64,000 nt of DNA. Origin: Pirellulales bacterium (lineage in GTDB: Bacteria > Planctomycetota > Planctomycetia > Pirellulales > JALHPA01). The DNA is taken from NCBI GenBank assembly GCA_041736895.1, contig JBGSSS010000210.1:7169-71168 (forward strand). Direction: 5' to 3'. The notes beneath the pieces are model-generated. The model saw only the letters and a list, made by a program, of their open reading frames with translations, was not told the origin of the DNA and made no database searches. The position numbers and the translations under genes are program-made. This document shows positions 1-64,000 of this stretch, piece after piece (the first letter of the stretch is position 1; each line of letters opens with the position of its first letter).

Positions 1-200
1 TCAAGTGGTCTGACGAGGCCATTTTCCACGATGCCCGACACGGCGATAGGGCGACGCTGAGTTCGAGGATGGAAGTGCTCCAACGGCATCGGCACCGAGC
101 CGGGTGGCAATTCGGGCCGGGGCATGGGAGGTTCGGCAGCGATTTTCTCATCGCGCGCGCGTCGTTCAGGACTTCGTGTGTCGATTTCGGGAGTAGACAT
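1..200 (-). CDS. hypothetical protein, N-terminal part only (continues past window start)
   Basis: Minus-strand ATG at 198-200, open to position 1 (MSTPEIDTRSPERR...VSGIVENGLVRPL). No family recognised. Confidence 0.25.
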   Translation of the reverse strand, partial: MSTPEIDTRSPERRARDEKIAAEPPMPRPELPPGSVPMPLEHFHPRTQRRPIAVSGIVENGLVRPL

Positions 201-322
201 GGTTTTGTAATCCTCAATTGATTAGTAAGCAGTGATCACAAAAATAGGCGACTCGCCGAAGATGTTGAACAATTCGTCATCTTCACGATCATAGCACCAA
301 ATCACGGTGATCCGAAGCCGAC

Positions 323-1120
323 TTATTTGGGAGGAGCAGTGATTACTTTTGCCCGGCTCAATTCATGCTGATCGAAATACTCTTCCAGAATCGGATAGGC
401 GATCGGCTGCAGCATGGGTTTCTTGTTTTCGCTGATCGTTTTGTGATAGGCGTCAATCTTCTTGATTACCTCTGCCGCGACCATGTCATTGGGATATTTC
501 TTTTGCAGTGCCGCTTTGTTGGCATCCAGAAATTTGAGCTGAATTTGATACAACTTCAAGTGATCTTCAGTCAAGAGTTTCTCGGCATTGGGGGTCTTGA
601 TGACGTCGTACAACTGGATCGATTTTTGATAGGGATTGGTCTCCTTCGCGGGGACATCCGCAAACGCTTGGTGGACCGGGAGTTCGATGATCAAGTGGGC
701 CAATCGCGCGGCGACTTCGCCGACACTGTGGTTGTAGATGAACTCGTTGTCGTTGATTGTGGAAACGCAATAGTCCGAACCGCTGATTCTCAAAAGCTGG
801 ACGACCAGCTCCTCGTTCGGATTTTTCGTCAGTCGATGAATTTCACCACGCACGCGAGCCTGCTCCTCCCAGGAAAAATCTCGGGAGATCGCGACGGTTG
901 GTTTTTCTCCGCCGTCGGGGTTATTTACCTTGGGCTCACGATTCTTGCTCGTGAGTTCCGTGCGGAGTTGAGCAACTTTCGGATCTTCTTGTTTGTCGCC
1001 GGCGAGTGTTATTGGCGCTTCGAACAGGAGAAAACAAGCAAGAAAAATCAAGCGCGATACAGAAATTGCTTGGCAACAAGTCATAGTGGCACCTTGCTTC
1101 GAGATGAGTTGAAGACGCAT
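323..1120 (-). CDS. hypothetical secreted protein
   Basis: 265-aa ORF with a signal-like hydrophobic segment (LIFLACFLLFEAPITLAG). Its ATG overlaps the TAA of the upstream VOC gene (TAATG). No recognisable domain. Confidence 0.6.
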   Translation of the reverse strand: MRLQLISKQGATMTCCQAISVSRLIFLACFLLFEAPITLAGDKQEDPKVAQLRTELTSKNREPKVNNPDGGEKPTVAISRDFSWEEQARVRGEIHRLTKNPNEELVVQLLRISGSDYCVSTINDNEFIYNHSVGEVAARLAHLIIELPVHQAFADVPAKETNPYQKSIQLYDVIKTPNAEKLLTEDHLKLYQIQLKFLDANKAALQKKYPNDMVAAEVIKKIDAYHKTISENKKPMLQPIAYPILEEYFDQHELSRAKVITAPPK

Positions 1121-1494
1121 TAACCTTGCGGCACGGAGTGCATGCCAAACATATTCCCATCCGGATCGGTCCCAAGGGCGATGAACCCGTATTGGCCGAT
1201 CGACATTTTTTCTTTAAAGATCTTCCCGCCCGCCGGCACGACCCGCGCCGCTTCGACCGCGCAATCGGCACAGCTAAAGTAGACGATCGTGCTGTTGCCG
1301 CCGGAGTGCATGCCGTCCATCTTCACGATCGCTCCGCCGGCACCCCATTGGCCCATCGCCATCGGAAACGCCCACATTTCGAGATCGCTTTGCAAGCGTT
1401 CGAGTTTTACCTGAAAGACGGTCTCGTAAAACTGCTTGGCCCGTTCGATGTCTTGCACATAGATTTCGAACCAGGCGACGGCATTGTGGGACAT
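1120..1494 (-). CDS. VOC family protein (glyoxalase/bleomycin-resistance fold)
   Basis: MSHNAVAWFEIYVQDIERAKQFYETVF...GFIALGTDPDGNMFGMH is typical of the small VOC family. ATG at 1494 was chosen over the upstream ORF-track start. Confidence 0.85.
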   Translation of the reverse strand: MSHNAVAWFEIYVQDIERAKQFYETVFQVKLERLQSDLEMWAFPMAMGQWGAGGAIVKMDGMHSGGNSTIVYFSCADCAVEAARVVPAGGKIFKEKMSIGQYGFIALGTDPDGNMFGMHSVPQG

Positions 1495-1528
1495 AGAGAT
1501 ACTCCTCAAAGTTGGACAAGAGTAGGCA

Positions 1529-1810
1529 TCAGTAAACTTCGTCGTGTGTGCCAACGCTCAATAAGAGAATCGTTTCCGTACCCGCATCGTCAACTAGATC
1601 GAAGACAATACGCAGATCATAAGCCACACTGCTCGCCCAGGAGTCCGCCAAGTCGCCTTTCAGTTTGTGCGTTCGCAACCGCGCATCAAAGGCGTCACTC
1701 TCCAAGAGCAGCAATGTTTCTTGCAGCGCCTCGCGCAGCTCGGGATTGCGTTTTACCAAGCGGCGGATAGCTCGCGCGAATCCCGGCGTTTGTTTCAGCG
1801 GGCGATTCAC
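1529..1810 (-). CDS. type II toxin, RelE/ParE superfamily (YafQ/RelE-like mRNA interferase)
   Basis: 93 aa. THKLKGDLADSWASSVAYDLRIVF...LLLSVGTHDEVY matches the RelE/YafQ C-terminal pattern. GTG start overlaps the antitoxin stop (GTGA). Confidence 0.8.
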   Translation of the reverse strand: MNRPLKQTPGFARAIRRLVKRNPELREALQETLLLLESDAFDARLRTHKLKGDLADSWASSVAYDLRIVFDLVDDAGTETILLLSVGTHDEVY

Positions 1811-2019
1811 TGGTCGAGCTCCTCCAGAAAATTTTTAGGATCGAACGGAGTAGCAAGACCCGCCTCAAAGTCGCGGCGGCCTTGCTGCACTTCCGTGATC
1901 ACACGCTGCCGCCCTTGTTCGGCCAAGCGTTTTTGAATCAAAGCCACCAGTTCAGCTTGATCTTCCAAGGGCAAAAGTTCGACGACGGAGAGGGCGTTAT
2001 TGAATGTTGTCGTGTTCAT
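1807..2019 (-). CDS. putative antitoxin partner of the RelE/ParE-like toxin
   Basis: 70-aa acidic ORF directly upstream with a 4-nt overlap onto the toxin. First ATG is at 2019; the ORF-track start at 2040 is TTG. Family not recognised. Confidence 0.6.
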   Translation of the reverse strand: MNTTTFNNALSVVELLPLEDQAELVALIQKRLAEQGRQRVITEVQQGRRDFEAGLATPFDPKNFLEELDQ

Positions 2020-2085
2020 CGAAAACTCGTTTCGTGGCAAAAGATGATATTCAAATTATACCATCGCCCGCACGTCCCGGAAGAT

Positions 2086-2523
2086 TTATTGATTCAGTAA
2101 CTCTAGCGTCCGCTCGTCCTCCGCGCCATCATAATATTTCGCCAGGAGCCATTCAAACACCGAACCCTGGTCGCTCACCGTGGCGAAGAGCGTTGCGCAC
2201 GAGCAGAGCTTCAAATCATCCGGCGCGCCGAGAATCTCGTTGATCGTGCGGCCGTTCACCGCTAGGACCAACTCCGCGCATTCGCGCAGCCGCGCGCCCA
2301 AAATCGAATGCGTCAAATACGCCCGGGCTTCGTCCGTCGATTGAATCGCGTAACGCTGGGCCAGCGAACCTGTGCCAAGGCCCGCGAACTGCGGAAAGAT
2401 GAACCACATCCAGTGCGACTGCTTCCGGCCGGCGCGCAGTTCAGCGAGAACGTCGTTATAGACGGACTCTTGCGCATCGAGGAAGCGTTGCAGGTTATGC
2501 GGGTCAGAGGCGCTGGATTGCAT
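2086..2523 (-). CDS. DUF1810 domain-containing protein
   Basis: DPHNLQRFLDAQESVYNDVLAELRAGRKQSHWMWFIFPQ is the signature N-terminus of DUF1810. ATG at 2523. Confidence 0.85.
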   Translation of the reverse strand: MQSSASDPHNLQRFLDAQESVYNDVLAELRAGRKQSHWMWFIFPQFAGLGTGSLAQRYAIQSTDEARAYLTHSILGARLRECAELVLAVNGRTINEILGAPDDLKLCSCATLFATVSDQGSVFEWLLAKYYDGAEDERTLELLNQ

Positions 2524-2603
2524 TATGTCCTCACACGATTTCTTGCTCAGCCGATTTCTGAATCGGAAGTTCCAGTTCATTTAAAAGCGCACCTGCACTC
2601 GGT

Positions 2604-2965
2604 TCATTTTTTTCTCTGTTGCGCCCAGCGCAACACCCCAGGAGCCTGAAAAACGGGGCAAAAAATGGGGAAAACGCGGGAAAAACCACCGAAAAAGCGC
2701 GGAAAAAACACGAAAAAATCGCAAAAAGATCAGAAAAAAACGCAAAAAGAACGAAAAAATTCAGAAAAAAACGCAACTGTGCGCGCCCCCGATTTCCGGG
2801 TTTAACGGAACACCGATTCGAGCCTTCGCCAGAATCTCGCGGGGAATACCGCAGTCCACGGCTCGCTCGGTCGGGCCAAAGCCGGACAAAGCGTGCGCCG
2901 CGCTATTTTTTTGTGTTGCCTTTAAAGGCAACCTTCGTTGGGCTTTTTCATTACTTCGTGCGCCC
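2604..2965 (+). repeat. phased-A-tract element, copy A
   Basis: About 360 bp, alignable by eye over its length with 44752-45110. 12 A-tracts at 2649-2771. Hairpins at 2618-2634 and 2915-2932. Confidence 0.85.
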
Positions 2966-3093
2966 TAGCAGCGCCTCACATTGCGGCTCTGCCCGGGGCA
3001 AGCCACGCGCGCAGCCCTACCCAACGCGCGCAGCACTGAGTGATCTCATGTATACTATATATGGAGATATTTGTCAAGCCCAGTATTTTTGTG

Positions 3094-3117
3094 CCAGTGC
3101 CACTGGCTCGGCCAGTG
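3094..3117 (+). repeat. CCAGTGCCACTGGCTCGGCCAGTG palindromic repeat
   Basis: Same 24-mer at 28340-28363. Hairpin CCACTGGC-TCG-GCCAGTGG. Confidence 0.6.
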
Positions 3118-3216
3118 CTCGCTTGGGCGCGGCGGTCAAATCCTAAATCGGCGCAGACCATCTGAATCTTGCGATTGCTTAGAATCCTACGCAAAGAACT
3201 TTTCGAACGACCTACC

Positions 3217-3651
3217 TCAACTCAACGGCGGCGGTGGATAGTGCCTGTTCTTATCGAGCTCTTGACGCGCGTTATATTCCGGCGGCTCGAGCGAAGGAAA
3301 TGGCAGCGAGGGGAGCAGCGAAAACGAATCACTCTGCGCCACACCGAACAGCATGGCAAACAGTTGCACGGCCAATCCGACAAGGAAGCCGACCAAGGTG
3401 CAGCCAAATAGAATCACCAAGGGGATCAAGACGAGCGCCATGACGGTGGAACGTTCACTCCAAGTGGCAGCGTAGATGACGATCGTGATGAACGCTCCGA
3501 ATCCGCCCATCTGAAGCCCAGCGACGATGCCTTGACGCAGGTATTTTGTGTGCGCGGCGGACGCCAATGTGGCGGCACTTGCCGACGGCCGCAGTTCGGC
3601 CTGCGGCGCGGCATAGGGATTCTCCTCCGCAGGTGTTACGTCTTGTGACAT
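3217..3651 (-). CDS. small membrane protein, NPYxxPQ N-terminal motif family (paralog 4)
   Basis: MSQDVTPAEENPYAAPQAEL followed by two hydrophobic helices. ATG at 3651. One of four tandem paralogs. Confidence 0.6.
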   Translation of the reverse strand: MSQDVTPAEENPYAAPQAELRPSASAATLASAAHTKYLRQGIVAGLQMGGFGAFITIVIYAATWSERSTVMALVLIPLVILFGCTLVGFLVGLAVQLFAMLFGVAQSDSFSLLPSLPFPSLEPPEYNARQELDKNRHYPPPPLS

Positions 3652-3664
3652 GGGAATTATTCTC

Positions 3665-4021
3665 TCAATCATCCACTTCAAGCAACTGGTACGGTCTTCG
3701 CCAGCCGAAATCTTGCAGCATGCGATCGGTGATGGCGGCGACCGCGCCGAGCAATAACCCGCCAACAATGCAGACAGGTAAGGCAACGATGATATAGACG
3801 AACGCCATCAATAGCCAATAACCCGGCAGTTGCCAGCCCATCCGCATGATGAGATACATTACCAGACAGCAGCCTGCTAGAAAGCCAAGCTGATAGCCGT
3901 GTTGCATGAAATACCAGCGAGTCTCGTTCGTCCGAGTCGGTGCGGCAGCATGTTCTGCGGCGATGAGCTGTGTCTGCGGGGAAGTATAAGGATTCTCCTG
4001 CGCATGTTTGGATTCATTCAC
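3665..4021 (-). CDS. small membrane protein, NPYxxPQ N-terminal motif family (paralog 3)
   Basis: GTG start at 4021 overlaps the stop of the upstream paralog (GTGA). MNESKHAQENPYTSPQTQL plus two TM helices. Confidence 0.65.
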   Translation of the reverse strand: MNESKHAQENPYTSPQTQLIAAEHAAAPTRTNETRWYFMQHGYQLGFLAGCCLVMYLIMRMGWQLPGYWLLMAFVYIIVALPVCIVGGLLLGAVAAITDRMLQDFGWRRPYQLLEVDD

Positions 4022-4389
4022 GAAGCACCTCGCACTTCTTCGTCGTTGCTTGCAGCAAGACTCGATTCAGCGAACGAATCCGGCATCACCAACACAAAAC
4101 AAGCATACGCGATTCCCCAGGCAAGCCCCAGCACCATCGTCACGACGATGAAGACGCCGGCAATCAACAACAAGTTCTGCGCATTGGCTTGATAGCCGCT
4201 GAGCAGGCGCGCCAGATACAGCAGGATCATCGAGAGCGACGCGACCAGCCCGGCGGTCAAGCCGCGAACCATGCCGCGCCAGAGATACTTCCCCGGGAAG
4301 CGCCGCACGTTGCGGCCATGCGGCTGCTCATTCGCCGCGCGAAGGTTGGTCGTCTGCGGAGCTTCGTAGGCGTTCACTTGTGCTTGCAT
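4018..4389 (-). CDS. small membrane protein, related to the NPYxxPQ family (paralog 2)
   Basis: MQAQVNAYEAPQTTNL plus two TM helices. An alternative in-frame ATG at 4494 would add a DUF1810-derived leader (MNPTPDPHNMQRFLDAQELVY). Confidence 0.55.
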   Translation of the reverse strand: MQAQVNAYEAPQTTNLRAANEQPHGRNVRRFPGKYLWRGMVRGLTAGLVASLSMILLYLARLLSGYQANAQNLLLIAGVFIVVTMVLGLAWGIAYACFVLVMPDSFAESSLAASNDEEVRGAS

Positions 4390-4477
4390 CGTTTGCCCCT
4401 GAGGTCGCGACGGAGAAATGATCGCGCCGCCATAGACCAGTTCTTGCGCGTCGAGGAAGCGTTGCATGTTGTGCGGG

Positions 4478-4819
4478 TCAGGGGTAGGGTTCATCTGTTG
4501 GCGGCTCGTCTTTTGAAGCAAATGATTGCTGTTGGACTCGGGTTCCAGACACGCTTCCTAGATAAAGTCCAATACTGGAACTTAGGATTCCGATCATCGT
4601 GAATGCGATGAGATAGTCGATCGTAGTTCGCGGGCTCGATCGGTGAGTTTTAACTTCAGGTAGATAGAGAGAGGACATTAGCGCGGCGATAAAAATTGCC
4701 GACCAAAACGCGATGCGGCCATTAAACTTGTTTGTGTAGATGACTTTGGGCGGAGCCTTTAGTAGTTCAGCCTGCGGCGCGGCGTAGGGATTATCGAGCG
4801 GAGCCGGTTCGTTGTTCAT
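4478..4819 (-). CDS. small membrane protein, NPYxxPQ N-terminal motif family (paralog 1)
   Basis: MNNEPAPLDNPYAAPQAELL plus two hydrophobic segments. ATG at 4819. Confidence 0.6.
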   Translation of the reverse strand: MNNEPAPLDNPYAAPQAELLKAPPKVIYTNKFNGRIAFWSAIFIAALMSSLYLPEVKTHRSSPRTTIDYLIAFTMIGILSSSIGLYLGSVSGTRVQQQSFASKDEPPTDEPYP

Positions 4820-4980
4820 GATGGTTATTTCAGGCGGACTAGATCATCAATGCGAGAACCGCAAAACCATTATAACTCTTCACGGGTACAGACTTGAGTC
4901 ACTTGATCCCCTAGTTCCGCCGCGTTTCGTCGTTTACCATAAGGAATTGCCCAGAATATCGCCAATTTGCCCCACACCCG

Positions 4981-5940
4981 ATGCTGCAAACCGAACGCCC
5001 CCGCGCCGAACCTGTGCCGATCCCCGCGAACCTGCGCAGCACGCAGCCCGGCGGCGGCAAGTGCTACGCGCTGGAGTTGGCTTGGGGCCGTTGGCGGCGG
5101 GCGTGGCTCAAGAAATTTCGCCCTGGTTACGTGCGCCGCATGGCGGAGACGATGACCGGCAGCGACGAAGGCGCGCCGCATGAAATTCTCGATCCGCGCG
5201 ACCTCAAGTACGCGCGCAATCAATGCACCGCCGCGTGGGCTTCCGAGCACGATCCGTTTCGCTGGCGCAATCACGTCGGCTTCGCACGCTGGGGCTTATG
5301 CGAACTGCTGATGATGGGTGGGTTCTGGCTCGCTGCGACAATTGGACTCGTGTTTCTGCCCGGCGCTTGGGCTTGGACGGCGCTCGTGCCGGGCATCGTG
5401 CTGGTGCTGATCGTCTGGTTCTTCCGCGACCCGCCGCGGCGGATTGCCACGGAGCCGGGACTGGTGGTTTCGCCCGCCGATGGAAAGCTGGTCGAGGTGA
5501 CACCGCTCGCGCATCATGATTTTGTCGGCGGGCCGGCGTATAGAATTGGCATCTTTCTTTCGATTTTCAACGTTCACATCAACCGCTCGCCCGTCAAAAG
5601 CCGGGTGATTCAATTACAATATTCTCCAGGCAAGTTCCTCAACGCGCTCGATCCCGAAAGCGCGCTGTTGAACGAGAACCTCTGGATCGGCCTCGAAGAA
5701 GAAGAAGCACCCCATCGCAAAATGGTTGTCCGGCAGATCTCGGGTTTGATCGCGCGGCGGATCGTGTGCGACTTGCGCCCGGGCGAAGTGATCGAGCGCG
5801 GGCAGAAGTTCGGCATGATCAAGTTCGGCTCGCGCACGGAGTTGATCCTGCCGCAAGCGGGGTTCGAGTTGCTCGTCAAACCGGGCCAGATGCTGCAAGC
5901 CGGCAGCACCGTGCTGGGGAAGTATGCGGAAGCGACGTAG
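4981..5940 (+). CDS. psd: phosphatidylserine decarboxylase family protein
   Basis: VVSPADGKLVEV...IFLSIFNVHINRSPV...GMIKFGSRTELILP (G-S autocleavage site region). About 110 aa of basic N-terminal extension plus TM segments; true start uncertain. Confidence 0.85.
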   Translation: MLQTERPRAEPVPIPANLRSTQPGGGKCYALELAWGRWRRAWLKKFRPGYVRRMAETMTGSDEGAPHEILDPRDLKYARNQCTAAWASEHDPFRWRNHVGFARWGLCELLMMGGFWLAATIGLVFLPGAWAWTALVPGIVLVLIVWFFRDPPRRIATEPGLVVSPADGKLVEVTPLAHHDFVGGPAYRIGIFLSIFNVHINRSPVKSRVIQLQYSPGKFLNALDPESALLNENLWIGLEEEEAPHRKMVVRQISGLIARRIVCDLRPGEVIERGQKFGMIKFGSRTELILPQAGFELLVKPGQMLQAGSTVLGKYAEAT

Positions 5941-5980
5941 TTCAATAGAGAAGTATGCTCCGAGTAGGAACGCTCCTAGC

Positions 5981-6012
5981 AGAAACGCTCCTCTTCGAGT
6001 CGCCGCTAAACG
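5981..6012 (+). repeat. 32-nt dispersed repeat (AGAAACGCTCCTCTTCGAGTCGCCGCTAAACG)
   Basis: Reverse-complement copy at 21218-21249 (CGTTTAGCGGCGACTCGAAGAGGAGCGTTCTT). Confidence 0.7.
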
Positions 6013-6043
6013 AAAGAATCATTAAGCATCACTGCCGCAGCAT

Positions 6044-6078
6044 CTCCAATCCCGAATCCCCAACCCCTAATCCCTCGC
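6044..6078 (+). repeat. C-rich heptanucleotide tandem array (CCCCAAT type)
   Basis: CTCCAAT CCCGAAT CCCCAAC CCCTAAT CCC. The last C-run ends 14 nt before the pssA ATG. Confidence 0.8.
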
Positions 6079-6088
6079 GCAGCGACAA

Positions 6089-7033
6089 ATGATTCGCCAG
6101 GAACCAACGCCGTTGAATGATCCGCCGTCCGGACGGCGGCGATTTGGGCGCGGGCCACGGCGCTTGCGGGCGGTGGCCGTGCTGCCGACGTTGTTCACGC
6201 TGGGGAATTTGGTCTGCGGTTTTTTTGCGATCGCCGTGACTTCGCGGATTCATAAACCGGAATCGGCCGAAACTCCGATTACTCAGAAAATCAATTTTCA
6301 AATTCCCTGGTCTCTGGAAATCCCTTGGACTCTGGATTCGACCGACCCGACGCACAACATGATGCTCGCCGGGTGGCTCATCTTTCTGGCGATGATTTTC
6401 GACGCGCTCGATGGTCACGTCGCGCGGCTGACCAAGGCTTCATCGCAATTCGGCGCACAGTTGGATAGTCTCTGCGATGCGGTGACGTTCGGCGTCGCGC
6501 CGGGATTATTGCTGGTAAAAATGGTTCCATCCTTTGAATATTATTACTCGGGGGCGGTGTGGATTATCGCTGCCGTCTACGCCTGTTGTGCGGTACTGCG
6601 GCTTGCGCGGTTCAATGTCGAGACGGGCGAAAAAGACGATCATTCGACGTTCCAGGGCTTGCCTAGTCCGGCGGCCGCGGCGAGTATCGCGGGGTTTGCG
6701 ATTTTGTTTTACACGCTGCGCGTCGAAACGCCACGGTATGAATGGAAGCCTTCGTTGGACACGGTGGTCCAGCATGTGTTGCCATTTTTTGCACTGGCCG
6801 TGGCGCTGCTCATGGTCTCGCGCATTCCCTATCCGCACATCGTCAACCGTATGTTCCGCGGCAAGAAAAGCTTCGGCCACTTGGTCGGCTTGATCTTTGG
6901 CATCGTCGCGATCGCCATGATCCGCGGCTATGCGGTGCCGCTCGTGAGTTGCGCCTTTGTCCTTGGCCCGCTGTTCATTTTTCTTTGGCGTCGCTGGCGC
7001 GAGCCGGAACCAGAGCCGGAGAGTTTGTTTTGA
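6089..7033 (+). CDS. pssA: CDP-diacylglycerol--serine O-phosphatidyltransferase
   Basis: CDP-alcohol phosphatidyltransferase motif DALDGHVARLTKASSQFGAQLDSLCD. Multiple TM segments. Adjacent to psd. Confidence 0.9.
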   Translation: MIRQEPTPLNDPPSGRRRFGRGPRRLRAVAVLPTLFTLGNLVCGFFAIAVTSRIHKPESAETPITQKINFQIPWSLEIPWTLDSTDPTHNMMLAGWLIFLAMIFDALDGHVARLTKASSQFGAQLDSLCDAVTFGVAPGLLLVKMVPSFEYYYSGAVWIIAAVYACCAVLRLARFNVETGEKDDHSTFQGLPSPAAAASIAGFAILFYTLRVETPRYEWKPSLDTVVQHVLPFFALAVALLMVSRIPYPHIVNRMFRGKKSFGHLVGLIFGIVAIAMIRGYAVPLVSCAFVLGPLFIFLWRRWREPEPEPESLF

Positions 7034-7173
7034 GTTGGGCCTTGGGCGCTGGCTATTGGGCGCTGGTCAGCATTTTGATGCAGAGTTCTCTCTCGAATAA
7101 TTCATTGGTTCTTGAAGCATCGTTTAACTTTGTAATTCTCCGACCAACGCCCAATCCCCAACGCCCACAACCC
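7034..7173. repeat. inverted pair of G-rich / C-rich heptamer arrays
   Basis: GTTGGGCCTTGGGCGCTGGCTATTGGGCGCTGG (7034-7066) and CCAACGCCCAATCCCCAACGCCCACAACCC (7144-7173) flank a 77-nt AT-rich spacer. The right arm ends at the ribE ATG. Confidence 0.75.
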
Positions 7174-7764
7174 ATGTTCACCGGTCTCGTCGAACATTGC
7201 TTGCCATTGACCGCGGTGATCGAAGAGCCGCCGGGGCGAAGGCTCGTGCTCGCCGTGCCGGCCTATCGCAGTGAGATTACGCTGGGCGAGAGCATCGCAA
7301 TTAACGGGTGCTGTCTGACCGTCGTCGAGATCGATGGGGACAAGCTCCATTTCCAAGCCGGACCCGAGACGCTCGCGCGGACGAACCTGGGCCAGCTTGC
7401 GACCGGCAGCCGGGTGAACATTGAGCGCTCGCTACGCTTTGGTGATCGGCTCGGCGGGCATTTGGTTACGGGGCACATCGATGGCGGCGGCACGGTCGCA
7501 AGGCGCGAGGATGTCGCCGATTGGTCGACGTTTTACTTCGCCGCGCCGCCGAACCTGCTCCGGCAAATGGCGAGCAAAGGCTCCATCGCCGTCGATGGCG
7601 TGAGCCTGACCTTGGTCGAGGTCACCGACCAACACTTCTCGGTCCAACTCATTCCGCACACACTCGCCGTGACGACACTCGGCGCGAAAAAGGTTGGCGA
7701 TGCGGTGAACCTGGAAACGGATCTGCTGGCCAAGTATGTCGAGCGGCAGTTGGTGTCCAAGTAG
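7174..7764 (+). CDS. ribE: riboflavin synthase alpha chain
   Basis: MFTGLVEH...INGCCLTVV...VNIERSL...GHLVTGHIDG...VDGVSLTLV is the duplicated lumazine-binding pattern. The ORF-track N-terminal extension (from 6742) is rejected. Confidence 0.9.
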   Translation: MFTGLVEHCLPLTAVIEEPPGRRLVLAVPAYRSEITLGESIAINGCCLTVVEIDGDKLHFQAGPETLARTNLGQLATGSRVNIERSLRFGDRLGGHLVTGHIDGGGTVARREDVADWSTFYFAAPPNLLRQMASKGSIAVDGVSLTLVEVTDQHFSVQLIPHTLAVTTLGAKKVGDAVNLETDLLAKYVERQLVSK

Positions 7765-7841
7765 TGTGGGCTTCAGCCCACACGTCAAAAAGCCATGGCA
7801 TAGCAATGAGCGCAAGTTTCAACGGCCACAACTGCCGCTGC

Positions 7842-8261
7842 TCATTTCTTCCTCGACACGAGTGGAAACACAAACTGCTTCTCGCCATCGGCCGTGACAT
7901 CGGCCGTCAGTTTGCTCTGCAGGTTGTACTCCGCGGGAAGGTATTGTTCGCGCGACCCCGTGGTTTCGCTATGGGGGTCCGACCCGGTTTTGTCGCGAAC
8001 GGCGGTGATCTCGACCCGCAGTTTGCCCAGCGGTTTGCAGTTCAGCGAGAACTTGCCGTCAATCACCTTGCCGATGCCGGCAGGGAGTTGGTCGCTGGTA
8101 AAGAATTTGATGTTTCCTTCGGGCAAGTTCACTCCGTCAAATGTCACGCTACCGCTGACCGGGACGGTGTCTTTCGGCCCGCAGCCGCTGAAGCATATCA
8201 GCGCGATGCAACCCAAGCTGGCCCAAATGCCCTGGTATTGCCGTAAGGCGTGACGCGCCAA
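7842..8261 (-). CDS. lipoprotein, carboxypeptidase-regulatory-like fold (usual DUF1559 companion)
   Basis: Lipobox LICFSGCG, then a beta-rich sequence (VSGSVTFDGVNLPEGNIKF). TTG start at 8261. Lies 40 nt downstream of the DUF1559 gene. Confidence 0.6.
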   Translation of the reverse strand: MARHALRQYQGIWASLGCIALICFSGCGPKDTVPVSGSVTFDGVNLPEGNIKFFTSDQLPAGIGKVIDGKFSLNCKPLGKLRVEITAVRDKTGSDPHSETTGSREQYLPAEYNLQSKLTADVTADGEKQFVFPLVSRKK

Positions 8262-8300
8262 GAGAACTCCTCAAAAAAGAAGATGGCTTCGATCTGCCAC

Positions 8301-9266
8301 CTAATATGAACCGATCGTTTCGCCGCCATTGCGCGAACCGAGCGCGCGATAGGCCAGCGGGTCCATCTCCGCTGCCAGGTAATGCACCGAGCCATCGACA
8401 AAGCAGGCATTCACGCCCGAGGTGTGCATGCTCCGGGCGACGAGGAACATGTTCGTGGCGTTGTACTCGCAAGGCGCTTCGGGGACCGGTTTTTTGGAGC
8501 ACCAATTGAAACGGTCCTCGATCAGCGTGTTGGGCGTGTGCAGCGTCGTGAAGTACACCCCGCCGTGGGCCGGATTGTAGTAGCGGCCGCGGATATCGTT
8601 GTCGGTTTCATCCGGCGTCAAAATGAGCTCGCTGACGGCCACCGTTTTCGAAGTGCCGTCGGTGATGTGACGGTATTTGGTTTTGGAAAGGGCGTAGATC
8701 GTGCCGTTGTTTTTCGCACTGCCCGCGGTGCCCCCTTCGTTCAGGTATTTACTCCCGGCGCAGACGACGTAGTTGCCGGAGAAACCCTGGTAACCGCCGG
8801 CGGAGCCCCCTTTGTTGAAGGTCACGGTTTTGGGATTCGTGGGATCGGCGGGGCACATGAGCACACTGATGATCTTGCCGCCGCCGGGAAAATTCAGCGA
8901 GGACGCGCCGGTGGCCATGTATTTTTCGTATTCTTTGGAGAGCTGTACCTCTTCGATAAAAGGCAAGATATCCTGCATCCAACTGCGGCGATCCTGTTTT
9001 TTGTTGTAGGGGCCGGTGTCGCCGCCGGTCGTGTCGATGTAGTTGTACGTCCCATGAGGGAAGCGCTTGTTGGCATCGGCGTAGTGGATCAAGCCGAGCA
9101 TCGCTTGCCGCATGTTGTTCTTGCATTGCGTTCGCAGCGCGGCGGCCCGGGCGGATTGAATCGCCGGGAGGAGCAGGGCGATCAAGATGCCGATGATGGC
9201 AATGACCACCAAAAGCTCAACCAACGTGAATGCGAACCGTTGCCGTCTCGCAGAAGTAACTGCCAT
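8301..9266 (-). CDS. DUF1559 domain protein with prepilin-type N-terminal cleavage/methylation domain
   Basis: [44 protein letters not shown] and C-terminal SMHTSGVNACFVDGSVHYL. ATG at 9266; GTG at 9278 is possible. Confidence 0.9.
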   Translation of the reverse strand: MAVTSARRQRFAFTLVELLVVIAIIGILIALLLPAIQSARAAALRTQCKNNMRQAMLGLIHYADANKRFPHGTYNYIDTTGGDTGPYNKKQDRRSWMQDILPFIEEVQLSKEYEKYMATGASSLNFPGGGKIISVLMCPADPTNPKTVTFNKGGSAGGYQGFSGNYVVCAGSKYLNEGGTAGSAKNNGTIYALSKTKYRHITDGTSKTVAVSELILTPDETDNDIRGRYYNPAHGGVYFTTLHTPNTLIEDRFNWCSKKPVPEAPCEYNATNMFLVARSMHTSGVNACFVDGSVHYLAAEMDPLAYRALGSRNGGETIGSY

Positions 9267-9484
9267 AATCCCCACCACGGTGAAAAGCCTTGCCGTTTAT
9301 GCCCCCGCCCGACTGAACGTGTTGTTTATTGTCATTTTCGGTTGACTGCGGGTCAAGCTCGAAATAGTTCGGCAATTCCCTGTTTCTGACCCTGGGGCTC
9401 AGGTTGAAGTGGCGAAGCGACAATGTTTCCGAATCCAAACGTGGCAAGCTGACTTAAACACTTCGGCTATGCTAAAATCGATTG

Positions 9485-10390
9485 ATGAGCACATCCCGTC
9501 AAACACTCTCGTTCTTGCGCAAGCGGCTGGAAGAAGTCGGCATCGAGCCGGTCAAGAAGCACGGCCAGAACTTTCTAATCGATTTGAATCTGCTCGAATT
9601 GCTCGTCGAGCGGGCCGATATCCAGCCCTGGGATGTGGTGCTCGAGATCGGCACGGGCACCGGTTCGTTGACAGGCTTGATGGCCCCGCGCGCGGCGCAT
9701 GTCGTGAGCGTCGAAATCGACGCGCGCATGCATCAGCTTGCTAGCGAAGAACTGATCGACGAACCCAATGTCACGTTGCTGCAACAAGACGCGCTCCGCA
9801 CGAAGAACGAACTCGACGACCGTGTGTTGGCCGAAGTGCGCAAGCAGCTCGCGGTCGATCCGAAGCGTCGGTTCAAGCTCGTAGCGAACTTGCCGTACTG
9901 TGTCGCGACGCCCATCTTGTCGAACTTGCTTTTGGTCGATCCGATTCCGCAGAGCATGACCGTCACGATTCAAAAAGAACTCGCCGACAGAATCACGGCC
10001 TCGCCGGGCGTCAAGGATTATTCGTCGCTCAGCATTTGGATGCAAAGTCATTGCCGCACGGAACTGGTGCGCGTCTTATCGCCGACAGTCTTCTGGCCGC
10101 GCCCGCAAGTTGACTCGGCGATTATCCATTTAGAGTTCGATCCCGAATTGAAGGCCCGGCTAGATGATCCGCGCGCGTTCCATGATTTCGTGCGCCAGTT
10201 GTTTCTCTATCGCCGCAAGCATCTCCGCGGCGTCTTGGTCAACGTCTACAAGGGCCAACTCGACAAGCCGGCGATCGATGCGATCCTAGCCGAGCTCAAT
10301 TGGCCGGCGACAACGCGCGCCGAGGAGCTCTCGGTCGAGAGTTTGATCGAGTTGCAGCGCGCGGTGGAGAAGGCGCTCGCGGCACACTAA
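9485..10390 (+). CDS. rsmA: 16S rRNA (adenine1518/1519-N6)-dimethyltransferase
   Basis: KKHGQNFLIDLNLLELLV...VLEIGTGTGSLT SAM motif, and ANLPYCVATPIL. Confidence 0.9.
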   Translation: MSTSRQTLSFLRKRLEEVGIEPVKKHGQNFLIDLNLLELLVERADIQPWDVVLEIGTGTGSLTGLMAPRAAHVVSVEIDARMHQLASEELIDEPNVTLLQQDALRTKNELDDRVLAEVRKQLAVDPKRRFKLVANLPYCVATPILSNLLLVDPIPQSMTVTIQKELADRITASPGVKDYSSLSIWMQSHCRTELVRVLSPTVFWPRPQVDSAIIHLEFDPELKARLDDPRAFHDFVRQLFLYRRKHLRGVLVNVYKGQLDKPAIDAILAELNWPATTRAEELSVESLIELQRAVEKALAAH

Positions 10391-10397
10391 GAAATGC

Positions 10398-10424
10398 TCC
10401 CAGGGGATGAACCCCTGGGCTTTG
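10398..10424 (-). repeat. CAAAGCCCAGGGG-N4-CCCCTGGGA palindromic repeat
   Basis: TCCCAGGGGATGAACCCCTGGGCTTTG, between the convergent rsmA and metallophosphoesterase genes. Confidence 0.7.
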
Positions 10425-10441
10425 CTTTATGTCGCTTTGCC

Positions 10442-11239
10442 TCACATTCCCGCTAGTTCCCATTCGCTCGGCAGCGGTTCCTCCCACCAGGCGAACGATT
10501 CGACCAATTGGTGGCTTGTAGGCAAGAGCGACGGAATCTCCGTGGTGGCAAGAGCCGGCCAGCGGTAGATCTTCGCCGCATCGTGGCGAATCCCGATGTA
10601 CCCGCAGGGCTGCTCGGTCCAGCAGCCGCTGTTCAGGTAATGCACCGTCTTCTGACCAGGGTCCGAGACCATCTCGTCTTCTTGAATATGCGTGTGGCCG
10701 AGGATGATGCCGTCGAAGCCGCGCTCGCGGGCGGCTTTGACCGCGGCGGTACGCAGGTTTTTCACCGCGCGGCAAAATGTCTTGCACTTGCGCTTCAGCG
10801 CCTTGGCCAAACGATGCGTCGGATCGAGCCATTGCGTGCCCGCATAGACCGCGTCGGCCATTGCGATCACGAGCGAAGGTAGTTCCATCGCCTTATCCCA
10901 GCCATGCCCGTGATAGACGAGATAGCGCGCGTCGCCAATGGTGATCGACAGTTCGTCTAGCACAGGCAATCCCAATACGCCGGGAAACCAGGCTTCTTCG
11001 GGATCGTGGTTGCCGCTCAAGAAAAGGACATCCGAGTAACGGGCATAACGACGCAACGCGTCGAGAACCTCGACATCGCCGGGCCGCAACCCGCGGAGCC
11101 ACGGGTCTTGAAACAAATCGCCGTTGACGATCAGTCGATCGGCTCGAATGGTTCGGAGGAAGCTGAGAAACTCGTCAGTGCGAGCGTTCCGTGCTCCTAA
11201 ATGCAGGTCGCTGACGACAACCGTGTCGAAGTGGCGCAT
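10442..11239 (-). CDS. metallophosphoesterase family protein (LpxH-like)
   Basis: VVVSDLHLG...NGDLF...LSGNHD...ILGHTH calcineurin-like metal-binding motifs. ATG at 11239. Confidence 0.8.
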   Translation of the reverse strand: MRHFDTVVVSDLHLGARNARTDEFLSFLRTIRADRLIVNGDLFQDPWLRGLRPGDVEVLDALRRYARYSDVLFLSGNHDPEEAWFPGVLGLPVLDELSITIGDARYLVYHGHGWDKAMELPSLVIAMADAVYAGTQWLDPTHRLAKALKRKCKTFCRAVKNLRTAAVKAARERGFDGIILGHTHIQEDEMVSDPGQKTVHYLNSGCWTEQPCGYIGIRHDAAKIYRWPALATTEIPSLLPTSHQLVESFAWWEEPLPSEWELAGM

Positions 11240-11484
11240 ATTCCCTCGCGTGGTGGAGTGGGGGGAACGAGTAGCTGTCCATGCCAAAGCGTGACATAAA
11301 CATTATCGTCTGCGTGAATGAGCGCGGGGCGAGCGCTTGATGAGAATTCGATGATTCTTGGGAAAGAAATTGCTTCTTCGAGCTCTGAGCCGTGGATGTT
11401 AATCCCCGGATGAGCGTCGCAAATCGTCGCGTCTCCTAGCACATCCGGGGACTTACGTCCCCGGCTCAGGATGCAACGCAGCGT

Positions 11485-12132
11485 CTATTTCCCCAACACG
11501 CCGCTCTTCACCACACGCGCCGGGACGCCTTGGACTTGAACATTGTCCGCGACATCGTGCGTCACGACGGAACCGGCGCCGACGACGCTCTGCGCGCCGA
11601 TACGAATCCGATCGAGGATCACCGCGCCCATTCCGATGTAGGTCGCGGTGCCGATGACCGTCGCGCCAGCCAAGTTCGCGCCGGGTTGCAGTGTGGCGTA
11701 GTCGTGGATCGTCGAATGGTGGCCGATCAATGCGCCGCGGTTAATGAAGACATGCCGTCCGATACGCGTGTGCGAGGCGACTTGCACGCCAGGACTAATC
11801 AGCGTCCCCGCGCCGAGCTGGCTCTTGCCCGAGACCCGCGCCGTGGGATGAACGAGGGTCGCGAATTTGCAGCCGAGCTGCGTGACTTGTTCGATGAATG
11901 TCACACGATGCGTCGTCGCGATCCCGCAAGCAAACAGATGGGACTTGGAAAGTTTTCCCAGGTCATCGATCCAACGCACGGGCAGGCCAGCGACTTTGAG
12001 CGTGCAGCGTTCGCGTTCCTGGTTCTCGACAAAGCCAGCGACTTCATAGCCAGGGATGTCGGCGATCCAATCCGCCAATTCCTCGGCCAAGAGGCGAGTG
12101 CCGAGAATCAGCAATGGCTTGGCCGTGGGCAT
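11485..12132 (-). CDS. NeuD/PglB-type sugar O-acyltransferase (hexapeptide repeat)
   Basis: N-terminal Rossmann-like LLILGTRLLAEEL, then left-handed beta-helix hexapeptide repeats (IGRHVFINRGALIGHHSTIHDYATLQPGANLAG). Confidence 0.8.
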   Translation of the reverse strand: MPTAKPLLILGTRLLAEELADWIADIPGYEVAGFVENQERERCTLKVAGLPVRWIDDLGKLSKSHLFACGIATTHRVTFIEQVTQLGCKFATLVHPTARVSGKSQLGAGTLISPGVQVASHTRIGRHVFINRGALIGHHSTIHDYATLQPGANLAGATVIGTATYIGMGAVILDRIRIGAQSVVGAGSVVTHDVADNVQVQGVPARVVKSGVLGK

Positions 12133-12166
12133 GCGGAAATGAACGGGAACACGTAATGCGCGACCG

Positions 12167-12193
12167 CAAAGCCCAGGGGTTCACCCCCTGGGA
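12167..12193 (+). repeat. CAAAGCCCAGGGG-N4-CCCCTGGGA palindromic repeat
   Basis: CAAAGCCCAGGGGTTCACCCCCTGGGA. Identical to 33491-33517. Confidence 0.7.
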
Positions 12194-12277
12194 TCTGAAG
12201 CTCGTAAACTGGATAGAGTTGTACCCGATATCGGGGTCTCAAAGCCAGAGCGGATTACACGGGTAAACAACGAGATT

Positions 12278-12496
12278 TTAATGTTTTACAATCCAATAAA
12301 GCGACATAAAAACGAGCAGAATCGCCGTAAAAATGACCCAGCCAGGATGTCGTGCTGCGGGCGAGGTTTCCTCGGATTGATAGCTACCGCAAGATGGGCA
12401 GCGCACCGTCTCGTCGTCGAACAGGTCCGCGCCGCAAGCACGGCAGCGGGGATAAACCTCGTCCTCGCTATCGTCGAAGTCATCATCGTCATGCAT
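12278..12496 (-). CDS. small zinc-ribbon membrane protein
   Basis: 72 aa. Acidic N-terminus, CRAC...CPSC zinc-ribbon pairs, C-terminal TM helix. Confidence 0.5.
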   Translation of the reverse strand: MHDDDDFDDSEDEVYPRCRACGADLFDDETVRCPSCGSYQSEETSPAARHPGWVIFTAILLVFMSLYWIVKH

Positions 12497-12609
12497 AGCG
12501 TTGGCGCGGAGCGAGTATCCCGATGATTTCGAACGTTAGGCATTCATGCCTAACCGCTTAGCCGGAGCGTCTACGCCCGGCGTGGCAGACTGGAAAGCCT
12601 GACCTCCGA

Positions 12610-14100
12610 TCAAGCGATCAATTCCTTGATCACCTTGGCATGTTCGACACCGGTGAGCTTGCCGTCAAGGCCCTGCGTTTTGAAGGTGAAGCGTTCGTGG
12701 TCGAGGCCCATGTTGTGGAGAACCGTCGCGTGGAAGTCGCGGATATGGACTGGGTCCTTGACGATGTTGTAGCTGAAGTCGTCCGTCTCGCCGTAGATCG
12801 TGCCACCCTTGAACCCGCCGCCGGCCATCCACATCGTGAAGCAACGGGGGTGATGGTCGCGGCCGTAGTTTTCCTTGCTGAGACCGCCTTGCGAGTAGAT
12901 CGTGCGGCCGAATTCACCGCCCCAGACGACGAGCGTGCTGTCGAGCAGGCCGCGTTGTTTGAGATCAGTGATCAAACCGTAAGTGGCTTGGTCAACGTCC
13001 ATGCACTGGCTCGGCAGCCGGACTTTCACGTTGGCGTGATTGTCCCAATTGTTGTGGTAAATCTGGACAAACCGCACGCCGCGTTCGACCAGCCGCCGCG
13101 CGAGCAACGCCGTGTTGGCAAAGTGCCCCGGCTTCTTGGCGTTTTCGCCATAGAGTTTGAACGTCTCTTCGGTTTCGGTGCCAAGGTTCGTCACTTCGGG
13201 CATGCTCCCTTGCATCTTGAACGCCATTTCGTACTGCTGGATGCGGGTGCGCGTCTCGGGATCGCCAAGTTCGGCGAGCGTCATCTCATTCAACTTGTTC
13301 AGTCCATCGAGTGTCTTGCGGCGGACTTCGCTGCTGACGCCCGGCGGATTATTGATGAACAAAATCGGATCGCCAGCGGTGCGGAACGACACGCCCGCAT
13401 GCTCGCCGGGGAGATACCCGCTCGACCAGATGCGGGCCGAGATCGCTTGAATCTGTTCGGTATTGGAGGGCTGCGCGACCATGACGACAAAGGTCGGCAG
13501 GTTGTCGTTGAGGGAACCGAGGCCGTAGCTGGTCCACGAGCCGAGACAGGGCTTGCCGGTGATTTGGTTGCCGGTCTGCATGTAGCTGACGGCCGGTTCG
13601 TGGTTGATCGCTTCGGTGTGCATCGAGCGGACGAAGCACATTTCGTCGGCGACCTTGGCGGTGTGGGGAAGGAGTTCGCTGATCCACATGCCCGACTTGC
13701 CGTGTTGGGCGAACTTGTACATCGACGGCGCGATGGGGAACCGCGCTTGGCCGCTGGTCATTGTCGTGAGCCGCTGGCCATTGCGAACCGATTCGGGCAA
13801 GTCCTTGTCGTACCAGTCGTTCATCTGGGGCTTGTAATCGAACAAGTCCAGCTGCGACGGCCCGCCGAGCATGTGCAGATAGATGACGTTTTTGATCTTG
13901 GCCGGGAAGTGCGTCGCGGGGAGCGCAGCGCGCTTGCCGATCGTCGCGGTCAGCGCAGGATCAATTTTATCGGATGTTTCTTTGCCAAACAGATGCGGCT
14001 GCATCAGCGCGGCCAATGCCGCGCCGCCAAGCAGGTGCGAACCTTGCGCAAAAAAGTGACGGCGAGTAAGGTTGAGGCCAAGTTGTTGGAGTGGGTTCAT
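12610..14100 (-). CDS. DUF1501 domain-containing protein (sulfatase-like fold, Tat signal)
   Basis: MNPLQQLGLNLTRRHFFAQGSHLLGGAALAAL Tat-like leader, then typical DUF1501 blocks (MLGGPSQLDLFDYKP; GGEFGRT; RDHHP). ATG at 14100. Confidence 0.9.
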   Translation of the reverse strand: MNPLQQLGLNLTRRHFFAQGSHLLGGAALAALMQPHLFGKETSDKIDPALTATIGKRAALPATHFPAKIKNVIYLHMLGGPSQLDLFDYKPQMNDWYDKDLPESVRNGQRLTTMTSGQARFPIAPSMYKFAQHGKSGMWISELLPHTAKVADEMCFVRSMHTEAINHEPAVSYMQTGNQITGKPCLGSWTSYGLGSLNDNLPTFVVMVAQPSNTEQIQAISARIWSSGYLPGEHAGVSFRTAGDPILFINNPPGVSSEVRRKTLDGLNKLNEMTLAELGDPETRTRIQQYEMAFKMQGSMPEVTNLGTETEETFKLYGENAKKPGHFANTALLARRLVERGVRFVQIYHNNWDNHANVKVRLPSQCMDVDQATYGLITDLKQRGLLDSTLVVWGGEFGRTIYSQGGLSKENYGRDHHPRCFTMWMAGGGFKGGTIYGETDDFSYNIVKDPVHIRDFHATVLHNMGLDHERFTFKTQGLDGKLTGVEHAKVIKELIA

Positions 14101-14108
14101 GATGGAAT

Positions 14109-14934
14109 GTAGCCTACTTGCCCCGCAAGTAGGCGAAACGGGGGAAGAGTTGATTTTACAAAACACGCGAGTAGTGAATTACTTGCCGATAATCAATCCC
14201 AGCTTCTTTCGGGTTTTCGATGATGTATCGACGTAAGCGAAAAAATTGCGCCTCGGTTCTGATCAAATGATCAAACGAATCTGGTTGCCAAAAACGTCCG
14301 TGCACATCAATTGCTTGATTGATCTGAAAGGCAGTCAAATGCTTCCAATTGCGGCAAATCTTCAGCAGCGAAACATCGTCAGGAAATGCTGCGATAAGAT
14401 GCACATGATTCGGCATAATGATGAAGTCATAGAGGATGTAATCTCGTTCATCGTCATGCTGCAATACATCCGCGACGATTTGAGCAATTCGCTTTTTGCG
14501 CAAGACGCATTCGCCATAAGCACGATCAAGCAATCGATTCCAACCTTGCGTCATTTTGCGTTTATATTCAGTTTGCAATGTTGGATTCAGTTGACTGACA
14601 TTGACCTGCAACTGTTTTCCCTGAACAACAATTCCCTTGTCTCGTAACCAAGCATTCCGTTTTTGCAGCCAACGATCCAGCACAGCCTGGGGAATCGAGT
14701 CCCAGGTGCGCCAGGTAATGAAACTCAGGGTCGCTGCTTGAGACCAGTGCGGCAATCTTCGCTGCACAACGGACTTTTCCGCAGCGTGATCATACGTGCG
14801 GAAAGGAATCGACAGTTTTGGAATGTCCGACATAAAGTCGTTGCTCTTTTGTGAAGACAAGCAAGGTTCGGAGTCTGAGAGTCTTTCTCGCCAACTTGCG
14901 GGGCAAGTTGGCTACATTCAGGCAAGTTGGCTAC
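14109..14934 (-). mobile_element. RAYT locus: transposase gene bracketed by inverted REP hairpins
   Basis: Left GTAGCCTACTTGCCCCGCAAGTAGGC (14109-14134). Right GCCAACTTGCGGGGCAAGTTGGCTAC (14890-14915) plus half copy GGCAAGTTGGCTAC (14921-14934). The arms are reverse complements apart from one compensatory base pair. Confidence 0.7.
14156..14833 (-). CDS. REP-associated tyrosine transposase (RAYT, IS200-like Y1/HUH family)
   Basis: HUH motif in IIMPNHVHLIAAF; RFWQPDSFDHLIR; catalytic-Tyr region LRRYIIENPKEAGI. ATG at 14833 (TTG at 14860 possible). Flanked by inverted GTAG-headed hairpins. Confidence 0.8.
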   Translation of the reverse strand: MSDIPKLSIPFRTYDHAAEKSVVQRRLPHWSQAATLSFITWRTWDSIPQAVLDRWLQKRNAWLRDKGIVVQGKQLQVNVSQLNPTLQTEYKRKMTQGWNRLLDRAYGECVLRKKRIAQIVADVLQHDDERDYILYDFIIMPNHVHLIAAFPDDVSLLKICRNWKHLTAFQINQAIDVHGRFWQPDSFDHLIRTEAQFFRLRRYIIENPKEAGIDYRQVIHYSRVL

Positions 14935-14944
14935 TCTTAGGCCG

Positions 14945-17900
14945 CTACTTGTTCAATACCTCGTCCAAATTCAGCAATTCATTGACCAGCATTGTCCATG
15001 CCGCGAGTTCTTCGGCCGCCAGCTTTTCATCTGGCTTCGAGTCGCCGACCGTGATGACTTGTTTCGCTTCGTCGGGCTTCCCTTTGTACGCCGCGCGGAG
15101 GTCCGCGAGCGACGCGGTGACGACTTCTTGTTCTGCCGGTTTCAATGAACGGGCGAGCAAGCGCCGCGCGATTTGATCGACCTTGGCCAAGTCATCCGGC
15201 GCGCCTGTCAGCAACACCGTTTGGGCCAAGTGCCGCGCGGATTCGACGAATTGCGGATCGTTAAGCGTTACGAGCGCTTGCAGCGGCGTATTCGTGCGAT
15301 CGCGGCGCACCGTGCAGAGCTCACGGTTCGTCGCGTTGAAGATTTCGAGCGATGCCGGCGGCGCGGCGCGTTTGACAAAGGTGTACATGCTTCGGCGATA
15401 GAGGTTCTCGCCCGTGTCTTGCTTGTAGCTGCGCGTGTCGCTGCCGGGCATCGCCACGGCTTCCCAAACTCCCGGCGGTTGATAGGGGCGAACGCTCGGG
15501 CCGCCGATTTTCGGCACCAAGATTCCGCTCGCGGCGAGCGCGTAATCGCGCACCATCTCGGCATCCATCCGGAACCGCGGGCCGCGCGAGAGCAAACGAT
15601 TCGCCGGATCCTTGAGCAACTTTTCCGGCGTCGCGACAGCCGCTTGGCGATACGTCGCCGACATGACGAGCTGTTTATAGAACTGTTTCATGTCCCAGTT
15701 CTTTTCGCGGAATTCGACTGCTAGATAATCGAGCAACTCGGGATGCGATGGCAACTCGCCGGCGATGCCGAAGTCGCCTGCCGTTTTCACAATCCCGGTG
15801 CCGAAGAGCTCTTGCCACATCCGGTTCACCGCGACACGTGCGGTTAGGGGATGCTCGGGCAACAGCAGCCACTGCGCGAGACCCAGGCGGTTCTTGGGAA
15901 GATCATCGGGGTACTTCGGCAGCGCGGCGGGAACTTGCGGCACGACTTCGTCCTTGCGCTGATCGTATTCGCCGCGATTGAGGACATAAGCTTTCGGCAT
16001 GCTCGGTTTTTCATTCATGACGTGGGCGATCGTGCCGCGCGATTTGATGGCGACTTCTTCTTGCCGCAGTTTTTCGAGCGCCGCGTTTTCTTGCTTGTAT
16101 GGTTCATCGAAATTGCTCAGCCAATAATCGCGCAGTTCATTGGTATCTTTGGCATCGCGTTTGTCGGCCGGTTTGGCAAAGATTTCGCGGAGCTTGGTGT
16201 TTTTGCTCAGGCCAGCAATTTCGGTCCCGGCCAGTTGCTTGGCGAAGATACGGACATCCTGGATTTGCAAGCCTGCGACACGGCTCGTGCTGCTGCGCTG
16301 GCCGAGTTTCCAGGGCACATCGGTTGCGAGTTCGCCGCTGAGTTTATCCGCTTCGACGTCGAACGGTTCGAGTACACCATTGATGTAAATCTTGATACCG
16401 CTGCTTTTCTTCGAGCCGTCATACGTCACAAAAACGTGGTACCACTGCTTCGGTTTGAGCTTCTGCTTGCCGACGACCTTGAGCGCGTTGTCGGGCCAGG
16501 CTGAAACGAGATGGGTTCCGATCCGGTCGTCTTGCAGCCAAAGGTCCCAGCCGCGAAAGTCTTTCTGATCATCCATCCGCGCAAACACGGCGCCCGTGAA
16601 GCCGCGCTTGGGAATTTGAATCCAGGCTCCGAAACTAAAAGCGTCCGCGGCTTTGAAGTTGCCGACTTGCGGCAGTTCCAGCGTGTTTTTCTGAGCCTCG
16701 ACCGCGAGCGCTTTATCAGTGAGCGTTTTGGGGTTTTTGCTCACGACCCATTTGTAGCCGTTGTTGAACTTGAGCTTGGTAGGCTCGTCGTTGACGGCAC
16801 AAGTCACATCATTTCCCTTGCCTTCGTCGAGCTTGAGCTGCAATTGCAGTTGGTCACGCGCTTCAGCGCCGAAAATCTTGTCAGCCGAGGCGCCCGCGAG
16901 CCAAATTTGGAACTCTGGTTCCGCGGCTTTTTTTCGGGCTTCGAGCTTGGCATTGGCCGCGTCCATCGCGACGAGCAATTTCTCGTAGCGCGGCTGATCG
17001 CTGAGTGACGGAACTTGGATGATCGGCGGCGTGTTGCGGACGTTGCCATCTTTGGCGGCTTGCGTCGTGTTGTTGAAGAACGCCGCGAGTTGATAGAACT
17101 CCTTTTGCGAGACGGGGTCGAACTTGTGATCGTGGCAGACAGCGCATTGCGTGGTTAACCCGAGCCAAATCTGCGACGTCGTTTCCGTCCGATCACGCGT
17201 GTAAAGGACCAGGTACTCTTCGTCGATGATCCCGCCTTCGTTGGTGGTGATGTTGCAGCGGTTGAACCCACTGCCGATCTTTTGCTCGAGCGTTGAATTG
17301 GGCAGCAGATCGCCCGCCAGGTTTTCGAGCGTGAACTGGTCATAGGTCATGTTGCGATTGAACGCCCCGATCAGCCAATCGCGGTACGACCACATCTCGC
17401 GATAGTTGTCAAAGTGAATGCCGTGGGTGTCGCCATAGCGCGCGTAGTCGAGCCAGTATCGTGCACGGTGTTCGCCCCATTGCGGGGTGGCCATCAATTT
17501 GTCAACGTAACGCTCGTAATAATCTGGCCGTGTGTCGGCGACAAACGCTTCAACCGCCTCGGGTGTTGGCGGCAAACCAGTTAGGTCGAGACTCAAACGC
17601 CGCGCGAGTGTCCGGCGATCGGCTTCGGCGGCCGGGGCGAGGCCCGCCTCTTCGAGCTCGGCAAGGATGAACTGATCGATGGGGTTGCGGACCCAGGCTT
17701 TGTTCTTCACCGCCGGCAGTTCGCCGCGCTTCGGGGCGATGAACGACCAGTGCGGCTGATACTCGGCCCCTTCGCTGATCCAGCGCTTGAGCAGCTCGCG
17801 CTCCTCGGGCTTCAGCTTCTTATGCGAAGCCGGCGGCGGCATGATCATCTCGGGATCGGTGCTGGTGATCCGCTCCCAGGCGGAGCTTTTCTCGAGCTTG

Positions 17901-18148
17901 CCCGGGACGATCGCGCCGGCTTCGATCGCCGCTTCACGTTTGTCGAGCCGGAGGTCGGCCTTGCGCGAAGCCGAGTCGGCCCCATGACAGGCGAAACAGT
18001 TCTCGACCAAGATCGGGCGAATGTCGCGGTTGTATTGCAGCGGCTTCTTGGTAGCGGTGGCTTCAGCCGCCGAGGCAAGAGAGATGCACGCCAGCGAAAA
18101 GCCTATGACGAGCGTGAACCGATCCAGTGTCTTTAGCGCATTCAACAT
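14945..18148 (-). CDS. PSCyt1/DUF1549/LamG-like/DUF1553 (PSD1) protein
   Basis: Signal peptide; planctomycete cytochrome-c motif ENCFACHG; DUF1549 and DUF1553 blocks; central concanavalin/LamG-like insert. Confidence 0.9.
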   Translation of the reverse strand: MLNALKTLDRFTLVIGFSLACISLASAAEATATKKPLQYNRDIRPILVENCFACHGADSASRKADLRLDKREAAIEAGAIVPGKLEKSSAWERITSTDPEMIMPPPASHKKLKPEERELLKRWISEGAEYQPHWSFIAPKRGELPAVKNKAWVRNPIDQFILAELEEAGLAPAAEADRRTLARRLSLDLTGLPPTPEAVEAFVADTRPDYYERYVDKLMATPQWGEHRARYWLDYARYGDTHGIHFDNYREMWSYRDWLIGAFNRNMTYDQFTLENLAGDLLPNSTLEQKIGSGFNRCNITTNEGGIIDEEYLVLYTRDRTETTSQIWLGLTTQCAVCHDHKFDPVSQKEFYQLAAFFNNTTQAAKDGNVRNTPPIIQVPSLSDQPRYEKLLVAMDAANAKLEARKKAAEPEFQIWLAGASADKIFGAEARDQLQLQLKLDEGKGNDVTCAVNDEPTKLKFNNGYKWVVSKNPKTLTDKALAVEAQKNTLELPQVGNFKAADAFSFGAWIQIPKRGFTGAVFARMDDQKDFRGWDLWLQDDRIGTHLVSAWPDNALKVVGKQKLKPKQWYHVFVTYDGSKKSSGIKIYINGVLEPFDVEADKLSGELATDVPWKLGQRSSTSRVAGLQIQDVRIFAKQLAGTEIAGLSKNTKLREIFAKPADKRDAKDTNELRDYWLSNFDEPYKQENAALEKLRQEEVAIKSRGTIAHVMNEKPSMPKAYVLNRGEYDQRKDEVVPQVPAALPKYPDDLPKNRLGLAQWLLLPEHPLTARVAVNRMWQELFGTGIVKTAGDFGIAGELPSHPELLDYLAVEFREKNWDMKQFYKQLVMSATYRQAAVATPEKLLKDPANRLLSRGPRFRMDAEMVRDYALAASGILVPKIGGPSVRPYQPPGVWEAVAMPGSDTRSYKQDTGENLYRRSMYTFVKRAAPPASLEIFNATNRELCTVRRDRTNTPLQALVTLNDPQFVESARHLAQTVLLTGAPDDLAKVDQIARRLLARSLKPAEQEVVTASLADLRAAYKGKPDEAKQVITVGDSKPDEKLAAEELAAWTMLVNELLNLDEVLNK

Positions 18149-18522
18149 CGCACGAACCTGATTACAGAGGCGGATACGAGGAAATCAACTAGCGGGTGAC
18201 GTCGACGAAGGTGGGATTGTGGACTGTCGAAGTCGTTTGCAGTAGCGAAGCAGAGGACCAGTCCTGCAATCGCGAAATGGCATCTCATTGTTCGGCAAAG
18301 CCAAACAACGCCCAATCGTTACAGGAAGAGTGCAGGGCAAGAACGTTAGACGTCAGCCCGGTCCATGAGATACCCTGCGGCCTTCAAAAAACTGAAGTAA
18401 CGCAGAGGTCGCAGGAAGTAACCGCCGGTAGCACTCTTCGCCACGACAGAATTTTAGTATAGTTTTGCGGAGGAAACTTGGCAAGGAAAATGACGAATCT
18501 GTTCTTAGCCGATTTTTGGCAT

Positions 18523-18585
18523 AAGGATAAAGGAACAAGGAAAAAGGTGGTTTTACCCCACCTTTTTCCTTATCCCTTTTTCCTT
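18523..18585. repeat. long imperfect palindrome (core GGAAAAAGGTGG-TTTTACC-CCACCTTTTTCC)
   Basis: Core stems at 18539-18550 and 18558-18569, extended by AAGGATAAAGGAACAA / TTATCCCTTTTTCCTT. Lies in the divergent promoter region between 18148 and 18612. Confidence 0.55.
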
Positions 18586-18611
18586 CGAATATAAGTGCGA
18601 ACATTTCAATT

Positions 18612-19877
18612 ATGGAAAAGCCGCATCCCATTGCGCTGCCCTCAGTTCTCATCATCGGCGGTGGCGTCATCGGCGCTGCTTCAGCGCATTATCTTTCGCA
18701 AGCTGGCTGCAAGGTCACCATCATTGACCGCGGCCGGTTCGCCGGGGCATGCTCGCACGCCAATTGCGGTCTCATCTCCCCGAGCCATGTCCTGCCGCTT
18801 GCCGAACCGGGGATGCTGAGCGCTGGGCTCAAAGCGATGCTCAACCCGGCATCGCCGCTGCGCATCAAGCCCCGTTTGGATTGGCAGTTCCTGAAGTGGC
18901 TATTCAACTTTGGCCGGCGCTGCAACTTCGAGGACATGCTAGAAAGCGCGCGCGGCATTCAACCGTTGCTCGATTCTTCGCGCGAATTGTACGATGAATT
19001 AGTCAAGGTCCAAGGGCTCGCCTGCGAGTGGCAGACGCAAGGGTGCTTGTTCGTCTACAAGACGAAGGAGGCACTCGACCACTTCGGCGCAACCGACAAA
19101 CTACTAGGCGAAGTTTTCAACGCCGGCAGCACGTTGATCCGCGGCCATGAACTCACGGACTTCGAACCGGCGCTCAAGCCGGGACTCGCCGGCGGCTGGT
19201 TTCACTCGCACGATGCGCATCTGCGCCCTGATGTGTTGATGAAGTCGTGGCGGGCGCACCTGGAACGCGGGGGCGTGACGATCCGCGAGCAGTGTGAGCT
19301 GCAAGATTGGATCATGACCGATGGCCGCGTGACCGGAGCGCGCACGTCGCAAGGGAACTACGAAGCTGATCAAGTTGTCGTCGCCACGGGCGCGCTGACG
19401 CCGCTCTTGCACAAACTCCTTGGCGTCAAAGTTCCGATTCAACCGGGCAAAGGTTACTCGATCACGATGCCGCGCCCGAGCATCTGCCCGACGCACCCGA
19501 TGCTCCTGCCCGAGGCGCGCGTCGCCGTGACGCCGTTCGACACCGGCTATCGTCTCGGGTCAATCATGGAACTCGCTGGGTACGACGACACGCTCGATCC
19601 CAAGCGCGTCGCGCTGCTCAAGAACGGCGCGCGGGATTACTTGCATGAACCGACTGCCGAACCGGTAGTCGAAACGTGGTTCGGGTGGCGGCCAATGACA
19701 CCCGACAGCCGGCCGATCATCGACCGCGCGCCGATCGCGGAGAATGTCTGGCTCGCGGCGGGCCACAACATGCTCGGCCTCAGCATGGCCCCGGCGACGG
19801 GTAAACTCGTCAGCGAATTGATCCTCGGCAAGCAACCGCACGTCAACCCGCGGCCGTATCGATTGGATCGGTTTTGA
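18612..19877 (+). CDS. FAD-dependent oxidoreductase (D-amino-acid dehydrogenase-like)
   Basis: VLIIGGGVIGAASAHYLSQAGCKVTIIDR dinucleotide-binding motif. DAO-family length and C-terminal GHNMLGLSMAPATG. Confidence 0.85.
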   Translation: MEKPHPIALPSVLIIGGGVIGAASAHYLSQAGCKVTIIDRGRFAGACSHANCGLISPSHVLPLAEPGMLSAGLKAMLNPASPLRIKPRLDWQFLKWLFNFGRRCNFEDMLESARGIQPLLDSSRELYDELVKVQGLACEWQTQGCLFVYKTKEALDHFGATDKLLGEVFNAGSTLIRGHELTDFEPALKPGLAGGWFHSHDAHLRPDVLMKSWRAHLERGGVTIREQCELQDWIMTDGRVTGARTSQGNYEADQVVVATGALTPLLHKLLGVKVPIQPGKGYSITMPRPSICPTHPMLLPEARVAVTPFDTGYRLGSIMELAGYDDTLDPKRVALLKNGARDYLHEPTAEPVVETWFGWRPMTPDSRPIIDRAPIAENVWLAAGHNMLGLSMAPATGKLVSELILGKQPHVNPRPYRLDRF

Positions 19878-20066
19878 TTTTGCTTGCGCGAAGGAATGCA
19901 ATTTTCCTTCGCGCTCCTCGCGGCTGCGCGCGAAATTAGCGTTATTTCTGTAAGAGTTGGGTTGCTGAACGGTAATCCTTATGATGCGTCATGAATTTGA
20001 CTTTTTCGCCTTTGCTGCAAAGATTCTGCGACGATTCCCAAGTCGAGCTCTCCCTTTTTAAATCTT

Positions 20067-21158
20067 ATGCCTGATCTCTTTTCTGAATTCGAACTCCGCG
20101 GCGTTCGTCTCAAGAATCGCATTGCGATGTCGCCGATGTGTCAGTATTCGGCCATCGATGGGGTGCCAAATGAATGGCATCATGTCCATCTCGGGTCGCA
20201 TGCGATTGGCGGCACGGGGTTGATCATTGTTGAGGCGACGGCCGTCTCGCCCGAGGGGCGGATCAGTCCGGGTTGCACGGGGCTCTGGAACGACACGCAG
20301 CGCGACGCATTTGTGCCGATCGTGAAGTTCCTTGAAAGCCAAGGTTCGATGCCGGGCATTCAACTGGCCCACGCGGGCCGCAAAGCCAGTGCCCAGCGGC
20401 CGTGGGAAGGGGACGCGCATCTGCCCGCCGAACATCCCGACGCCTGGGAACCGGTCGCGCCGTCGGCGCTGGCGTTCGGCGCAAATCTGCCGCGCGTGCC
20501 GCGTGAATTGACCATCCCCGAGATCACGAAGATTCGCGAAGACTTTGTCGCCGCGACGAAGCGCGCCGTGCAAGCCGGGTTCAAGTGGCTGGTTCTGCAC
20601 TTCGCGCATGGGTACCTGGGCCAGAGTTTCTTTTCGCCGCTGGCGAACAAACGCACCGATGACTGTGGCGGCAGCTTCGAGAACCGCGCACGGTTCTTGC
20701 TTGAGACGTTGCAAGCGGTGCGCGAAGTTTGGCCGGCCGAGTACCCGCTCACCGCGCGGCTCGGCGTGATCGATTATGTCGAGGGCGAACAGCCGCTCGA
20801 AGAATCAATTGAACTCGTGCGGCAAATGAAAGCCGCCGGGCTCGATCTGGTCGATGTCAGCATGGGCTTCAACACGCCGAATATCAGTAATGTGCCGTGG
20901 AAAGAACACGCCTTCCTCGCCCCGATCGCCGCGCGGATCAAGCAAGAGGTCGGTATCCCCGTCACGTCGTCTTGGAACTTCAGTGACACGGTGAAGATCA
21001 ACGAACTGATCCAAAACGGGTCGATTGACTTGGTCAATCTCGGCAAGACGCTGCTCAGTGATCCCAACTGGCCGTATCATGCGGCGCAGACACTCGGAAA
21101 AAATCGACCGCAGGATATTCTGGCGATACAATACGGGCATTGGCTGAAGCAACGCTGA
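20067..21158 (+). CDS. NADPH dehydrogenase / NADH:flavin oxidoreductase, Old Yellow Enzyme family (YqjM/NamA-like)
   Basis: LKNRIAMSPMCQYSA...WHHVHLGSHAIGGTGLIIVEATAV...HFAHGYLGQSFFSPLANKRTD. Confidence 0.9.
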   Translation: MPDLFSEFELRGVRLKNRIAMSPMCQYSAIDGVPNEWHHVHLGSHAIGGTGLIIVEATAVSPEGRISPGCTGLWNDTQRDAFVPIVKFLESQGSMPGIQLAHAGRKASAQRPWEGDAHLPAEHPDAWEPVAPSALAFGANLPRVPRELTIPEITKIREDFVAATKRAVQAGFKWLVLHFAHGYLGQSFFSPLANKRTDDCGGSFENRARFLLETLQAVREVWPAEYPLTARLGVIDYVEGEQPLEESIELVRQMKAAGLDLVDVSMGFNTPNISNVPWKEHAFLAPIAARIKQEVGIPVTSSWNFSDTVKINELIQNGSIDLVNLGKTLLSDPNWPYHAAQTLGKNRPQDILAIQYGHWLKQR

Positions 21159-21164
21159 GCAAAT

Positions 21165-21192
21165 GATAGTTGATAATGGACAATTGACAATG
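21165..21192 (+). repeat. AT-rich heptanucleotide tandem array (GACAATT/GATAATG type)
   Basis: GATAGTT GATAATG GACAATT GACAATG, between the OYE gene stop and the cupin gene start. Confidence 0.75.
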
Positions 21193-21217
21193 AATACGAG
21201 TCGTTGCTTCGTTCTCC

Positions 21218-21249
21218 CGTTTAGCGGCGACTCGAAGAGGAGCGTTCTT
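21218..21249 (-). repeat. 32-nt dispersed repeat, inverted copy
   Basis: See 5981-6012. About 30 of 32 positions match by eye. Confidence 0.7.
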
Positions 21250-21275
21250 CGGCTGATATTTCAAGAAAGATTTTT

Positions 21276-21746
21276 ATGAGCACGACCTCCCTCGCCGGTT
21301 CCGTCTACTCCGTCGTCGGCGACAAGTACGTCTTCCTGACCACCGGCGCGGAGACGAACGGCGCGTATGCCGTGTTCGAGTTCTTCATCCCGCCCGGCGG
21401 TGGTTCACCGCCGCACATGCATACGCGCGAGGACGAGGCGTTTGCGGTGATCGATGGTCAATTCGATTTTCATGTCGCCGGCAAAGTCGAACGTCGTGGC
21501 CCGGGGGAGTATCTCTTCGCGCCGCGGAACATCCCGCATTTCTTTCACAACGTTGGCAAGACGGTCGGGCACATGATCTGTATCGTGACGCCGGCCGGCT
21601 TGGAAAACTTCTTTGCGGAATTTGGGACGCGGCTGGCCTCGCGCGACGCGACGGCGATTCCACCCGGTCCGGAGGAAATCTCGCGGCTTAAGGCCGCCGC
21701 GCCGAAATATGGCCTCGAACTCTTGCCGCCGCCGGAGCAGGATTGA
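21276..21746 (+). CDS. cupin domain-containing protein
   Basis: GGGSPPHMHTREDEAFAVIDGQFDFHV...PRNIPHFFHN cupin motifs 1 and 2. Confidence 0.8.
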   Translation: MSTTSLAGSVYSVVGDKYVFLTTGAETNGAYAVFEFFIPPGGGSPPHMHTREDEAFAVIDGQFDFHVAGKVERRGPGEYLFAPRNIPHFFHNVGKTVGHMICIVTPAGLENFFAEFGTRLASRDATAIPPGPEEISRLKAAAPKYGLELLPPPEQD

Positions 21747-21753
21747 AGGGGCG

Positions 21754-22692
21754 TTAGTCCTTGAGCAATTCCGCCAGCGGAGTCAGCTTCGGGAATTTCT
21801 GGGCTTCTAGTTCGCGCAGATACACGGCCCCAAGTTTCTTGTCGCGCTCCAGCAGTTCCGCGGCGGTGATGTTGGGGAGCAACATGCGAACTTGCTCTTC
21901 TTTCTCTCCGCCCATCGCAATGATGCCTTTGGCAAACCACAGCCGATATTTCAACAAAATCTTGCTGGCAAAATCGCTGGCCCCTTCGTTCTCGGTGATC
22001 CGATCTTCATTCCAGCGCAGTTTGTCGCTGAATTTTTTCGGATCGGGAAACTGCAACAGTTCCGGCGGGATCTTTTCCCCAATTCGGGACGCACGGACCA
22101 CCAACTGCGGCTCTTCGTCGTCCGGACCAGTGCAGGTGTAACGAAACCAATCACGTTTCTTACGATCAAATTCCAACAAGTCGAGTTTCTTGTTCTCGCG
22201 TTTGGTCATGAGCTGCACATGATCTTGTTTCGTCTGGCCGCGGACCAAGTCTTTCGCTTCTTCAAATGTTTGGAATTCGATCTTGGGGAGACACTCGAGG
22301 AGTTTGTCGGCGTCCTTGCTGGCTCCGCCACGGAAGTTAAAGTAAAACGCTTTTTCTTCGGGCAAGTAGCGCAGATGAAAGCCAAAACAACTTTTCGGCA
22401 CCAAGGTCACTTGATCCTGTGCCAGGTCGTAGATCAGAGTCTCGTCCCCGTTCGAGATGAAGATGGGAACGTTATCCACGGCGTCGAAGATCGAGAACAA
22501 ATGTTTTTGGCCATCGGTCGCGACCCGATAGGCGAGACCGCGCTTGTTCGGGTCGATCACATAGCTCTCGACAACAAACGACGTTTTCCCCTCGGCCACC
22601 CGCAAGGCAGGCACGACCGGGAGCTGTTCCTCGGCAGACAAAGCGGTAGCCAGCGTTAGGATCGCGAGCATTACAAAGAACGGACATTTCAT
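21754..22692 (-). CDS. hypothetical secreted protein
   Basis: MKCPFFVMLAILTLATALSAEEQ signal peptide at the internal ATG 22692. The ORF-track 5' extension runs through a heptamer array and is rejected. No family recognised. Confidence 0.6.
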   Translation of the reverse strand: MKCPFFVMLAILTLATALSAEEQLPVVPALRVAEGKTSFVVESYVIDPNKRGLAYRVATDGQKHLFSIFDAVDNVPIFISNGDETLIYDLAQDQVTLVPKSCFGFHLRYLPEEKAFYFNFRGGASKDADKLLECLPKIEFQTFEEAKDLVRGQTKQDHVQLMTKRENKKLDLLEFDRKKRDWFRYTCTGPDDEEPQLVVRASRIGEKIPPELLQFPDPKKFSDKLRWNEDRITENEGASDFASKILLKYRLWFAKGIIAMGGEKEEQVRMLLPNITAAELLERDKKLGAVYLRELEAQKFPKLTPLAELLKD

Positions 22693-22895
22693 CGTCGCAC
22701 CCCGTGTCCAGAGATTGGCTGAAGACCATACAAGAATACGACAGCTCGAGGTTTTCGAACAATCCCGATTCGCCGAGCCTTTTCCGTAGTCCAAGCTGTC
22801 AGCATCGAGTATCTTGAGGAATTCCGCGCGGCGGGGAAGATCGCGCGGGCGATCCAGCGGGCGGAACCGCTGGGATTCGACAGGGCATGGGTATG

Positions 22896-22931
22896 CCCCC
22901 AACCCTCAATCCCGAACCCCCAATCCCGAAC
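22896..22931 (+). repeat. C-rich heptanucleotide tandem array (CCCCAAT type)
   Basis: CCCCCAA CCCTCAA TCCCGAA CCCCCAA TCCCGAA C. Ends 2 nt before ATG 22934. Confidence 0.8.
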
Positions 22932-22933
22932 TC

Positions 22934-25900
22934 ATGCCTCCGTCCCGTCCCGCTTGGCTGTGGTGGATGTTTGCTGGCACGATTGTGCTGAGCGCGTTTC
23001 TGCTCTTCTTGGTCCAGCCATTGATCGCCAAGATTCTCTTGCCCTGGTTCGGCGGGTCGACCGGCGTGTGGGCGACGTGTGTCGTCTTCTTTCAGGTCAT
23101 GCTTGTCTTTGGCTACGCTTACGCGCATGCGCTGACCACATACTTGACACCGAAGCAACAAATGCTGACGCATCTGGCATTGCTCGGGCTCGCGGTCCTT
23201 GCCGCCGGATGGTCGATCATGCCCGGCGATTCGTGGCGGCCCGAGAATAGTGATCTGCCGATTCTCAAATTGGGCTTGCTGCTGTTGCGTTATGTGGGGC
23301 TGCCGTATTTCGCGCTGGCGACGACGGGTCCGCTGGTCCAGGCTTGGTTCGCGCGATTGTTTCCGGGCAAGACGCCGTACCGGTTGTACGCGCTGTCGAA
23401 CTTCGGCTCGCTGGCGTCGCTGCTCCTGTTTCCGACGGTGTTCGAGCAGTTTTTTGGCCTGCGCTTGATGTCGACGGGGTGGTCGTTGCTGTTTGCGATG
23501 TTCGCGGCGTTGGCTGCGGGCGTGGCGTACTTGACCTGGCGTGAAGCGCCGCATCCTATTTCAGCAGTTCCAGCCTCAGCAACTGATGTTGTAGAAGAAC
23601 AAAACAGCAAGGGACAAAATCGCAAGCAAGTCAAACTCAAGCGGAATGAACTTCCAACTTCCGAAGCCGCCGCCGAACCGACTTGGGGCAGTTATCTGCT
23701 CTGGCTTGCGCTGCCGGCGTTTGCGTCGTACATGCTCGTCGCCGGCACGAATCACCTCTGCCAGGACGTCGCCTCGGTGCCGTTCTTGTGGGTGATGCCG
23801 CTGAGTTTGTATTTGATTTCGTTCATCATTTGCTTCGATCACGAGTATTGGTATCAGCGGCTGGTCTTCGCGGCGATCGCCTTGGCCGGGTTGTACATGT
23901 CGGCCGGCATGTACCAACTCGATTTCGAGCCGACGCTTTCCCAAGGGCTGCTGGTGCGCGGCACATGGCCCGTCACTCGGCCGCTGTATGAATCCATGGA
24001 TTGGTACAATCACCCCACCCGCAAGCACGAGATTCCGAATTATCAACAATGGCTTGCGGAGTTGGAGAAAACGAAAAAAGAGCAGCATGACAAGACGCCC
24101 CTGGTACAAGCCGACTTGCCTGCGATGTATCAAGATTATGTCAAAGTGAAAGATCAGGAGCGGTACGATGCTTGGCTGGCCGCAGAAAAAGAAGTCGACC
24201 CGCTCGTGAAGGCGAACCTTGAAAGCACGGAGTACATCAAAAAAAAGTACAAAGCCTGGCTCCAGCAACGCGCAAATATCAATTGGCTCGAGAATGAACA
24301 ACACGTCCCGCTGCTCAACGTCAATTTCATCGGCCAGATTCTCGCCCACTGCGTTGGGCTGTTTGGGTTGTTCATGATCTGCCACGGGGAACTGACGCGG
24401 CGCAAACCGCCGGCGCGCTACTTGACGTCGTTTTATATGATGATCGCGATCGGCGGCGCCATCGGCGGCGCGCTGGTCAGTTTGGCCGCGCCGTTTGTGT
24501 TCGATACCTATGCCGAGTGGTTCCTCGGTCTGATCTTGGCGCTGCTCTTGGTGGGCGGGCTGTTGTTGGATCAACCCGGCGGCGAATGGTACAAGTCGCG
24601 GTTCTTTTGCCTCGCGCTCCCCGCCGCGCTGGTTTCTCTCTATGTGATCTGGAAAATTTCCAACCTGCCCGAAGAGTACCTGAATTGGGCTGACCCCGAG
24701 GCGTATCAGAAGTATCTCGAAGAGAAAAAAGGAGTCGCCGCGCTCAAAGAGGTTTCTTTGCCCGAGGGAAAACTCTTCGGACTGCATTACGCGTTGCCCT
24801 TGATGGGACTGCTCTTTGCGATTATCGGCATCGGATTTTATGCGTTATGGGAGCGCGCCTGGCAGCGCGACAAACTGCGCTTCTGGGTCGTCAATTTGTC
24901 CATGTTGCTCTTGGTATGTTTTGCGGTTTGGGATGGCTTGAATTTTCTGGAACTAATCAGAGATGCCGAGGGTCAGGAAAAAGCGAATTGGAGCCTATAC
25001 AAAGACCTGCCCCCGATCCCGTTTGATTCCGACGAATCCTACCAGCAACTGATGGCCAGCGCTCGCGAAATCCGGAGCCAAAACACGAATGGTGCTGAAG
25101 AAGACGAGGACGACCCCTTCTATGAAAAGAAGATCTTCCAAGGCCGCAACTTCTACGGCGCTCTCTCGGTCCATGAACAGATTCACCTGATTAATCCCGA
25201 ATACAGTTTTCGCTATCTAATGCACGGGCGAATTCTACATGGAAATCAGTTCCTCGAAGGGCCGTTGCGTTATCAGCCGACGAGCTATTACCCGACCGAT
25301 AGCGGGGTAGGGTTGGCCATCGGGCATTTTGGCCGGACGAATAAGCTGGAGCTCGATGAGGTCAAGTTTGGCAACCCAAACTATGTTGCCTATGCCGCGT
25401 TTATCGCCAGTAAGATCGGTTTCACCAGCAAGTTAAGCCTTGTTGTGAAGTCGCCGGCTTTCACAGCGATGTTTATCGCTAACAATGTGTGTCTCGCCAG
25501 CAAAGTCAGTTTCTTTTTTTACGAATCTCAACGGAACATCAATCTGGATCTCGAAAAATTTTTAGCCGAGTCTGCGGCGCCTGCCTCTTATGCCGCGTAT
25601 ATCGCCAGCAATGTTGGTCTCGCCAGTAGGCTTGGTCTCGCGGCCAGCGAAGCTCGCCGGGATCGCAAGCTGAGTCTCGAAGAATTCAAAGTCATGTTCT
25701 TGAAGCCTGCCACCTATGGTGCGTTCCTGACTACCAACATCGGCCTTGCCATCGCGGATAAGATGCACATCGGCGCGATTGGGCTTGGCACTGGCACAAT
25801 TGCTGCTTATGGCAAACAGCCCGGCCAGCAATTCACGATCTACGAAATTAATCCGCTCGTCGAGCAACTCAGCGCGACGGATGACGGCTTTTTCAAGTAC

Positions 25901-26440
25901 ATTTCCGATGCCAAAAAGCAGTTTGGCTGTCTGGTCAAGATCGTGCTGGGCGACGCGCGGCTACAGATGCAACTCGAAGCGGATGCCGGAATCAAGCGCA
26001 ACTTCGACGTGTTGGTCGTCGACGCGTTCAGCGGCGACTCGATCCCGACACACTTGCTAACGCGCGAGGCGATGGATACTTATGTCAAGCACATGCGCTC
26101 CGACCAATCGATCATCGCGATTCATATTACGAACCGCTACTTGAATCTGCGGCCCGTCTGCCGCGGCCTGGCCGAATACGCCAAGCTCGACGGTTGCATC
26201 GTGCGCAATGAGCGCAAGGATAACGGCTGTTCGCCGTCAACCTGGGTGCTGCTCACGAACAATCGCGTGTTCCTTGATCAAACAGTACCAAGTGTTGGAT
26301 TTAATTACGGCCCCCTCTTCAACAAGAAAATCGACCGCATCCTCTGGACGGACGATTTCACGACGCTGATCAATATCCTGCACGGCACGGGAGGCAAACC
26401 CGAGGAAGATTCTGAAGACGAAGCCGTCGAGGATGATTGA
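22934..26440 (+). CDS. fused polytopic membrane / spermidine-synthase-like (class I methyltransferase fold) protein
   Basis: N-terminus LFLVQPLIAKILLPWFGGSTGVWATCVVFFQ and many TM helices. C-terminal IGLGTGTIAAYG...VLVVDAFSGDSIPTHLLT spermidine-synthase-like motifs. ATG at 22934 directly after a heptamer array. Confidence 0.8.
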   Translation: MPPSRPAWLWWMFAGTIVLSAFLLFLVQPLIAKILLPWFGGSTGVWATCVVFFQVMLVFGYAYAHALTTYLTPKQQMLTHLALLGLAVLAAGWSIMPGDSWRPENSDLPILKLGLLLLRYVGLPYFALATTGPLVQAWFARLFPGKTPYRLYALSNFGSLASLLLFPTVFEQFFGLRLMSTGWSLLFAMFAALAAGVAYLTWREAPHPISAVPASATDVVEEQNSKGQNRKQVKLKRNELPTSEAAAEPTWGSYLLWLALPAFASYMLVAGTNHLCQDVASVPFLWVMPLSLYLISFIICFDHEYWYQRLVFAAIALAGLYMSAGMYQLDFEPTLSQGLLVRGTWPVTRPLYESMDWYNHPTRKHEIPNYQQWLAELEKTKKEQHDKTPLVQADLPAMYQDYVKVKDQERYDAWLAAEKEVDPLVKANLESTEYIKKKYKAWLQQRANINWLENEQHVPLLNVNFIGQILAHCVGLFGLFMICHGELTRRKPPARYLTSFYMMIAIGGAIGGALVSLAAPFVFDTYAEWFLGLILALLLVGGLLLDQPGGEWYKSRFFCLALPAALVSLYVIWKISNLPEEYLNWADPEAYQKYLEEKKGVAALKEVSLPEGKLFGLHYALPLMGLLFAIIGIGFYALWERAWQRDKLRFWVVNLSMLLLVCFAVWDGLNFLELIRDAEGQEKANWSLYKDLPPIPFDSDESYQQLMASAREIRSQNTNGAEEDEDDPFYEKKIFQGRNFYGALSVHEQIHLINPEYSFRYLMHGRILHGNQFLEGPLRYQPTSYYPTDSGVGLAIGHFGRTNKLELDEVKFGNPNYVAYAAFIASKIGFTSKLSLVVKSPAFTAMFIANNVCLASKVSFFFYESQRNINLDLEKFLAESAAPASYAAYIASNVGLASRLGLAASEARRDRKLSLEEFKVMFLKPATYGAFLTTNIGLAIADKMHIGAIGLGTGTIAAYGKQPGQQFTIYEINPLVEQLSATDDGFFKYISDAKKQFGCLVKIVLGDARLQMQLEADAGIKRNFDVLVVDAFSGDSIPTHLLTREAMDTYVKHMRSDQSIIAIHITNRYLNLRPVCRGLAEYAKLDGCIVRNERKDNGCSPSTWVLLTNNRVFLDQTVPSVGFNYGPLFNKKIDRILWTDDFTTLINILHGTGGKPEEDSEDEAVEDD

Positions 26441-26446
26441 AAAAAT

Positions 26447-26514
26447 GGATAATTGACAATTGATTATTGACAATGTGCGAGACACTTGCATTGTCCATTG
26501 TCCATTATCAATTC
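26447..26514. repeat. inverted AT-rich heptamer arrays (hairpin-forming), 3' of the fur-family gene
   Basis: GGATAATT GACAATT GATTATT GACAATG, then a 13-nt loop, then CATTGTC CATTGTC CATTATC AATTC. Between convergent stops at 26440 and 26523. Confidence 0.8.
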
Positions 26515-26522
26515 GATTGCGG

Positions 26523-26969
26523 TTACTTCGGACAACTCCCGCAGTGCCCCTTGAGCAGCACCTCGGTCACTTCGAGCTTCTTCGCCGCTTTGTTCGTCGG
26601 CTTGATCGCGACGTTGACGTCCTCCAGGCACGTCACCTCGCCGCAATCGACGCAGACAAAGTGCGGGTGCTCGAGCGTGCCATCTTGATTTGGCCGCTTG
26701 AGTTCAAACCGATAAAGATGATCGCCGAGTTCGATCCGCGAGACAAGACCCGCGTCCGAGAGCTCGATCAAGTTGCGATAGATCGTCGCGCGGTCAAAGC
26801 CCTTGGACTCGAGCGCGTCAGCCATTTGCGCATGGGTCAGCGGCGAAAGCGCATCGATCAGCATTTGCATGACCCAAAGCCGCGCGGCCGTCGAGCGCAG
26901 ACCCGCCTCGCGGAGTTTCTTGCGGACAATGTCCAGCGAAGGTTCGGCGGCAGCAGGAGGTTTGGGCAT
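26523..26969 (-). CDS. Fur family transcriptional regulator
   Basis: GLRSTAARLWVMQMLID...THAQMADAL...ATIYRNLIELSDAGLV winged helix; HPHFVCVDCG...CGSC metal sites. ATG at 26969; upstream codons are a translated repeat. Confidence 0.85.
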   Translation of the reverse strand: MPKPPAAAEPSLDIVRKKLREAGLRSTAARLWVMQMLIDALSPLTHAQMADALESKGFDRATIYRNLIELSDAGLVSRIELGDHLYRFELKRPNQDGTLEHPHFVCVDCGEVTCLEDVNVAIKPTNKAAKKLEVTEVLLKGHCGSCPK

Positions 26970-26974
26970 CGGGG

Positions 26975-27067
26975 CAATGGATAATTGATAATGGACAATT
27001 GACAATTAAAAACAGCAGCAGCGACAGCTTCCATCATTGTCCATTATCAATTGTCAATTATCAATTG
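26975..27067. repeat. inverted AT-rich heptamer arrays, 5' of the fur-family gene
   Basis: CAATG GATAATT GATAATG GACAATT GACAATT, then a 24-nt spacer, then CATCATTGTC CATTATC AATTGTC AATTATC AATTG. Begins 6 nt upstream of the fur-family ATG. Confidence 0.8.
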
Positions 27068-27079
27068 CTATCCCTTGCG

Positions 27080-28246
27080 TTAATTGGCCTCAACGGCCAG
27101 CGCTGCCGCATAATTCAGCAAATCGCCCCGTTCGCGGCAGAGGGACTTGAGCGTCCCAAAGTCCCGGGCTTGCTTGGATAGTTCCAAAAGCGTTGGGGCG
27201 AAGCCGCCGGTTCGTGTGCCGGGCGGCAAGAGTTTGGCCGACGCGGCGATTGCGTCGCTCCAACGGCCCAGCCGTTGCAACAGGACGATGTACGTCTCGG
27301 CCGCGCCGGTGCCGATCACCAATTGATCGTCGGTTTCAGCCCGCGCGTGAAAAAAGGCAAGTGCTTTGTCAACATCCTGCCCGAGTTGCGCATTGAAATA
27401 GAGCAGGTGCGTGGAGTAGGTTTGCTCGAACGGCGCATCGCCCTCGAATTGGAATTGCTTGGCGAGCTTCAACCCATAAGCGCAAAGATCCGCCAAGAGC
27501 GACAAGACGGTGGCGTCTTCGACGATCCGCCCGATGCGCACGACCGAGTTGAGGTGTGTCGTATCGACGTGATAGTTGTTGTCGCTAAAGAGCCAATCGC
27601 GTTCGGCAACGAGTTCCGCCAGGCTCGTGGCTTGCGCTTCGCGTCCTTCGCGGCGATGGATTTCGGACCGGAGATTGCGGCTGAGTTCCTTGTACAGATG
27701 ACGAACCAAGAGCTCGGCGCAGCGCTGTTGGTCACGCGGCGCTGCATTGGCTAGCTGACTGTCGTAGACGGTGATCGCGTTACAGGTTCCGTGCCACTCC
27801 AGCAACAACTCGAACCCATACGCGGGGTCGATTCGTTCTTGCAGCCCCAGTTCGATCAGATCCTCGGCCGTGTCGTCATCGACTTCGACAGCGCGCAGCG
27901 CGGCGGCCATTTCTTTTGTTGAACCCGTGGGGCGAAGGTACATCCACGCTTCGCGGAGCTTGCCCGCGGCGAGCATTTTCGCGCCGATTTCCTGACACGC
28001 GGCGAGGTACGCCTGTTCGACCTTGTCGCGTTGTTCGTTCGGCAACTCATCGAGCGAGCCGCTGCCGACGGGCGGCAAACCGAGCTTGACGCGCGCCTGC
28101 ATCAAGCGCGTGTCGAAGAGTTCATGCAGCCGATTTTCGCGCGCGAAATGATCGGCGAGTGCGGCGAGCATCCCCTCGACGCCGCCTTGCGTCAATGCTT
28201 GATCCAAAGCATCTAACGAGGCAGTCGGGCTAGTGGCAGTAGACAA
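27080..28246 (-). CDS. hypothetical protein (alpha-helical)
   Basis: Long ORF with coding-like composition. The only ATG (28426) lies beyond a dispersed palindromic repeat. In-frame TTG at 28246 is preceded by GAGGAG. No family recognised. Confidence 0.55.
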   Translation of the reverse strand: MSTATSPTASLDALDQALTQGGVEGMLAALADHFARENRLHELFDTRLMQARVKLGLPPVGSGSLDELPNEQRDKVEQAYLAACQEIGAKMLAAGKLREAWMYLRPTGSTKEMAAALRAVEVDDDTAEDLIELGLQERIDPAYGFELLLEWHGTCNAITVYDSQLANAAPRDQQRCAELLVRHLYKELSRNLRSEIHRREGREAQATSLAELVAERDWLFSDNNYHVDTTHLNSVVRIGRIVEDATVLSLLADLCAYGLKLAKQFQFEGDAPFEQTYSTHLLYFNAQLGQDVDKALAFFHARAETDDQLVIGTGAAETYIVLLQRLGRWSDAIAASAKLLPPGTRTGGFAPTLLELSKQARDFGTLKSLCRERGDLLNYAAALAVEAN

Positions 28247-28339
28247 AGCGGAGGCTCCTCGAAAAGTTTCCTCGCCAGGAAGTTGGCGAGGAATCTTTAT
28301 TTTAGATGCCCCGGTGAACTGATGATAGGGAGCAGTCTT

Positions 28340-28364
28340 CCAGTGCCACTGGCTCGGCCAGTGG
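28340..28364 (+). repeat. CCAGTGCCACTGGCTCGGCCAGTG palindromic repeat
   Basis: Second copy. Lies inside the ATG-initiated 5' extension of ORF 27080-28426. Confidence 0.6.
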
Positions 28365-28566
28365 AATTTTTCAAATGCCAAATGTTCCAGATGTTCACGA
28401 GATACTGCTCGCGAAAAGGACAACACTTGAAAGTGTTTCCTAGAATCAGGTGTTTCTCAGCCGACCGAAAAGACACTCGCCGCGGCGAGTGGCACGATTC
28501 GGGCGTTTCAGAATCATTGCTGATCAGTCTGAATCAGCAACATCAGCCCAATCAGTGTCCAATTCG

Positions 28567-28761
28567 CTAGCCCACGGCGTCGAAGCCGTCGCCTTTGCCG
28601 GCGGCTTTGCTGAGATTGGCCGCGGTTTGCAAGAGCTGCACCACGGCCGCACCCTGAGCTTTCGCCGCGTCTTGCTGCTTCTTCAAGAGCGCAATGCCGA
28701 TCTGCTGCGAGAGGGCATCAGACTGCGCCGACGAAACACTGCTAGCGGCACTGGTGGACAT
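28567..28761 (-). CDS. YjfB-family small protein (putative motility protein)
   Basis: 64 aa. SSAQSDALSQQIGIALLKKQQDAAKAQGAAVVQLL resembles the YjfB_motility pattern (S-Q..Q..V...LKK..D.Q...A..LL). Confidence 0.55.
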   Translation of the reverse strand: MSTSAASSVSSAQSDALSQQIGIALLKKQQDAAKAQGAAVVQLLQTAANLSKAAGKGDGFDAVG

Positions 28762-28981
28762 TGGTTTTTAGAAGCCCGCGGCGTGAGCCAGGGAGTGAAA
28801 TCAAAGTCAAAAGTCGAAAGGCAAAAGGAATGGTTTTCATTTTTCATCGGCCAAAGCCGCGGCGAGTCATGCGGCAAATCGTCCAAGTGACGGATCTTGC
28901 CGACGGTAACGATTACGCAGGCCATTGCGGACCAGCAGGGGATGATTTATCACACTGAGCAGCGGCTTGCATCGAAAATAC

Positions 28982-29008
28982 TCCCAGGGGAAAATCCCCT
29001 GGGCTTTG
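28982..29008 (-). repeat. CAAAGCCCAGGGG-N4-CCCCTGGGA palindromic repeat
   Basis: TCCCAGGGGAAAATCCCCTGGGCTTTG. Confidence 0.7.
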
Positions 29009-29026
29009 CAGGTTTCATTTCGCATT

Positions 29027-29061
29027 CCCCAACCCCCAATCCCGAATCCCCAACCCCCAAG
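29027..29061 (+). repeat. C-rich heptanucleotide tandem array (CCCCAAT type)
   Basis: CCCCAAC CCCCAAT CCCGAAT CCCCAAC CCCCAAG. Ends 6 nt before ATG 29068. Confidence 0.8.
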
Positions 29062-29067
29062 CAACCC

Positions 29068-29529
29068 ATGTCCCCCGAAACACAACTCACCGCTCTTGGC
29101 ATTACCCTCGCGATCCCCGGCAAGCCGGCCGGCGTTTACAAACCGGTTGTGCAGGTCGGCAACCTGCTGTACCTCAGCGGGCACGGGCCGATTCAGACCG
29201 ACGGCAAGGGACTCTGCGGCAAAGTTGGGGCGGACCTGACGCTGGAGCAAGGCAAAGAAGCCGCGCGGCTGACGGGCCTATCGCTGCTCGCGACGCTGCG
29301 AGCGTACCTCGGCTCGCTCGATCGCGTCGTGCGGATCGTCAAAACGCTCGGCCTGGTGAACAGCGCGCCGGACTTCACGCAACACCCTGGTGTGATCAAC
29401 GGCTGCAGCGAATTGCTTCGCGATGTCTTCGGCGAAGACGCAGGGATCGGCGCACGGAGTGCGTTCGGCGCTGCAGCGCTGCCAGCCGGTTGGGCGACGG
29501 AGATTGAGTTGATTGTGGAAGTCGCGTAG
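29068..29529 (+). CDS. RidA/YjgF family protein
   Basis: VGNLLYLSGHGP...GKVGADLTLEQGKEAARL...ARSAFGAAALPAGWATEIELIVEV. ATG at 29068 after a heptamer array. Confidence 0.85.
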   Translation: MSPETQLTALGITLAIPGKPAGVYKPVVQVGNLLYLSGHGPIQTDGKGLCGKVGADLTLEQGKEAARLTGLSLLATLRAYLGSLDRVVRIVKTLGLVNSAPDFTQHPGVINGCSELLRDVFGEDAGIGARSAFGAAALPAGWATEIELIVEVA

Positions 29530-29550
29530 CTCGTAGCCATTGCTACGAGC
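29526..29550 (+). repeat. GTAG-headed REP-like hairpin
   Basis: GTAGCTCGTAGCCATTGCTACGAGC. The TAG at 29527-29529 is the stop codon of the RidA-family gene. Confidence 0.6.
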
Positions 29551-29568
29551 GAGATGTATCCCGTGTGC

Positions 29569-31242
29569 TCAATCACGCTCTTCGTGGTTTGGCATCTGCG
29601 CGCGATCGAGAATGCCTTCGGCGACGCCCATCAGGGCGTGGATTCGTTGAGTGACGGCCCACCTAGTCTTCGAATCATCCTCTTGAATTTTTGCATCGCT
29701 GCCGATCTGCTTCGCCCACGAGATGGCTTCTTGAACATCGCCGTGGGCCGCATGCGCGCGGGCGAGCGCTTGGATAATCTCGCTATTGATGACTTCTTCA
29801 AAGCTATCCGCATACGGCTCCGTCGGTTTTAACTCAAGAGTTTGTGCCAAGGTCATGGCGGCATACGCCACATCCGCGGTTTTCAGCACGGAAGTCAAAT
29901 AAGATGAAGTAGAATACGCGGCTCCGTGACCATAATTGATACCCCAGGTCGTAGGGTTTTTGTAATCAAAGGGAATGGCTTTTTTCAGGCGAATCGTACC
30001 CCCCTCGGCGGAAGTTAATTCGATGGTTTTCGCCACCTGATCCGCCATTTGACGATTTCCCTGCTTGGCGCAACTGGTCGCGATTTTGAGCTTCGTCACG
30101 ACTTTGAGCGACCAATCACGCATCGAATCCGCTAATTTCGCGGCTTCGATAAACTGTTGTTTCTCGGTAAGTGCCGTGATGAGTTGTTCCAGAACGTCGT
30201 CGCTATTTTGTCTGTTATCTTTGGCGGTCTTCCAAGTCTGCATCGCCGCCGCTAGATCGTTGGCATGAATCTGGGCCAGCGCGATGGCAACGTGAATCCT
30301 TCCCCGTTCGTCAATGCCATTGTGTTGCGAAAGTTTTTTCGCTTCGTCAAAGAGGCCGGCTTCGACTTGACTCAAGGCAATCCGCTCCAGCGCATTGAGT
30401 TTATTTCGATCGTCGACATCCTTCTGAGCGTCGATCGCGCACTGGAAGAGTTTCTTCGCCCCGTTCGTATCGCCCAATTTCGCCGTGATCACGGCCGCTT
30501 CTTTCAGCGATATGATCTTAATCCAAGGGTCAAATTTCTCGCAGGTATCGCACAATTGGAGCAACGTCGCCTTGGCCGCTTCGGGCGAACTTGCGGTTTT
30601 TTGTGCTGCGGCGACATCAGAGAAGACCTGGGATATTGCGTAGCGACTATCCTCATCGGCCGGGATGGCGAGGGTCAGCTTCAAGTATGTTTTCACCGCG
30701 TCTTGATTGCAAGCTTTGACATAGGCAAGTGCCACGGCGCGGTAGCCCCGTGCGCGCCAGCTTCCAACCTGCAAGGATTCGCAAGCCTTTGCGGCTTGCT
30801 CTAGCTGGTCATTGGAAATTAGGGCCTCAATCCAACTCAACTGAATGCTGTCGCTTAAATGGTCCTCGCTCCAGCCATGCTTCGGATCCAAGAGCTTCAA
30901 GATTTCAATCGCGCGTTCGCGCTTGCCTTGTTGCGCAGTAAGCCTTGCAAACTTGACGATCAAGGCATTGGCTTGGTAGTTGTTTTTCAGGTTCCGGACA
31001 GTAGCAACAGCCCCTTCGAGATCCTGGCCTCGCGCTTGCAGGTTCGCGACTTGGCAAACGACGCGCTCGGTCCAGAAGTTTTGATTTTCTTCCTGAAGCA
31101 GCGCTATCTCGCGAGCCGTCTTGAGCAGTGAATGGACATCCGCTGCGGCAGCATCCGAGAGTTTTGGCGCTGGTTCGCCAGCGCTGCAGACGGCGAAGCT
31201 ACCCAGAATGAGCTGCAAGCCAATTGTCAAAGTAGCGCGCAT
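29569..31242 (-). CDS. hypothetical secreted helical-repeat protein
   Basis: Signal peptide MRATLTIGLQLILGSFAVCSA. Repetitive alpha-helical (TPR/ARM-like) composition. No specific family recognised. Confidence 0.65.
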   Translation of the reverse strand: MRATLTIGLQLILGSFAVCSAGEPAPKLSDAAAADVHSLLKTAREIALLQEENQNFWTERVVCQVANLQARGQDLEGAVATVRNLKNNYQANALIVKFARLTAQQGKRERAIEILKLLDPKHGWSEDHLSDSIQLSWIEALISNDQLEQAAKACESLQVGSWRARGYRAVALAYVKACNQDAVKTYLKLTLAIPADEDSRYAISQVFSDVAAAQKTASSPEAAKATLLQLCDTCEKFDPWIKIISLKEAAVITAKLGDTNGAKKLFQCAIDAQKDVDDRNKLNALERIALSQVEAGLFDEAKKLSQHNGIDERGRIHVAIALAQIHANDLAAAMQTWKTAKDNRQNSDDVLEQLITALTEKQQFIEAAKLADSMRDWSLKVVTKLKIATSCAKQGNRQMADQVAKTIELTSAEGGTIRLKKAIPFDYKNPTTWGINYGHGAAYSTSSYLTSVLKTADVAYAAMTLAQTLELKPTEPYADSFEEVINSEIIQALARAHAAHGDVQEAISWAKQIGSDAKIQEDDSKTRWAVTQRIHALMGVAEGILDRAQMPNHEERD

Positions 31243-31393
31243 TTTGATCGTCCATGATCGAGTCTCGAAGTCAGCAATACTTTTTGTTTAGCAGATATTG
31301 ATTTCGAGAGATACGCGAATTGCGGGTGAGTTCCTCAATAGGAGACCACCCAGACGATAACTCATGCTAGCAGATCAGGAACTTCCTCTTTTC

Positions 31394-31417
31394 GCTCGAA
31401 GCACGGCTTCGAGCTAC
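31394..31417 (-). repeat. GTAG-headed REP-like hairpin
   Basis: GCTCGAAGCACGGCTTCGAGCTAC (minus strand reads GTAGCTCGAAGC...). Contains the TAG stop of the PQQ-propeller gene (31414-31416). Confidence 0.6.
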
Positions 31418-32700
31418 TTCCCAATGCAATAGATCGCTTCGTTCGACCGCAGAAATAACTCGCCGTTGCTGACTGCCGGACTCGCATTGCAGTCGCTGGT
31501 GTCGTCGCCGAGTTTGTTGGTGTGGAGAATCTTAAACTTGTCGCCGAGTTCATAGACGAATGTCCCGCTGTTGCGGCTCACGGCGTAGAGTTTGTCGCCG
31601 ATCAGCGAGACCGACGCGTAGAACGGCCGCCCGCGGAGGCCGCCGCTGCCGGAGCCCATGCGTTCTTTGTAGATCGACTCGCCCGTCTTGGCATCGACCG
31701 CGCAGGCGAGGCCCGCGTCGCTGACCCAGTACAGCCGGCCGTCGTGATAGACGGGTGTCGGAACATAGCTGCCGTTCCGGACGGACCAGAGGACGTTCGT
31801 TTTGGTGACGTCGCCTTTGCCGCCGACTTTCACCGCGGTCGTGCCAGCCGGACGTCCGCCGGTGACGTAGACAGTGTCGCCGTGCGCGATGGCGCTTGGC
31901 GAGGCGTTCCCCTCGACGTTGGTCTTGGCGTACCAGATCAACTTGCCCGTCTTGGGATTCATCCCCCAGACTTCGCCCGGAACCGAGACGATCATCTCGG
32001 TCTTCTCGGCGGTCTTGACCAGGATTGGCGTCGAGTAGGTCAGGTGCAGCGTATCGGCGGGCGACTTCCATTTGATCTCGCCAGTCAGCTTATCGAGACC
32101 GTAGATCGTCCGGCTTTCGATCGCCGCGTTGACGATGACGAGGTCCTCGAACAAGATCGGGCTCGCGCCGGAACCCCAGCGCGGCTGGCTCGTGCCGGTG
32201 CCGACGGAGGTCTCCCAGAGTTTCTTGCCGTTCAAGTCATACGCCAGGACGCCGCTCTTGCCGTAGAAGACATAGACGCGTTCGCCATCGCTCGTCGGTG
32301 TGCTGCTCGCGTAGCCGTGATCGTTGATGAAGCCTTCGGCTGGGTCTTCGGGCAGAATGGCTTTGACCTTTTGCTCCCATTGGATCGCGCCGGTCTTGCG
32401 GTCGAGGCAAATCAGCGAGCGTTCCAACTTGCTCGGCGACCCGCCGCTCGCGGAGTAGCCAATGAAGCTGGTCACGAACACGCGATCGCCCACGACGATG
32501 GGACTCGACGTGCCGGGGCCGGGCAGGGGGGTCTTCCAGCGCAGGTTTTCCGTCGCGCTCCAGGTTTCGGGCACGATTTCCGAACTGATTCCGCCGCCAT
32601 CCGAACCGCGAAACCGCACCCAATCCGCGGCCACTAGAGTGGTGAAGCCCAAGGAAAGAAAAGTGCCAAGCACGACGGCCCGGGCAAATGTAAGTCGCAT
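31414..32700 (-). CDS. PQQ-like beta-propeller repeat protein
   Basis: Signal peptide, then DWVRFRGSDGGGIS...WKTPLPGPGTSSPIVVGDRVFVTS and repeated blade motifs (G.LYAV, DG.LYWVS). Confidence 0.85.
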   Translation of the reverse strand: MRLTFARAVVLGTFLSLGFTTLVAADWVRFRGSDGGGISSEIVPETWSATENLRWKTPLPGPGTSSPIVVGDRVFVTSFIGYSASGGSPSKLERSLICLDRKTGAIQWEQKVKAILPEDPAEGFINDHGYASSTPTSDGERVYVFYGKSGVLAYDLNGKKLWETSVGTGTSQPRWGSGASPILFEDLVIVNAAIESRTIYGLDKLTGEIKWKSPADTLHLTYSTPILVKTAEKTEMIVSVPGEVWGMNPKTGKLIWYAKTNVEGNASPSAIAHGDTVYVTGGRPAGTTAVKVGGKGDVTKTNVLWSVRNGSYVPTPVYHDGRLYWVSDAGLACAVDAKTGESIYKERMGSGSGGLRGRPFYASVSLIGDKLYAVSRNSGTFVYELGDKFKILHTNKLGDDTSDCNASPAVSNGELFLRSNEAIYCIGK

Positions 32701-32828
32701 ATTAGAAAGATGTTAAGGTGATAAGTCCGGTCAAGAAAAGAGCCGCCGCGCGCAAACCATGGGCCGGGTTTCCGCGTAGAGGTTAGCAATGAAACCCCGG
32801 ATGAGCGGGGAAGTATCGCCCCTCACAT

Positions 32829-32905
32829 GTAGCCAAGGTCGTGAGACCTTGGATATGCAGACTAGGTCCAGAGGTTATCATCTGAAGTCTCACGACTTCA
32901 GCTAC
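32829..32905. repeat. REPIN-like inverted doublet of GTAG-headed hairpins
   Basis: GTAGCCAAGGTCGTGAGACCTTGG (32829-32852) and CTGAAGTCTCACGACTTCAGCTAC (32882-32905), heads pointing outward. Confidence 0.6.
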
Positions 32906-32928
32906 AAATCACTTACAAGCGACAACAC

Positions 32929-33465
32929 ATGTCCACGGAACTCGCAACTTTCGGCGGCGGATGTTTTTGGTGCATCGAGGCGGTCTTCGAACAACTGCGC
33001 GGCGTCAGTAAAGTCGAGTCCGGCTATGCCGGCGGCGCTTCTGAGAAGACGACCTACCGCGATGTCTGCAACGGTAACACGGGCCACGCCGAAGTGATTC
33101 AGGTCACGTTCGACCCCGCGGTGATTCCGTACCGCGACCTCCTGCAGATATTCTTCGGCATGCACGACCCGACGACGCTCAACCGCCAAGGTGCCGACGT
33201 CGGCACACAATATCGCTCGGCGATATTCACGCACTCGCCGGAGCAAGACAAGACCGCACGCGAAGTGATTGCCGAACTCAACAGCCAGCAACTGTGGGAA
33301 AAGCCGATCGTCACCGAAGTGACACCGCTGACGACGTACTGTCCGGCCGAAGATTATCATCAAGGCTACTTCCGCAACAATCCCGAGCAGGGGTATTGCC
33401 TGGCGGTGATCCCGCCGAAGCTGGCGAAGCTGCGGTCGAAGTACGGCAAGTGGGTGCAGGAATAA
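32929..33465 (+). CDS. msrA: peptide-methionine (S)-S-oxide reductase
   Basis: ATFGGGCFWCIEAVF active-site motif; GHAEVIQVTFDP; DYHQGYF. Confidence 0.95.
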   Translation: MSTELATFGGGCFWCIEAVFEQLRGVSKVESGYAGGASEKTTYRDVCNGNTGHAEVIQVTFDPAVIPYRDLLQIFFGMHDPTTLNRQGADVGTQYRSAIFTHSPEQDKTAREVIAELNSQQLWEKPIVTEVTPLTTYCPAEDYHQGYFRNNPEQGYCLAVIPPKLAKLRSKYGKWVQE

Positions 33466-33490
33466 ATCGCGAGAATCATCGAATCACGAG

Positions 33491-33517
33491 CAAAGCCCAG
33501 GGGTTCACCCCCTGGGA
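33491..33517 (+). repeat. CAAAGCCCAGGGG-N4-CCCCTGGGA palindromic repeat
   Basis: CAAAGCCCAGGGGTTCACCCCCTGGGA, between msrA and the hydrolase gene. Confidence 0.7.
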
Positions 33518-33586
33518 GCATTCTGGGCATGCAGCAACTCTCCTTTTCACGCACTCTCCCCCCGGTCATTGACCGGGGGCTAATTT

Positions 33587-34468
33587 ATGTCCAACGACAT
33601 CGCCGCTACTCCCCAACGTCCCAGTAAATGGAAGCGCTGGCTGCGGGGGCTGCTCTGCATCTACCTGGTCTACATGGGACTGATGTACTTCTTTCAGCGG
33701 TCGCTCATTTTCCCGGGGCAGTATCGCGCTGCCGAGCCGCCACTGCGCTTAAGCGATGGAATGGAGCAGCTCTGGATCGAAAACGACGGAGCCAAGGTCG
33801 AAGTCTTGCTCCTCGCGCCGCTGAAGACAGAGGATCAAGCCACAAGTGCCGGCGTGAAACCAGCTCCGGCGAAACATCCGGCCATCATCTACACGCACGG
33901 CAACGGCGAGCAGATCGATGATTGGCTGACTGAACTGCGGCCGTATCGCGAGTGGGGCTGTTATGTGGTCCTCGTTGAATACCCCGGTTATGGCCGATCA
34001 ACAGGCAAGCCTAGCGAAGCGGCGATTGCCGACATCGTGACGCGCGTTTATGACGAATTGCTCAAGCGGCCGGACATCGACTCGACCCGGATCGTCGCGC
34101 ATGGGCGATCGCTAGGCGGCGGCGCGGCGTGTTTGCTCGCCGCGCGGCGGCCCGTTGCCGCGCTCGTTCTCGAATCGACATTCACGAGCGTTCGCTCGAT
34201 GGCGGGGCGCTATGGGTTGCCCGGGTACTTTTGCAGTGACCCGTTCGACAATTTGCAGGTCGTCAACGAGTGGCAGAAACCGTTGCTGATCTTTCACGGG
34301 ACGAAGGACCGGGTTATCCCGTTTTCGCATGGCGAAGCGCTGGCCAAGGCGAATCCCAAGGCCGAGTTCATTCCTTGGAAAGACGCCGACCACAACGATT
34401 TCCCGCCGGCGATTAGTCGCAGTTGGCCCGCGGTGCGGGTGTTCTTGGAGAAGGCGGGAGTCTTGTAG
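33587..34468 (+). CDS. alpha/beta hydrolase
   Basis: N-terminal TM; IIYTHGNGEQIDDW; nucleophile elbow GRSLGGG; C-terminal DHNDF. Confidence 0.8.
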   Translation: MSNDIAATPQRPSKWKRWLRGLLCIYLVYMGLMYFFQRSLIFPGQYRAAEPPLRLSDGMEQLWIENDGAKVEVLLLAPLKTEDQATSAGVKPAPAKHPAIIYTHGNGEQIDDWLTELRPYREWGCYVVLVEYPGYGRSTGKPSEAAIADIVTRVYDELLKRPDIDSTRIVAHGRSLGGGAACLLAARRPVAALVLESTFTSVRSMAGRYGLPGYFCSDPFDNLQVVNEWQKPLLIFHGTKDRVIPFSHGEALAKANPKAEFIPWKDADHNDFPPAISRSWPAVRVFLEKAGVL

Positions 34469-34488
34469 CTCGAAGCCATGCTTCGAGC
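34465..34488 (+). repeat. GTAG-headed REP-like hairpin
   Basis: GTAGCTCGAAGCCATGCTTCGAGC. The TAG at 34466-34468 is the stop codon of the alpha/beta hydrolase gene. Confidence 0.6.
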
Positions 34489-34532
34489 GTTATTTGCTAA
34501 GTCAGTCATCGAGTAAAGCAGAGACACACAAA

Positions 34533-34711
34533 GTAGCCAACTTGATCTGCAAGTTGGAACTCGCTGAGTGCCATTTCAAGTTCATGCACTATTTGCGAGC
34601 GGCGCATCTTTCCTTCTCGCGGGGCGAGAGGTCCACTTTGAATAGCTAACACTCGATTCAATGCGTCTTGGCCGCGCAGCGGTCTTCCAACTTGCAGAGC
34701 AAGTTGGCTAC
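34533..34711. repeat. REPIN-like inverted pair of the RAYT-flank REP type
   Basis: GTAGCCAACTTGATCTGCAAGTTGG (34533-34557) and CCAACTTGCAGAGCAAGTTGGCTAC (34687-34711). Same stem as the REP at 14890-14915. Confidence 0.65.
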
Positions 34712-34718
34712 TCTTTTC

Positions 34719-34742
34719 GCTCGAAGCATGGCTTCGAGCTAC
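34719..34742 (-). repeat. GTAG-headed REP-like hairpin
   Basis: GCTCGAAGCATGGCTTCGAGCTAC. Contains the TAG stop (34739-34741) of the enoyl-CoA hydratase gene. Near-identical to 31394-31417, including the preceding CTCTTTTC. Confidence 0.6.
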
Positions 34743-35518
34743 GGCCAAACCGGCGGTCGTTTTTCGATAAAGGCCCGCAGCCCCTCGGCTGCGCTTTCGG
34801 TCGTGCGTGCCGCGGCGCTCACCGCTGCGCCAGCGGACAATTGCATCGACAGTTCTTCGCCGATCATTTCATTCAGCATTCGCTTGCTCATCAAGAGCGC
34901 CTCGGGCGCGTTGAGCGCGATCTCTTCGGCAATCAGCGTGGCCCGCGCCCAGAGCAGATCGTTGCTGACCAGCTCGTGAACCAATCCGATGCGAAACGCT
35001 TGATCGCCATCAATCACTCGGCCAGTTAGCAACAGCGGTGCGGCTTGGCCGGCGCCGATTCGAAACGCCAAGAGCGGACTGACGATCCCCGCGACAACGC
35101 CGCGGCGCGGCTCGGGCAAGCCGAACTGTGACTCGCTCGACGCGATCACGATGTCGCAGGCCAACATGAGCCCCAGCCCGCCAGCCACGGCGGGGCCGTT
35201 GACCGCGGCGATCAGTGGTTTGGGAAACCGGAGCATCATTTCGAGCAAATCGCGGTAGATTTCAGCATCTTCTTGGAGACGTTCCTGGGCATCTTCGCCC
35301 GTGCCGGCGGCTTGCATCTCGGCCAGGTCCATGCCGGCGCAGAACGCGCTGCCAGCGCCGGTGATGACCACGGCGCGGACCGGCTTCTCGCGATGAAGCG
35401 TGCGCAGGGCACCTTCGAAATCGGCGAGCAACTCGCGGCTCAGCGCGTTGCGCTTCTCGGGCCGATTCAGGACAATCGTGCCGGCGTGCTGGTGCGCCAT
35501 GATTTTGACAAGGGACAT
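34739..35518 (-). CDS. enoyl-CoA hydratase/isomerase family protein
   Basis: IVLNRPEKRNALS...VVITGAGSAFCAGMDL...AAVNGPAVAGGLGLMLACD crotonase motifs. Confidence 0.9.
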   Translation of the reverse strand: MSLVKIMAHQHAGTIVLNRPEKRNALSRELLADFEGALRTLHREKPVRAVVITGAGSAFCAGMDLAEMQAAGTGEDAQERLQEDAEIYRDLLEMMLRFPKPLIAAVNGPAVAGGLGLMLACDIVIASSESQFGLPEPRRGVVAGIVSPLLAFRIGAGQAAPLLLTGRVIDGDQAFRIGLVHELVSNDLLWARATLIAEEIALNAPEALLMSKRMLNEMIGEELSMQLSAGAAVSAAARTTESAAEGLRAFIEKRPPVWP

Positions 35519-35706
35519 GCAAAGCTCGCGTGCGAAGTGATCACGGATCGGACGGATGACACGGATTTTAACAGATTTTACTCAATGCGAAGCCCGAGCG
35601 TCCACGCCGAGCCCTTCAGCACGCCGGGCGTGGACGCTCCGGCTAAGCGGTTCGCTATGCGAAGCATTACTAAATGACTCCCTGGCTTACGCCGCGGGCT
35701 TCCAAC

Positions 35707-35740
35707 AAAAAAAGCCCCGCGATCAGCGCGGGGCTTTTTT
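35707..35740. terminator. bidirectional Rho-independent terminator
   Basis: AAAAAAA-GCCCCGCG-ATCAG-CGCGGGGC-TTTTTT, 26 nt downstream of the histone-like gene stop. Confidence 0.85.
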
Positions 35741-35765
35741 ACTTCTATTCCTTGCAACGCACAAC

Positions 35766-36266
35766 TTACTTCTTCTTCGCCTTCTTCACCGGCTTGGCTT
35801 TCGGGGCTGGCTTTTTTGGCGCTGCCTTTTTCGGGGCGGCCTTCTTGACTGGCGTCGGTTTCTTCATCGCGGCTTTCTTGGCGACGGGCTTCACGGCCTT
35901 GGTCAGTTCGGGCTTCTTGCTCATCGCGCCCGATTTGGTCGTGCCGGCTTTGGCATTGTGGGCGACGCTGCCGACAGAGCTGGTGATCGGCGAGCCGTGC
36001 GCGCTGCCGGGGGTCGGAATCGGGATGGGCATGCCTGGGAGTTGTATGCCTGGCGTTGGATCGACCTTGGTTCCTTCGTGGACGGCCATCTCGGAGGCGT
36101 ATTTTTTGGCCTCAACTTCGGCCTTGCTACGGCGCTTGATGTCCATTCCATGCGCTCGTTTGAATGTCTGAATGTCCTTGAACGTGCCATCGGCTTTACG
36201 GACGGCGTAGAGCTTGGTCCCTTTGCTGGTTCGGAGCGTTGTGCGTTGTGCTTTTTTCTTGGCCAT
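35766..36266 (-). CDS. lysine/alanine/proline-rich histone-H1-like protein (putative nucleoid-associated)
   Basis: ATG at 36266. N-terminus MAKKKAQRTTLRTSKGTKLYAVRKADGTFKDIQTFKRAH. C-terminal tail KKPELTKAVKPVAKKAAMKKPTPVKKAAPKKAAPKKPAPKAKPVKKAKKK. Followed by a perfect terminator. Confidence 0.65.
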   Translation of the reverse strand: MAKKKAQRTTLRTSKGTKLYAVRKADGTFKDIQTFKRAHGMDIKRRSKAEVEAKKYASEMAVHEGTKVDPTPGIQLPGMPIPIPTPGSAHGSPITSSVGSVAHNAKAGTTKSGAMSKKPELTKAVKPVAKKAAMKKPTPVKKAAPKKAAPKKPAPKAKPVKKAKKK

Positions 36267-36690
36267 GTGCCGATGTTCTCGCGAAAAATTCGACGCGCGC
36301 GGCGTCCTGAAACGTCCTACGACCGTGGCGGAATCGCTCCCTCGGCTTCCGCCCGAACGGCTGACGAAATGCCGTCCGTCAAACTTGTCGTAGGTTGTAC
36401 TCTCCGCCGGAACAGCTAGCAACGGTTTTTGGAGTGGGAGGGGTGATTTTTGCGAAAAAGGCAGGAAATCCATAATGCGGCGGCCACTCGTGGGACGCAG
36501 AGGAATTGGCAGTTTTATAAAAATCCAGTTTTTTCACGGACGAATCCGTGCGCTTGGCAAGGTTTCAGCGTTTCCCTCTCTAAGGTCTGCTATTCAAAAC
36601 TCAACGGCTTGAGTTGTGTCCGCGGCAAGGATTAACAGACCGAGGCCATTTTTCCACAATCATTCTCATTTCCACAAAGGTTCATTTCCC

Positions 36691-37104
36691 ATGTTTCTCA
36701 AGAAAATCATCGCGTCTTTCTGCATGCTGATTGTTGTTGGTGGCGTGGCTTCACTCGCTCAGGCGCAGCATTATTATGCTGTACCGCAGCCGTTGGGCAT
36801 GCACCAAGTTCACCACATGGTTGCCCCACAACAAGTCTCCGGTAGTGGGATGACCGTCCTCAGTAACGGCAGTACGTATTCCGGCAACTATGGCTATCCA
36901 GGAGGTTCGAGTTTTCCGGGAAACCCTGTTCCGACGGGCAGTTTCCTCGGAGGCGGGACACTGTCGGGATCGTGGAATGGTCCGTTCAACCCCAACAACC
37001 AATATCACGGGTCGATCAATTCCCAAGGGATTCATTGGGGCTACAACAACCCACTGACTGGACGCGGAGCCGAGATTTACTTCAAGCCGAAGAAAGGTCC
37101 GTGA
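36691..37104 (+). CDS. small secreted Gly/Pro/Asn-rich protein
   Basis: MFLKKIIASFCMLIVVGGVASLAQA signal peptide at ATG 36691. Low-complexity mature part. Confidence 0.5.
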   Translation: MFLKKIIASFCMLIVVGGVASLAQAQHYYAVPQPLGMHQVHHMVAPQQVSGSGMTVLSNGSTYSGNYGYPGGSSFPGNPVPTGSFLGGGTLSGSWNGPFNPNNQYHGSINSQGIHWGYNNPLTGRGAEIYFKPKKGP

Positions 37105-37194
37105 CATTAGAAAGTGTCGCCGCGCGGAGTGAACTCCGCGCGGCGACGTTATTTTTAGTGGTCCATGCTTTTATCGCGTGGGTTAAAACCCATG

Positions 37195-40100
37195 TTACTG
37201 ACTCACCGCCCGTCGGCTGCTCAGATTCCGCGCCGGGGGCGTGCCGAGGTACTGGAACAGGTCCGCGATCTCTTCGAGTGTCAGCGTGTTGAGCAACCCC
37301 GCTGGCATCGCCGAGATCTTGCTCGGTTGGAGCGTGTCGATTTGGTCCTTGGCGATCGGCATCTTTTGGCCGGTGCTCGTCAGGACGACGATGCTTCCGT
37401 CGGGCTGCGGCGAGACGAGGCCGTTGATCGTGCGGCCGTCTTGCAGTTGCACGATCTGGCTCGCGTACTGATCCGAGATCGTCTGCGAGGGGTGCAGGAT
37501 CGATTCGAGGATTTCCTTCTTTTGGAAACGCTTGCTCACGGTGCTTAGGTCTGGCCCGATCCCTTCGCCGCGATCGCCGTAGCGATGGCAGTCGGCGCAC
37601 TTGGCCTTGGCAAAGAGTTTCTCGCCGCGCGTGGCGTCGCCGTGCGCGCCTTCGGGGCTAGCGAGGAACGTCGCCAACTCGTCGAGCGTCCATTTGGCCG
37701 TCGCGTCATCGATCGGCAGTTTCGCCGCCGGCTCGTTCGGATACGTCGTCGCGAACCAGTTTTGCCACTTGCCGAGTGTCGCCATGACGGGTTCGCCCGC
37801 TGCGTTGACCGATTGGCCGGTCCAGCGTTCGAGCAAGGCAATCGCCGGCCGCCCGCCGCTCTCGCCGAGACGGAGGCCGCGGAGGATGACCTGGCGAATC
37901 GCTTCCGGTTTTTCCGGCTTACGATCGACGCCGGCGAGCTTGATGAGGACTTCTTGCGCGAAGAGACCTTCGACGCTGCCGATCGATTGCACCAGCAGCG
38001 GCCAGTTCTCGCCCGAAGGCTTTTGGGCCAACGACATCGCGATGTAACCGCGGCGATTCGGGTCGCGCTCGTAAACTTCGCGGAGGTAGGCCTGTGCCTT
38101 GGCGTCGGGACAGCGGCCCATGATGGCGATGATACCGATGCCAAGTTTCTTGGCCGCTTCGCCTTCGGTGGCGGGCAAGCGGCGATCAAGGGCGATAATT
38201 TGCTCGAGCAGTTCGTCGTTCAATTGCGGCGGCAACTTGGCAAGGACCGACAATGCGCTCGATGGCCACTTCGTCCCTTCGGCGAGGACCATCTGGCGTT
38301 CGCTTTCGCTGAGACCGACGAAGAAATCGCGCGAGACGTTTTCGATATAGCCCTGGTAGCTGTGGCCTCCTTCGAGGGTCCGTGCGAATTCCAGGTACGT
38401 CAGCAACTCTAACTTCTGCGGCGTCGTCCAGGCGGTCAGGAACCGCGCATGGAGAGCGACGTGCAACTTTTCTTCATGCGGCGCATTGCCGCGGAGTTGT
38501 TCTAGGAACAATTCGGTCGCGCGGGGCTCTTGCAGGTACGCCATTAGCCGGACCAACTCGCGATTCATGCGCGAATCCTTGGTCGGATACTCGTCGGCGA
38601 TCTTTGCGCGGAGTCCGGCGACTTCTTCAGGGGCGATCTTGCCTTGGGCAAGCGCTAGCTCACTGAGCCGCAACACGCTAAGGAAATCAGCATCGTTCAA
38701 AAAACCCCCGAGCAAGCGCAGGTTGCGATTCAAAATGGCCATACAGGTAGCCTTTTCCGGCGCTACACGAATCAGTGCCAGTCCTCCTTGCAGGAACACG
38801 CGCGTATTTTCGTGTTTTAGGATTGCGTCCTGCCAATCGGCGACGGGCAACGTTTCGAGCACGCGCGTCGCAGCCCAGGCGACTTGTGGCGAGGTTGAAT
38901 TCAAGAGCGGCAGCAGATCCTTTAGCGGCGGCAGCACGTCGGCGCGGACCAGCGATTCGCACGCGACTCGCTGGACGTTTGGATCCAGGTCGCGCAGCAA
39001 GCGGAGCAGCTTCGGCTCAAGGCTCGCATCGTAATGAAGGCCCATCAATGCCGCAGCCTTCATTCGGATTTGTTCTTGCGGATCGACGGCCAGCTTCGTG
39101 AGCAGTTCTGGCGTCGGGAACGGGCCCATCAACTGCATCAAGTCGAGCCCGCGCAGCCGGTGTTCCAATTTCGTGTCCGTGCTGAGCACAGCCGCAGGCA
39201 GTTCGGCGTCCCACTGTGCGCCCATCGACTGCCGTACGATCGCACATTGTTGGCGAGCGTAGGCGCTGTCGAATTGCGGCTGTTTGAGGGCCACTTCGAG
39301 GCCCTTGCCTAGATCGGTCATCGACGGCGGAACTTTGCCGTTCCAAGTCACACGGTAAATCCCGCCGTCCGTCGCGCGGCCGCCAGTGCAGAAATACAGC
39401 CAACCATCGGGTCCGACGGCGAGGTCAGTGATGTTCAGCGGTTTGCCTTCGACAAACGTTTCACCTTCGATCGAGTAGCCGCCGTTGTTTGGCTTGAGTT
39501 TTAGTGCGACGATCCGCCCACGGCCCCAATCGCCCATGAACAACGCGTCATGATATCGGCGCGGGTACATCACATGGTTGTACGTCGCGATGCCGGTCGG
39601 CGAGCCGCGGCCCGTGTCGGCGACGCCGGGAATGCTGTCGTAGTAATACTCTGGCCAGACGGACCAACCGCTGCGCCAGCCGCAATCGCCGCCGGCAAGC
39701 ATCTGGAAGACACGCGTCGGACGATACCACGGCGTGCCAACGTCCCATTCCATGTCGCTGTCGTAAGTGAACAAGTCGCCGTTCCGCGTCCAGACCATGT
39801 CATACGCGTTACGCATCCCGCCCGAGTAGCACTCCAGGAAACTCGCATCGGGATCGGTGCGGAGAATCCGTCCGCCAGGGGCTTTGATGCCCACGGCATG
39901 GCCGCGCGGGTCTTCGTACTTGGGGGTGAGGAGATCGGCATCGTAGTAGTTGCGGTAAGGACTCGATTTGGCGACTTCGCGCTCCGGTTCGGTCTTGTTG
40001 CCGAGCATGATGTAGACCAAGCCATCGGGTCCGAGCGACAGTCCGTGCGGCCCATGCTCGCCCATCTCGCCCTTGAATTTGAGCAAGAGTTCGATCTTCT

Positions 40101-41250
40101 CGGCCTTGCCATTGCTGTCTTCGTCGCTGAGGCGATACAGCCCTGGCCCCTTGGGTCCGGCGGCGATGACCAGGACTTGTCCGTTGAGCGGCAAGATTCC
40201 TTGGCAGGCACGAATCTGATCGCAGAAGACGGTCGCCGTATCGGGTCCGCCGTCTTTGTTCGTGTCACGGAGCAGCAAGAGCCCGCCATCTTCGCGGCTG
40301 GCTAAAAGTTCGCCGAACTCGTTAAAGGCAAGGCAGATCACCGAGCCGGTTTGCTCGTTGCTGAGGATTTGCTCGACGGTGAAATCTTTTTGCGTCTTGA
40401 ATCGGCTGGCCATGCCGCCGCCGGCGAGGACGACCTCGTCGAACCACGGCTTGGTCGAGCCAAACGGACCAATCACACGTGCGGCGAGCCATTGCCGATC
40501 ATCGGCGTTGACCTTGTTCCATTGCGGCAGTTCCTTTTGGGCCGTCTTCCACGTCGCATCGCTCGGATAGCCGACATAAGTTCCGCCGGCTCCTTTGACG
40601 ACGACGCGGGCGACGAGCGCGGCGTCGGCACTCGAGACGTTGGTGCACTTCACGGCGATCGTGTTGCGGCCGCTGAGGAGAAACTTGGTGATGTCGTGTG
40701 TATCGAGTTGTTGCCACTTCTGGCCCGTCGCGACACTGCGGCCGTTGACGAAGAGTTCGTAGGTGTCGTCGGCAGTGATTTGTATTTCGCCGCTCTCGGG
40801 CAGGTTCACGTCAAACGACTTGCGGAAATAGCACGCCGCGTCAGCCGGGATTTCGCCCTGCTGTGCCGGCGACCAGATCCATTGCGGCTCGTTGGCGGCA
40901 TAAGCTGAATTGCTGAGCAGCAAGCCAAAAGCGAGCACCAGAGTGTATTTTGCCAGTGAAGCATGGCCCAGCGTCCCGTGGCGTTTGGGCGATTCCGAGA
41001 GGCGCGTCGCGGTGTCGCGCACGGAGCTGCACGCCGCCTTGCGGGGGGCGATTTGTTGCGCCGTTGGCTGTTCGCCGTTACTAGCCCGCGCTAGCTCGCC
41101 GAGCATCCGGACGCCGGTAAAGACACGGGTGATTTTCCCGAGCAACGAACGAACCATCCCAACCATCGGCCGCGCATCCATGCGGATCATCTCGATAAAG
41201 GAACGAGCAGTGGGGCAGGGACTTCGCGCGGCACGTTCCATGCGCCGCAA
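37195..41250 (-). CDS. PVC-type heme-binding CxxCH protein (membrane-bound dehydrogenase-like beta-propeller + HEAT repeats + cytochrome c)
   Basis: C-terminal KCADCHRYGDRGEGIGPDLS...ISAMPAGLLNTLTLEEIADLFQYL; central HEAT-like repeats; N-terminal QWIWSP...TADDTYELFVNG galactose-binding-like domain and propeller. Start uncertain (TTG 41250, ATG 41241 or later). Confidence 0.85.
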   Translation of the reverse strand: MRRMERAARSPCPTARSFIEMIRMDARPMVGMVRSLLGKITRVFTGVRMLGELARASNGEQPTAQQIAPRKAACSSVRDTATRLSESPKRHGTLGHASLAKYTLVLAFGLLLSNSAYAANEPQWIWSPAQQGEIPADAACYFRKSFDVNLPESGEIQITADDTYELFVNGRSVATGQKWQQLDTHDITKFLLSGRNTIAVKCTNVSSADAALVARVVVKGAGGTYVGYPSDATWKTAQKELPQWNKVNADDRQWLAARVIGPFGSTKPWFDEVVLAGGGMASRFKTQKDFTVEQILSNEQTGSVICLAFNEFGELLASREDGGLLLLRDTNKDGGPDTATVFCDQIRACQGILPLNGQVLVIAAGPKGPGLYRLSDEDSNGKAEKIELLLKFKGEMGEHGPHGLSLGPDGLVYIMLGNKTEPEREVAKSSPYRNYYDADLLTPKYEDPRGHAVGIKAPGGRILRTDPDASFLECYSGGMRNAYDMVWTRNGDLFTYDSDMEWDVGTPWYRPTRVFQMLAGGDCGWRSGWSVWPEYYYDSIPGVADTGRGSPTGIATYNHVMYPRRYHDALFMGDWGRGRIVALKLKPNNGGYSIEGETFVEGKPLNITDLAVGPDGWLYFCTGGRATDGGIYRVTWNGKVPPSMTDLGKGLEVALKQPQFDSAYARQQCAIVRQSMGAQWDAELPAAVLSTDTKLEHRLRGLDLMQLMGPFPTPELLTKLAVDPQEQIRMKAAALMGLHYDASLEPKLLRLLRDLDPNVQRVACESLVRADVLPPLKDLLPLLNSTSPQVAWAATRVLETLPVADWQDAILKHENTRVFLQGGLALIRVAPEKATCMAILNRNLRLLGGFLNDADFLSVLRLSELALAQGKIAPEEVAGLRAKIADEYPTKDSRMNRELVRLMAYLQEPRATELFLEQLRGNAPHEEKLHVALHARFLTAWTTPQKLELLTYLEFARTLEGGHSYQGYIENVSRDFFVGLSESERQMVLAEGTKWPSSALSVLAKLPPQLNDELLEQIIALDRRLPATEGEAAKKLGIGIIAIMGRCPDAKAQAYLREVYERDPNRRGYIAMSLAQKPSGENWPLLVQSIGSVEGLFAQEVLIKLAGVDRKPEKPEAIRQVILRGLRLGESGGRPAIALLERWTGQSVNAAGEPVMATLGKWQNWFATTYPNEPAAKLPIDDATAKWTLDELATFLASPEGAHGDATRGEKLFAKAKCADCHRYGDRGEGIGPDLSTVSKRFQKKEILESILHPSQTISDQYASQIVQLQDGRTINGLVSPQPDGSIVVLTSTGQKMPIAKDQIDTLQPSKISAMPAGLLNTLTLEEIADLFQYLGTPPARNLSSRRAVSQ

Positions 41251-41558
41251 CTCCGAGTGCCGCTACTGTCTTACCCGCGCGCACTCAGTCCCCGCCGGAC
41301 GAATCCAGGGCGAACCATACGAGAGGCGGGGAAATCGGACAAGAGGTGTTTTGCTAGCGAGTTTTAACGATTACGCATCCCAACTTCGAAACGATTAGAT
41401 TTTTCCAATGTAAAAATGCTGATGACACACCCTGTAAAATCTTTCCATTCATAAACTATCAACCCATCACAATTACCAGTCATACCAGCCCTATCATTTT
41501 ATAATCTGCGTCAAAAGCCTGAGATGATTGAGCATCGCCAGAACGGTTGCTCCTAATC

Positions 41559-41591
41559 AAAAAAAGACCCGGCGAATTTTCGCCGGGTCTT
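41559..41591 (-). terminator. Rho-independent terminator of the PEP-CTERM gene
   Basis: Minus strand reads GACCCGGCG-AAAATT-CGCCGGGTC-TTTTTTT. Confidence 0.8.
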
Positions 41592-41643
41592 GGTGATTCA
41601 ACATCTCGCATGACTTGCCTGCGAGCAAATTTCAGCCTGGAGT

Positions 41644-42342
41644 TTAGCGGCGGCGACGGCGGAGCAGCAATCCACCGACGCTGGCAGCCGCGCCGAGCAC
41701 GCACAAGCCTGGTTCGGGAACCGCTACCGGGGTTTGGCGAATCGTAAACGAGGTGACCCCGGGTGGCAGATCGGGCACATCGATCCGAAACTGATACGTT
41801 TCCGAACCGGTCGACTGCAGACCATTGGAATAGACCAGTAGATCTTCGTTCAACGCCACATTAGTAAAGGCGCTCGAAGTCGGAGGCGTGTCAAAGTTGG
41901 GAAAGTCGAAATCGAGGCCATCAAGCGCACCGCCGATATTGGTGAACCCCGCCCCGAACCCATAACCCAACTGCATCGTGTAGCTTGACCAAGGCAGAAA
42001 CGTATTGTTGTCAACCGATTCAAAGACCTTGTATTCGGTCGTGCCGCCAGTATTGGCGACATTGAAAACAATGTCGATGTAACCGACATTGTCAAAGCGT
42101 TTGACTGGCACCGTGATATTATTGTCCGTAATACCGCCGGCGATGTTGTCGTTATTCATATTCAGCGTCAAGATAGCTGGCACTGAAACAGTTCCCAATC
42201 CGGGACCAGTGCCAGCTTGACTGCCGAAAATTTGGGCGCTCGTGATCATCCCCGCATGAGAAATCGCGGCACACGAGAAGAATGCGATAAGAGTGGAGAC
42301 AAGCTTAGAGCTTGCGGTAAAGCGACTGATTTTAGCCAACAT
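41644..42342 (-). CDS. PEP-CTERM sorting domain-containing protein
   Basis: Signal peptide. C-terminus VAVPEPGLCVLGAAASVGGLLLRRRRR. Confidence 0.8.
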   Translation of the reverse strand: MLAKISRFTASSKLVSTLIAFFSCAAISHAGMITSAQIFGSQAGTGPGLGTVSVPAILTLNMNNDNIAGGITDNNITVPVKRFDNVGYIDIVFNVANTGGTTEYKVFESVDNNTFLPWSSYTMQLGYGFGAGFTNIGGALDGLDFDFPNFDTPPTSSAFTNVALNEDLLVYSNGLQSTGSETYQFRIDVPDLPPGVTSFTIRQTPVAVPEPGLCVLGAAASVGGLLLRRRRR

Positions 42343-42874
42343 TAGCTACCCCTTCTTGAAAGTTCTGCAAACAGGGTGTCTTAGGGAGTTTCAATCCAAC
42401 GAGTCATACTTTATTCCCCCCAACTGGCAAGGTCAAGCAAATAGACGTTAATTTCAGAGGAAAATACCCAAATATTTTCTAAATGAAATCCAAACATTCG
42501 CCTATTAGTCGGCCACTAATTCCATAGGCAATAAGCACTTGTGTCGCGCTATTGCATCCAGACAAGTGCTCTTCTTGTCTGGTCGTTCTTCCCAAAAGCG
42601 GTCATTGAGATCAAACACCTTTCATTTCAGTGGTTCGAGATTCCCACCGCGTGAAGACGGGAGGGGTTTGAAAAGCGAAGCTCCTTCGCTATCACAAATG
42701 TTCAAAAAACGGGCTTTCCCTGCGAGTTGAACCCACAGAATCCTGGGCGTTTCGCCATCTGGGGGTGAAAATGAACCAATTTCTCGCCGCGTTAGTATAA
42801 TATGACTACGGGCATTCCCCCCGAACGATCATCTTCATCCAACTCCGCAACTTGGCCCAACCGAACGAACGACC

Positions 42875-43108
42875 ATGAGACTTATGGATTTCCACAGCAT
42901 CGAAGAAATTGAGTTAGCCGAAAAAGTTCAAGCCGTTTATCCCACCGCCCACTGCATCAACGTCTTGGATGACGAACGTCATCGCTATCGGGTGGTGTCC
43001 GATGAAAAGGAATGGCCGCTTGCGGCCGATCCCGTCGGTGCCTGGAGTGCGGTGCTGCGTGAGATCGGCGCGACGCTGCAAAAGCTCAAAGGAAATCACA
43101 AGACTTAA
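42875..43108 (+). CDS. hypothetical small protein
   Basis: 77-aa ORF in an otherwise empty region, followed by a strong terminator at 43143-43191. No family recognised. Confidence 0.4.
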   Translation: MRLMDFHSIEEIELAEKVQAVYPTAHCINVLDDERHRYRVVSDEKEWPLAADPVGAWSAVLREIGATLQKLKGNHKT

Positions 43109-43142
43109 TAACGAGAAGCCCCAGATCTTGTTGGAAAAAATC

Positions 43143-43191
43143 AGCAGCGAGGGAACTGCTCCGCGCGAGCAGCCCCTCGCTGCTGCTTTTT
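43143..43191 (+). terminator. Rho-independent terminator
   Basis: AGCAGCGAGGG...(inner hairpin CTGCTC-CGCG-CGAGCAG)...CCCTCGCTGCT-GCTTTTT. Confidence 0.75.
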
Positions 43192-43415
43192 CCTGGCATC
43201 GAGTCTGATTATTCGGAAAAACGAAGGCGTTCATGAAATATTTGTAATTCTCCGATCTTTTGGTAAGGTAAAACTCGTATTGTTCAAGGGCAGCGCTTCT
43301 CTATCGGTTGGACTAAGACTTGGCATAACGGTTGATTTGCTGCTCGGTCTTGTCCAAGGTCCGTTTGAATTCTTGAAGGTCGCACCAGGCAGCTTCTCTG
43401 TGGGAAGAGAATCCG

Positions 43416-44678
43416 ATGTCTCGCCGTGGGTTTACCCTAGTCGAACTGCTCGTCGTCATTGGGATCATCGGAATCCTCGTGGCGCTGTTGTTGCCCGCCG
43501 TGCAATCGGCCCGCGAATCGAGCCGCCGTTCCCATTGCGCCAACAATGTCAAGCAACTCGGCGTAGCGCTGCACAACTTTCATCAGACCCACCGCCAACT
43601 GCCGACCTACAACGGCATCTTCCCCCTCGCCAAAACCTCGCTCCAATCGGCCAACACCAAACGCGTCTATGGCAGTTGGTTCGTTCATCTGCTCCCGTTT
43701 GTCGAGGAAAAGGCGCTCTACGACAGCATCGCCAACGACGTCCAGAAGTATTCCAACTCCGGCGCGAAGCAAGTCGTCCCCAGCACGCCCGCCTCGGCCG
43801 GCCACTACGAGCCTCCTTGCAAAACTATTAAGGGCGTCCCCGCCACCTACAACCAGTACACGGGCTCGCTCCAACCTGTCACCACCACCAACGGCAACGG
43901 CTACACGATCACCGAGATGAAATGGGTTCCGCCGCGCACCCCGGATCCAGGCACCGGGACACCCGATACCAAGGACTGCACCAACAGCAAGTGGATTCCC
44001 GGCACCTCGGCCGGTCCGCCGATCGAGAACAACGGCTACGTCGGCATCTGGCGGCCGGCTCATCGCAAGCGCACCTTTGCCATCCTCCGCTGCCCCACCG
44101 AACAAACGTCGCCCGATGGCTTGGTCTACAAAGGCGAATGGGGCGCGACGAACTACCTGGCCAACTGGAACTCCTTCACCAATCGGATTGCCAAAGACGG
44201 CTACAAGGCCAAGAACACCAACTTCTCGAAATACGCCGACGGCACCAGCAAGACGCTCCTCCTCGGCGAAGGCTACGCCGTCTGCGAGACCAAAGAGCGC
44301 ACGGCGTTCCTTGCCTGGCACAAAGGCTCCGACGGCGGCTTCTCGAACTACGGCGGCGTCCACAACTTTGGCCTGACCTTTAGCTTTACCGCGGCCCAAC
44401 AGGTCGACAACGGCACCGGCCCGGTCAAAGTTGCCTCGACCAACGGCTTTCCGAACCCCTCGCTCAGCCCCTACCTCGTTTTCCCGATCCAAATCCAACC
44501 GAGCCCCACCGCCACGGGCGACAACGGCTGCACCAGCCTTACCGCCCAGACCCCGCATCAGGTCATGAACACCCTCTATGCCGACGGCTCGGTCCACACG
44601 ATCACCGGCGACATCGACCGCGACCTCTGGGCCACGATGATGCTGCCGAGCGACGGAAAAATCGCAGCGGCCAAGTAG
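43416..44678 (+). CDS. DUF1559 domain protein with prepilin-type N-terminal cleavage/methylation domain
   Basis: [50 protein letters not shown]-terminal ADGSVHTI. Confidence 0.9.
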
Positions 44679-44751
44679 CTTGTTCCAAGGGACCCAACCG
44701 CAGCCTTCCGCCTCCTCAACATTCGTCCGCGTCCAGACAGCCGCGAAAGTG

Positions 44752-45110
44752 TCATTCTTTTTTCCTGTTGCTCCCGGCGCAACACCGCCAGACTCTCGAA
44801 AAACCGGGCAAAGCTGGGAAAAATCCGGGAAACACCACCGAAAACGCGCGAAAAAACCCAAAAAAATCGCAAAAAGATCGGAAAAAAACGCAAAAAGAAC
44901 GAAAAAAATCAGAAAAAAACGCAAATGTGCGCGCCCCCAATGTCCGTGTTTAAACGAACACCGCTTCGAGCGACTACCACAATCCCGCGGGCAAACCACA
45001 CTCGCCGCGCGCCGGGTCAGGCCCAAGCCGGACAAAGCGCGCGCCGCCCGATTTTGGGGTGTTGCCTTAAAAGGCAACACTCGCGGGGCTTTTGGGTCGT
45101 TCGTCGCCGC
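44752..45110 (+). repeat. phased-A-tract element, copy B
   Basis: Same orientation and architecture as copy A. A-tracts at 44799-44919. Hairpins at 44767-44783 and 45061-45078. Confidence 0.85.
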
Positions 45111-45112
45111 CT

Positions 45113-45217
45113 GTAGGTCCCGCGGTCCTCCGCGGGACCTGGTGCGGGGGGACGCGTGACGTGTCCTCTCGCGGCGTCCAACGCCGCACCGGGTCCCGGT
45201 CTCCGACCGGGACCTAC
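45113..45217. repeat. REPIN-like inverted doublet (GTAGG head)
   Basis: GTAGGTCCCGCGGTCCTCCGCGGGACC (45113-45139) and GGTCCCGGTCTCCGACCGGGACCTAC (45192-45217). Confidence 0.55.
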
Positions 45218-45729
45218 AACGTGCCTGCGCGCGCCTATTCCGGCCATTCTCTTTACACGCAGTATTCATATGAACACAACCGCTGGCCCAAAATCAACCC
45301 CCCACGGAGGTAAAAAAGGGGTTCAAGGTAAAAAAGGAAGGTAAAAAAGGGGTCAGAATGTCTGCCCCCTTACTCGCGGGGAAAGAGCCTTAAATCCAAG
45401 GTTATTTCCCACGATGTCATGGAGAAAAAAGAGGGCAGAACTATTTCATCAATTTTTCGGACTTCTTTTCTCCTCCGCCAAATTTCTAGAAGCCTTTGGG
45501 TTTTCCGCCTGAAATATTGTTCGATTTGCCAACGGGGCCTGTCTATAATCAAGCTTTCTCAAGGCGGCAAGGGAGCGATGCGGCAGAATCATTTCGGAGT
45601 GAAACAAGGTTAGGTGGAGCGCGAGGGGAAGCGTTTCCAGAGTGCCGGATCTGAGAATCGCCGCGCAGATGCTGCAACACAATTACGCGCTGGTCAAGTA
45701 CAACACCTAGGACTTGGGCTGGTCAGGAG

Positions 45730-48700
45730 ATGACGATGAGAATCACTTGCAATTCTCTGTTCAGGAACAGCACCTTATTTGTAGGGTGTATTTTATTTTG
45801 GGCTTTGTTCGTTGGAATTTCGAGCCAGGGACTTGCCCAACAAGTTCGCCCCAACATCATCCATATCTTGGCCGACGATCTCGGCTGGGGGAGCGTGGGG
45901 TTTAATAATCCGACAACCTACATTCAAACACCAAACCTCGATGCCTTGGCCATTGGCGGGATGGCGTTGTCGCGTTCTTACGCACCGACAGTTTGTTCCC
46001 CGACACGCGCTAGCCTGATGACGGGCTTCCATAATGGCCGGGCTTTCAACGATCGGAATGGGAATATTGCCGCGGGTCTTCGTGCTGAGGATGTCACGGT
46101 AGCCAACGTCTTGAATGATGCTGGCTATCGGACGGCGGTTGTCGGCAAATGGGGTTGGGGAGCGGACAATGCCGCTTCCCCCGCAATCAATAATTCAGGG
46201 ACTCTCCCAGCGAATCAGGGGTTCGATCAGTTCTATGGCTACTTGAATCACACCAGTGCCCATGATTACTACTATCCTCAGATGTGGCAATCCTCGGCGT
46301 TGGGCGGTCCCACGGTCACAAGCCCCAACAATGGCGGACCAGGCGGCGCGGCGCAATATACCCACGATCTCTTCACGCGCAGCACCGAAGCCTTTGTTCG
46401 GGATAACGCGACGGCGAGCCAGCCATTCTACCTGCAAGTCAGTTACACGATTCCCCATTTCAGTTTGAGCGACGTGGATGCCGCGCCGGCGCTGGTCAAT
46501 CTCGCGAACCAAACGATCTATCCCGGCGGTCAGGCACAATACGCGGCGAACGCCAGTCTGAGTACGGCCGAGAAGCGGCACGCCGCCATGATCTCGAGGA
46601 TGGATGCCTCGATCGGCTCCTTGATGCAGCGCTTGCAAGATCCGAACGGAGACGGCAATACGGCCGACTCGATCCTGAACAATACACTGATTCTCTTTAC
46701 CTCGGATAATGGCGCGTCGGCCGAAGGACTCGGCGCAACGGCCGCGGCGAGCAATGCGATTTCCGGCGGTTTGCGCGGCGGGAAACGGGATTTGTATGAA
46801 GGTGGAATTCGAATGCCCACGATTGCCTTTTGGCAAGGAACGATTGCCGCCGGTTCGAGTTCCGCCATCACAACGGACGTCGCCGACTTCCAGGCAACCG
46901 CTGCGGAACTGGCTGGCGGAAAAGCTCGCGTCGGCACCGATGGCGTTTCCATCCTGCCAACTCTGCTGGGAACTCCGGGGCAGCGCAATCGCGGCGGTTT
47001 GCTGTTCGAGAACTTTGAAAACAGCCAGTACGGGCAAAAGAATTCCGATTGGGCCGTGGTGCGGGATGATTACAAGTTGATCAAGTTTCGCGACGGCACC
47101 TTCGAACTCTACAACGTCACGACGGATCAAGGCGAAGCAGCCCCACTCAATCTAAGCATTCCGGCCAATGCAAACCTGCGCGCTGAACTCGAAGCTTTTG
47201 CGCTCCGGCAGGGAGCAGGCCAAGCCGACAGCTATGCGGTGGGTTTTCGTGATTGGAAAGGCGCGAATGGCGCGGACCTGGCGAGCCCTGCCAACTACGA
47301 AGTCACCAATGATCCGACGGCCAGCGTGGGGCCAGTTGCCGAAACATGGTCGGCACTCATTGAAAACCGCTCGGGTTCGCCGCAGTCTGCCAGGATGTCG
47401 AGCAGCGTCACGGTTCTCGGCCTCGAGGTCAGCGGCACAACACACCAGCAAGAGGTCGACATTCGCCCCAGCACGATCTTGACCGGCCGCAACGAGGTTC
47501 GAATTGGCAGTCATGGCAAGATTCAACTGACCAACGCCGAACTCCAATCGGATCGTTGGCTCGATCTGCAAGCGGGCGGCGTGCTGACAGGTCAGGGGAC
47601 GATCCGTGGGGATGTTTATCACAGCGGCACCATCAAACCGGGGTTCGATGGCGTCATGGGAACTCCTCCGCCGCCGCCGGTAACTGGCGGAACATTTAAT
47701 GTCGCGCTCGATTTTTCTGCAATCGATAATCGAGCCGGCAAAGACCTCGTCTACACCCCGCTGATCAGAACAATCGATCAGGGGGTGGTGAGCTTGGATT
47801 ACGGTCCATCCATCGGCTCCCGGCTCCTCGATCGCGGCTTCAACGATTTTGCCAGTGAGTTCAATCTCCAGAATTGGACAGTCGGCGGGACGCTGCAAGA
47901 TGCGATCAACGACAATGCTTTTGTAAGCATCACGGTCGATCCCACGGAGGGTCTGGCGGTATCGTTGCAGTCGGTCAAATTCAACTTCTGGAGGAATGGC
48001 GCCAACTCTCCGTCGCAATACGCCATCTCAACCAATCTCGACGGCTTTAATGCAAGCTCGCCTTTGGCAACCACCTCGGTAACAACTTCTGGCTCGGCAA
48101 ACACCGTTCAATTTCAGGCCAGCGGAACCGGTTTGTCGACCCGCGAGCAACTGGCGGTACGCCTGTATGGCTGGGGAGCAGGAAACATCAATGGCCATAC
48201 GCATTTAACCGGCGCAGCCCTCGATCTCCTCTTTACGACGGTCTCGGAAATCCCGCTAGCGCCCGCCGGCGTACTCACCATCGAAGGCGATTTGATCCAT
48301 ACGGCCTCGAGCAAGATCGAAATCGGCGTGGGAGGGTTCGACAACTCGAATATCAATGCGCGCGAGTTCGACTTGATTCAAGTGATGGGCGATGTCAATT
48401 TGCTCGGGGAGCTAATGCTCTTTGCTGAGGACGGCTTTGTTTTGGCTGGCGAGTCCCAGTTTACTTTCCTCACCGCCGATGCCGTTACCGGGAGTTTTTC
48501 CAGCTTCGAAGCCATCGGCTTTGATGGTTACAACGTCTCGCTGGTATACGGAAGCAATTCGGTATCCGCCAAGTTTACCCCAGTCCCCGAACCAAGCACC
48601 GTCCTGCTCGTGCTCGCCTGCGGCGGTTACTTGATCGTCAAACGACGTCGCGGATTAGAAAAAGGGGTCAGGCCCCTTTTTCTTGTTGACCGCGGCGGTG

Positions 48701-48762
48701 CGGCACTGCGTGCAGCGCGGCTGTCCCTAGGGCAGCACGGAATGGCGGGAGCAGACCAGTGA
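45730..48762 (+). CDS. sulfatase (formylglycine type) with long C-terminal domain and PEP-CTERM anchor
   Basis: PNIIHILADDLGWG, then CSPTRASLMTG (CxPxR). TPVPEPSTVLLVLACGGYLIVKRRRG near the C-terminus, followed by 36 extra codons. ATG at 45730 or 45736. Confidence 0.85.
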   Translation: MTMRITCNSLFRNSTLFVGCILFWALFVGISSQGLAQQVRPNIIHILADDLGWGSVGFNNPTTYIQTPNLDALAIGGMALSRSYAPTVCSPTRASLMTGFHNGRAFNDRNGNIAAGLRAEDVTVANVLNDAGYRTAVVGKWGWGADNAASPAINNSGTLPANQGFDQFYGYLNHTSAHDYYYPQMWQSSALGGPTVTSPNNGGPGGAAQYTHDLFTRSTEAFVRDNATASQPFYLQVSYTIPHFSLSDVDAAPALVNLANQTIYPGGQAQYAANASLSTAEKRHAAMISRMDASIGSLMQRLQDPNGDGNTADSILNNTLILFTSDNGASAEGLGATAAASNAISGGLRGGKRDLYEGGIRMPTIAFWQGTIAAGSSSAITTDVADFQATAAELAGGKARVGTDGVSILPTLLGTPGQRNRGGLLFENFENSQYGQKNSDWAVVRDDYKLIKFRDGTFELYNVTTDQGEAAPLNLSIPANANLRAELEAFALRQGAGQADSYAVGFRDWKGANGADLASPANYEVTNDPTASVGPVAETWSALIENRSGSPQSARMSSSVTVLGLEVSGTTHQQEVDIRPSTILTGRNEVRIGSHGKIQLTNAELQSDRWLDLQAGGVLTGQGTIRGDVYHSGTIKPGFDGVMGTPPPPPVTGGTFNVALDFSAIDNRAGKDLVYTPLIRTIDQGVVSLDYGPSIGSRLLDRGFNDFASEFNLQNWTVGGTLQDAINDNAFVSITVDPTEGLAVSLQSVKFNFWRNGANSPSQYAISTNLDGFNASSPLATTSVTTSGSANTVQFQASGTGLSTREQLAVRLYGWGAGNINGHTHLTGAALDLLFTTVSEIPLAPAGVLTIEGDLIHTASSKIEIGVGGFDNSNINAREFDLIQVMGDVNLLGELMLFAEDGFVLAGESQFTFLTADAVTGSFSSFEAIGFDGYNVSLVYGSNSVSAKFTPVPEPSTVLLVLACGGYLIVKRRRGLEKGVRPLFLVDRGGAALRAARLSLGQHGMAGADQ
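48658..48682. repeat. GAAAAAGGGGTCAGGCCCCTTTTTC hairpin repeat
   Basis: Lies inside the last 36 codons of ORF 45730-48762, just after the PEP-CTERM motif. Confidence 0.65.
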
Positions 48763-48814
48763 AAAACTCGGCCTGGAATCGACCCTCCGCCCCCGCGGCC
48801 GACCCAAGAAACCC

Positions 48815-48838
48815 GAAAAAGGGGCCTGACCCCTTTTC
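48815..48838. repeat. GAAAAAGGGGCCTGACCCCTTTTC hairpin repeat
   Basis: Inverted relative to 48658-48682. Between convergent genes. Confidence 0.65.
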
Positions 48839-48871
48839 CTCCCCCTTTCCGTTTGTTCCGTTTGAGCGTGT

Positions 48872-49828
48872 CTAGCAATTCGCTCTCCAACGCAACGCCG
48901 TCGCTAGTCCACCAACGGTCAGCAGCAACAGCGGAAACAAAGTCGGTTCGGGGACCGCAGCGACTACCGTGAATCGATAGCTTTGCATCCGTCCCTCACC
49001 TTCCAGACGACCAAACGCGACCCCGTCATCGTTGAGGTTCAACGCAAAATTGCCCTCGCTTAACTCGAACACATCGGCGTTCGACGGGATAGCAAATCCA
49101 TCGCCGTACTCGGTCAATGCCCCGCCTAAGGCGATCACATAGTCTCCGGGCGCGAGGTCGGCGTTGATTAGACTGGCAAACTCGTCGTCGCCGAAGAAGC
49201 GGTTGTCGTCGAACTCGTCATCGCTCTGGGCAAGCAGCGTGCCGTCAATCGTGTACAAGGCGATGCTCGTATCCATAGTGCTGCCGAGCGTGTCAATCGA
49301 CATGGCGCCCGCGTTGAATGACCCGAGGTCGATTAGCGGCGTCGGGGGAGACCCGATGCCTCCCGCATGCTCGCGGAGCACCAACCGGGTGAGTATGTCC
49401 CACCGGGCGTCAGCGCCGGGGCCATCATCGAAGTCTTCAAACGCTTCAAAGCGAAACTCGTCGTCTTGCTGGGCGAAGACGAGCAACTGCGGAGTCGTGA
49501 CGATGGTGACGCTGGTCGAGTCGTCAAAATCGCCTTCTTCGTCCGTTGCGATCTGGACCGAGAAATCGTAGCCCTGCGTGACGTTCGTGATTTGGAAGAA
49601 TGCCTCGTCAAGTCGAGAGTCGTCGAGCACTCGTCGCCAACGGCCGAGAAAGTTCATCTCGGTGAAGATCGTCGTCGGGCCGCCGTAGTTTGCCGAAGCC
49701 GACCCGTTGCCGGCTTCGCCGAAAGCGCCGATCGAGTCGAGGACCTGATTGTCGATTCGTACCTCAGCGGCGTCGGCTCCAATCGAGGCCAGGAGTAATA
49801 GAGTGGCGAGCAGGATTATTCGCGTCAT
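48872..49828 (-). CDS. PEP-CTERM sorting domain-containing protein
   Basis: MTRIILLATLLLLASIGADA signal at ATG 49828. C-terminus AAVPEPTLFPLLLLTVGGLATALRWR. Confidence 0.75.
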   Translation of the reverse strand: MTRIILLATLLLLASIGADAAEVRIDNQVLDSIGAFGEAGNGSASANYGGPTTIFTEMNFLGRWRRVLDDSRLDEAFFQITNVTQGYDFSVQIATDEEGDFDDSTSVTIVTTPQLLVFAQQDDEFRFEAFEDFDDGPGADARWDILTRLVLREHAGGIGSPPTPLIDLGSFNAGAMSIDTLGSTMDTSIALYTIDGTLLAQSDDEFDDNRFFGDDEFASLINADLAPGDYVIALGGALTEYGDGFAIPSNADVFELSEGNFALNLNDDGVAFGRLEGEGRMQSYRFTVVAAVPEPTLFPLLLLTVGGLATALRWRANC

Positions 49829-49999
49829 ATTCTGTAGTTCCGGGGTGCAGCAAGAGCCAAGGTAGGTTACGATGTCCACGAGTTTAATCTGCTGTTTACC
49901 GGGTCGCTTGTCCAAAAGTGCTCCAAACCCGTACACATGCACGAACTCGATCACTCGCGGACAAGCAGATTGGCTAGTGAGACGCCAGAAACATAACCG

Positions 50000-50917
50000 A
50001 TGAAATCAACGCCTTCCAATGAGACTCGCCGCCGCGTGCTCGACGCCGCGATCGCGGCCGAGCGGGACTCCTCCCCCGACCTAACCGTGGAGCTGATGGC
50101 CGAGTTTGTGGGGCTTTCTTTAAAGCACTTTCAGCGTGCTTTTCTTGCTGTGCTCGGTGAGACACCAAAGGAGTACTTGCGTAGGGTCCGCTTACAACGC
50201 GCCGCCTACTTGTTGAAATGGTCGGATCTGCTTGTGATCGACATTGCCATCGAGTCGGGCTTTCACACTCACGCTGGTTTCACTCACGCATTCGCCAAGG
50301 CCTACGGGTGTTCACCCCTCGTGTTTCGGCAAGAGGAGGGCATAGCGCCGTTCCTGAGGCGGCGTACCCATGTGCCAGGCCCCAACGGCCTCCAGTCCGG
50401 AAACTTCGACACGTCGCGGCTGGTGGTTCGCGTTCAAAAGCTTGATGCGGTACGAGTCGCCGCAATGAGGCACATCGGCTCCGTTGAGAGTTGCGCCCGG
50501 GTCTGGGTCGCTATGAGAACGTGGGCGAGAGAGGTTGGTCTTGCGAACCGCAACACTGAGTACTTGGGAATCCACAACGACTACTGGGACCCACTCGCCG
50601 AAGACAAGTATCGCTACGATGCAGCGGTGGTGATCCCTCCAGGATTCGAACACCGCCTCGTTAATGACAATCGAGTCAACTTCTTCACCATCCCCGGCGG
50701 CGCCGTCGCGAAGACAGAGTTTGCGGGCTCGTTGGCAGAAGCAGACGCCACCTGGCGGCGGTTCGTGGACCAATGGCTACCGATCAGCGGATATCGACCG
50801 CGGACCGCCTACGCGTACGACACCTACCCACCCAGCCTCATCCAGGCCGGTGCGCTCCAGAGGATCCTTCAGGCTTTCACTGGAATTCGGGCAACGCTTT
50901 GTCTGCCGATTGAGTGA
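50000..50917 (+). CDS. AraC family transcriptional regulator with GyrI-like effector-binding domain
   Basis: HTH region LSLKHFQRAFLAVLGETPKEYLRRVRLQRAAYLL...IAIESGFHTHAGFTHAFAKAYGCSP. C-terminal GyrI-like half. Confidence 0.85.
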   Translation: MKSTPSNETRRRVLDAAIAAERDSSPDLTVELMAEFVGLSLKHFQRAFLAVLGETPKEYLRRVRLQRAAYLLKWSDLLVIDIAIESGFHTHAGFTHAFAKAYGCSPLVFRQEEGIAPFLRRRTHVPGPNGLQSGNFDTSRLVVRVQKLDAVRVAAMRHIGSVESCARVWVAMRTWAREVGLANRNTEYLGIHNDYWDPLAEDKYRYDAAVVIPPGFEHRLVNDNRVNFFTIPGGAVAKTEFAGSLAEADATWRRFVDQWLPISGYRPRTAYAYDTYPPSLIQAGALQRILQAFTGIRATLCLPIE

Positions 50918-50930
50918 ATGGCCGAACCCA

Positions 50931-50953
50931 ATAAAGGGGCCTGACCCCTTTTC
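50931..50953. terminator. AAAGGGG-CCTGA-CCCCTTTT hairpin (terminator-like dispersed repeat)
   Basis: 14 nt after the AraC-family stop. Same hairpin at 48658-48682 (inverted loop) and 48815-48838. Confidence 0.65.
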
Positions 50954-51064
50954 TTCTCAAAGCTGCCTCAAATTCAAGGTTAATTCCCACGATTTCAAAC
51001 GTCCGCGGGAATATACTAATAGTCTGCCTGAATTCGGCCTGCCGCGGAGCAACTCGCCGCGCGG

Positions 51065-54000
51065 TTGGCGTTCCCACCTTGCTCGAATCGCCTTGCGGAG
51101 GCGTCCTTGATTTTGCTTGCTCGTTGCCGTTTTGCGCTCGCGCTCTTCACGCTACTGCTCGCGGTCTTGCTTCGCGCTGGCGTAGGCGCCGAGCCCGAAC
51201 GAAAACCGCTTGCCGCCGCGCCGGCCGACATGGCCGGGCTGCAAACTTTGTTCACGCGCTACTGCGTCGAGTGTCATGGCGCCAAAACAGCCGAAGCCGA
51301 ACTACGGTTCGAGGCCGTGGCCGGGCTGGGTCTGGAAACGCGGCTCGATTTTTTGAACCGCGCGCAGGAGCAAATCGTCATCGGCGAGATGCCGCCGGCC
51401 GAGGCCCAACAGCCGACGGAAGCCGAACGCCGCCGGTTGTCTGATTTGATCGGCACGGAACTGCGTAGGCACAACGCGTCGAAGCTCGAAGACAAACTTC
51501 GCAAACCGGAATACGGCAATGTCGTCGACCACGAGAAGCTGTTCTCCGGCCAATACAAAGATCTTCCCGGCGCGACACCCGACCGCCGCTGGCTGATTAG
51601 CGAATACATCTTCGACGCCAAGTTCAACACGCTCCTGGGTTACGTCGGCCAGCGCGATATCGACGGCAAGCGTTACCAGATCATCGGCGACAACAACCGG
51701 AACGGCGCACGGGTGAATCTGACGAACCCGTTTTTGTTGCCGACGCTGAGCGGCGTGCGGTATTACGATACGGCTTCCTTGGATGGCGGCCATCTGTTGA
51801 CGATGCTGACCAATGCCAAGGAAGTGTCGGCGTACTTGCTGATGCGCGCGAGAAATAAGGGCTTCATTCCCGCAGTCGATACGATCATGAAGCTAGAATG
51901 GGAACATGAAAAGATTCTCGCGGCGCGCGAAGGGTATTTGAAGCTGAATATCGAGCCGTTGCTCAGCGAGCTCTACCCTGAGCAGCACGAGCGTTTGCTG
52001 CCGAAGTTTACGGCAAGCAAATACACGCCGCCTCCGGTCGCTCTGGGTGCTGACGGCAAGCCGCTCAAGAAGCCGGTCTTCGATACGGCGAAACCGTCGA
52101 ATGATGAACTGAATGAGATCTGGTCAGGCATCCGCAGACACTCGCCCGATGGGGCCGCGGACCCGGCGCTGATCGAGAAATGCGAGCGCGACTGGTTTTA
52201 TTTTGGCGTGAACGAGCGAACGATCCAAGCACGGTTCTCGTTCATGCACGCCTACCTGGAGGACCTGCTCAAGAAGATGCCCAAGGCGAGCGCCGTGAAG
52301 CTCAAACCGCAGGCGGATGCCGAGCTGGCGATCATCCGCGCCGCGCTGCTCAAGCACCGCCAAGCGGGTGATACCTTCGCGGCGATCATTGCCAAATGCA
52401 TGGCCGAGTGGAGCGACGAATTCCGCCGCGAGCGCGAAAAAATTAGCGTCACCGACGAGACGCTGAGCGCGCTCGTGGACCAACTTTTTGTCAAGATTCT
52501 GGAGCGTTCGCCGACGCCCGAGGAACTGACCGAGTACCTAGCCCTGACGAAATCGTACCTGCCCCAGTTGGGGAACGCAAAAACGATCGAGCGGCTGCTG
52601 CAAACATTGATCCTGCGCACCGATTTCGTCTATCGCCAAGAGTTTGGCGTCGGCGAAGCGGACGAGCACGGGCGGAAGCTGCTCTCGCCTCGTGATGCCA
52701 GCTACGCGCTCGCTTACGCGCTCACCGACAGCAGCCCCGACAAGGAACTGCAAGAAGCGGTCAAGAACGGTAAGCTCAACACGCGCGAAGACTACCGCCG
52801 CGAAGTCGAGCGGATGCTCAATAATCGCAGCCAGTATTACCTGATTGAGGAAGCCGTCGACCGCAGCGGGCACGACAGCCTGACCAACCTGCCCATTCGC
52901 AAGCTCCGGTTCTTTCGCGAATTTTTCGGCTATCCCGGGATGCTCGCGATCTTCAAGGATAACAAACGCTTCGGCGGCAATTATACCGATGCCGCGGGGC
53001 GCTTGGTGAGCGAAGCCGATATGCTGGTGGAGCTGATCCTCAAAGAAGACAGAAATGTCTTCGAGCGACTGCTCTCTACCGAGGAGTTCTACGTCTATCA
53101 CAGCGGCAACAATGCGGCGATGGCCGCGGCCACCGATCGCATTCGCAAAATCTATGATCACTTCAAAGATCTCGATTGGCAAAACTTCGATGCGGAACAA
53201 TTGATCGCGCATGTGCCGTTTCTCAAAGAGAATCCCATGCCCGGTCTGAATTTGGACGTGATCGGCAAACCGGGCGGCCGTTCGGATCAGGTCAAGATAT
53301 TCAAAGGAATGATGACCAACTACACGCAACGGCTGGGGACCAAGCAAACGGTGACCGCGCCTTTCTCCTCGGTCTTCGGAGTCCCGAGCGCCGCGAATAC
53401 GCGCACCGGGAAAAGACTCGGCGGCGCCGAGGTGGCCAAGGCGTTCAATCTCGATATGCTGAGTTGGGACTATCCAACGACCCAACCCGCCAAGATGGAA
53501 CACCGTCGCGGCCTCTTGACGCATCCCGCTTGGCTCATCGCGTTTGCCGGCAACACGGCGACCGACCCCGTCCGCCGCGGCAAGTGGGTGCGCGAGAAAT
53601 TGCTCGCCGGCACCATCCCCGATGTGCCGGTGACGGTCGATGCCGTGATCCCCGAGGATCATCACAAGACCCTGCGCCAGCGGCTGGAGCTGAAGACGTC
53701 GGACAGCTACTGCGCGAAGTGCCATGACCGCATGAATCCGTTGGGCGTGGCTTTTGAAATGTACGATGACTTTGGCCGCTTTCGCACCGAGGAATCGCTC
53801 GAACACCCCGATAACCTAGTCAAGAAGATGCCCGACAAAGGCGCGCCGCACGACGACCTCCGCGACATTTACAAGACACTCCCGGTGAACGCCGCGGGCA
53901 AGCTCACAGGCACGGGCGACCCGAAATTGGATGGCGAACTGCGCGATGCGCTGGACCTTGCCCAGCGGCTGGCGAAGTCCGCAAAGGTCCGGCAATCGAT

Positions 54001-54172
54001 CATTCGCCACGCGTTTCGCTTTTTCCTGGGCCGCAACGAAGTTTTATCCGATTCCAAAACGCTGATCGATGCCGATAATGCTTATGTCCAAAGCGGCGGC
54101 AGCTTCGACGCGGTCATCGTTTCGCTGCTAACATCAGATTCGTTCATTTACCGCAAACCTGCGACCAACTAA
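51065..54172 (+). CDS. DUF1592/DUF1588/DUF1585-type planctomycete cytochrome-domain protein
   Basis: YCVECHG near the N-terminus and CAKCHDRMNPLGVAFEMYDDFGRFR near the C-terminus. Followed by its usual DUF1552 partner. TTG start at 51065 is uncertain. Confidence 0.85.
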   Translation: MAFPPCSNRLAEASLILLARCRFALALFTLLLAVLLRAGVGAEPERKPLAAAPADMAGLQTLFTRYCVECHGAKTAEAELRFEAVAGLGLETRLDFLNRAQEQIVIGEMPPAEAQQPTEAERRRLSDLIGTELRRHNASKLEDKLRKPEYGNVVDHEKLFSGQYKDLPGATPDRRWLISEYIFDAKFNTLLGYVGQRDIDGKRYQIIGDNNRNGARVNLTNPFLLPTLSGVRYYDTASLDGGHLLTMLTNAKEVSAYLLMRARNKGFIPAVDTIMKLEWEHEKILAAREGYLKLNIEPLLSELYPEQHERLLPKFTASKYTPPPVALGADGKPLKKPVFDTAKPSNDELNEIWSGIRRHSPDGAADPALIEKCERDWFYFGVNERTIQARFSFMHAYLEDLLKKMPKASAVKLKPQADAELAIIRAALLKHRQAGDTFAAIIAKCMAEWSDEFRREREKISVTDETLSALVDQLFVKILERSPTPEELTEYLALTKSYLPQLGNAKTIERLLQTLILRTDFVYRQEFGVGEADEHGRKLLSPRDASYALAYALTDSSPDKELQEAVKNGKLNTREDYRREVERMLNNRSQYYLIEEAVDRSGHDSLTNLPIRKLRFFREFFGYPGMLAIFKDNKRFGGNYTDAAGRLVSEADMLVELILKEDRNVFERLLSTEEFYVYHSGNNAAMAAATDRIRKIYDHFKDLDWQNFDAEQLIAHVPFLKENPMPGLNLDVIGKPGGRSDQVKIFKGMMTNYTQRLGTKQTVTAPFSSVFGVPSAANTRTGKRLGGAEVAKAFNLDMLSWDYPTTQPAKMEHRRGLLTHPAWLIAFAGNTATDPVRRGKWVREKLLAGTIPDVPVTVDAVIPEDHHKTLRQRLELKTSDSYCAKCHDRMNPLGVAFEMYDDFGRFRTEESLEHPDNLVKKMPDKGAPHDDLRDIYKTLPVNAAGKLTGTGDPKLDGELRDALDLAQRLAKSAKVRQSIIRHAFRFFLGRNEVLSDSKTLIDADNAYVQSGGSFDAVIVSLLTSDSFIYRKPATN

Positions 54173-54191
54173 CGATAGAAAGCTCGCCAAC

Positions 54192-55583
54192 ATGAAAACC
54201 CGTCGCGATTTTCTCAAAACGACTGCCCTGGGCGCTGGCGCGTTGGCGCTGACTCCGAGCTTTGCTGCATTTGGTGCGGCACCCGCCGTAGGCATCCCCA
54301 AGCGGTTTGTGTTTATTCGCAAATCGAACGGCGAGCGGCCGAACGAAGTCGCGCTGCCGACGCTGGCTGCCAAAGAAAAAGCGCTCGAGGAAAAGAAGGA
54401 AGCCTTTGAGGTCGACCTGCACAACCACGAGCTGCCCGTCTATCTCCGCGCGTTGGAAAAGCACAAAGCCAATCTGGGCATCCTGCAGGGCTTGTCGTGC
54501 ATGATGAGCGAGAACGGCCACTTCTCGTACTCGTCGATCATGGGCGCGTTCAAATCGAACCGCAATTCGCTGAGCGGCATCAAGCGCGCCACGATCGATT
54601 TCGAATTGGCCAAGCTTTTTCCCTCGCCCTTTGGCCATGTCGAACTCTCGCTCACCGGCGACTACAACACCTATCGCACCGGTATTGTTTCCGGGTATTC
54701 GGCGTCGGGCCCTCATCAGCGCAACTATTGCTACGCCGATCCGCAGACCGCGTTCAATGAGCTGTTCCAGGCGGTGACCAATCCGGGCGCGGTGAACTCG
54801 GACAATGCGATGCTGAACTTTCTGGAGCGCGAAGAGTCGTTCAAGGAGCGCATCCTCGTCGGCTACGAGAAGCAAAAACTCAGCAACCACATTAGCTCGA
54901 TCGAAGCGATCCAAGCCCGCAACCAGAAACTCGCGCAGATGGCCGGCTCCATCGAGAAGCACATCCCCGCGCTCGCCAAGGTCCACGCCAACGGCGGACC
55001 GACCGCTAGTTACCCAGAAAAGCAAGAGGCGATGACCGACATCCTCATCGCCGCGCTCGTCACGGGTCTGACGAATGTCGTGACCTACACGATCGACGAG
55101 CTCTCGACGCCCGTGCGCGGACTCCCCGGCAACGAAACGGATCGCATCTCGATCCACGCCATCGGCCACAACGAAAGCTACAGCGGCGTGCCGGCCGACA
55201 AGATCCGCGAGAACATCCGCATCGGCCAAATCGCCCAGGTCGCCAAAATCGTCGAACGACTCAAGGCCACACCCGAGGGCAGCGGCACCATGTTCGACAG
55301 CACGATGATCATGTATTTCCCCGAGGGGGGCGAAACGCATCACGGCTGGGGCTATGAAGCGCCGTTTGTGATCCTGGCCGGGGACAAGTGCAATCTGAAC
55401 ATCGCCGGCCGTTACCTCCGCCTGCCCTACCACGGCACCGCGGGTCATAAAACCATTGGCAATTGGTACACGACGCTGCTGAACGCCCACGGCAACCCGC
55501 TCAAACATTACGGCGACCTCGATCTCGAGATGTCGCGCAAGAAGCTGGATCAACTCGGCGCGATTCAACCGTTGCTGGGGTAA
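54192..55583 (+). CDS. DUF1552 domain-containing protein (Tat signal)
   Basis: MKTRRDFLKTTALGAGALAL twin-arginine leader. Family-typical length and position after a DUF1592-type gene. Confidence 0.85.
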   Translation: MKTRRDFLKTTALGAGALALTPSFAAFGAAPAVGIPKRFVFIRKSNGERPNEVALPTLAAKEKALEEKKEAFEVDLHNHELPVYLRALEKHKANLGILQGLSCMMSENGHFSYSSIMGAFKSNRNSLSGIKRATIDFELAKLFPSPFGHVELSLTGDYNTYRTGIVSGYSASGPHQRNYCYADPQTAFNELFQAVTNPGAVNSDNAMLNFLEREESFKERILVGYEKQKLSNHISSIEAIQARNQKLAQMAGSIEKHIPALAKVHANGGPTASYPEKQEAMTDILIAALVTGLTNVVTYTIDELSTPVRGLPGNETDRISIHAIGHNESYSGVPADKIRENIRIGQIAQVAKIVERLKATPEGSGTMFDSTMIMYFPEGGETHHGWGYEAPFVILAGDKCNLNIAGRYLRLPYHGTAGHKTIGNWYTTLLNAHGNPLKHYGDLDLEMSRKKLDQLGAIQPLLG

Positions 55584-55659
55584 GGGATCACTCAAAAATG
55601 AGTTCCGCATTTTTTGTCGCCCGCAGAGTTACAACATGATGCAACTGCTATCACGGAAT

Positions 55660-55761
55660 AGCTCCGAAGGAGCGGCATTGTGTAGCCAGGGGTGTAAGCC
55701 CCTGGTTGACTTCACCAGGGGCTTGCACCCCTGGCTACATTCCTTCGCTCCTTCGGAGCTT
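55660..55761. repeat. nested ~100-nt palindrome containing a GTAGCC-headed doublet
   Basis: AGCTCCGAAGGAGCG...GTAGCCAGGGGTGTAAGCCCCTGG...CCAGGGGCTTGCACCCCTGGCTAC...CGCTCCTTCGGAGCT. Confidence 0.6.
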
Positions 55762-56070
55762 TGCCAGCAGATGTAGAATGTTGGTTAGCGAGGGCGACAA
55801 TAAACTTATGACGCCCTCGCTAACGCTACGGGCTATAAATTCCTCACTCACGGCAGGTGCCTGGGGTTGAGCAAGCGGTCCTCCGCACCAGGAAGACAGC
55901 GAACCCCCAGCGAGTTCAAGCTTGCGCTAAAAAAACAATAAAGCTGGGGGCCGCGCGATTGCGCTCCGACCCCAGTCACCCGTTGTTTTTAAAGAATTTC
56001 AAGCTTTTTTCTCGCTTGGTGTCGAATCATGTCGCGGCACTGTGTTTGTCTTGGTAAGGAGACATGACAA

Positions 56071-56682
56071 GTGACAAATAACGACAGCCAATTCCCGGAG
56101 ACCGCGGCCAGCTTGCTGCTGCAATTGCAAGCGGGCGGCGATCACGAAGCCTGGCTCGAATTTGTCTCGATCTATCGCCCGATCATTTATCGCCTGGCGC
56201 GCCAGCGCGGCTTGCAAGATGCGGATGCCCAGGACTTGGCTCAGCAGGTTCTGCTGTCGATCTCCCGCTCGATCGCGCAGTGGCAGAAAAATGACGAGTC
56301 CGTGCGCTTTCGCCACTGGCTGCGCCGCGTTGCCAAGAATGCCATCTGCAATGCCCTGACTCGCCAGCCCCGAGATCGCGCTGCCGGCGGGACTTCGGTG
56401 CTAAACCTGCTCGCAGAACAAGCCGAGCCCGGCGAAGATGTTACCCGCGAACTGGAACTCGAACATCGCCGCGAGCTCTTCCTGCGCGCGGCGGCTATCG
56501 TGAAGATGAGCGTGGCGGCGGAGACCTGGCAGGTGTTTCAGTTGGCCGTGATCGAAGGTCTCCCCATCGAACAAGTCGCGGCGCGCTTGAACAAATCCGT
56601 GGGGGCTGCCTACGCGGCGCGCGGCCGGATCATGAATCGTTTACACCAAACTATTGAGCAATTGGAGCTGAATGAATCATGA
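56071..56682 (+). CDS. ECF-type RNA polymerase sigma-70 family factor
   Basis: Region 2 (YRPIIYRLARQRGLQDADAQDLAQQVLL) and region 4 HTH (IEGLPIEQVAARLNKSVGAAYAARGRIMNRL). GTG start 8 nt after AAGGAG. Stop overlaps the next gene (ATGA). Confidence 0.85.
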   Translation: MTNNDSQFPETAASLLLQLQAGGDHEAWLEFVSIYRPIIYRLARQRGLQDADAQDLAQQVLLSISRSIAQWQKNDESVRFRHWLRRVAKNAICNALTRQPRDRAAGGTSVLNLLAEQAEPGEDVTRELELEHRRELFLRAAAIVKMSVAAETWQVFQLAVIEGLPIEQVAARLNKSVGAAYAARGRIMNRLHQTIEQLELNES

Positions 56683-59099
56683 AAGTATCTCCCTGTGAAA
56701 AAGACCGCATCAACGAGTTCTTTCAGAGCGAGAGTAGCTGTGCGGAAGTTGAATTGGCCCAGCACCTTGAAGCCTGTGAATCGTGCCGTCAGTACTTCGA
56801 CTACCAAGCTGCTCCGCCGTACCGGTGGCGGGAAGCCACGCAACTGCTCCAACCCACCGAATTCGATCAGGCCAGCACCGCGGAGTTTTCCGCCGCAGCC
56901 CTGGGCCAGCGCGCGCCGCATCAGCCGTTGATGATTCAGTCGGTGCTCGATAGTCTCGCCCCCACGGATGATCCGCATCGCCTCGGGCGCTTGGGCGGTT
57001 ATGAGATTTCTGGCGTGATTGGGGTCGGAGGGATGGGCGTCGTGCTCAAAGCTTTTGATCCGGCGCTGGATCGTGTGGTGGCCATCAAAGTGATGGCTCC
57101 CCATCTGGCCAATAACGGCAGCTCCCGCAAGCGATTTACGCGCGAGGCGCGGGCGGCCGCGGCAGTGCTCCACCCCAACGTGATTCCCATCCACAGTGTG
57201 TCCAGCGATGCAGCGCTGCCGTACTTGGTCATGGCCTACATTCGGGGCGGCTCGCTGCAAAAACGGCTGCAACAACAGGGACCATGCACGACGGTCGAGT
57301 GTTTGCGGATCGGCGCGCAGATCGCAGCGGGCTTAGCTGCGGCCCATGAACAAGGGCTAGTGCATCGCGACATCAAGCCGGAAAACATCCTGCTCGACGA
57401 AGGGGTCGAGCGCGTCACGCTCACCGATTTCGGCTTGGCCCGCGCGGTGGACGATGCTTCGGTCACGCGCGATGGGACGATCGCCGGCACTCCCCAATAC
57501 ATGTCGCCCGAGCAAACACTCGGCAAATCGATTGATCAGCAGAGCGATTTGTTCAGTCTGGGATCCGTGCTCTATACTCTCTGCACGGGACGTCCGCCGT
57601 TTCGCGCGGATTCCTCTTATGCCGTGATGCGCAAGATCAGCGATGAAGCGCCGCTGCCGATTCGTGAATTGAATCCAGAAATCCCGGCGTGGCTCTGTGC
57701 CATCATCGGCAAGCTGATGGAGAAGAACAAAATCCACCGCTATAAAACTGCCCGCGAAGTTCATGAACTGTTGGAAGCGTGCTTAGCCCATGCTCAGCAG
57801 CCGACGGTCTTTCAACTGCCTGCTCCGCTCCGTGCTGGCAACAACAGCGCCGGCCGATTCCTGAAATTGGCGGCCGGATCACCGAGATTGCTGACTGTTT
57901 CCGCGGCTTTGGCCATCTTTCTAGGGATTGGCATCGACGCGGCATTTTTTGCCCCACCCCCGGCCAATCAGGCGGCCAATGAAATCCCCGGCGAGGGCGA
58001 AGCCCTGGGCTTTAGCTACACGCGCAAGGGCGACTTCATCTACTATAACGGCCGGCGCATCGACCAAGCTGGCAAAGAAACCCTTCTGCGGGCATCGTTG
58101 CGCCTGGGGCAAATGCTGAAACTTGCCCAAGACGTCGATGCCGCGAGCTTCAAAGTCCTGAGCGATGAATACACCAAGGACAAGAACAAGGTCTATTACA
58201 AATGGAACAGCCCTGATGGGCAATTTTGGGTGGTTGAACTGCCGAAAGCCGAGGCAATGAGCTTCGAAGTCATTGGCTTTAACCTTGGCAAGGACAACAA
58301 ACAGGTCTGGTGGTATGGCAGTCCGATGCCCGGCGTCGATCCCAAAACTGTCGAACTGGTGAACGATGGTTTCGTCTGGAAGGATGCTAAGAATGTCTGG
58401 TACCAGGATGAACAAATTGTCGAGGCAGATCCCCGGACATTTCGGCACCTGGAGCAAGCGTTTTATTCCGACAAGAGTCATGTTTATTGGTCGGGTACCC
58501 GCCTGAATGGCGCGAACCCTGTCCTCTTTCGGACGTTTGGCGACGAGAGTCCTTACGGCGCTGATCTGAATTGTGTGTGGCGGGGCTCCGAGCAAATTTT
58601 CAATGTTGATGCGCCATCCTTCGAGACGGTTCACCAGTCGGTCTATCTCGACAAGAATGGCGTTTACGCTAGCGGGAATCCCCTGGACAACGCCGATCCG
58701 AAAACCTTTCGCAAGTTAGTTAACCTGGACATCCATTTCACCGCGTTGCTGGCGGATGCGAATCAGCACTACGTCTATCTGCCGTATCGCGGCGAAGTCT
58801 ATCGCGTCTGGTTGGAAGACAAGGCGCTGAAAGTCGAGCGGCGGATTTGGTCTCTCAAGGACCCGCGAAAACCGGCCGCTGGATATAAATCCGTAGGGAT
58901 CTTCTCGGCAGAACTTGGAGCCAATGGCTGGATCAACCCCGTCTTCGCCTCGGACCTTCCGCCGAAAGAAAGTCAGTCGTTTGTGGATGAAGATATTCGA
59001 CTGCTCAAGCTCTACGACGGCCGATTCGCGAAAGCAAAGGAGATCCTGAGTAAAAAGCCCGATGCCAAAGAGGATGTTCCAAAAGAAGGCAATCAGTAA
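56679..59099 (+). CDS. anti-sigma (zf-HC2)-Ser/Thr protein kinase fusion with TM helix and DKNYY-repeat periplasmic domain
   Basis: HLEACESCRQYF zf-HC2. Kinase motifs GVGGMGVVLKA, HRDIKPENILL, DFGLA, GTPQYMSPE. TM segment LLTVSAALAIFLGIGI. Repeats DKNKVYY / DAKNVWY / DKSHVYW / DKNGVYA. Confidence 0.9.
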   Translation: MKVSPCEKDRINEFFQSESSCAEVELAQHLEACESCRQYFDYQAAPPYRWREATQLLQPTEFDQASTAEFSAAALGQRAPHQPLMIQSVLDSLAPTDDPHRLGRLGGYEISGVIGVGGMGVVLKAFDPALDRVVAIKVMAPHLANNGSSRKRFTREARAAAAVLHPNVIPIHSVSSDAALPYLVMAYIRGGSLQKRLQQQGPCTTVECLRIGAQIAAGLAAAHEQGLVHRDIKPENILLDEGVERVTLTDFGLARAVDDASVTRDGTIAGTPQYMSPEQTLGKSIDQQSDLFSLGSVLYTLCTGRPPFRADSSYAVMRKISDEAPLPIRELNPEIPAWLCAIIGKLMEKNKIHRYKTAREVHELLEACLAHAQQPTVFQLPAPLRAGNNSAGRFLKLAAGSPRLLTVSAALAIFLGIGIDAAFFAPPPANQAANEIPGEGEALGFSYTRKGDFIYYNGRRIDQAGKETLLRASLRLGQMLKLAQDVDAASFKVLSDEYTKDKNKVYYKWNSPDGQFWVVELPKAEAMSFEVIGFNLGKDNKQVWWYGSPMPGVDPKTVELVNDGFVWKDAKNVWYQDEQIVEADPRTFRHLEQAFYSDKSHVYWSGTRLNGANPVLFRTFGDESPYGADLNCVWRGSEQIFNVDAPSFETVHQSVYLDKNGVYASGNPLDNADPKTFRKLVNLDIHFTALLADANQHYVYLPYRGEVYRVWLEDKALKVERRIWSLKDPRKPAAGYKSVGIFSAELGANGWINPVFASDLPPKESQSFVDEDIRLLKLYDGRFAKAKEILSKKPDAKEDVPKEGNQ

Positions 59100-59182
59100 T
59101 CGACCTGCCGATCGCGATGCGACGTATCTGCGTCAAAAAAGGGGGCAGAACGGCTCTGGTGAAAAAGGAGTCCCAACTGAAG

Positions 59183-59488
59183 ATGAGCATGTTCAGACAA
59201 AACACAAAGTCCGTCGACCCCCAGGAGCTGCTGCCGCTCGAATTTCAGGCGCAGTGGGCGGTTGTCCCCAAGTTCGAACTCTATCAATTATTCGTGGCCG
59301 GCTTCGTAATCGGCGCTGGGGCCATGGCCTCGATTCTCGACATCACCGTGGGCCCGGCGTACCTCTGGTATGGGTTTCCCTTGGCTCTGGCGTATTGTGT
59401 TCTTCAGGCCATGATCCTGGGCCGGTTCGCCGATCGCCGGCTGCGGGAACTCGACGAGAGCCGCGCGAAGAATGAAAAAGAGAAATGA
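59183..59488 (+). CDS. small membrane protein
   Basis: ATG 59183 preceded by AAAAGGAG. Two hydrophobic helices and a basic C-terminus. No family recognised. Confidence 0.45.
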   Translation: MSMFRQNTKSVDPQELLPLEFQAQWAVVPKFELYQLFVAGFVIGAGAMASILDITVGPAYLWYGFPLALAYCVLQAMILGRFADRRLRELDESRAKNEKEK

Positions 59489-59602
59489 TGGCTCTGTAGG
59501 GAACTAAGGGTAAAGAAAAGGTGTCAGTAATGCATGGCACTTGGAGAAAAAGGGGGGGACAGAACTATTTGTTAGATTGTGCTAACCTCGTTTAGCCCAT
59601 TC

Positions 59603-61513
59603 CTACTCCACCTCCAGCGGCACCAGCTGGTCCCCGCCGCGCGGCGTCAGCCACGGCAGGAGTTCCGCGAGCGTCACGTTTTTGCGGATCGCCCGGATGT
59701 CGCCGCTGGCCATGATCACGCGCGCGAGCGGCTGGCTCTTGAACCCGAGTTCCGGCAATGGCTGCGCGTCGTCGATCAATAGATCGTCGGGCTTAGTCCA
59801 CGGGATCTCGGTCGCCGTTTCCAGGATCGCGATCGTCTTGCTGGTGCCGTCGTAGAAACGCTGTTCCGAAAAACCGAACTTCACGGGGATTTCGGGGCAC
59901 ATCGACTTGGGATGGACCGGCATGACATAGCACGTTGTGTTCGATTTCGGGTCCGAACCCGGGGCGCGGTACATGTTGGGCATTTGCGCGAGAACTTTGA
60001 GATTCGTTTCGCTATCCCACGGTTCGTCTTGATTGTATTTTTCGTACAGCGATTGTTCGCCGAGGAATGGCAGCAGTTGCACGCGCCAACTGACGGGCTG
60101 GCCTTCTTTGGACAGCGTCGTGGCGGGGTAAGTGCGCTTCGCGCGCACATGCTCGCGCATCGCTTCGCTGACCCAGCGGATGCCTTGCAATTCTCTTTCC
60201 ATTTGGACGAGCGTGGCGAGCGATTTTTTCACGGCCGCTTCCCACACGGCGGCGGGGATCGTGAGATTCAGCGAAATGACGCGGCCCTTTTGCGTGAGCT
60301 TGAGATCTGTGAGCGCCGCTTGCAACTCGCGGCCCAGCAACGCGCCGCCGCCGGGAATCAGGCGATTGATCTCGCTCAGGAACGGCAGCGCCAGCCCAGG
60401 TGCCTTGGCGCGCAGTTTTTCGAGCAGCGTGAGCGCCTGTTTCGCGGCGTCTTCGTCAGCAGCTTCGAACCGGCCGTAGAGTTTCAACCCCTCGGCCGTG
60501 TCCACGGCGACGAGCGCCAAATCGAGCTGCTCGATCAAGTCGCGCAGCGTTTGCTGTACCTCGGGCTGCAACTCGGAGAGGTAGCGGACGTTGACATAGC
60601 TCTTGGCGTAGTCGCGCACTTGCGCGAAATTGACCGCGGCGGAGAACGGGTAGCCCGCGATCTTGGCGTAGTCGGCGGCCCAGGCGGGGCCGTTTTTGGC
60701 GTCGAGCATTTGTGCGACGATCTGCCCGCGATACGAAAAGAGCAGCGTCCGGTCGCCCTCGGTGCAGATGGTCGCGGCATATTTCCATTTCTCTTCGGTG
60801 GGGAGCGGCTGGCGGTCTTCTTCCTCCTCCAGATTGCGCCGCGGGGGCGGCGCGGGCTTGCGGGGAGGAAGCGGTTCGCCCTTGACCGGCGGCGTTTCGT
60901 ATTCTTCGACCTCGACACGCGCTTTGTATGCGACCGGGTTAAACGGTTTTTCATGTTGCAGCGTCGAGACGCTGTGTTCCTGCTGCAAGACTTCGCGCGT
61001 GAAAGCCGGAACGGTTGCCGGTTTGTAATCCTGCTTGGCGTAGTTCAGCGCACGGTTGAATTGCGCGGCGTCCTTGTAGCGATAGACACGGCCTTCGAAG
61101 GGAGTCAGCAGATCTTTCTTGTGCGAGATGCGCGAGCAGAGGTGCCGGGTGTACGATTCGAGATCCAGGAACCCGGAATGTTCGCCGCCGGGAAAAATCC
61201 AGCGGCTATTGCGGTTGAAGTACATTGATTTCTGCCGCTCGCGTTCCTCGTCCGCTTTGGCGGCTTTGGTCAAGTGGTCATACAATTGCCGCACGGCCGG
61301 TTGTTGCAGCAACTCCGCCGGCCGCGCGGTCATGGTCATGTAGGCCGTCGCGGGGAGGAACTCGGGCGTTTGCGCCGCGCGGGTGCCGCCGGGGGTGGTG
61401 CTAGTTTCAGTAATTTCAGAAGCAGGAGTTGCTGGCGGTTTTTCTCCGCAGCCCGAGTTTCCCATACAGAAACTACCGACGACGAATGCCAAAAAGATTG
61501 CCCGCCAAAGCAT
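59603..61513 (-). CDS. lipoprotein with DUF1559-like C-terminal domain (no prepilin N-terminus)
   Basis: Lipobox MGNSGCG. C-terminal SWRVQLLPFLGEQSLYEKYNQDEPWDSETNLKVLAQMPNMYRAP...YDGTSKTIAILE matches the DUF1559 core. Confidence 0.7.
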   Translation of the reverse strand: MLWRAIFLAFVVGSFCMGNSGCGEKPPATPASEITETSTTPGGTRAAQTPEFLPATAYMTMTARPAELLQQPAVRQLYDHLTKAAKADEERERQKSMYFNRNSRWIFPGGEHSGFLDLESYTRHLCSRISHKKDLLTPFEGRVYRYKDAAQFNRALNYAKQDYKPATVPAFTREVLQQEHSVSTLQHEKPFNPVAYKARVEVEEYETPPVKGEPLPPRKPAPPPRRNLEEEEDRQPLPTEEKWKYAATICTEGDRTLLFSYRGQIVAQMLDAKNGPAWAADYAKIAGYPFSAAVNFAQVRDYAKSYVNVRYLSELQPEVQQTLRDLIEQLDLALVAVDTAEGLKLYGRFEAADEDAAKQALTLLEKLRAKAPGLALPFLSEINRLIPGGGALLGRELQAALTDLKLTQKGRVISLNLTIPAAVWEAAVKKSLATLVQMERELQGIRWVSEAMREHVRAKRTYPATTLSKEGQPVSWRVQLLPFLGEQSLYEKYNQDEPWDSETNLKVLAQMPNMYRAPGSDPKSNTTCYVMPVHPKSMCPEIPVKFGFSEQRFYDGTSKTIAILETATEIPWTKPDDLLIDDAQPLPELGFKSQPLARVIMASGDIRAIRKNVTLAELLPWLTPRGGDQLVPLEVE

Positions 61514-61612
61514 TGGGGTTGCCCCTGGTAGATGTGATGAAGTGAATGCCTCAATCTTAAAAAGATCGTACTCCGTCGTCTTACTATATCAGTCGTTAGA
61601 GGCGAATGCGCG

Positions 61613-61695
61613 CAAAAAACGGGCGACGGATTCCAATATGAAATCAGTCACCCGCATGGTTTTTTGTCAGTTTGCTAAGCGGCGAAGCGGCGGGG
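61613..61695 (-). repeat. ~85-bp repeated terminator-containing element, copy 1
   Basis: CAAAAAACGGGCGACGGATTCCAATATGAAATCAGTCACCCGCATGGTTTTTTGTCAGTTTGCTAAGCGGCGAAGCGGCGGGG, downstream of the stop at 61786. Confidence 0.7.
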
Positions 61696-61785
61696 ACTTT
61701 TGCTCGTTGCTTTACTTGCTCCCTTTTTTGAACCACGGACTGGCGCCGTGATCATGCGAGACGGACGGGTTGCATGGAGATTGAA

Positions 61786-63597
61786 TCAAGGCGCTTTGTT
61801 GCTTGGTTGTTTAGCAGAAGCTTGTTTTTCCCACTTCGCGATTTCGGCGGCAACCTGTGCACGATAGGCCTCCCACTCTTCGTCGGTGCTTTCTTCCTTG
61901 GGATCCTCGATATCCAATTCGAGCCACTTCGCCCATTGCAGATGCAAATAATTTCGCATCGTGATCTCGTCGTGCATGTGGCCGGCGAAGAAGCCCGAGG
62001 GTTGCTTGCCCCGCAGCACCTGACTATCTTGGTAGGGCTTGTCGAGCTGGCGAAACCGGAGCATGCCGGCGGGATTCGGCTCCAAACAATAAATGAGTTC
62101 CATCGCAATAATCGGTTCGACGCGTTTTAACGAGGCCTCGAATTCTTGCCAGAGTACCTCGCTGCTGCTCTCGCCCACCATTCCTGCCAACCCGACATTT
62201 TGCCTGATGACGTCTTCTCCTTTTTTCTCGACGTGCGGCGGAATATGCTGCAACAAGTCGAGCAAAATTTTTTCTCCAGCCCGTCGATCGATTTTGAGCA
62301 ACTGCTCTAGCGCAGCATTGCGGTGAGCTGGCCGCTTGGTCGCAATTCCGGCCAAGAGCAACTCGTGTTTTTGCTTGTCCGAAATGGCTTTGCTCGCCAT
62401 CAAATACTTCAGCACTTGCTCGCTGTACTCGTCGGTTTGCAAAAGTCGCAGGTACATTCCCGGCAGGCTTTCGGGATACCGTGTACGTGCCAGGTAGAGC
62501 AGCGGAGAGCTGATTCGACATTGGCCGTCTCCCTCTTGCTGGATGGTATATTTTTTAACGTACTCCTGCTCGCCCATCGCCGCAGCTCGTTCCCACCACA
62601 AGTCGAATTCCTTGTCGAAGCGTTTTTTATCTTCCTCATCATCTTCGTTCGGTCTCGCGAATTGTTCGTTGGCGAGGTCTTGCAGATGACCCTGAATCGC
62701 TTCGGCCGCGTTCCAGCGATGCCCGATAATATTGTTGATCGTGGGCGTATAGAAGTTGGTAAACCGCGGGGAATGGCGTTGCTTGAGCAGTGTCGGCACC
62801 GCTTGAAAGCCAAACTTGAACAGATTTTCTTCGCCCGGCCAACAATCGTTGACGATCAGTTTCGCCGTTTCGCTATGACGCGCGCCGCTCAGCAGATATT
62901 CATCGATCGCGCGTTCAACCGAATGGGGCGGAGAAACGGGATGCGCGACGCTTGCTTGTAACGAAGCTAGAAGTTCTTTGTAGATCGCTTGATTGATGGG
63001 CACATCGGCCAGAACGCGCTCGATGCGCTGTTTGCACTGCGCGAGGTTCGGCCGGGGCTTGTATAGTTCTTGATCGAACTGACACACAAAACAATGCGCC
63101 AACAAGGCTTCAAGCGAAGTATCCGGGAGGGAGACATACCCGTGGCGATTTTCAATGTTGATGGATTTCTCAAGCAACTTTTGTGCGGCTTTCTGTTGGC
63201 CGCTCCGGAGCAATTGAACCGCGACGAGCAACCCATGCAAGTTGTCGTTCTCACCGCAAATTTGCTCGAACGGCAAGCTATCGGGATCATCAACGGGGGC
63301 GACTTTTCTGAATTTGCCTAGCTCTTTAAGTTCGAAGCCGACGCGCATTTGCGGCGGCTTGCCCGGCTCGCGATAGCCGAGGATATATAAATCGGTAGCG
63401 GGCTCATCGCCGACCCGAAAGGAGCCATTTTCAATCAGGTATAGTTGCGAACTAGGCCGGAGTGGCGGCAGCCCCCATTTGTCCGCCAGCTTGACGAGCT
63501 TCTGCATCAGTTCGTCCGTGACGGGCTGCGGCTTTGGTTCCGCTGCCAAGCAGCTGGCTGTGAAGGCGAGCAAGCAGAGCACTGTTTTCATCGCCAT
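61786..63597 (-). CDS. hypothetical secreted protein
   Basis: MAMKTVLCLLAFTASCLAAEP signal peptide. 603 aa, helical. No family recognised. Confidence 0.65.
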   Translation of the reverse strand: MAMKTVLCLLAFTASCLAAEPKPQPVTDELMQKLVKLADKWGLPPLRPSSQLYLIENGSFRVGDEPATDLYILGYREPGKPPQMRVGFELKELGKFRKVAPVDDPDSLPFEQICGENDNLHGLLVAVQLLRSGQQKAAQKLLEKSINIENRHGYVSLPDTSLEALLAHCFVCQFDQELYKPRPNLAQCKQRIERVLADVPINQAIYKELLASLQASVAHPVSPPHSVERAIDEYLLSGARHSETAKLIVNDCWPGEENLFKFGFQAVPTLLKQRHSPRFTNFYTPTINNIIGHRWNAAEAIQGHLQDLANEQFARPNEDDEEDKKRFDKEFDLWWERAAAMGEQEYVKKYTIQQEGDGQCRISSPLLYLARTRYPESLPGMYLRLLQTDEYSEQVLKYLMASKAISDKQKHELLLAGIATKRPAHRNAALEQLLKIDRRAGEKILLDLLQHIPPHVEKKGEDVIRQNVGLAGMVGESSSEVLWQEFEASLKRVEPIIAMELIYCLEPNPAGMLRFRQLDKPYQDSQVLRGKQPSGFFAGHMHDEITMRNYLHLQWAKWLELDIEDPKEESTDEEWEAYRAQVAAEIAKWEKQASAKQPSNKAP

Positions 63598-63686
63598 TGT
63601 TTCGTCTCCGCCGAATGAAAGCTATTGAGTTGAAGCTCGTTGCCAGCGTTCCCGAAAAATTTTATAGTTTCCTAGGTCATTCTACA

Positions 63687-63778
63687 CAAAAAATGGGCGA
63701 CTGATTCCAATATGAAATCAGTCACCCGCATAGTTTTTTGACAGATTGCTAGGCGGCGAAACGGTGGGTGCATTGACG
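63687..63778 (-). repeat. ~85-bp repeated terminator-containing element, copy 2
   Basis: CAAAAAATGGGCGACTGATTCCAATATGAAATCAGTCACCCGCATAGTTTTTTGACAGATTGCTAGGCGGCGAAACGGTGGG, downstream of the stop at 63794. Confidence 0.7.
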
Positions 63779-63793
63779 GTAGATTGATGCGGT

Positions 63794-64000
63794 TCAAGTT
63801 TGCGTAGCTCGGCGCTTGCGACGCAACAGCGTCACCCCCATGAGCCCGCAACCGACGAGCGCAAGCATTCCCGGTTCGGGGATCGCGGTGACGCTGAGAC
63901 TGCCCGTGCTGTACAACTGGCTCGTGTTCCAAGCGAGGCCCGAGCCGAGTGTGGGCAAACTGAGCGTGTCAAAGCTGCCCGTCGTGTTGCCATCGAGCAG
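63794..64000 (-). CDS. PEP-CTERM sorting domain-containing protein, C-terminal part only
   Basis: Hand translation of the minus strand: ...LAWNTSQLYSTGSLSVTAIPEPGMLALVGCGLMGVTLLRRKRRATQT, stop at 63794-63796. Truncated by the window end. Confidence 0.75.
   Translation of the reverse strand: MLDGNTTGSFDTLSLPTLGSGLAWNTSQLYSTGSLSVTAIPEPGMLALVGCGLMGVTLLRRKRRATQT

Follow-up and report, generated by a model that had tools for sequence, protein, structure and literature searches.

In Escherichia coli, BIME-1 elements consist of two REP palindromes placed around a linker that often carries a site for the bending protein IHF, and REPs and BIMEs bind gyrase and have been credited with topological insulation (PMC3333891). 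The gyrase motif covers 130 bp, with arms in which bending signals recur every 10.75 bp, and BIME-2 elements are strong gyrase sites (PMC6379681). In Caenorhabditis elegans, PATCs are described in a recent preprint as Helitron minisatellites that were remodelled to the helical repeat and are proposed to act as mechanical insulators (bioRxiv 10.64898/2026.08.08.743475). Here, a short extragenic unit from a Pirellulales genome is described whose organisation is closest to that of enterobacterial BIME-1.

Phased A-tracts are a familiar source of bent DNA, with examples in the kinetoplast minicircle bend, the curved parC centromere of plasmid R1 (11-bp iterons), and curved DNA upstream of promoters. 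Tracts of A4-7 placed once per helical turn and separated by G/C-rich spacers are the classical design for planar curvature (Crothers- and Trifonov-type A-tract bending). In bacterial genomes, periodic A-tracts usually form a weak statistical signal whose meaning is debated, and to our knowledge the non-coding DNA of Planctomycetota is almost unstudied. In the present case, the periodic A-tract signal is concentrated in a discrete, duplicated, hairpin-bounded unit whose phase is conserved and whose spacers have changed. This allows a direct test of whether the shape of DNA, without a protein motif or an RNA, is by itself selected and copied around a bacterial chromosome. Such a unit may help explain intergenic architecture in Planctomycetota; should further copies reveal nothing beyond a rare local duplication that contains an A-rich minisatellite, it would be no more than a curiosity.

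The 64-kb stretch of DNA that was analysed (the window) contains two same-strand copies of one ~350-bp unit, copy A at 2602-2952 and copy B at 44751-45098, both on the plus strand, with boundaries taken from BLAST and nhmmer. The copies are 82% identical over ~340 bp by BLAST (341 positions, E 6e-91) and 85% identical by column in a MAFFT alignment. Their similarity ends at ~2602/44751 on the left and at ~2948-2952/45094-45098 on the right; outside these limits the flanks of copies A and B resemble each other at the level of shuffled sequence and are thus unrelated. No third copy was found within the window by BLAST or nhmmer. Four blocks that the initial annotation had described as shared outside the A-tracts, namely two terminal palindromes and two inner blocks, were all recovered in both copies, at the positions given below. 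Copy comparisons were made on three sequences, copies A and B and an orthologous element at locus L016 among the relatives.

Between the palindromes, each copy carries a phased A-tract array on the plus strand. The array of copy A (2649-2771) has 12 tracts, each of 4-7 A, set apart by G/C-rich spacers of 3-6 nt, and its tract starts follow one another at 11, 11, 10, 11, 11, 10, 10, 11, 10, 10, and 11 bp; that of copy B (44799-44919) has 10 tracts of at least four A plus two degenerate AAA at in-phase positions. A-periodicity in the arrays gave a Fourier peak at 10.5 bp, and a linear fit to tract centres returned periods of 10.56 bp (A), 10.45 bp (B), and 10.52 bp (L016), with a residual standard deviation of 0.59 bp for A, 0.53 bp for B, and ~0.55 bp over 12-13 turns across the three copies. 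Each of the three copies has 10-12 tracts of at least four A at 12-13 in-phase positions, as phased A-tract sequence should, and in all three the spacing equals the helical repeat of B-DNA. TRF reported periods of 11, 21, and 22 for the array of copy A. The description of this segment in the initial annotation, A5-7 separated by 3-6 nt, captured part of the pattern and left the regular phase unnoticed: tract starts lie 10 or 11 bp apart throughout. Every tract has its A run on the same strand, in which T is very scarce.

Arrays A and B are the two strongest 10-11-bp A-periodicities in the window. Their power was 7.3-7.7, compared with at most 2.8 elsewhere across 146 kb of relatives, the exceptions being the L016 orthologue and L017, which among the relatives' loci is copy B itself. 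A wedge model gave end-to-end/contour ratios of 0.33-0.38 against 0.90-0.92 for shuffles (minimum 0.63), values that are indicative only; the individual ratios were 0.375 for copy A and 0.365 for copy B (shuffles 0.92). Under the same model, the two largest predicted axis deflections in the window are those of the two arrays, with copy B's the largest, and the predicted bend of the array amounts to at least half a circle. Tandem duplication of 21- or 31-bp units could in principle have produced the 10.5-bp period as a side effect. A pure accident of period is disfavoured because the phase is retained in L016 with different spacers and one extra turn. Helical-repeat phasing points to double-stranded DNA, and in this it competes with the proposal in the initial annotation that the A-rich segment, if transcribed, would be a good ligand for RNA chaperones.

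The array shares with classical phased A-tract DNA the placement of A4-7 once per helical turn between G/C-rich spacers. Classical bent DNA, however, is found at single loci with a known function (a ParR-bound centromere, a promoter), whereas this unit is duplicated and stands alone, with no adjacent partition or replication gene. Its likeness to the gyrase motif is one of length and periodicity only: both cover about 130 bp (the array ~125-135 bp) and carry periodic bending signals that favour wrapping, but in the gyrase motif a 35-bp cleavage centre without periodicity separates arms of 10.75-bp period, whereas the array is continuous at 10.45-10.56 bp (planar) and has no non-periodic centre. 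With C. elegans PATCs, whose minisatellite is carried by a mobile element, it has in common a period at the helical repeat, curvature encoded in the sequence (here predicted), and a proposed mechanical or topological action in place of one as a protein motif. This is an analogy only, PATCs being eukaryotic, kilobases long, and read via nucleosomes and chromatin silencing, unlike the Pirellulales unit.

The palindromes that bracket the array each have a T-run ahead of them. At the left end of copy A (2607-2634), a T7 run (2607-2613) is followed by the palindrome GTTGCGCCCAGCGCAAC (2618-2634), whose DNA hairpin folds at -8.8 kcal/mol (z -6.4). At the left end of copy B (44758-44783), a T6 run (44758-44763) is followed by GTTGCTCCCGGCGCAAC (44767-44783), with a T-C mismatch and a hairpin of -4.2 kcal/mol (z -1.2). 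The initial annotation had placed all differences between the copies in loops or unpaired positions, and this palindrome contradicts it: a G-to-T change in copy B sits in the stem and breaks a pair, which takes the hairpin from 8 pairs to 6 and from -8.8 to -4.2 kcal/mol, the level of shuffles. The right end of copy A (2915-2948) consists of the perfect palindrome GTTGCCTTTAAAGGCAAC (2915-2932; -6.5 kcal/mol, z -3.9) and then CTTCGTTGGGCTTTTT, and that of copy B (45058-45093) of the palindrome GTTGCCTTAAAAGGCAAC (45061-45078, stem extendable to 45058-45081; -9.8 kcal/mol, z -5.4) and then ACTCGCGGGGCTTTT. Overall, the palindromes measure 16-18 nt, extendable to 20-24 nt, in keeping with the imperfect palindromes of 20-40 nt that REPs have, and fold as DNA at -4 to -10 kcal/mol.

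A foot of TGTTG/CAACA, more fully (C/G)TGTTG, is kept at a half-site spacing of 8-10 nt, and the 5' stem of L016 has lost inner pairs and gained outer ones. With a foot that is kept at varying half-site spacing, and with L016 trading inner for outer pairs, hairpins describe the behaviour of the palindromes better than duplex operator sites do; the variable spacing points to recognition as single-strand hairpins rather than as duplex sites. Outside the element, TGTTG..CAACA palindromes occur at chance frequency (four in the window, three of them in the element; shuffle mean 0.85), and a candidate GTTG-tagged REP family was dropped for this reason. Inspection by eye for attC, dif, or parS identity of the palindromes yielded no matching consensus.

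The inner blocks differ from the array and palindromes in their conservation. In copy A, an inverted repeat CGCA..TGCG at the array junction and the block TGTGCGCGCCCCC...TTCGAG (2778-2822) together occupy 2772-2822, which on the minus strand reads like a terminator, GCGCACAGTTGCGT followed by T7. The counterpart in copy B (44920-44970) has the same short inverted repeat and the block TGTGCGCGCCCCC...GTTTAAACGAACACCGCTTCGAG (44926-44970, likewise ending in TTCGAG), with a weak hairpin and then T7 on the minus strand, also terminator-like. CGCA-loop-TGCG is retained in L016, and the remainder of the block is not conserved there. Further right, sequence and alignment place in copy A (2879-2912) the block AAGCCGGACAAAGCGTGCGCCGC, copy A's version of AAGCCGGACAAAGCG.GCGCCGC (2879-2901), overlapped by a G+C hairpin and a T7 run (2906-2912). 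The plus-strand terminator-like site that results (2890-2904 plus the T run) is not reproduced in copy B, where the block AAGCCGGACAAAGCGCGCGCCGC (45025-45047) differs from that of copy A at one base; it is not conserved in L016. These two middle blocks, the second and third of the initial annotation, are common to A and B only, so their conservation can be put down to the recent shared ancestry of the two copies.

At L016, which derives from an ENA metagenome, a DUF1559 protein at least 90% identical to that of the window is followed by the orthologous element, made up of a T-run, the palindrome GTTGCCTCGAGACAAC, at least 12 phased A-tracts, a 3' palindrome identical to GTTGCCTTAAAAGGCAAC, a second palindrome GTTGCCTTTTAAGACAAC, and a final T7. 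Both outermost palindromes read GTTGCC..GACAAC and look as if they were changing together. Between the window and L016, the DUF1559 gene itself has 88-89% DNA identity, with 76% at third codon positions. Of the intergenic DNA, three stretches alone align: the array does so at 74% over 125 bp, with the phase kept and the spacers different, the 3' palindrome at 88% over 33 bp, and a block of 75 bp that lies beyond the unit (45227-45301) at 89%. From this pattern, selection appears to hold the phase of the array and the palindromes. An nhmmer profile built from the three copies was searched against all 36 loci, and its sole new match was a partial module in L035, a related 3' module located between the stop codon of an enolase gene and a canonical terminator.

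Like BIME-1 and RIP elements of enterobacteria, the unit is an extragenic mosaic in which two short imperfect palindromes bracket a site of sharp bending, here predicted. Those elements often lie just after genes, and binding of IHF and gyrase as well as topological insulation tie them to DNA topology (PMC3333891, PMC6379681). The differences are several. The bend is written in the sequence, as a 125-bp A-tract array, whereas that of BIME-1 is induced by IHF, and the linker measures ~280 bp rather than ~30 bp. The palindromes lack the GTAG/CGTC tag of REPs, having the (C/G)TGTTG foot in its place, and, judged by the T-runs, they are direct rather than inverted. Copy number is tiny in the 64-kb window and high for REPs and BIMEs, and no cognate RAYT was identified here.

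Copy A lies between two minus-strand genes. The first, a DUF1810 gene with a probable start at 2523 (the longest ORF begins at 2580), has copy A ~80 bp upstream of it, and the second, a small membrane protein gene on the other side, ends at 3217. Copy B is preceded by a same-strand DUF1559 gene, beginning 73 bp past its stop codon, and is followed 630 bp downstream by a sulfatase gene. The two copies thus have no common relation to a neighbouring gene, A being between minus-strand genes and B following DUF1559 on its sense strand. The DUF1559 flanking gene is pseudopilin-like, and PSCyt/DUF1501 genes are among the neighbours in relatives. The nearest named homologues are from a Pirellulales MAG (65%) and Lignipirellula (55%), and, taken with the flanking genes, they assign the window to an uncultured Pirellulales planctomycete.

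Locus B is filled in the window and in L016 and empty in L034, L035, and L036 (DUF1559 orthologues with 85%, 73%, and 69% protein identity), where the intergenic spaces after DUF1559 are 75, 97, and 206 bp long and hold no element. At locus A, none of the seven distinct DUF1810 relatives (77-89% protein identity; L018/19, L020-29, L030, L031, L032, L033) has the element; in these, a small membrane-protein gene overlaps or abuts the DUF1810 start. Given that the sites are empty in relatives with similar flanking proteins (the closest at 84-89%), the unit was gained recently at both loci. Filled and empty sites can be paired at both, with junctions that are not clean, each locus having been rearranged. 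In the window, locus A shows a duplicate of a DUF1810 5' fragment (4425-4484), small-protein genes in a reshuffled arrangement, and the insertion of a toxin-antitoxin pair. At locus B, all similarity between the window and L016 is lost immediately beyond the 75-bp block and returns inside a Y1 transposase gene. Transposition is plausible. Because both loci are rearrangement junctions, however, the gain may have come about by recombination rather than transposition.

MITEs and IS200/IS605-derived elements resemble the unit in being small, non-coding, and hairpin-bounded, with a site that is empty in close relatives, but the unit has no terminal inverted repeats, no significant target-site duplication, and no identified cognate transposase. 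We know of no member of these groups that carries a helically phased A-tract array. Because the defining features of both classes fail, the unit should not be filed as a REP/BIME or as a classical MITE.

Our preferred reading, held tentatively, is that the unit is a BIME-like extragenic non-coding DNA element in which a predicted intrinsic bend is flanked by hairpin-forming palindromes. The repeat, its sharp boundaries, its non-coding nature, the 10.5-bp phasing kept in an orthologue with changed spacers, and the presence/absence pattern are directly supported, on the basis of two copies and one orthologue in the 64-kb window and 146 kb of relatives. We infer a function at the DNA level, and likewise a protein partner and a mode of spread; no mobilising enzyme or binding protein for the unit was identified. 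The selected core would be the predicted curved segment, 12-13 A-tracts at one per helical turn over ~125-135 bp, bracketed by short hairpin palindromes (foot TGTTG...CAACA) with a T-run ahead of each. The unit was gained recently at two unrelated intergenic sites and has stayed in place since then. Through its phased A-tracts, the duplex would follow a planar arc that covers at least half a circle. This arc may pin the tip of a supercoiled loop, or it may present a pre-bent surface to a DNA-wrapping protein such as gyrase or a nucleoid protein, and it would bring together the sequences on the two sides of the array. The terminal palindromes may serve for recognition during copying of the unit, and perhaps as hairpins at RNA 3' ends.

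A bolder generalisation, which we consider unlikely, is that bacteria can carry small copyable "mechanical" DNA cassettes, in which a sequence-encoded half-circle bend of 12 helically phased A-tracts sits between hairpin ends, spreads like a mobile element, and is retained because its shape serves the host at gene boundaries, by organising supercoiling or by wrapping gyrase or a nucleoid protein. If true, the unit would parallel in a prokaryote the periodic A/T clusters of C. elegans, which derive from transposons and have been proposed as mechanical insulators.

The best-surviving alternative, doubtful as we consider it, is an RNA element. The unit would give rise to a plus-strand transcript, which at copy B and L016 would be either the 3' UTR of the DUF1559 mRNA or an sRNA that derives from this mRNA. 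The unstructured A-rich array would offer many sites, as ligand or sponge, to an RNA-binding protein such as Hfq (distal face), S1, or CsrA, and the hairpins would protect the ends. With A on one strand for all tracts, the RNA would be U-poor, single-stranded, and A-rich, and an array of this kind equally suits a strand-specific RNA or a single-stranded-DNA role; yet the 10.5-nt repeat is held to about half a nucleotide over 12 units, and no RNA-binding mode that requires such regularity is known to us. Two of the three independent loci (B/L016 and the partial L035 module) lie just downstream of a gene on its sense strand. Copy B and L016 start ~70 bp past the stop codon with no terminator between, and the L035 3' module sits ahead of the enolase terminator; copy A, in contrast, has no upstream sense-strand gene. 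The scan for promoter and terminator consensus also runs against an RNA element: no promoter was found in the element, and its terminator-like sites are weak or copy-specific, with none conserved across copies. Inspection by eye for ECF or sigma-70 promoters inside the unit likewise gave no matching consensus.

Conserved hairpin feet with variable stems and loops would suit an RNA as well, but the structured ncRNA proposed in the initial annotation found no backing in the searches for structure. Rfam gave no match to the element at gathering score, and at E up to 5 only noise far below threshold, RsmY and CsrC included. Fold stability of the whole element showed no excess on either strand (z -0.8 to -1.4). 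The suggested check for hairpin covariation was run with RNAalifold on the three copies, and the covariation term was positive, that is, penalising, on both strands (+1.79 and +0.57), at the low power of three sequences; the sole solid helix was the invariant 3' palindrome. CsrB/RsmZ-type sponge sRNAs are relevant to the RNA alternative only, and resemble the unit in carrying a repeated short single-stranded motif in a non-coding setting. A few GGA motifs do occur in the 5' half of the array, but they number ~3, and the repeats are not in hairpin loops and have no Rfam match.

Unlikely too, and placed behind the RNA element, is a purely selfish non-autonomous transposable element, for example a palindrome-associated IS200/IS605-type derivative moved by a Y1/HUH transposase, of which the array would be an incidental minisatellite without host function. 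Sharp boundaries and presence/absence at both loci fit this explanation, and they give half support to the mobile, MITE-like character that the initial annotation had proposed as the other possibility; against it, terminal inverted repeats are absent and both loci are rearrangement junctions. The termini, TTTTTTCTCT... and ...GGGCTTTTT, are unrelated by inversion, and GTTGC/GCAAC is shared by the subterminal self-palindromes alone. The lack of terminal inverted repeats, together with subterminal hairpins on the same strand at both ends and copies A and B in the same orientation, would be expected of an IS200/IS605-type derivative, although the resemblance, with no significant target-site duplication, is architectural only. 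Candidate flanking direct repeats, TTCATT/TTCATT in copy A and GTCATTC/GTCGTTC in copy B, are no better than shuffles, matches of equal quality arising in 34-89% of shuffled flanks; the L016 pair, TCACGC/TCATGC, was found by eye only. TCAT-like pentamers at the left flank and right end (TTCAT/TTCAT, GTCAT/GTCGT, ATCAC/TTCAT) would suit Y1-mediated movement, but they are at shuffle level and no guide pairing was established.

Y1-type genes do occur in the lineage, at 8556-9239 in L016, as a remnant at 48691-48838 in the window, and as a flanked ORF at 14156-14860, but these are flanked by other hairpin types rather than by GTTGC palindromes, and no cognate Y1 transposase with matching palindromes was found among them. 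GTAG-tagged REPs are present elsewhere in the window, for example at 14888-14919. A selfish element is further at odds with a count of only two in the 64-kb window and, apart from the orthologue, of none across 146 kb of relatives, and an incidental minisatellite would not be expected to have its array phase and palindrome held while the neighbouring intergenic DNA diverged beyond alignment. The exact pattern AAGCCGGACAAAGCGNGCGCC had five matches in a genome collection, all in unrelated phyla and sharing the pattern alone, and AAACGCAAAAAGAACGAAAAA had ten in a metagenome collection, again sharing the pattern alone; both patterns sit in blocks that L016 does not conserve, which makes them poor probes. 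Four scans of viral contigs and a plasmid and phage BLAST in distant mode returned no match.

Far less probable is an upstream promoter architecture, in which the curved array and palindromes would supply a UP-like bend and operator sites for a promoter downstream, for example in the 75-bp block at 45227-45301. In copy B, L016, L035, and L018, the palindrome module is followed 170-300 bp on by a same-orientation CAGTATT...GGCCCAAAATCAA block that points at a downstream gene 190-430 bp away, and this block is the one 89% identical between the window and L016. It lies outside the duplicated unit, however, and the right flank of copy A is unrelated and leads to no plus-strand gene; the array is more than 300 bp upstream of the putative promoter, and the consensus scan found no sigma-70-like site in or beside the element. 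Matches of L030 to the array and to GGCCCAAAATCAA fall inside coding sequence and are due to chance.

The element is not protein-coding, as the initial annotation had held in judging it to be something other than a gene. Coding for a small protein, lysine-rich if read from the plus strand, or for a membrane peptide, Phe-rich if read from the minus strand, is close to refuted: both strands do have long ORFs through the element (plus, 175 and 159 aa; minus, 81, 105, and 62 aa) and a 31-aa ORF is called in L016, but the frames differ between copies, which are separated by frame-breaking indels of 1-3 nt, the 31-aa ORF is the only one in the L016 array and is unrelated in extent to those of the window, no Pfam family was found in the four element ORFs tested, the 159-aa Lys-rich ORF of copy B had no homologue in a protein database, and the exact element ORFs are absent from a collection of 15 billion proteins. 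The different frames of the ORFs in copies A and B had been recorded in the initial annotation, as had the peptide KIAKRSEKNAKRTKK, and both observations were confirmed: the peptide is shared by the two copies and is reached in each from an unrelated upstream frame.

Immediately 3' of copy B of the ~350-bp non-coding element, region 45111-45220 contained two G+C-rich palindromes, GGTCCCGCGG tcct CCGCGGGACC at 45116-45139 and GGTCCCGGTctccgACCGGGACC at ~45192-45214, with a longer inverted repeat (TGTAGGTCCCG..CGGGACCTACA) around both. Three GGTAAAAAAGG repeats were located after this pair (region 45310-45350). In L017, a Logan contig in which the copy B locus was assembled independently, the assembly ended at position 4312 (window ~44911), within the A-tract array. 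A break inside this array is the effect expected of a repeat shared with other loci, and hints at further copies of the element in the same genome.

Downstream of copy B, an intergenic block of 75 bp (TTTACA..CAGTATTCATATGAACA..GGCCCAAAATCAAC, window 45227-45301) shared 89% identity with positions 2134-2208 of L016, the metagenome locus carrying the orthologue of copy B, a level of conservation equal to that of coding DNA. Similar motifs were found in two more distant relatives (L018:7667-7705 and, on the minus strand, L035:14148-14095), and in every case the block or motif was oriented towards a gene located 190-430 bp downstream. Homology between the window and L016 ended immediately 3' of the block, which may represent a promoter or a recombination boundary.

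The segment beyond it was variable (window 45302-48690 versus L016:2209-9100) and extended from the 75-bp block to a Y1 transposase gene. In the window it encoded a sulfatase, whereas in L016 it contained the gene for a 1441-aa PATR/CBM/DUF642 protein, two other ORFs, and the 5' portion of a Y1_Tnp gene (227 aa) that was intact in this locus. This same portion was deleted in the window, where the final 148 bp of the transposase gene alone remained (48691-48838). Adjoining the remnant was a hairpin family, AAAAAGGGG(T/C)C(A/T)G(G/A)CCCCTTTT, with members at 48653-48684, 48810-48841, and 50925-50956 (compare 45340-45375); the intact gene of L016 was likewise flanked by sequences resembling these hairpins.

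Rearrangements were also identified beside copy A. A YafQ-like toxin gene (1529-1810) and the small upstream ORF that it overlaps (1807-2040) were positioned between the DUF1810 and glyoxalase genes. Given that the latter two genes are adjacent in relatives, the pair (1529-2040) was considered to be a lineage-specific insertion. Additionally, the 5' coding end of DUF1810 (2451-2510) was duplicated as a 60-bp copy with 82% identity at 4425-4484, which lies 2 kb upstream of DUF1810 itself. This copy was located among small membrane-protein paralogues (3217-4819) that have the motif ENPYAAPQAEL in common; their array was reshuffled, with a gene order unlike that of every relative.

Other repeats were present elsewhere in the window. 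Region 14105-14919 showed a REPtron-like arrangement: a 234-aa ORF on the minus strand (14156-14860), weakly similar to the Y1 transposase of L016 and bearing the HUH-type motif MPNHVHLI, was placed between inverted 32-nt palindromes of GTAG type (14105-14136 and 14888-14919). Further palindromes of this type were observed at 34530-34559 and 34685-34712. Another REP-like repeat, commoner than the ~350-bp element, was the dispersed hairpin family GCAAAGCCCAGGGG..CCCCTGGGAGCATT, present in both orientations (10392-10425, 12166-12193, 28976-29009, 33489-33522, and 57982-58015). Clusters of a 7-bp repeat (TTGACAA / ATTGTCA) in direct and inverted orientation, with periods of 7 and 14, were located at 21159-21194, 26442-26506, and 26974-27067 and may be arrays of protein-binding sites.

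Two matches to the Rfam family Acido-Lenti-1, on the minus strand at 55660-55705 and on the plus strand at 55715-55760, exceeded the gathering score and together made up a 52-nt inverted pair (window 55655-55765). Finally, an 82-nt direct repeat with 90% identity (61613-61694 and 63687-63768) included the hairpin GGGCGAC.GATT..AATCAGTCACCCGC, which resembles a terminator and has a T6 run after it. In L035 and L036, two relatives' loci with DUF1559 orthologues, the enolase gene was likewise followed by similar terminators of the form GCGGGCGACTGATC...
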